Shown piece by piece: positions 1 to 20,235 of a DNA stretch of 20,235 nucleotides. The notes under the pieces were generated by a model. The model saw nothing but the letters and a program-made list of their open reading frames with translations. It was not told the DNA's origin and ran no database searches. Within the stretch, counting starts at the first letter, position 1. Each line of letters starts with the position of its first letter. The DNA comes from a virus, in IMG/VR virus record IMGVR_UViG_3300002446_000025; one strand, written 5' to 3'. Made by a program: the position numbers and the translations under genes.

Positions 1-183
1 GTGGTCGCGACACAAGTTGCGGCGGGAGGAGGGCATCACTCTCTCGCCCTCCGTCCGGACGGTTCGGTGGTCGCGTGGGGACTTAACAATGATGGTCAGT
101 GCACTGTCCCGGCCGATCTGGTCGCGACACAGATCGCGGGAGGAGGGCATCACTCCCTCGCCCTGACCGAATCATCCGGGTGA
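1..183 (+). CDS. C-terminus of an RCC1/BLIP-II-like repeat protein (5' partial), possibly a tail or adhesin protein
   Basis: Repeated motif VATQ(V/I)A(A)GGGHHSLAL with RPDGSVVAWGLNNDGQC between the copies; the DNA repeat is visible at ~1-50 and ~118-164. Confidence 0.75.
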   Translation: MVATQVAAGGGHHSLALRPDGSVVAWGLNNDGQCTVPADLVATQIAGGGHHSLALTESSG

Positions 184-379
184 CCTGGTCCCCCCCCTCC
201 TTCTCTCGCCCGGGTGAGCAGCAAACACAGCCCGTATGGTTTTGGGATACGCCGGCGCTATGGTCCGTTATAGTGAGCAATAAATCCCCATACAGTTACT
301 GCTCCAGAGCGGGCAGCTACGATTGCGCTGGTAACAAGTGCACTTGTGTTCAGAGCACCGCTCGGGATCACATCGATAG

Positions 380-425
380 TTATATATACTCACACGTATA
401 ATATCTATATTGTAACACGAGGTGA
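380..425 (+). promoter_or_regulatory. Archaeal TATA-like promoter region plus RBS
   Basis: AT island TTATATATACT (380-390) and TATAATAT (397-404) in GC-rich DNA; GAGGTGA (419-425) lies 6 nt before GTG 432. Confidence 0.7.
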
Positions 426-431
426 AAAACA

Positions 432-917
432 GTGAGCAACTACACAGCAAAAGTCGAGGATGGCGCGATGGTCGAGGCCCCGGTCTACGAGGCCCACAAG
501 CGCGGCAAGAACTGGATGGCAACAATCACGGCGGACCCGGCAGCCCCGGGCGGCCTGGCTCGGACGTTTGTCAAGACCGGGCGCGGCCGGTACTACTACA
601 TCGTCGATGCGTCCCTGGTCGGCAAGGCGGTCGAGATTGCCGGCGATTACATATCTGGGGGGGGCAACCGCAGCCGCAATCGCTGGTATGGGGTCGTGCG
701 GAGCGTCACCGACTCGGCGATCTCGATCGAGAGGTGCGCGGGTTCCCGCGCGGCGATCCTGGCCGCCCGGACCCCAGTCCACAACGATCACGACGCCCTG
801 GTGGAGGAGCGGGCGCGCCTGCAGGCGCGGATCGACGAGATCGACGAGGCGCTGGCTGGCGTGGATATCGACGATATCCCCGAGCCGGTGTACGACTCGG
901 GCGAAGGGGAGGAGTGA
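432..917 (+). CDS. Hypothetical protein, 161 aa, with C-terminal coiled coil and acidic tail
   Basis: GTG start with a strong RBS and natural amino-acid composition; C-terminal ALVEERARLQARIDEIDEAL. Confidence 0.85.
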   Translation: MSNYTAKVEDGAMVEAPVYEAHKRGKNWMATITADPAAPGGLARTFVKTGRGRYYYIVDASLVGKAVEIAGDYISGGGNRSRNRWYGVVRSVTDSAISIERCAGSRAAILAARTPVHNDHDALVEERARLQARIDEIDEALAGVDIDDIPEPVYDSGEGEE

Positions 918-919
918 GC

Positions 920-1642
920 ATGTTCACCCTCCACCTCAACTACGTCAGTCCGGTTGACCTCCTGGAGTCTACCGCGCGCGGACAGCCCCGGACGATCCTC
1001 CTGGTCGTCGACTGGGAGCGCCAGACGATCAGCGCCGAGACCAAAGACCCGGAGGACCACACGTCGCCGGAGACGCGCTGGATCGGCCTGGAGGACGCCT
1101 ACCCCCTCCCGCCCCTCGTGGACGCGACGCAGCTCCGCGCGTGGGTCGAGGACGAGGTGCTGCCCCGTGCGCAGCCGCTCGCAGAAGCGTATCAGACCGT
1201 CTGGGAGGACGTCCAGCAGTTCGGGCGGTTCCCCGGGAGCGAGTGCGAGAAGATGGACTTCGACGAGTGGATGACCACGCACGAGCCGCCGCTGCACGAT
1301 GGGGGTCTGTGGTCTGTCGGGGATTGGCTCGCGGGCGGGGTGCCGGAGATCCGGGCAGACACTACCGACGAGGCCCTGCTCGCGCTCGCGAATGAGATCG
1401 TCCGCGAAGCAGAGCAGGCGAACGTGGTGCTCGTCGGGGGGATCTCGGTTGTGGTCCAGTACCTCCAGGAACTCCGGGACGGGCTGCGCGAGGTCCCGGC
1501 CGCCCCGGACCACTACGCGATCGACGGCTACGCGGTGCTGGAGCGCGTCCCCCGGCAGTACGCCGGGATGAGCAGCAGCACCCTCTACCTGCCGAAGGAG
1601 TGGGGGAACAAGCGAGTCAAGGTCGTGCGGATCGACCCGTGA
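920..1642 (+). CDS. 240-aa protein with C-terminal DUF2080/AbrB-like swapped-hairpin domain
   Basis: ATG 920 follows GGAGGAG, so the ORF-track start at 422 is an over-extension. The C-terminus GYAVLERVPRQYAGMSSSTLYLPKEWGNKRVKVVRIDP resembles the archaeal DUF2080 pattern (ylPKeW.gkrVkvvri). Confidence 0.7.
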   Translation: MFTLHLNYVSPVDLLESTARGQPRTILLVVDWERQTISAETKDPEDHTSPETRWIGLEDAYPLPPLVDATQLRAWVEDEVLPRAQPLAEAYQTVWEDVQQFGRFPGSECEKMDFDEWMTTHEPPLHDGGLWSVGDWLAGGVPEIRADTTDEALLALANEIVREAEQANVVLVGGISVVVQYLQELRDGLREVPAAPDHYAIDGYAVLERVPRQYAGMSSSTLYLPKEWGNKRVKVVRIDP

Positions 1643-1652
1643 GGTGACGACA

Positions 1653-2006
1653 ATGGAACAGCAAAACTACACTACCGACGAGATCTGCCAATTAGAGGGG
1701 ATCGTCAAGGAAGACCTGGAAACCGCGACCGTCTCCTTCGCGAGCGTGCACATCGGCCCCGATGGGCGGATCGTCATCGACGAGATCGTGCTCCTGCTCT
1801 CGGACGGCCGCATGGTGTCCCCGGCTCCGGTCGACAGCCCGATCGGGACGGCCGTCGACCTGCGCCTGGAGGTCTACGATGATCACCTCCCGGGCGGCCA
1901 CGGCTGGCGCGAGGCAACGATCTCGGAGGACTACCCCGAGGAGATCGCGGACCTGCGGCACGTCTGGCACCCGGAGCCGGACACGCTGGAAGAGGCAAGG
2001 TACTGA
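1653..2006 (+). CDS. Acidic hypothetical protein, 117 aa
   Basis: GAGGTGA (1641-1647) lies 5 nt before ATG 1653. Confidence 0.8.
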   Translation: MEQQNYTTDEICQLEGIVKEDLETATVSFASVHIGPDGRIVIDEIVLLLSDGRMVSPAPVDSPIGTAVDLRLEVYDDHLPGGHGWREATISEDYPEEIADLRHVWHPEPDTLEEARY

Positions 2007-2010
2007 CTGA

Positions 2011-2062
2011 GCGGTTCGGGTAGCCAGGCCCCGCCCGGGTTCGAGGCCCGGGACCGCATTTT
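2011..2062 (+). ncRNA. tRNA-like element lacking an anticodon arm, followed by a T-run (possible processing signal or terminator)
   Basis: GCGGTT (2011-16) pairs with GACCGC (2052-57), followed by A. D-like arm GGG-TAGCCAGG-CCC (2018-31). T-like arm CCGGG-TTCGAGG-CCCGG (2035-51). Then TTTT. Confidence 0.45.
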
Positions 2063-2147
2063 CCCACCCGTCGCGCCGATGCGAGACCTCAGCATCGCGT
2101 AAATATCTGCGCGCGGTTGCTGCGATCTGATGCAAAATACATAAGCC

Positions 2148-2155
2148 TATATACT
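2148..2155 (+). promoter_or_regulatory. TATA-like box for the early operon
   Basis: TATATACT within an AT island, ~28 nt upstream of GTG 2176. Confidence 0.6.
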
Positions 2156-2175
2156 CTTGCGTCCAATTATTATAT

Positions 2176-2382
2176 GTGAGGCAAGTGAGTACAAACCATC
2201 CGCGCAAGGTCGCGCAGGCCACATTGACCGGCGACCTTGCAAAAACATTCGCCGACGTCGCCTCCGCCGTCGGGATCAGTGAGGCGGACCTGGTGCGCCA
2301 GTCCATCCGAGCGTATCTCGGCAAGGAGTATGTCGACTACCTCCGGCTGAAACCAGGGGTTAACGACCGAAAAAAAGAGTGA
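2176..2382 (+). CDS. Ribbon-helix-helix (CopG/MetJ-like) transcription regulator
   Basis: Strand-helix-G(I)S-helix pattern VAQATLTGDLAKTFADVASAVGISEADLVRQSIRAYL; first gene after a promoter. Alternative start GTG 2185. Confidence 0.7.
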   Translation: MRQVSTNHPRKVAQATLTGDLAKTFADVASAVGISEADLVRQSIRAYLGKEYVDYLRLKPGVNDRKKE

Positions 2383-2387
2383 AACAC

Positions 2388-2732
2388 ATGTCAACCAACA
2401 AATGTCTGAATGGCAGCCCCTGCGGATCCGCACCGACCAGGACGCAGGAACCCCGGGCCGCCACAGTTGTATCGACCTCAGAGAATATAATGGATCGCAC
2501 GCGCGCGAATGCTCCTGCGAACGACGACCTACTGCACGGCCGGGCGCGGCTCTGCCGCTCCTGTGACTGCGAGACGACCTCCGGCGACGGGGTCTGCCCG
2601 GCATGTGCCGAGGCGCTGCGCGAGGAGCGGGCCGCTGCCCTGGCTGAGCGGTGCCGGGTGCACCGGGTGCGGTATGTCGAGGATCTCCCGGTGCGGGTGT
2701 ATGAGGATCTGCGGCGGGGGCGGACCGAATGA
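2388..2732 (+). CDS. Zinc-finger hypothetical protein
   Basis: CRSC...CPAC; overlaps the Bet start by ATGA. Start could be GTG 2379. Confidence 0.7.
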   Translation: MSTNKCLNGSPCGSAPTRTQEPRAATVVSTSENIMDRTRANAPANDDLLHGRARLCRSCDCETTSGDGVCPACAEALREERAAALAERCRVHRVRYVEDLPVRVYEDLRRGRTE

Positions 2733-3409
2733 CCGACCTCCCCGCAACCACAAACGCCGGGGGCATCGTCCCGGCGAACTACGATCAGCAGCAGATCCAA
2801 CTCGTCCGGGATATGTGCGCTCGGGACTGCACCGATAACGAGTTCCTCCTCTTGATGCAACTCGCGAAGACCTACCAGTTGGACCCGTTCGCAAAACAGA
2901 TCTGGGCGGTCAAGTACGGGAACAACCCCGCCGCGATCTTCGCTGGCCGGGATGGGTTCTTGGCCATCGCGCACAGGAGCGGGAAATTCGACGGTATGGA
3001 GTCCGGGACCCGGCAGGACGAGGGCGGGGACCTCATCGGATGGTGCAAGGTCTACCGTAAGGACATGGCGCACCCCTTCGAGGTCGCGGTCCCGCTCGCG
3101 GAATACAGCACCGGGAAGAACCTCTGGCAGTCCAAGCCGAAGACCATGATCATCAAGGTCGCCGAGAGCCACGCGCTCCGGAGAGCATTCGGCATCAGCG
3201 GCCTCTACTGCCCCGAAGAGATCGACACTGGCGACCGCCCGGAGCCGCGCGTCGTCACCGAGATCCCCGCCGCGACCCCGACGACCTGCGAGGTCTGCGG
3301 GATCCCGGTGCCTGCGGAGATCCGGGACAAGACCCGGCCGCACACACCGAGGACCCTGTGTGTCGAGTGTTTCGGCAAGTGGTGGAACGAGCAGCAGGGG
3401 GCGGCGTAG
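2729..3409 (+). CDS. bet: Bet/RecT-family single-strand annealing recombinase with C-terminal zinc finger
   Basis: Motifs LDPFAKQIWAVKY, GRDGFLAIAHRSGKFDG, W.SKPKTMIIKVAESHALRRAFG and GLY.PEE; C-terminal CEVC...CVEC. Confidence 0.9.
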   Translation: MTDLPATTNAGGIVPANYDQQQIQLVRDMCARDCTDNEFLLLMQLAKTYQLDPFAKQIWAVKYGNNPAAIFAGRDGFLAIAHRSGKFDGMESGTRQDEGGDLIGWCKVYRKDMAHPFEVAVPLAEYSTGKNLWQSKPKTMIIKVAESHALRRAFGISGLYCPEEIDTGDRPEPRVVTEIPAATPTTCEVCGIPVPAEIRDKTRPHTPRTLCVECFGKWWNEQQGAA

Positions 3410-3616
3410 ATGGCTTGCTATTACCCGCCCGGGTATCATCTGGCGGCCACCCGGTGTTGCGGGACCTGCGACAAAGGTTACTCTAACGTCGACGGCAGTA
3501 GGCATTGCAGCTGGCATTGCGGCATGCGTGTGGGACGAGGATATGTTTGCGACGACTGGACGCCGGAGGATAGCGTTACAGAGCACCCGCAGGACCTCGT
3601 CGAGGAGGGCCTCTGA
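3410..3616 (+). CDS. Cys-rich microprotein, 68 aa
   Basis: CCGTC...HCSWHC...C; abuts both neighbouring genes. Confidence 0.7.
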   Translation: MACYYPPGYHLAATRCCGTCDKGYSNVDGSRHCSWHCGMRVGRGYVCDDWTPEDSVTEHPQDLVEEGL

Positions 3617-3819
3617 TGGCCCCCTCTCTCCTGCCGGGACCGTGGCGCATCCTGAGCCAGGAAATCAATGGCCGGATGATGTATATTGCCGGTCGGCAGC
3701 TGGATCTAGCTGAGCCCCTGCACGGCGGCAACGTCGAATATCACGGCATGTATTCGGATAACTATGATCGGGTCGAGGTACTGGTCGCGGATCTCAATGC
3801 AGCGGAGGGATGCCGATGA
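3616..3819 (+). CDS. Hypothetical protein, tandem paralog 1
   Basis: Shares PGPWR.LSQ.I.GR.MYIAGRQ.D.A.PLHGGNVEY with the next gene. Confidence 0.85.
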   Translation: MAPSLLPGPWRILSQEINGRMMYIAGRQLDLAEPLHGGNVEYHGMYSDNYDRVEVLVADLNAAEGCR

Positions 3820-4019
3820 TGTCCCTCTCTCTCCCGCCGGGACCGTGGCGCGTGCTCTCGCAGGTGATTGATGGTCGCCGGATGTACATTGCCGGGCGGC
3901 AGATTGACCCGGCACAACCCCTGCACGGGGGCAACGTGGAGTACGTCGGCGTATATACAGAGTACAGGGGCGCGGTCGAGATGCAGGTCGCGGAACTCAA
4001 TGCCGAGGAGGGATGCTGA
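3816..4019 (+). CDS. Hypothetical protein, tandem paralog 2
   Basis: Paralog of 3616-3819; ATGA overlap at 3816-3819. Confidence 0.85.
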   Translation: MMSLSLPPGPWRVLSQVIDGRRMYIAGRQIDPAQPLHGGNVEYVGVYTEYRGAVEMQVAELNAEEGC

Positions 4020-4078
4020 TGACGTCCCTCTCTCCCGAGACCCAACTGCGCATCGAGCAGAAGGGGGTGCGGGCATGA
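4019..4078 (+). CDS. 19-aa mini-ORF MTSLSPETQLRIEQKGVRA, likely a relic third copy
   Basis: TGATG overlap upstream and ATGA overlap downstream; its start context repeats that of paralog 2. Not in the ORF track. Confidence 0.45.
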   Translation: MTSLSPETQLRIEQKGVRA

Positions 4079-4263
4079 CCGAGGAAGTCATCCACCGCCA
4101 CATCGACGCGCAGAAGGACAGCGTCGAGATCGGCACCCCCGGCAAGGGCGGCGCGGTGAAGGTCTACGGGGATTTTTCCAACCCGGAAGACTTCATGCGC
4201 CGGATTGACAATGCATTTATGGTGCGGTCGTTCGCGCAGCGGAAGATGGAGGCGGGAGAATGA
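4075..4263 (+). CDS. Hypothetical protein, 62 aa (MTEEVIHRHID...)
   Basis: ATG 4075 inside ORF 3868-4263; ATGA coupling at both ends. Confidence 0.8.
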   Translation: MTEEVIHRHIDAQKDSVEIGTPGKGGAVKVYGDFSNPEDFMRRIDNAFMVRSFAQRKMEAGE

Positions 4264-4778
4264 CCTTTTCCCCGAGCGAGGTCATCCTCGGTGCATCGGT
4301 GCCGATGGCGAACGGCAGCAGCATAACCTTCTCCGTCTCCGGTCACATCGAGACCGAACGGGACTGTGACGACGCCGTCGTGATATTCTCCCGGAAACTC
4401 CTCAAATACACTAACAGCGCGTCCGACGAGGACCGGCTCACGGTGCGGCAGGTAGTCGCCTCGATCACCTCGACGCCGCTCAACAAGGTGCCGGACGTCG
4501 GGACCCCCGCCCCGGAGCCTGCGCGGCCAACCCACGTAGAATACCGCTGCACCGCGCACGACGATCGTATCCCTCCAGCAGCGACGACCTGTCCGACCGT
4601 GATCCCAGAAAACCTGGTGTACCTACGGCGACGCTGCACCACTATCCCAGAGCCGGCAGCCCCCGGAGAAGAGGTCTGTGAGAAGTGCGGAGGACCCGTG
4701 CCCGGACAGCAGGCGAAGCTCTCGCAGCTCTTCCAGGGCAAAACGTTGTGTAAGGGATGCATGGGAGGAGCAGAATGA
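4260..4778 (+). CDS. Hypothetical protein with C-terminal zinc finger
   Basis: CEKCGGPVP...KTLCKGC after a Pro-rich linker. Confidence 0.75.
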   Translation: MTFSPSEVILGASVPMANGSSITFSVSGHIETERDCDDAVVIFSRKLLKYTNSASDEDRLTVRQVVASITSTPLNKVPDVGTPAPEPARPTHVEYRCTAHDDRIPPAATTCPTVIPENLVYLRRRCTTIPEPAAPGEEVCEKCGGPVPGQQAKLSQLFQGKTLCKGCMGGAE

Positions 4779-5788
4779 TCGTCATCGGCAACCCCGAAGA
4801 GATCCGGGCGCTCGTCGCCCCCTCAGTGGGGTCGAAGCCCATCCTCCTCCGGGCGCAGGAGAGCGGGCCGTGTGTCTACTACGATCCCGGGCTGAGAGAT
4901 CACTGCACCTATCCCTATGACCGGGCCTGCCCTCACCTGGACGACAAGGCGATCCTCTGCCCGATTAAGGATGCCTGCTCCGCGATGCGGGCGACAAGCC
5001 TCCTCCGAGAGGCCTGCGAGGCTGAGCAGGAGGAGCAGGACCTGGACATGGCGGCCGAGGCGGCCGACCTGGTTCCCCGGTCAGACTTCGTGCTCGTCCC
5101 CCGGGATCCTCAGGGTTCCGGCGGCGACGCAGAGGTGCCAGAGTTCCCGGCCATCGAGCCAGAGGAGACGCCGGTCTACAAGACCAAGGGCCGGGTCCCG
5201 GAACACATCCAGATGTGGACCGCAGGGGAAAACGCGGTGCTGGCCGGCGCGATGTCCCGACAGGAGGCGATCGCACTCTTCCGCGAACGGTTCCCGGACA
5301 CGACCCGGACGGATGGCGCGATCAGGCGGCAGTGGTATGAGGTCCGACCCCTCGCGACGGCGCCGCCGGACGGGCGACGGGGCTCGTGGACTCCTGAAGA
5401 GGATGCAGTCCTGCTCCAGGAGACCACCCCCGCCAGCGCGGTCACGGCGTATCAGGCGAAGTTCGGCGACGCGAAGCGGACCTACGCGGCGTTGTCAAGC
5501 CGATACTACCGGATTCGGCACACGGCCCCCGTCGGCGATAGAGATCCGGTCACGCAGACCGTGGAGCCCGCCGATGAGTCCCGGGGAGGGGAGACAGCCT
5601 CCCACCCGTGGTTCGGGATGCGGGTTCGGGTCCTGGATCCGCCCGACCTCGCCGAGTGCACGGGGACGGTGGTGCGATACGGCCTCGGCCCGGAGGAGCT
5701 GCTCGTCGCCCTGGACGAGTCCCCGGATCGGGTCTGGCTCCCTCCGGAGTCGCTGCTCCTGATCGGCGCCGGGAGGGGGTCCTCGTGA
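4775..5788 (+). CDS. Putative DNA-binding protein: Cys-rich N-terminus, two Myb/SANT-like repeats, C-terminal SH3/KOW-like domain
   Basis: WTAGENAVL...RTDGAIRRQWYEVR and WTPEEDAVL...RTYAALSSRYYRIR; C-terminal GMRVRVL...TGTVVRY...LLVALD...WLPPESL. Confidence 0.6.
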   Translation: MIVIGNPEEIRALVAPSVGSKPILLRAQESGPCVYYDPGLRDHCTYPYDRACPHLDDKAILCPIKDACSAMRATSLLREACEAEQEEQDLDMAAEAADLVPRSDFVLVPRDPQGSGGDAEVPEFPAIEPEETPVYKTKGRVPEHIQMWTAGENAVLAGAMSRQEAIALFRERFPDTTRTDGAIRRQWYEVRPLATAPPDGRRGSWTPEEDAVLLQETTPASAVTAYQAKFGDAKRTYAALSSRYYRIRHTAPVGDRDPVTQTVEPADESRGGETASHPWFGMRVRVLDPPDLAECTGTVVRYGLGPEELLVALDESPDRVWLPPESLLLIGAGRGSS

Positions 5789-6171
5789 CCCTCCGGCCAG
5801 CAGGCGAGGCGCGTCTCGACCGCCTCACAGACGGGATCGTGCTCGAGATCGGGGACGACCTCTACATCGTGCCGCTGCACCGCCTGGCGGCGCTGACCTC
5901 CCGGATAGTCAGCTGCGCCCCGGTATCGCGCCGATACCCCGGGACGGCCGGGAGATACCTGGATGTCGAGACCCCGATGACCCTCCGGCGCTCAAAACCG
6001 GGTCGTGCTCTGATCCTCTGGACGCCGGACGGGATCTATACGATCGCCCTGGCGGACGTGCTCGCCGTGGTCCACGGCCGGGAACCCTCGGCCGAGATCT
6101 GCCGGATCGTGACCGATGCGGCACAGCTGGACGACGCGACCTCGCGGCAGACGCCGATCGAGGGGCTATGA
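5785..6171 (+). CDS. Hypothetical protein with internal two-fold repeat
   Basis: GTG 5785 overlaps the upstream TGA; the ORF-track start at 5608 is an over-extension. Confidence 0.75.
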   Translation: MTLRPAGEARLDRLTDGIVLEIGDDLYIVPLHRLAALTSRIVSCAPVSRRYPGTAGRYLDVETPMTLRRSKPGRALILWTPDGIYTIALADVLAVVHGREPSAEICRIVTDAAQLDDATSRQTPIEGL

Positions 6172-6593
6172 CCCGGATACTCTGGATCGCCGCCCCCCGA
6201 CCCGATGATCTCAGCATCCTCGGGGAGACTGTCGGTGCCGCTCGATCAGTCGGATGGGAGCCGGTTATCTCACCTGCATCGCGGGGGGGCCTCAGCCCCG
6301 GCACCCTGGATCTTATCGGTCGGCTCGACCCGCTCAGTGACGCGATGCTCCTCCTCCCGCACTATATCCAGAACGCCCTGGCACTGCAGGAGAAGGATAT
6401 GGCATCCGTCCGGGGCATCGAGACCATCTATCCGCTGGCGACGCCCGAGAGCATCCCCCCGCCCGACGCGCTGCGCGTCTGCCCGCATTATCGGCAGGTG
6501 CATTACGAGATCGATAGCCGCGACACGTGCGGTTATCAGGGGTCTCGGTGCCCGCCGGGAAAGTCCTGCCCGATCCGGAGGCGGTGCCGATGA
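6168..6593 (+). CDS. Hypothetical protein, weak DUF4406-like pattern, Cys-rich tail
   Basis: DAMLLLPHY...ALQEKDMASVRGIETIY loosely echoes the DUF4406 C-terminus; the tail reads CPHY...C...C...C. Confidence 0.5.
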   Translation: MTRILWIAAPRPDDLSILGETVGAARSVGWEPVISPASRGGLSPGTLDLIGRLDPLSDAMLLLPHYIQNALALQEKDMASVRGIETIYPLATPESIPPPDALRVCPHYRQVHYEIDSRDTCGYQGSRCPPGKSCPIRRRCR

Positions 6594-6763
6594 ACTGCCG
6601 GAGGTGCGGATCTCCGATGCAGTCGGACGGGATAATCCGGACTGATTACCGAAAGAACCACACGCCGACAGACGCCGATCCGTCTGGTAAGTATCGCTAC
6701 CGCAATTGGTACTGCACCGGATGCAAGGTCTGGGGATGCCGAGAGGTGATTCCACGTTCTTAA
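6590..6763 (+). CDS. Zinc-ribbon microprotein, 57 aa
   Basis: MNCRRCG...WYCTGC; ATGA overlap. Confidence 0.75.
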
Positions 6764-7152
6764 ACTGCGGGCAAGCCACTCCCGGCGAGGGCGCGGTCCG
6801 GCTGGCGATCTGGGACGGGACCATCGAATATGTGTTCGCGCTGCCGATCCCGGACGTCTCTGCCCTGCTCCAGGAGCGAGCGGAGTCGATCCCTATCGGG
6901 CGGCAGTTCGGGCTCCTCTCCAACGAGAACTATGGCCGGGCGCGGCTATCCAACCTCGACGCCGATGGAGCGCGGAAGGGCGTGACCCTCTGGGCGCCGT
7001 GCTTCCCGGGCAGAGTGTTCTCGGTCTCGCGTGTCGGGCTCGCCGGGGTTGCGAGGGCTGTCACCGGAGACGCGGGCGACCACTGGCGCGAGGCCGTGAT
7101 CTCGGAGATGCTGCCGGACCCGGTGCCCGCGTGGGTGGGGGTGCGGGCGTGA
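6754..7152 (+). CDS. Hypothetical protein, probable ACG (non-canonical or mutated) start
   Basis: GAGGTGA (6743-6749) is followed 4 nt later by in-frame ACG; the ORF ends in a GTGA overlap. Confidence 0.55.
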
Positions 7153-7287
7153 CGCTGACGCACCTCTCGCTCTTCTCCGGCATCGGCGGGCTTGACCTGG
7201 CCGCAGAGTGGGCGGGGTTCCGCACCGTCGGGCAGGTGGAGATGGCTGATTACCCTTTTCGGGTGCTGCGGCGGCGGTGCTGGCATG
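7149..7287 (+). pseudogene. N-terminal relic of a C5-cytosine DNA methyltransferase
   Basis: [36 protein letters not shown] matches the SAM-binding motif I/II region. Similarity stops after ~45 aa and there is no catalytic FPCQ motif. Confidence 0.75.
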
Positions 7288-7479
7288 ACGCCGCACATCT
7301 CCCCGCCCCCCTACTGCCTCGGCTGCCCGCGAGCAACCTACGACGACCGGCACGGGAAGGGGTGGCAATGGTATTGCAGGCAGTGGTCCCCGACCGGGAT
7401 CCTGTGCACGAACGTCGCGGTGCTCAAGGACTGCTGCCCTGCCGTGGCGCGATGGGTGGAGCGGAGGGGGGCGGTATGA
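7285..7479 (+). CDS. Cys/Trp-rich microprotein, 64 aa
   Basis: ATG 7285: [15 protein letters not shown]...WYC...C...CC; ATGA overlap with the methyltransferase start. Confidence 0.7.
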
Positions 7480-8654
7480 GGCACACGATCCTGAATGGAG
7501 ATGTTATCGACTGCCTCCGGTCGCTGCCGGATTGCTCGGTGCAATGCGCCGTCACGTCGCCGCCGTACTGGGGCCTGCGTGACTACGGCGTCGAGGGGCA
7601 GATCGGGCTGGAACCGACCCCGGGCGAGTACGTCGAGAAGATGATCGAGGTGTTCCGCGAGGTTAAGCGGGTGCTGCGCGACGACGGCACGCTCTGGCTG
7701 AATCTCGGGGACAGTTACGCGAGCGCATGGGCGTGTGGGCGGAGGAACGTAGTAGGCAACGGATCGATGGAGAATGGCAAGCGAGACTCTCGCCCGAACC
7801 GCGTCTCTGGTGACATAAAGGAAAAGGATATGGTCGGCATCCCTTGGCGCGTGGCATTCGCGCTACAAGCGGACGGCTGGTATCTGCGCTCGGACATCAT
7901 CTGGAGTAAGCCGAACCCGATGCCGGAGAGCGTGACCGACCGCCCGACCAAGAGCCATGAGTATGTGTTCCTGCTCTCGAAGTCAGCGCGGTATTTCTAC
8001 GATGCTGACGCGGTGCGAGAGGGGTGCGGAGTATGGAAAGGCACCGATTTCCTCCCGACGTCTGACAAGGATCTCGCTGGCAACGAGAAGACCTCAGCGA
8101 CCAATGGATCCCTTAACAACCGGACGGATGCTGTGAGAATGGGGCGCAACCGCCGCACCGTATGGGAGATTGCGACGCAACCGACCCCGGAGGCGCACTT
8201 CGCCACCTTCCCCGAGGCCCTCGTCGAGCCGTGTATTAAGGCCGGGACGAGCGAGCGCGGGTGCTGCCCGATGTGCGGCGCACCGTGGCGGCGAGTTGTA
8301 GAGCGAGAGGTCACAGGTATCCCCCATTATAACTCGAAGTCAAACGGGCGGACAGATTGTCAGTATGGTGAGTGTGCAACAACGACACTCAGAGCAACCG
8401 CGCGAGATACGAAAACCGTTTGCTGGCAACCCTCCTGCACCTGCGGCGACAACCCGGTGCCGTGCGTCGTGCTGGATCCGTTCGGCGGATCCGGCACTGT
8501 GGCGAAGGTCGCCCGGGATCTCGGGCGGTCGAGTATCTCCTGTGAACTCAATCCCGAGTACGTGAAGATCGCAAAGAAGCGCCTGCGGATCGGCGAGCAA
8601 CTCGACTCCGGCGTCTGTGAGTACGTCGTTACAAACCTTCTGACGGAGGGGTAA
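7476..8654 (+). CDS. Amino (N4-C/N6-A) DNA methyltransferase, beta-type motif order, with zinc-ribbon insertion
   Basis: VTSPPYW catalytic motif; GTLWLNLGD; [10 protein letters not shown]; [14 protein letters not shown]; CPMC...CTC insert; [13 protein letters not shown] motif. Confidence 0.92.
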
Positions 8655-8657
8655 TTT

Positions 8658-10871
8658 TTGACAGACATAGTTCTCGCGGTCCCGTGCGGGGCCGCATCAT
8701 TTCAGCGAGCAAAAGAGCAGGCAAGCCCGGAGGTAGCAGCAAGGGTGCGCGAGTGGCCTGCGGTGACCGTCTTCATCGGCAGCGTCGCATATGTGCCGCT
8801 CCGGTCGGACTGGATGCCGCCAAAAGAGCGCAGGACAGCGGATGGCGTCGAGGTGCTGCTCGCGGGCCGGTGGCCTGCGGAGGTGCAGGCGGCAATCGAT
8901 GGAGGCAACGCCATCCGGATCGGGGCGAGCCTGATGGAAACGCTATGGAAGGAAATTTTTGGTACATCAACATATGGTTTATCGGAGAAATGTGATGGTG
9001 AACAGAGCAAAGCGCCCGCAGTGGCGCAAGAGCCCCTTCGGTTACCGGACGCGGTTCCGGGCCCGGTTCGGGATCGGTCCAGTGTGGCTCCACTGCAGGA
9101 TTCTCAAGATGTCCATAACAAAGGATCTCCTACTGCTGCGGAGTCAGCGGGCGATCTGGAGAGCACGGCGTCGGCGGGGGATGCCCACTCTCTCGTAACC
9201 TCCCCCCGCCTCCAGCACGTCGATGGGTGGAAATGGAGCACCGTCATTTCCGAGATCCGAGCATGGGCGCAGTATTACCCCGAACCCATCCCGGACGACA
9301 ACACTCTCACCGAGGCCGAAGCTAAAATGCTCCTGAAGACGATCCTCCAGCACCCCGCCGTGATCGCGGCAGAGGAGCAGCACGAGGACGAAGGAGCAGC
9401 GCGGCGGGCCGAGTATCGCGACGCCCGGGTGATCCAGTACGCGATCCCGGTGGGCGTGGCATTGCCCGACCCGACGCCGCCGATGATCGGGCAGGAGTTC
9501 AGTTGCACCGACGACGGCAACGGGGATCGGCTCGTGGCGCAGTATAAGGACGCGATCCGGTACTGCAAGACGTTCGACGGCTGGTTTATCTGGAACGGGC
9601 AGCGGTGGGAGCGCGACGAGACCTGCCGGATGCTCGCGTTAGCCAGGCGAGTTGCAAGGACGATCTACATCGAGGCATCGACCGCAGGCGACGACCGGCG
9701 GGAAAAAGTCGGTAAATGGGCGCTGGCGTCGGGGATGCTGGCGCGGCTCAAGGCAATGACGACCTGCGCCTGCCCTGCCGTGGCCGTGACGCCGGATGCG
9801 TTCGACGCACACCCGACCCTGTTAAACTGCCAGAACGGGACGCTTGAACTTGATACCCTGATATTCCGGGCGGCACGGCGCGAGGACTTGTTAACCAAGT
9901 GTTGTGGGGTCGATTACGATCCGACGGCAGCATGCCCGCGCTGGCTGGCGCACCTGGACCTGATCTTCGGGGGCGACGTTGAGGTCATCGGCGGGTTTCA
10001 GCAGATGGCTGGATACAGCCTTCTGGACGGGAACCCGGAGCAGGTGATGTTTATCCTGCTCGGGAGGGGCAAGAACGGCAAGAGCGTGACGCTGCGGGTG
10101 CTCTCCGAGGTGCTCGGAGACTACGCGGTGAACATTGCCGCCGAGTCCCTGATGGTGAAGCGGAATGACACGATCCGCTCCGACCTCGCGCGGCTTATGG
10201 GTGCCCGCTTGGTCACCTCCGCAGAAGGCGGCGAGGGTGCAGCACTTGACGAGGGTGCGGTCAAGCAGTTGACCGGATTTGACGACAAAATCACCGTCGC
10301 CCGGAAATATGAAAACGAGTTCGAATTCACCCCGAGCGCGAAAATCTGGTTTGCCACGAACCACGCCCCGAAGATACGCGGGACGGATGACGGCATCTGG
10401 CGCCGGATCTGGTTGATCCCCTTCGAGGTGCAGATCGCCGAGGAGCGGCGCGACCCGCAGATCACCGAGAAACTCCTCCAGGAGAAGCAAGGGATCTTAA
10501 ACTGGATGCTTGACGGGCTCCGGCAGTATCACGCCCAGGGGCACCGGCTCCAGCCTGCGGCGAAGATCGTTGCAGCGACGCGAGCGTATCGGCGGGAGAG
10601 TGATGTGTTCGGGAGGTTCCTGGCCGACGAGATGGTGTTCGACCCGCGCGGCTCCCTTGACCGGGCAGCCCTGTACCGGATCTATACTGGGTGGTGCCAG
10701 GAAGAGGGGGAGATGCCGGTGGCAGCCCGGACGATAGCCAAGTACCTCCGGGAGCGGCAGATTCTAGACGCCAAGCGGGGGGGTGCGCGGTGCTGGATCG
10801 GGATCAGACTGAAAGACACGATGGAGGCGGAGAGAGATGCGGCAGCAGGTTCGACACAGGCAGGTCTGTGA
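8658..10871 (+). CDS. D5/P4-type SF3 helicase (D5_N + ATPase + C-terminal winged helix) with unrecognised N-terminus
   Basis: TTG start after GGAGG. D5_N region TDDGNGDRL...W.IWNGQRW; LLNCQNGTLEL; Walker A GRGKNGKS; WFATNHAPKIRGTDDGIWRRI.LIPF. Confidence 0.9.
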   Translation: MTDIVLAVPCGAASFQRAKEQASPEVAARVREWPAVTVFIGSVAYVPLRSDWMPPKERRTADGVEVLLAGRWPAEVQAAIDGGNAIRIGASLMETLWKEIFGTSTYGLSEKCDGEQSKAPAVAQEPLRLPDAVPGPVRDRSSVAPLQDSQDVHNKGSPTAAESAGDLESTASAGDAHSLVTSPRLQHVDGWKWSTVISEIRAWAQYYPEPIPDDNTLTEAEAKMLLKTILQHPAVIAAEEQHEDEGAARRAEYRDARVIQYAIPVGVALPDPTPPMIGQEFSCTDDGNGDRLVAQYKDAIRYCKTFDGWFIWNGQRWERDETCRMLALARRVARTIYIEASTAGDDRREKVGKWALASGMLARLKAMTTCACPAVAVTPDAFDAHPTLLNCQNGTLELDTLIFRAARREDLLTKCCGVDYDPTAACPRWLAHLDLIFGGDVEVIGGFQQMAGYSLLDGNPEQVMFILLGRGKNGKSVTLRVLSEVLGDYAVNIAAESLMVKRNDTIRSDLARLMGARLVTSAEGGEGAALDEGAVKQLTGFDDKITVARKYENEFEFTPSAKIWFATNHAPKIRGTDDGIWRRIWLIPFEVQIAEERRDPQITEKLLQEKQGILNWMLDGLRQYHAQGHRLQPAAKIVAATRAYRRESDVFGRFLADEMVFDPRGSLDRAALYRIYTGWCQEEGEMPVAARTIAKYLRERQILDAKRGGARCWIGIRLKDTMEAERDAAAGSTQAGL

Positions 10872-10874
10872 GGT

Positions 10875-11142
10875 GGGGCAGATGGGGCAGATAGAAACGG
10901 AAAGTATCAGGGAGCGAGGACTCCAGAAAAGTTCCCGTAATTATCTGTCCTATGTGCCCCGTAGGGCACTTGGGGCAGATAGTAACAGGAGTTCCGAGAC
11001 TCATCGGTGTGGGGAAAGTTCCCGTAATTATCTGTCCTATGTGTCCCTGGAGGGTACCGGGACACATGGGGCACATGAGATCAGGAGTCTTCGTAAGGAT
11101 TTTAGTACAAAAACTTCCGTTTCTATGTGCCCCATGTGTCCC
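10875..11142. repeat. Iteron-like array, putative replication origin
   Basis: Six doublets of a ~9-bp unit GGG(G/A)CA(C/G)AT in alternating orientation; identical 29-bp direct repeat at 10928-10956 and 11015-11043; ~30-bp outer inverted repeat 10875-10905 / 11113-11142. Confidence 0.7.
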
Positions 11143-11198
11143 CCCCGATATTCATCAACATTTGGCCCGGATTTCTGCAGACCACGGGGGCGATCTGA

Positions 11199-11384
11199 GT
11201 GACCCCGGGAGTCTACCTCTGGTGCGGAAGCTGCGGCAATCCAATCGAGCTCGAGATCAGAGATCACCTGCACCCCCTCTGTCGGGCCTGTCGTGAGGAT
11301 CCAGACATCCATGGTCGGGGCGTGGTGTTCGCCTGCGCGCTCCATAGCGTTCGGTTGGGAGAGGTCCGGGGGGTGCCGGAATGA
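11199..11384 (+). CDS. Zinc-finger microprotein, 61 aa
   Basis: CGSCGNP...LCRAC...C; ATGA overlap with the resolvase. Confidence 0.7.
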   Translation: MTPGVYLWCGSCGNPIELEIRDHLHPLCRACREDPDIHGRGVVFACALHSVRLGEVRGVPE

Positions 11385-11809
11385 CCGCGAACACCCCCTC
11401 CTCACGGAAGGCGAAAGGGCGCCGGTTCCAGCAGGCGGTCCGCGAGGACATCATCCAGATCCTCGGTATCGACGAGAAGGACATTCTCAGCACGGGGATG
11501 GGGCAGAGCGGGTGTGACCTGTATCTGTCGCCGGCCGCCCGGGAGCGGTTCGCGTTTGGGGTCGAGTGCAAGTCTCAGGAACGGATTGCCCTGCCGGAGT
11601 GGTGGGAACAATGCGTTGCGAACGCCGAACACGCTGGGCTCGCCCCCCTTCTCCTGCTGAAACAGAGCAGGCGGGAGGCGCTGGCCGTGCTCCGGTGGGA
11701 GGACCTCCTCGCGCTGCTCCGGCAGGTCAACGGTCCAGACCTCGCGACCATCGACCGCTACGGCCCGCCACAGTACTGTCGGAGCACGACTGATGGAGGC
11801 AGGATATGA
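11381..11809 (+). CDS. hjc: Holliday junction resolvase, Hjc-like PD-(D/E)XK nuclease
   Basis: KAKGRRFQ...GCDL...GVECK motifs; position after the replication genes. Confidence 0.8.
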   Translation: MTANTPSSRKAKGRRFQQAVREDIIQILGIDEKDILSTGMGQSGCDLYLSPAARERFAFGVECKSQERIALPEWWEQCVANAEHAGLAPLLLLKQSRREALAVLRWEDLLALLRQVNGPDLATIDRYGPPQYCRSTTDGGRI

Positions 11810-12177
11810 CCCCCGCCGGCAACATCCGCCTGGACGCTCGCAGCGACAACCGGGGCGGGCTCCGCGTGACAATCGAGGACGTCGAGCATATCATCACGCT
11901 CAGAAGCACACAATGCCTTTTTGTCGGCAATGAATGCGGGATAGCAACTACGTATGACCCTGACCCCGGCCCCTTGCTCTACGGGGCACCACGGCGGCGC
12001 ACCGGGCATATCATCCTGAGCCGCGACGACGGCGACGAGATCCCGCACCTGATGATCACGGTCTACCCGGATCGCACCTACCTCGCCCTGACGAGTGAGG
12101 TCGCGGCGGTGTGGGGCGGGACCCGGGATATCTGCAAGGTAGTTAGTGTTAAAGAACGCGAGGTAGTGTATACATGA
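11806..12177 (+). CDS. Hypothetical protein with internal two-fold repeat
   Basis: ATGA coupling at both ends; pattern resembles 5785-6171. Confidence 0.75.
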   Translation: MTPAGNIRLDARSDNRGGLRVTIEDVEHIITLRSTQCLFVGNECGIATTYDPDPGPLLYGAPRRRTGHIILSRDDGDEIPHLMITVYPDRTYLALTSEVAAVWGGTRDICKVVSVKEREVVYT

Positions 12178-13544
12178 CCCAGATCACCGAAAAGCGCGAA
12201 CTCAAGAACGTCCCGCTCGGGGACCTCATCCCCTATGCCCGCAACCCGCGCAAGAACGCCCCGGCGGTGCAGCAGGTCGCGGCGTCACTCAAGGAATACG
12301 GGCTCGTCAAGAACTCGATCGTCGTCGACGAAGATATGACGCTCATCACCGGGCATACGACCCTGAAGGCGATGCAGTCTCTCGGGTGGACCGTGGCCCC
12401 GGAGGTCACGCAGGTCTTCGGGCTGACGGCGGCGCAGAAAAAAGCGTATCGCATCGCCGACAACCGGCTCGGAGAACTGGCGGAGTGGGACGCCGACCTG
12501 CTCGCGCTGGAGTTTGACGATCTCAAGGAACTCGACTTCAACATCGACCTGACCGGGTTTGATGACGCAGCGCTCGCCGAGATGTACCCCCCAGAGAAAC
12601 TGGAGGTGGTGGAGGACGACTACGAGCCGCCGGTCGAGATCGAGATTAGCATCCAGCGCGGCGACCTCTTCCGGCTCGGGCGGCACCGCCTGCTCTGCGG
12701 TGACTCGACGAGCGCCGAGGATGTGGCGAGGCTGATGGGCGGGGCGAAGGCAGATATTTGCTTCACGTCGCCGCCGTATAATGCCGGCAGTCTGAACATT
12801 AAAGGGCAGGTGGCGACAGGTGCGAAATACCTCGAAACTAGCGACGACCTAAATGACGACGAATATGTCGGGTTTTTAGACTCGGTTGTATCAAACGCCT
12901 TGATCGCCGCAGATGACGCCATGATAAACATCGGGCTCGTGGAAGGAAACAAACGCGCAATAATTCGCATTTTGAACCTATATATCGACAATTTTAAAGA
13001 CATCGTTTACTGGAAAAAATCAACCTGCGCCCCACATATTCAACCAGGGGTGATTAACAATCAGATCGAGTTTATCTTATGTTTCGGCGACGGGAAGCGC
13101 CGGTTTAAATCGGCGCAGTTCCACCAAGGCACATATTGGAACGTGATCGAAGGTCCGCCCGCATCAAGCAACGAATACGCGAAGATCCATAAAGCGACGT
13201 TCCCTGTATATCTCCCTGCAAACATCATCGAGAACTTCTGCCCACCCGAGGGCGAGGTGTTTGACCCCTTCCTCGGGTCCGGCACCACCCTCGTCGCCTG
13301 CGAGCAACTCGGCCGCACCTGTTACGGCATGGAGATCAGCCCGCAGTATTGTCAGGTGATCGTCGACCGCTGGGAGAAACTCACCGGGCAGAAGGCGGAG
13401 CGGGTCAATGACCCGGACGAATGTCGGTGCGGCGGCAAAGTCCTCCGTCCGCCGCATCAGGACAACCGAGAAGACGACCAAGGCGCTCGACCACCGGAAG
13501 AAAGGGTTTACATGCACGCAGATCGACGGGGGCGCCTCGGGTGA
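12174..13544 (+). CDS. ParB-like N-terminal domain fused to an amino DNA methyltransferase
   Basis: LIPYARNPRKN...IVVDED..LITGHT..KA...AYRIADNRL.E.A.WD; LGRHRLLCGDST; FTSPPYN; HKATFP; DPFLGSGTTL.ACEQLGR.CYGMEI.P.Y. Confidence 0.92.
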   Translation: MTQITEKRELKNVPLGDLIPYARNPRKNAPAVQQVAASLKEYGLVKNSIVVDEDMTLITGHTTLKAMQSLGWTVAPEVTQVFGLTAAQKKAYRIADNRLGELAEWDADLLALEFDDLKELDFNIDLTGFDDAALAEMYPPEKLEVVEDDYEPPVEIEISIQRGDLFRLGRHRLLCGDSTSAEDVARLMGGAKADICFTSPPYNAGSLNIKGQVATGAKYLETSDDLNDDEYVGFLDSVVSNALIAADDAMINIGLVEGNKRAIIRILNLYIDNFKDIVYWKKSTCAPHIQPGVINNQIEFILCFGDGKRRFKSAQFHQGTYWNVIEGPPASSNEYAKIHKATFPVYLPANIIENFCPPEGEVFDPFLGSGTTLVACEQLGRTCYGMEISPQYCQVIVDRWEKLTGQKAERVNDPDECRCGGKVLRPPHQDNREDDQGARPPEERVYMHADRRGRLG

Positions 13545-13548
13545 GTGA
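13408..13548 (+). pseudogene. Probable degraded helix-turn-helix gene (possibly an older TerS-like gene) overlapping the methyltransferase tail
   Basis: ATG 13408 gives MTRTNVGAAAKSSVRRIRTTEKTTKALDHRKKGFTCTQI; RLG follows in another frame, consistent with a frameshifted AL.LRK.G.tY.QI..rLG motif. Confidence 0.4.
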
Positions 13549-13565
13549 GAAGAAAAACCAACTCA

Positions 13566-13574
13566 TTTTATACT
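13566..13574 (+). promoter_or_regulatory. TATA-like box, probable leaderless transcript for 13600
   Basis: TTTTATACT in an AT island with upstream GAAAAA; ATG 13600 lies ~27 nt after TTTTATA and has no RBS. Confidence 0.6.
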
Positions 13575-13599
13575 ACCTCCGCACATATACCCTGATTAA

Positions 13600-14034
13600 A
13601 TGCAGTCCCTTGACAAGCGTCGCCGGACAGCCGAGGAAATTGTTGCGCTCCTCCGGGGGAAAGGGTATATCAAGATCTCAGGAGAGATTAGCCGCGAAAC
13701 CGGCGAGTGCCGGATTTCTCTGATCCACATTGATGGCGGCTCGCTCTGGTTGAACCTCCGCGACAAATCCCCGTCGCTCCTCGCTGAGTTTTGCAACGTC
13801 TACGAGGAGGTCCACGCACTCGGATTTGGCTTAATCCATTCCTGCACCCGGCTCCGCCCGCTCGGCTACAGCGAGATCCCGAAAGAGGATCTGTCTCCGG
13901 AGTTGATCGCGGACCTGCAAGCCGAATACCACTATTATAAAATGGCGTTCTGGGCGCCCCGGATCGTTGTCGGGATCGCCGCCATCGTCCTGACCGGCAG
14001 CCTGGAGACCGCGGCACATCTCCTGGGGTGGTGA
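13600..14034 (+). CDS. Hypothetical protein, 144 aa, with hydrophobic C-terminus
   Basis: Has its own promoter; C-terminal WAPRIVVGIAAIVLTGSLETAAHLLGW. Confidence 0.65.
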   Translation: MQSLDKRRRTAEEIVALLRGKGYIKISGEISRETGECRISLIHIDGGSLWLNLRDKSPSLLAEFCNVYEEVHALGFGLIHSCTRLRPLGYSEIPKEDLSPELIADLQAEYHYYKMAFWAPRIVVGIAAIVLTGSLETAAHLLGW

Positions 14035-14036
14035 CG

Positions 14037-14555
14037 ATGGCCGGCAGACCGAAAACCTGCGTATACGATCCCGACAAGCATCCCGTCCTCGCAGCACAAG
14101 CAGCCCGGGAAGGGCTCGTCAATAAAGAGATCTTCGCCCGCCTCGGGATCGGCCACACCACGTTTTACATTTGGCGCAGAGAACACCCGGAATTTTGTGA
14201 GGCGCTGAAAGAGGGGAAGGAGGTCGTCGACGCGAAGGTCGAAAAGGCGCTCCTCACCCGGGCACTCGGCTACGAATATGATGAGGTTGAGGAGACACAA
14301 GACATCAAACAGACCGAGTCTGGGGAGAAGGTCGCCCACAAGCGCCGCATCGTGCGGAAGAAGGCAGTCGTGCCGGACGTGCAGGCGCAGCGGCTCTGGC
14401 TCCTCAATCGCCGCCCGGAGCAGTGGCGCGATAAGCAGGAGATCGAGCACAGTGGGAAGGATGGCGGACCACTCGAGATCTACACGATGAGCGATGAAGA
14501 AATCGAACGGCGAGCGAGGGAGATTCTTGCCAGGCGAGACGGAAATACTGACTGA
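14037..14555 (+). CDS. terS: Terminase small subunit
   Basis: GRPK...HTH (KEIFARLGIGHTTFYIW)...HPEFCEALKEGKEVVDAKVEKALLTRALGY; directly upstream of TerL. Confidence 0.85.
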   Translation: MAGRPKTCVYDPDKHPVLAAQAAREGLVNKEIFARLGIGHTTFYIWRREHPEFCEALKEGKEVVDAKVEKALLTRALGYEYDEVEETQDIKQTESGEKVAHKRRIVRKKAVVPDVQAQRLWLLNRRPEQWRDKQEIEHSGKDGGPLEIYTMSDEEIERRAREILARRDGNTD

Positions 14556-16725
14556 GTATGCGACCCGATGGTCGTTTCTCGCCCGCCCAGGGCAGATCCC
14601 TCCAAAAGACGCCCCGTGGTTCTGCTACTTGATGCGGTCCGGGCGTGGGGGTGGCAAGACGCGCAGTGGGTCCGAGTGGGTGCTCGACCGCGTGCGGCAG
14701 GGGTATCGGATGATTGCACTTGTTGGCAAGACAGCCGCCGATGTCCGCGATACGATGGTTGAGATCGGGGACTCGGCGATCATGCAGGTCGCTCGCCCCC
14801 ACGAGCGCCCGATCTACGAGCCGTCAAAACGGCGCCTTACGTTCCCCTCCGGCGCGATCGCCATCGGCTACAACGGCGACGAGCCGGACCAGCTCCGCGG
14901 ACCGCAGCACGACAGCGCCTGGGTGGACGAGCTTGCGAAGTTCCAGTACCCAGAAGAGACGTGGAGCAACCTTCTTTTCGGGCTTCGTCTCGGCGCGAAC
15001 CCTCAGGTCTTCGTTACTACGACCCCCCGCCCGATTCCGCTGATAAAGCGCCTGGTAGCAGCTCCCGATACAATCGACGTGCGGTTCTCGACGTTTGAAA
15101 ATGCCGCAAACCTCTCTCCGATCTTCCTGGAGAAGATCCGTGCCGAATATGAAGGTACTCGCCTCGGCCGGCAGGAACTCGAGGGCGAGATCCTCGATGA
15201 CAACCCCTACGCCCTCTGGCAGAGGAGCACGATCGAGCATCTCCGGGTCCCGAAAGCCCCTCCCCTGATTCGCATCGTCGTTGGCGTCGACCCGGCCGTC
15301 ACCGGGAGCGAGACCAGCGACGAGACCGGGATCGTCGTCGCCGGCACCGCAGCGGACGGCACGATCTACGTCCTCGGCGACTACTCCCTCCGTGGCCCCC
15401 CGATCGACTGGGCCCGGGCGGTTGAACGTGCCTATCGCACCCATGCCGCGGACCGCGTGATTGGAGAAGTAAACAATGGCGGGGACCTGGTCGAGGTCAA
15501 CCTCCGGACGGTCGACCCGACGATCTCGTTTACGGCAGTCCACGCCAGCCGCGGGAAACTCATCCGAGCAGAACCGGTGGCCTCGCTCTACGAGCAGGGG
15601 AAGGTGCACCACGTCGGCACCTATCCTGCGCTCGAGGATCAGATGTGTGAATGGGTTCCAGGAGACAAGTCCCCAGATCGGTGTCTCGCGGCGGGCACGA
15701 CAATCGACACCATCTCCGGCCCAACGCCCATCGAAGAGGTGTGTTTGGGCGATCTCGTCCTCACTCGCAGAGGATACAAAGAGGTGATTGCGTCAGGGAT
15801 GACTGATGATGCAGCCCCCTGTATCACTATCACCTGCTCGGACGGAAAACAACTTACTGGAACGCCAAACCACCAGGTCTTCACTAAAAACAGAGGATTT
15901 ATTAGGATGGACGCCCTAGTATGGGATGATGCATTATGGACAGAGAAACCCTCGTCTACAATGGGATCACCTATGCGAGGTATCCAGGCTCAACAAGTAG
16001 GTCCCGAGCCAGATATTTCTATCCTTTCGTCACAAGATACAAGGACGGATCTCGGAGAAAAGCCCTTCACCAACAGATCTGGATTGATGCAAATGGCCCA
16101 ATTCCGGCAGGCCATCATATCCACCACATTGACGGAAACCCGTCGAACAACACCCTCTCAAATCTTCGGTGCGTCCCGGGTCGGCACCACACCCGTATCC
16201 ATCTTGCAGGGGTGTGCAGCGATGAGCACAGAGCGCACCTTGACCGGGTGCGCCCTCTCACAAAAGAGTGGCACGCCTCCGAAGAGGGGCACGATTGGCA
16301 CAAACAACACGGGCTGGCCTCGTGGGAGGGGCGAGAGCCAGAATACAACAAGGTCTGCAAAGAGTGCGGAACCCCGTTTAAATCGTTCTTTGAGCGAGCG
16401 CAGTTCTGCTCTCGACAGTGTATCAACCGACACAATGAGAGATCCCGCCGAGATTATGAAGGGCGCACTTGCCTTATATGCGGAAGATCATTCAACGTCA
16501 AAAAATCCAAGAAACAACCAACATGTTCCCGTACATGTGGTGCAGAAATGCGCCGCAGGAACCGGGCCCGTTTTTAATTTGAGCGTAAAAGACGCCCACG
16601 AATTTTATGCAAACGGCATCCTGGTGCATAACTGTGACGCCCTGGTCTGGGCAGTATCCGAACTATCACAGCGAACGCCCGGCGCCCGCGCCCTGATCGG
16701 CGGCGGCACCACGAGGAATTGGTGA
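14494..16725 (+). CDS. terL: Terminase large subunit precursor containing an intein
   Basis: Walker A GRGGGKTR, Walker B AWVDE, VTTTP coupling motif, nuclease motif VVGVDPA, and C-terminal SPDR|intein|CDALVWA. True start may be TTG 14527. Confidence 0.95.
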   Translation: MKKSNGERGRFLPGETEILTEYATRWSFLARPGQIPPKDAPWFCYLMRSGRGGGKTRSGSEWVLDRVRQGYRMIALVGKTAADVRDTMVEIGDSAIMQVARPHERPIYEPSKRRLTFPSGAIAIGYNGDEPDQLRGPQHDSAWVDELAKFQYPEETWSNLLFGLRLGANPQVFVTTTPRPIPLIKRLVAAPDTIDVRFSTFENAANLSPIFLEKIRAEYEGTRLGRQELEGEILDDNPYALWQRSTIEHLRVPKAPPLIRIVVGVDPAVTGSETSDETGIVVAGTAADGTIYVLGDYSLRGPPIDWARAVERAYRTHAADRVIGEVNNGGDLVEVNLRTVDPTISFTAVHASRGKLIRAEPVASLYEQGKVHHVGTYPALEDQMCEWVPGDKSPDRCLAAGTTIDTISGPTPIEEVCLGDLVLTRRGYKEVIASGMTDDAAPCITITCSDGKQLTGTPNHQVFTKNRGFIRMDALVWDDALWTEKPSSTMGSPMRGIQAQQVGPEPDISILSSQDTRTDLGEKPFTNRSGLMQMAQFRQAIISTTLTETRRTTPSQIFGASRVGTTPVSILQGCAAMSTERTLTGCALSQKSGTPPKRGTIGTNNTGWPRGRGESQNTTRSAKSAEPRLNRSLSERSSALDSVSTDTMRDPAEIMKGALALYAEDHSTSKNPRNNQHVPVHVVQKCAAGTGPVFNLSVKDAHEFYANGILVHNCDALVWAVSELSQRTPGARALIGGGTTRNW
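15682..16632 (+). mobile_element. Intein, 317 aa, in the TerL nuclease domain
   Basis: Block A CLAAGTTIDTISGPTPIEEV; block B TPNH (15862-15873); blocks F/G VFNLSVKDAHEFYANGILVHN; +1 residue Cys. Confidence 0.95.
15936..16577 (+). CDS. HNH homing endonuclease with two C-terminal zinc-binding repeats, nested in the -1 frame of the intein
   Basis: LHQQIWIDANGPIPAGHHIHHIDGNPSNNTLSNLRCVPGRHHTRIH (HNH_3-like); CKEC...FCSRQC and CLIC...TCSRTC. Confidence 0.92.
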   Translation: MDRETLVYNGITYARYPGSTSRSRARYFYPFVTRYKDGSRRKALHQQIWIDANGPIPAGHHIHHIDGNPSNNTLSNLRCVPGRHHTRIHLAGVCSDEHRAHLDRVRPLTKEWHASEEGHDWHKQHGLASWEGREPEYNKVCKECGTPFKSFFERAQFCSRQCINRHNERSRRDYEGRTCLICGRSFNVKKSKKQPTCSRTCGAEMRRRNRARF

Positions 16726-16730
16726 TTTTT

Positions 16731-17951
16731 ATGTTCGAACGACTGACGCGACTATTCGCAAGCGAACAGCCCGCCCCCGACCCGCAGACGCGGATCGTCG
16801 GGGGTCCGAGCGACGACAACCCCCATGCCCGGCTCGGGTGGAGCGACAAGACCGACCGCAGAAAACAGATCCAGCGCTGGATGATGAAGTATCGCCGGGG
16901 CGGACCCTACGCCGACGCCATCGACGCGTACTGGTTGTTTGCGTTATCAAATGGCTGGCAACTCTCCTGTGGGGAGGGGGGCGAGCCGATGAAAGACAAG
17001 GTGCAGGCATGGCTCGACCAGCCGCACGTCGACCTCGACGAGATCATGAAGCAGGCCATCCTCTCCGCGAAACTCGCCGGCGACGCTTACCAGGAGATCA
17101 TCCTGACCCGCAGCGGCGACGTGTGGGGGATTGTCACCCGCGACCCTGCATCATTCCGGAAGAAGTGGGATACCTACGGCCGGATCACCGGCTACGAGCA
17201 GATCGTCGGCGACGAGACGACCGGCCAAACGAGATATCCGATCGACAAGGAACGCATCTTGAACCTCGTCCTTGACCAGATGCCCGGCGACGTCTATGGT
17301 CTCTCTGTGTGGGAGCGGGCAGAGGACGACATCGAGCGCGATTGTGACATCATCGAAAGTGTGACGAAAGCAATCCACCGCCACGGCACCCCGAAACAAC
17401 AGTGGAAAATAGGCAACGCAGAGAACCGCGCCAGCGCCGCCGATCTCAAGGCCGTCGAGAAAGAGATCAAGACGATCGGTGCGAAGACGGATTTTGCTAC
17501 AGGCCACGACGTCGAGGTCATGCCGCTCGACACCACCGGCGTCGCGAACGTCGACACCTACAGCAACATCTCCCTGCAGCGGACCGCCTGCGCGCTCGGA
17601 GTCCCGGAAGAAATGCTCGGCCTCGGCCGCGGCAGCACCGAAGCGACGGCCACGGTCCGGATGAAAGCGTTTCTTGGGAAGATCAGCACCCTGCAGGCGA
17701 TCGTCGGCCGCACCTACTCCCGGGGCCTCATCGACCGGATCACCGGCGTGCCCGGCGCGGTCTGGCTGGAGTTTAATGATGTCAGCCCGGACGACGAAGC
17801 AAAGATCGCCGACTGGATCGCAAAGATGCGGCAGTCGTCGCCCCTGGACCCCGACGCCATCGTGCCGGCAGCCTGGGCGCGGGAACGGCTAGGTGTCCCG
17901 CCCGACGAGGACGCGGCGCCGAAGAAGATAGACGAAGAGGTAGCGGAGTAA
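16731..17951 (+). CDS. Portal protein
   Basis: ~406 aa between TerL and the gp7-like gene; GGTGA RBS; DVYGLS...IHRHGTP segment and ...ALGVP typical of portals. Confidence 0.8.
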   Translation: MFERLTRLFASEQPAPDPQTRIVGGPSDDNPHARLGWSDKTDRRKQIQRWMMKYRRGGPYADAIDAYWLFALSNGWQLSCGEGGEPMKDKVQAWLDQPHVDLDEIMKQAILSAKLAGDAYQEIILTRSGDVWGIVTRDPASFRKKWDTYGRITGYEQIVGDETTGQTRYPIDKERILNLVLDQMPGDVYGLSVWERAEDDIERDCDIIESVTKAIHRHGTPKQQWKIGNAENRASAADLKAVEKEIKTIGAKTDFATGHDVEVMPLDTTGVANVDTYSNISLQRTACALGVPEEMLGLGRGSTEATATVRMKAFLGKISTLQAIVGRTYSRGLIDRITGVPGAVWLEFNDVSPDDEAKIADWIAKMRQSSPLDPDAIVPAAWARERLGVPPDEDAAPKKIDEEVAE

Positions 17952-18697
17952 TGGCTCCGCTCCGTCGCATGAAAGATCCAACGAAGGCCGGCCGGCTCGT
18001 CCGGCAGAACGAGCGTCGCCTTGTCGCCTTCTTTCGCGACTACAAAGCGCAGGTGGTCCGGGCGCTGCACCAATCCACCCACCAACTCGCCGCACCTCCG
18101 CCCGAGATCAACTTCGTGGCGTTCGCTGACGACGTATCGGAATTATTTACCGAGATACTCAAGCGTGAAGGTAAGGCGATCACCGACGGTCTGGTTGAGG
18201 GAGGGTACAAGCAGGGCATCACCTTTGCCGATCTCGCCCTCAAACGGGCGGGGCTCGCCGGCACGATTACCACCGCAGGACCACTCGACTGGCGAGCGAT
18301 GGACGTGCTCAAGGTCCGCAACCTGACCGCGCTCAAGGGCATCGGGGAAGAGACAAACCGGGCGATCATCCGTGAACTCTCCGAGGGACTGCAGCGCGGC
18401 GAGAGCATCCCGAATCTCACCCGGCGCATCAGTGACCGCGTAGACGGCATTGGCATCCACCGCGCCCGCCTCATGGCGAGGACCGAGACGATGTATGCCT
18501 GCAACGAGGGCGCAAAAGTCCGGTATGCGCAGCACGGTATCGAGAAGGTCGAATGGTTGACCGCGTGGGACGATCGTGTCTGCCCCGACTGCGCCGCCCT
18601 GAACGGGAAAGTCTTTACTATCGCCCAGGCCCCGCCATGCCCTCTTCATGTGCAATGTCGCTGCACGCTCATGCCGGTAATCGAGGAGCAAAAATGA
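17951..18697 (+). CDS. Head morphogenesis protein, SPP1 gp7 / Mu gpF family
   Basis: RARLMARTET...N.G...EWLTAWDDRVCPDCAALNG...PLHVQCRCTL. Confidence 0.92.
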   Translation: MAPLRRMKDPTKAGRLVRQNERRLVAFFRDYKAQVVRALHQSTHQLAAPPPEINFVAFADDVSELFTEILKREGKAITDGLVEGGYKQGITFADLALKRAGLAGTITTAGPLDWRAMDVLKVRNLTALKGIGEETNRAIIRELSEGLQRGESIPNLTRRISDRVDGIGIHRARLMARTETMYACNEGAKVRYAQHGIEKVEWLTAWDDRVCPDCAALNGKVFTIAQAPPCPLHVQCRCTLMPVIEEQK

Positions 18698-18837
18698 CAG
18701 CGCCGAAACCGCCGATGGGCCGCATCTCGACCGTCTCCCTGGAGGAGCGGCTCGACGCGCAGCAGCAGCAGATCAAGGACCTCGAAGAGCGGATCGCGAA
18801 GATCTCGCTGCACATCTTCCGGAGGCGGGTCCCGTGA
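18694..18837 (+). CDS. 47-aa coiled-coil microprotein
   Basis: ATGA overlap; LEERLDAQQQQIKDLEERIAKI. Confidence 0.6.
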   Translation: MTAPKPPMGRISTVSLEERLDAQQQQIKDLEERIAKISLHIFRRRVP

Positions 18838-19019
18838 CGAGCGGCAAGCGCATCACCCCAGAGATGCAGGCATATATCCTCCAGCACAAGGATGCCCTGT
18901 ACCCGGCCGAGATTGCGTATAACCTCGGGGTGCTCTACGGGGTAGCGGTCACCGCGGACGGCGTGCGAAAACACCTCCGGCGGCTGCAGGCAAATTCCCA
19001 TATACTTTCTGCACGCTAA
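18834..19019 (+). CDS. Small HTH-like protein
   Basis: GKRITPEMQAYI...YPAEIAYNL...VTADGVRKHLRRL; GTGA overlap. Confidence 0.6.
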   Translation: MTSGKRITPEMQAYILQHKDALYPAEIAYNLGVLYGVAVTADGVRKHLRRLQANSHILSAR

Positions 19020-19032
19020 TCATTACATACCC

Positions 19033-19389
19033 ATGACTTCACAGACGACCGAACCCCGGGTTTTGACTACCACCATTGCATCGGGGACATCGCTCTCCGC
19101 CGTGATAAACCTGTCCGACGCGACGCTCGTTGGGCTCCAGATGCCTACCGCCTGGGACGCCGCGAACATCTATTTCAAGGCCGCCACGACCGCCGCTGGC
19201 ACGTATCAGGATATCTACGACGATGCAGGGAATGCCGTCTACGTTATCGCCGCCGCATCGCGGTATATCGGCATCGATATCGCATCGCTCCCCCTCGCCG
19301 GCTGCCAGTATATCAAGCTCCAGAGCGGGCCGACCGGCGCCACGGTGGATCAGACCGCAGCCCGGACGATCGCAATCGTGGCAAAATGA
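19033..19389 (+). CDS. Ala/Thr-rich beta protein, probable virion structural component
   Basis: TIASGTSLSAVINL...GLQMPTAW...YDDAG...AASR...KLQSG...Q.AARTI; TATACT box at 19001-19006. Confidence 0.6.
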   Translation: MTSQTTEPRVLTTTIASGTSLSAVINLSDATLVGLQMPTAWDAANIYFKAATTAAGTYQDIYDDAGNAVYVIAAASRYIGIDIASLPLAGCQYIKLQSGPTGATVDQTAARTIAIVAK

Positions 19390-20235
19390 AGCACATACTG
19401 CACGTGAGGGAAGCGCACCGGGGGGTTAATAGACACGACCTGGTCGCCGCCTACGATTTCGTGCAGGGTGTAGACCCGCAGACCCTCTACGACGTCTCCA
19501 GAAACGGGCACAACGGCACGCTCGGCAGTACTGCCGGAGGAGACACCAACGATCCGGCATGGGGTACCGGGGGAATCGGGCTTGTGTATGACGGGGTCGA
19601 CGACGAAGTAACCGGACTGCCGACCGCCGCCGGGATCAGCACGCTCATGGGCGACGGAGTGCAGGCGTCGGGGTTCGTGCGCGGCAAACGGAAAAACGTT
19701 CAGGGCACCGTCTACTACGAGACCCGGCACAGTCGTAAACTCACTCCGTTTGAGGCGGCGCGACAACGCCATTACCTGAACGGTATCCATTCTCGGCGGG
19801 GGTTCACCGGCGTGAAATACCAGCACGCCTACCCGATCCCCTGCGCCGCCGGGCTCATGGACTTTTCCATCACGAACGGTAAAGACGTGCTCTGGGTGTT
19901 CCCGGACGGGAGCACGAGCACCGCTTCTCGCCCGGCAAAAACACTTGCCAGTGCCGGCACGGTCTGGCTCTACTGCTCCAACTGGGACGCCCCGAATTTA
20001 TCGATCAACTGTAACACCACCGAGAGCCGGTACCTCGGCGCTCTATCCGAGCTCCCACCCGTAACCTACCTCCTGAGCCTCTACAACTGTTCGCAGGTCA
20101 CCGGCACACTCGCCGAGCTCCCACCATTAACCTACTACCTGAGCCTCTACAACTGTTCACTGGTCACCGGCACACTCGCCGACCTCCCACCATTAACCTA
20201 CTACCTGAGCCTCTACAACTGTTCACTGGTCACCG
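19386..20235 (+). CDS. LamG-like N-terminal start plus leucine-rich repeats (3' partial)
   Basis: Open from ATG 19386 (ATGA overlap) to the window end, so it is missing from the ORF track. Starts MKHILHVREAH...AAYDF...LYDVSRNGHNGTL; ends in 22-aa repeats GTLAELPPLTYYLSLYNCSLVT. Confidence 0.8.
   Translation, partial: MKHILHVREAHRGVNRHDLVAAYDFVQGVDPQTLYDVSRNGHNGTLGSTAGGDTNDPAWGTGGIGLVYDGVDDEVTGLPTAAGISTLMGDGVQASGFVRGKRKNVQGTVYYETRHSRKLTPFEAARQRHYLNGIHSRRGFTGVKYQHAYPIPCAAGLMDFSITNGKDVLWVFPDGSTSTASRPAKTLASAGTVWLYCSNWDAPNLSINCNTTESRYLGALSELPPVTYLLSLYNCSQVTGTLAELPPLTYYLSLYNCSLVTGTLADLPPLTYYLSLYNCSLVT
20043..20235 (+). repeat. 66-bp tandem repeat encoding LRR units
   Basis: Units 20043-20108, 20109-20174 and 20175 to the window end; units 2 and 3 differ only at GAG/GAC over the visible part. 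Confidence 0.95.

Follow-up and report, generated by a model that had tools for sequence, protein, structure and literature searches.

The terminase large subunit gene (terL) described here is carried by a virus sequence of 20,235 nucleotides (IMG/VR record IMGVR_UViG_3300002446_000025), the whole of which is referred to below as the window. According to both the open reading frame list and the sequence itself, terL runs uninterrupted from 14494 to 16725 and encodes 743 amino acids, and on the ground of this unbroken frame a split intein or fractured gene was rejected for the window. Pfam matches on the ORF are to Terminase_6N, Terminase_6C, Hint_2 and Intein_splicing, of which the two terminase domains fall in the N-extein (E 1e-21 and 2e-10, respectively), a segment 69-76% identical to intein-free TerL homologs of ~420 amino acids. 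The intervening 317-residue intein (15682-16632) is inserted in frame in a conserved host motif; alignment with intein-free homologs, which read SPDR-M-DALVWA, places it at SPDR|C-DALVWA with the methionine replaced, so that the interruption of this motif reported in a first-pass annotation made from the sequence alone stands. The Asp of the nuclease motif belongs to the C-extein, and the same type of junction recurs in three relatives (L001, L081 and L105). Intein-free alleles are common among relatives: of the 120 TerL homologs closest to this one, ~110 have neither the intein nor the gene nested within it. The features of the locus are collected in Table 1.

Table 1. Features of the interrupted terL gene, with positions numbered from the first nucleotide of the window
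Feature	Positions	Strand	Description
terL N-extein	14494..15681	+	ATPase domain plus the larger part of the RNase H-like nuclease domain; last residues ...GDKSPDR
Intein N-terminal splicing domain, residues 1-90	15682..15951	+	Hint_2 and Intein_splicing, AF2
Possible HNH start signals	15898..15935	+	Direct sequence reading
Putative HNH homing-endonuclease gene	15936..16577	+	213 aa plus TAA, -1 frame relative to terL
Intein-frame filler, ~residues 91-280	15952..16521	+	S/T/R/G-rich, stop-free, not conserved as protein
Intein C-terminal splicing domain, blocks F and G	16522..16632	+	Intein_splicing, AF2
terL C-extein	16633..16725	+	Begins with the +1 Cys, then DALVWAVSEL...; stop codon included

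All splicing motifs listed by the first-pass annotation (C1, TxxH, HN and +1 Cys) were found in the sequence. Alignment of 52 homologs shows no variation at C1 (15682-84), at H64 of block B (T61-P-N-H64, 15862-15873) or at N317 of the terminal H316-N317 (16627-16632), and at least 90% conservation of T61; the +1 Cys follows at 16633-35. Searched alone, the intein scores 29.6 bits against Hint_2, just over the cut-off of 28.4, and 34.9 against Intein_splicing, slightly under the cut-off of 35.8. AlphaFold2 (AF2) modelled the N-terminal domain with a pLDDT of 97-98 and the C-terminal domain, which has strands at residues 284-316, with a pLDDT of 93-98, and the top Foldseek matches of the model are mini and split inteins such as gp41-1 and DnaB, with E values of 4e-7 to 1e-4 for the gp41-1, DnaB, RecA and NrdJ-1 inteins. 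Two of these near folds, gp41-1 and NrdJ-1, are the metagenomic split inteins of the fractured-gene work discussed below. With an N-terminal Cys, TxxH, a His-Asn pair followed by a +1 Cys and a predicted HINT fold, the element has the features of a class-1 mini-intein, and it would be expected to splice because its residues are intact and because isolated, named phages share its layout. By contrast with the splicing domains, the filler between them is modelled at a pLDDT of ~45 without secondary structure, i.e. as a ~190-residue loop predicted to be disordered; it has no stop codon and a Pfam search of it returned no match, which bears out the earlier observation of an in-frame spacer without a nuclease motif. 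This suggests that mini-inteins tolerate a disordered insert of 190 residues.

The same DNA in the -1 frame encodes an intact protein of 213 amino acids, as first described, with a Pfam match to HNH_3 (PF13392; 58.7 bits against a cut-off of 24.8, E 4e-16). An N-terminal HNH_3 domain is followed by a helical middle and two C-terminal Cys4 zinc ribbons, the zinc-ribbon-like units being folded confidently in an AF2 model with a mean pLDDT of 93.7. H63, H64, N72 and N76 are invariant in the family alignment, as is the first Cys4 unit (C141/C144/C158/C162), and H85, H89 and the second unit (C179/C182/C197/C201) are at least 90% conserved, so that an HNH_3 domain with catalytic His and Asn residues is combined with additional DNA-binding modules. 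The sequence profile matches I-HmuI (1u3e; E 3.8e-4), which is better evidence than the structural comparison, as Foldseek of the model against the PDB gave no match at E <= 0.001 and ranked I-HmuI first with an E of 0.085 and a probability of 0.92. From its sequence we infer an I-HmuI-type homing endonuclease, which would cleave the empty allele and thereby promote homing. The gene fits closely into the intein: its ATG lies within TTA TGG, two codons past an in-frame TGA (15927-29), and its TAA lies within TTT AAT, both as originally placed, and the first ~18 codons of the C-terminal splicing domain overlap the last ~18 HNH codons, where both products are structured. Upstream signals in the window are weak, comprising an A/T-rich TTTATTA (15898-15904) and a weak purine-rich GGGATGATG (15923-15931), and may contribute to initiation.

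Relatives were fetched through the HNH protein, giving a family of 139 unique HNH sequences whose sampling did not depend on whether the intein frame is open. In 115 of the 139 the gene lies in a contiguous intein, at the same place and with the host frame always offset by +1, the N-terminal intein domain stopping at the HNH start and the C-terminal domain overlapping the HNH end. The HNH ORF begins with ATG in 102 of 107 loci, its median distance from the preceding stop being 4 codons, is preceded by a Shine-Dalgarno core in 51% of the family against a background of 11%, and ends a median of 18.3 codons ahead of the intein end. These data bear on the possibility that HNH is truly in frame, i.e. 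that an ordinary HNH intein, of the in-frame kind that is known, has been disguised by indels or is expressed through programmed ribosomal frameshifts. Two compensating shifts would be needed, but the offset is identical in more than 100 independent loci and the HNH ORFs have their own ATG a few codons past an in-frame stop as well as their own stop codon. Indel errors, which the first-pass annotation had named among the findings that would refute its reading, were looked for at the contig level: contigs of four independent run assemblies from two studies (Logan contigs, not raw reads) have no indel across 15543-16700, one of them at ~690x word depth. On the constant offset, the separate start and stop and the absence of indels, assembly artefact and programmed frameshifting were rejected, and we consider an in-frame HNH intein exceedingly improbable.

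A comparison with the closest relative (L161), which is 78% identical to the window, supports purifying selection that acts on no frame but that of HNH. Counted by HNH codon position (1/2/3), the two sequences differ at 30/29/79 sites, a periodicity that shifts to the terL frame in the flanks (12/15/36). Amino-acid identity reaches 76% when the HNH frame is translated, compared with 55% for the intein frame and 56% for the third, non-coding frame. The intein frame is open in both sequences, against 9 and 14 stops in the third frame. The locus is thus a complete out-of-frame homing-endonuclease ORF within an open intein frame, with purifying selection on the former and stop avoidance only in the latter, a pattern that had been predicted from the sequence. 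For the window alone, the open frame is not significant. The first-pass annotation put the chance of a stop-free spacer at about 1e-4, which is overstated for a single sequence; with the HNH codons taken as given, and the ORF permuted by codon or resampled with synonymous codons, the intein frame comes out stop-free in 10-14% of cases (P 0.10-0.14). Base composition alone yields 1.2e-4 and uniform synonymous codons 2e-4, but a value of 1e-4 is not a fair null because it reflects base composition without conditioning on the HNH protein or its codon usage.

Because of this 10-14% chance, significance rests on the family. None of the 115 embedded loci has a stop in the intein frame, although frequent stops in homologs had been named as a finding that would count against the reading. 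Among the 107 unique loci with both intein halves located, codon permutation predicts 3.6 stops and 0 were observed (median P 0.01; log10 P summing to ~-224), whereas the 32 loci outside the embedded class have 5.7 stops against 6.8 expected. Codon contexts that would create a stop are used in 0 of 788 cases in HNH ORFs compared with 1564 of 4450 (35%) in exteins, and among L/I/V codons the share that ends in TA or TG is 28% in HNH ORFs versus 47.5% in the extein of the same genome (p 2e-15). Selection against intein-frame stops is strong across the family, as the first-pass annotation had supposed in proposing that the host frame is kept stop-free, and the family is a clear example of a frame selected for nothing beyond being open.

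The same evidence bears on whether the window carries an inactive relic, with a dead HNH gene or intein, in what may be a defective provirus, and a frame that is open by chance. The 10-14% figure and the weak HNH start signals are compatible with such decay, but the catalytic and zinc-binding residues of HNH and the splice-site residues are all intact, the differences from L161 fall mostly at HNH third positions with the intein frame open in both sequences, and several metagenome runs contain this very sequence at high depth. We regard a relic as very improbable.

There are also 7 split-intein loci, 16 free-standing genes and 1 mini-intein derivative. A single element thus occurs in nature in many forms, namely as a contiguous intein, as a split one, as a mini-intein and as a free-standing gene. 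In the split relatives (including L066, L072, L124, L145 and L146) terL-N and IntN end in a stop and are followed by the HNH gene and then by IntC and terL-C, and contiguity of the intein is not strictly required, because these 7 relatives have stops in the filler. Free-standing HNH genes directly follow terL genes that are intein-free, being immediately 3' of terL in two loci (L104 and L119) and between terL and the portal gene in three (L025, L076 and L086); in Acinetobacter phage BP10 the homolog lies upstream of terS and terL. The element was found at at least 5 terL sites, in TerL proteins of both the Terminase_3 and Terminase_6 families, and the intein has a G+C content of 0.48-0.58 against ~0.62 for the host. 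Its presence at these several sites, its low G+C and the intein-free close homologs together suggest that the element is mobile. In a quick IQ-TREE reconstruction of HNH, embedded, split and free-standing forms are interleaved and most deep branches are unsupported. Colonisation of a mini-intein by a free-standing HNH gene, the origin put forward in the first-pass annotation, is a plausible but tentative direction of change.

The position of these free-standing homologs beside terminase genes (BP10, L025, L076, L086, L104 and L119) could also mean that homing is not the role of HNH, or not its sole role, and that HNH is a terminase-associated nuclease that aids DNA cutting and packaging by TerL and is kept inside terL for co-expression, an idea that the 2015 brucellaphage paper raised for its own nested HNH. 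Free-standing homing endonuclease genes also sit beside their target gene, however, and the HNH_3/I-HmuI type is typical of homing enzymes. The nuclease is dispensable for this terminase family, given that the nested HNH (like the intein) is missing from ~110 of its 120 nearest TerL homologs, and occurrence at at least 5 terL sites in Terminase_3 and Terminase_6 is the pattern of a mobile element. A packaging role retains some small probability because several free-standing homologs adjoin terminase genes, but we hold it to be improbable.

Very probably, the locus is a composite selfish element, namely a mini-intein with an HNH_3/zinc-ribbon homing gene nested in its -1 frame, yielding two proteins. 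The family, the selection acting on it, the intact splicing residues and the predicted HINT fold all support the original proposal of a mini-intein with a separate, out-of-frame HNH homing gene. The terL frame would be read straight through to give a TerL precursor, the intein of which would be a HINT domain (residues 1-90 and 281-317) joined by the ~190-residue disordered filler, presumably free to vary in sequence provided that it has no stop codon. Splicing in cis would restore the nuclease motif as SPDR-C-DALVWA. HNH would be made as a protein of its own, initiated at the ATG at 15936, and would most likely cut or nick intein-free terL near the SPDR motif, repair of which would copy in the whole element (homing).

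This layout is already known, from the 2012 annotation of Brucella phage Tb, a 2015 paper and 2025-26 preprints. In Brucella phages Tb and Pr (Perisivirus; RefSeq NC_019446 gp07 and gp08) terL has an intein with an out-of-frame HNH (Virol J 2015, PMC4422536); as in the window, the terL intein is open across its central part, and a separately annotated HNH and zinc-ribbon ORF of ~228 amino acids occupies a different same-strand frame. The two cases differ in the site of the intein (the ATPase Walker B region in Tb/Pr, the nuclease motif in the window), in the frame of HNH relative to terL (+1 versus -1), in domain order (zinc ribbons then HNH versus HNH then zinc ribbons) and in the host, which is bacterial for Tb/Pr and probably archaeal for the window. 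Alignment of the two HNH proteins is limited to the short HNH motif (E 1e-4), and because nothing else aligns the Tb/Pr layout probably arose independently. A survey of inteins in PhagesDB actinophages (2025-26 preprint) describes inteins, including some in terL, with the endonuclease encoded on the same strand but in another frame, and its authors propose that a free-standing homing endonuclease invaded the intein and that splicing must persist, terL being essential. The nuclease there is endonuclease VII-like and in 'frame 3', HNH being reported only in frame, whereas the window has HNH_3 with zinc ribbons; the survey also covers PhagesDB actinophages only, whereas the present family includes a virus that is probably archaeal and extends over more than 100 viral loci from metagenomes.

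Two further systems share the alternate-frame arrangement in other genes. A cyanobacterial dnaX intein with an out-of-frame LAGLIDADG homing endonuclease (Phillips, DeSimone & Gogarten, bioRxiv 10.64898/2026.09.14.751524) likewise has a disordered, low-confidence loop that overlaps the confidently folded endonuclease of the other ORF, together with frame-dependent selection, but differs from the window in its LAGLIDADG nuclease, its cellular host gene and the frame used. The ShiLan domain (Arsenault et al. 2025, PMC11855218), where HNH has been inserted out of frame into the methylase of a mycobacteriophage, resembles the window in its hidden alternate-frame HNH ORF and stop-free host frame; it is without splicing domains and its insert is thought to be retained in the protein, whereas the ORF in the window is flanked by canonical intein domains. 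In fractured genes (Dassa et al. 2009, PMC2677866), split inteins are parted by a free-standing endonuclease gene. Those loci have the same components as the window, and seven HNH relatives are in exactly that state; the intein is split and the nuclease reportedly VSR-like in the fractured genes, whereas the intein in the window is contiguous.

Given these precedents, the layout is not new, the arrangement being present in both the literature and RefSeq annotation, and what the window itself adds is a probable methanogenic archaeal host. A search of genome contigs with the TerL N-extein as query points to a methanogenic archaeon as the probable host of a tailed virus or provirus, a label that derives from the names of MAG bins; the archaeal attribution made earlier is likely on the same basis.

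Overprinted genes of this kind show two selfish functions, splicing and homing, joined without fusion, and are relevant to how inteins originated under the model of 'splicing first, endonuclease later'. A broader reading, which we consider rather unlikely, is that a single ancient composite element with a constant one-base offset has moved across terminase families and the bacteria-archaea divide, shedding free HNH genes and split inteins as it went; the filler might also have been recruited, for example in tuning splicing or in coupling TerL and HNH synthesis. If true, the family would be a natural and still-active series of the intermediates proposed for the gain and loss of intein endonucleases. 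Annotation pipelines overlook the nested gene, and several cultured phage records call the whole stretch terminase. A literature search for an intein in phage TJE1 found nothing. Both TJE1 (a Tetrasphaera phage) and phiCDHM19, isolated phages in GenBank, have the same layout, as does the cultured Acinetobacter phage Highwayman, and terL in TJE1 and phiCDHM19 is annotated as one ORF.

The window contains a tailed-virus gene block comprising two DNA methylases, a D5_N/DUF5906 primase-helicase, a large terminase, a portal protein and a Mu-F-like head protein. The first-pass annotation had described an intein interrupting an SPDR motif of terL, with an HNH endonuclease ORF in the -1 frame, and its statements on the intein motifs, insertion site and nested ORF all proved correct on re-checking. 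The insertion site is the terL nuclease motif, which reads SPDR-M-DALVWA in intein-free homologs. An in-frame TGA is present two codons 5' of the HNH ATG, and the third forward frame and the reverse frames of the intein region contain 14 and 4 to 16 stops, respectively. The virus had also been called archaeal, which is likely, but the support comes from the names of MAG bins: its nearest TerL relatives are named after methanogens (Methanoregulaceae and Methanospirillum, about 71% identity; Methanomassiliicoccaceae, 75%; Methanobacteriaceae and Methanolobus, partial matches). The DNA originates from hydrocarbon metagenomes.

Features of the window and of related loci (L-numbers)
Feature	Position	Length	Remarks
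terL ORF	14494-16725	743 aa	matches Terminase_6N, Terminase_6C, Hint_2, Intein_splicing
Intein	15682-16632	317 aa	C1; block B T-P-N-H at residues 61-64; terminal H-N
+1 Cys	16633-35		
Nested HNH gene	15936-16577	213 aa	-1 frame; HNH_3 domain, E 4e-16
N6_N4 DNA methylase genes (two) and primase-helicase	6999-8654, 8658-10871, 12174-13544		5' of packaging genes
Large ORFs, no Pfam match	422-1642, 2360-3586 (minus strand), 4757-5788		
Free-standing HNH right after intein-free terL	L025:788-4974, L076:1580-5732, L086:1597-5276, L119:1545-3654, L104:1375-3526		next gene portal, confirmed in L025, L076, L086
Fractured terL, examples	L066, L072:1447-3694, L124:1483-3727, L146:1388-3751, L145:1385-3742		
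terL with two inteins	L014:362-2728, L065:128-2713, L139:509-2713, L120:662-2728		
Inteins at other terL sites	L165:1814-2341, L166:1145-1591, L167:1208-1894		Walker B DEL|C, HDT|C, EDQM|C
Clostridium phage phiCDHM19 gp2	L163:443-2842		
Tetrasphaera phage TJE1 terL	L164:1089-3275		

No indel error placing the HNH in frame with the intein was found. Positions 15543-16700 are covered without any indel by Logan contigs from four runs of two studies (about 690x word depth in one run), an identical 743-aa protein is recorded from more than one source, and the same frame offset is common to more than 100 independent loci, which together rule out assembly error and programmed frameshifting. Just 5' of position 15406 the contigs of two runs break into unrelated sequence, and over 15447-15572 one run yields numerous short alternative contigs whose depths differ widely, suggesting strain mosaicism about 110-275 nt 5' of the intein site and possibly a recombination or co-conversion boundary.

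Purifying selection had been expected in the HNH frame with only stop avoidance in the intein frame, and comparison with the closest relative (L161, 78.5% DNA identity) bears this out. Differences at codon positions 1/2/3 number 30/29/79 across the HNH ORF in its own frame, and 12/15/36 and 16/18/29 in the terL frame of the upstream (220 nt) and downstream (148 nt) flanks. Amino-acid identity across the overlap amounts to 76% for the HNH frame versus 55% in the intein frame and 56% in the non-coding third frame. Structure predictions of both frames agree with this pattern. The HNH-frame product has a predicted fold (mean pLDDT 93.7) and a profile match to I-HmuI, a homing endonuclease (1u3e; E 3.8e-4; Foldseek probability 0.92). 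The terL-frame product is predicted to adopt a HINT fold over residues 1-90 and 281-318 (pLDDT 97-98), with mini and split inteins (gp41-1, DnaB, NrdJ-1, RecA) as the nearest solved folds, and the filler between them (residues 91-280) has a pLDDT of about 45 and no predicted secondary structure. True dual coding is limited to the first ~5 and the last ~18 codons of the HNH gene.

Judged from the window alone, the open intein frame is not convincingly beyond chance. Only 6 of 213 codons in its HNH ORF end in TA or TG, and the intein frame stayed stop-free in 10-14% of trials in which HNH codons were permuted or synonymously resampled with the codon usage of the HNH ORF itself or of the host; the probability of ~1e-4 offered in the first-pass annotation follows from base composition only. 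Comparison across the HNH family settles the question and makes an unusually clean case of a frame in which stop avoidance is the sole constraint. Alignment of HNH proteins, a sampling independent of whether the other frame is open, collected 160 loci with 139 unique HNH ORFs, of which 115 lie inside a contiguous intein with the host frame at +1 offset and no stop in the intein frame, 7 between split-intein halves and 16 free-standing (1 unclear). In embedded loci the HINT N domain finishes where the HNH begins (87.8 +/- 4.4 residues past C1) and the HINT C domain overlaps its end (stop at a median of 18.3 residues before the intein end). The 107 embedded loci with both halves located have no intein-frame stops versus 3.6 expected on average under codon permutation (median probability of no stop 0.01; summed log10 P about -224), whereas 5.7 stops were observed versus 6.8 expected in the other 32 loci, which did not score as embedded. 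The TA- or TG-ending share of Leu, Ile and Val codons is 28% in HNH ORFs versus 47.5% in the terL extein of the same genome (paired p 2e-15), and a stop-making base follows such codons in 0 of 788 cases versus 35% in exteins.

We propose that the terL transcript would be translated straight across the intein, that the HINT halves, tethered via the disordered filler, would splice in cis to restore TerL, and that the HNH gene would be translated independently. The coding and selection parts of this interpretation, which upholds that of the first-pass annotation, are well grounded; splicing, translation and homing are presumed. ATG starts 102 of 107 unique HNH ORFs, a median of four codons past a stop, and 51% have a Shine-Dalgarno core ahead of them versus 11% in the background. 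For the HNH gene of the window the upstream signals are weak, namely GGGATGATG and, 32-38 nt before the ATG, the A/T-rich TTTATTA, and its initiation route is one that we infer. Among the 120 most similar TerL homologs, about 110 have no intein. The intein of the window has a G+C of 0.48-0.58 versus about 0.62 in its surroundings, and its pairing with HNH recurs at no fewer than five terL sites among close relatives, the offset being identical each time, as well as at the nuclease motif of the very different families Terminase_3 and Terminase_6. These observations suggest homing. Inteins at other sites in three close TerL relatives, one of them Walker B, also contain an HNH_3 ORF with this one-base offset, and some of these ORFs are shorter (149-176 aa).

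Seven relatives have a fractured terL, in which terL-N with IntN ends at a stop and is followed by the HNH gene and an IntC plus terL-C ORF overlapping the HNH end. They represent this element in split-intein form, a form described by Dassa et al. 2009 (PMC2677866). The partial TerL P0098 (491 aa) shares the SPDR|C-DALVWA insertion site exactly, but its mini-intein lacks the HNH region and retains only a remnant that matches the HNH 3' end (SRDPRNNRCVPVSV versus SKNPRNNQHVPVHV in the window), which makes it a deletion derivative. Free-standing HNH homologs occur directly 3' of terL genes that lack an intein, at a distance of a few dozen codons from the insertion site, and one is located just 5' of terS and terL. 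This adjacency could also be read as the nuclease helping packaging, to which we give a small chance; the positions fit free-standing homing genes parked at their target. A quick HNH tree interleaves free and split forms with embedded ones, its well-supported branches requiring at least three or four state changes (the tree is unrooted and deep support is poor). Based on the constant offset and boundaries, we favour a composite that arose once, followed by escapes and splits. Some terL genes contain two inteins, an upstream LAGLIDADG-type intein (a second HINT element in L120) and, towards the 3' end, the intein overprinted by HNH.

A literature check had been advised on novelty, and the layout itself, a terL intein with an out-of-frame HNH, is already known and published. 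The RefSeq record of Brucella phage Tb lists gp07 as 'terminase large subunit, intein present' with a nested gp08 'putative HNH endonuclease'. That intein is inserted at Walker B, its HNH is +1 relative to terL, the domain order differs and only a short HNH motif is in common with the window, so it looks like an independent origin. Cyanobacterial dnaX inteins carry an out-of-frame LAGLIDADG endonuclease under frame-dependent selection (Phillips, DeSimone & Gogarten, bioRxiv 10.64898/2026.09.14.751524), and the same laboratory reported a methylase with an out-of-frame HNH insertion and no splicing domains (PMC11855218). The HNH_3-then-zinc-ribbon family of the window, its breadth and a probable archaeal virus case were not found in the searchable literature. 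Two isolated, named GenBank phages, phiCDHM19 and TJE1, have an intein and a complete nested HNH ORF, both unannotated, in a terL recorded as a single ORF, and a functional terminase is thus compatible with this layout. In Acinetobacter phage Highwayman (hit H2), the HNH tblastn match lies within a feature whose sole annotation is terminase large subunit.
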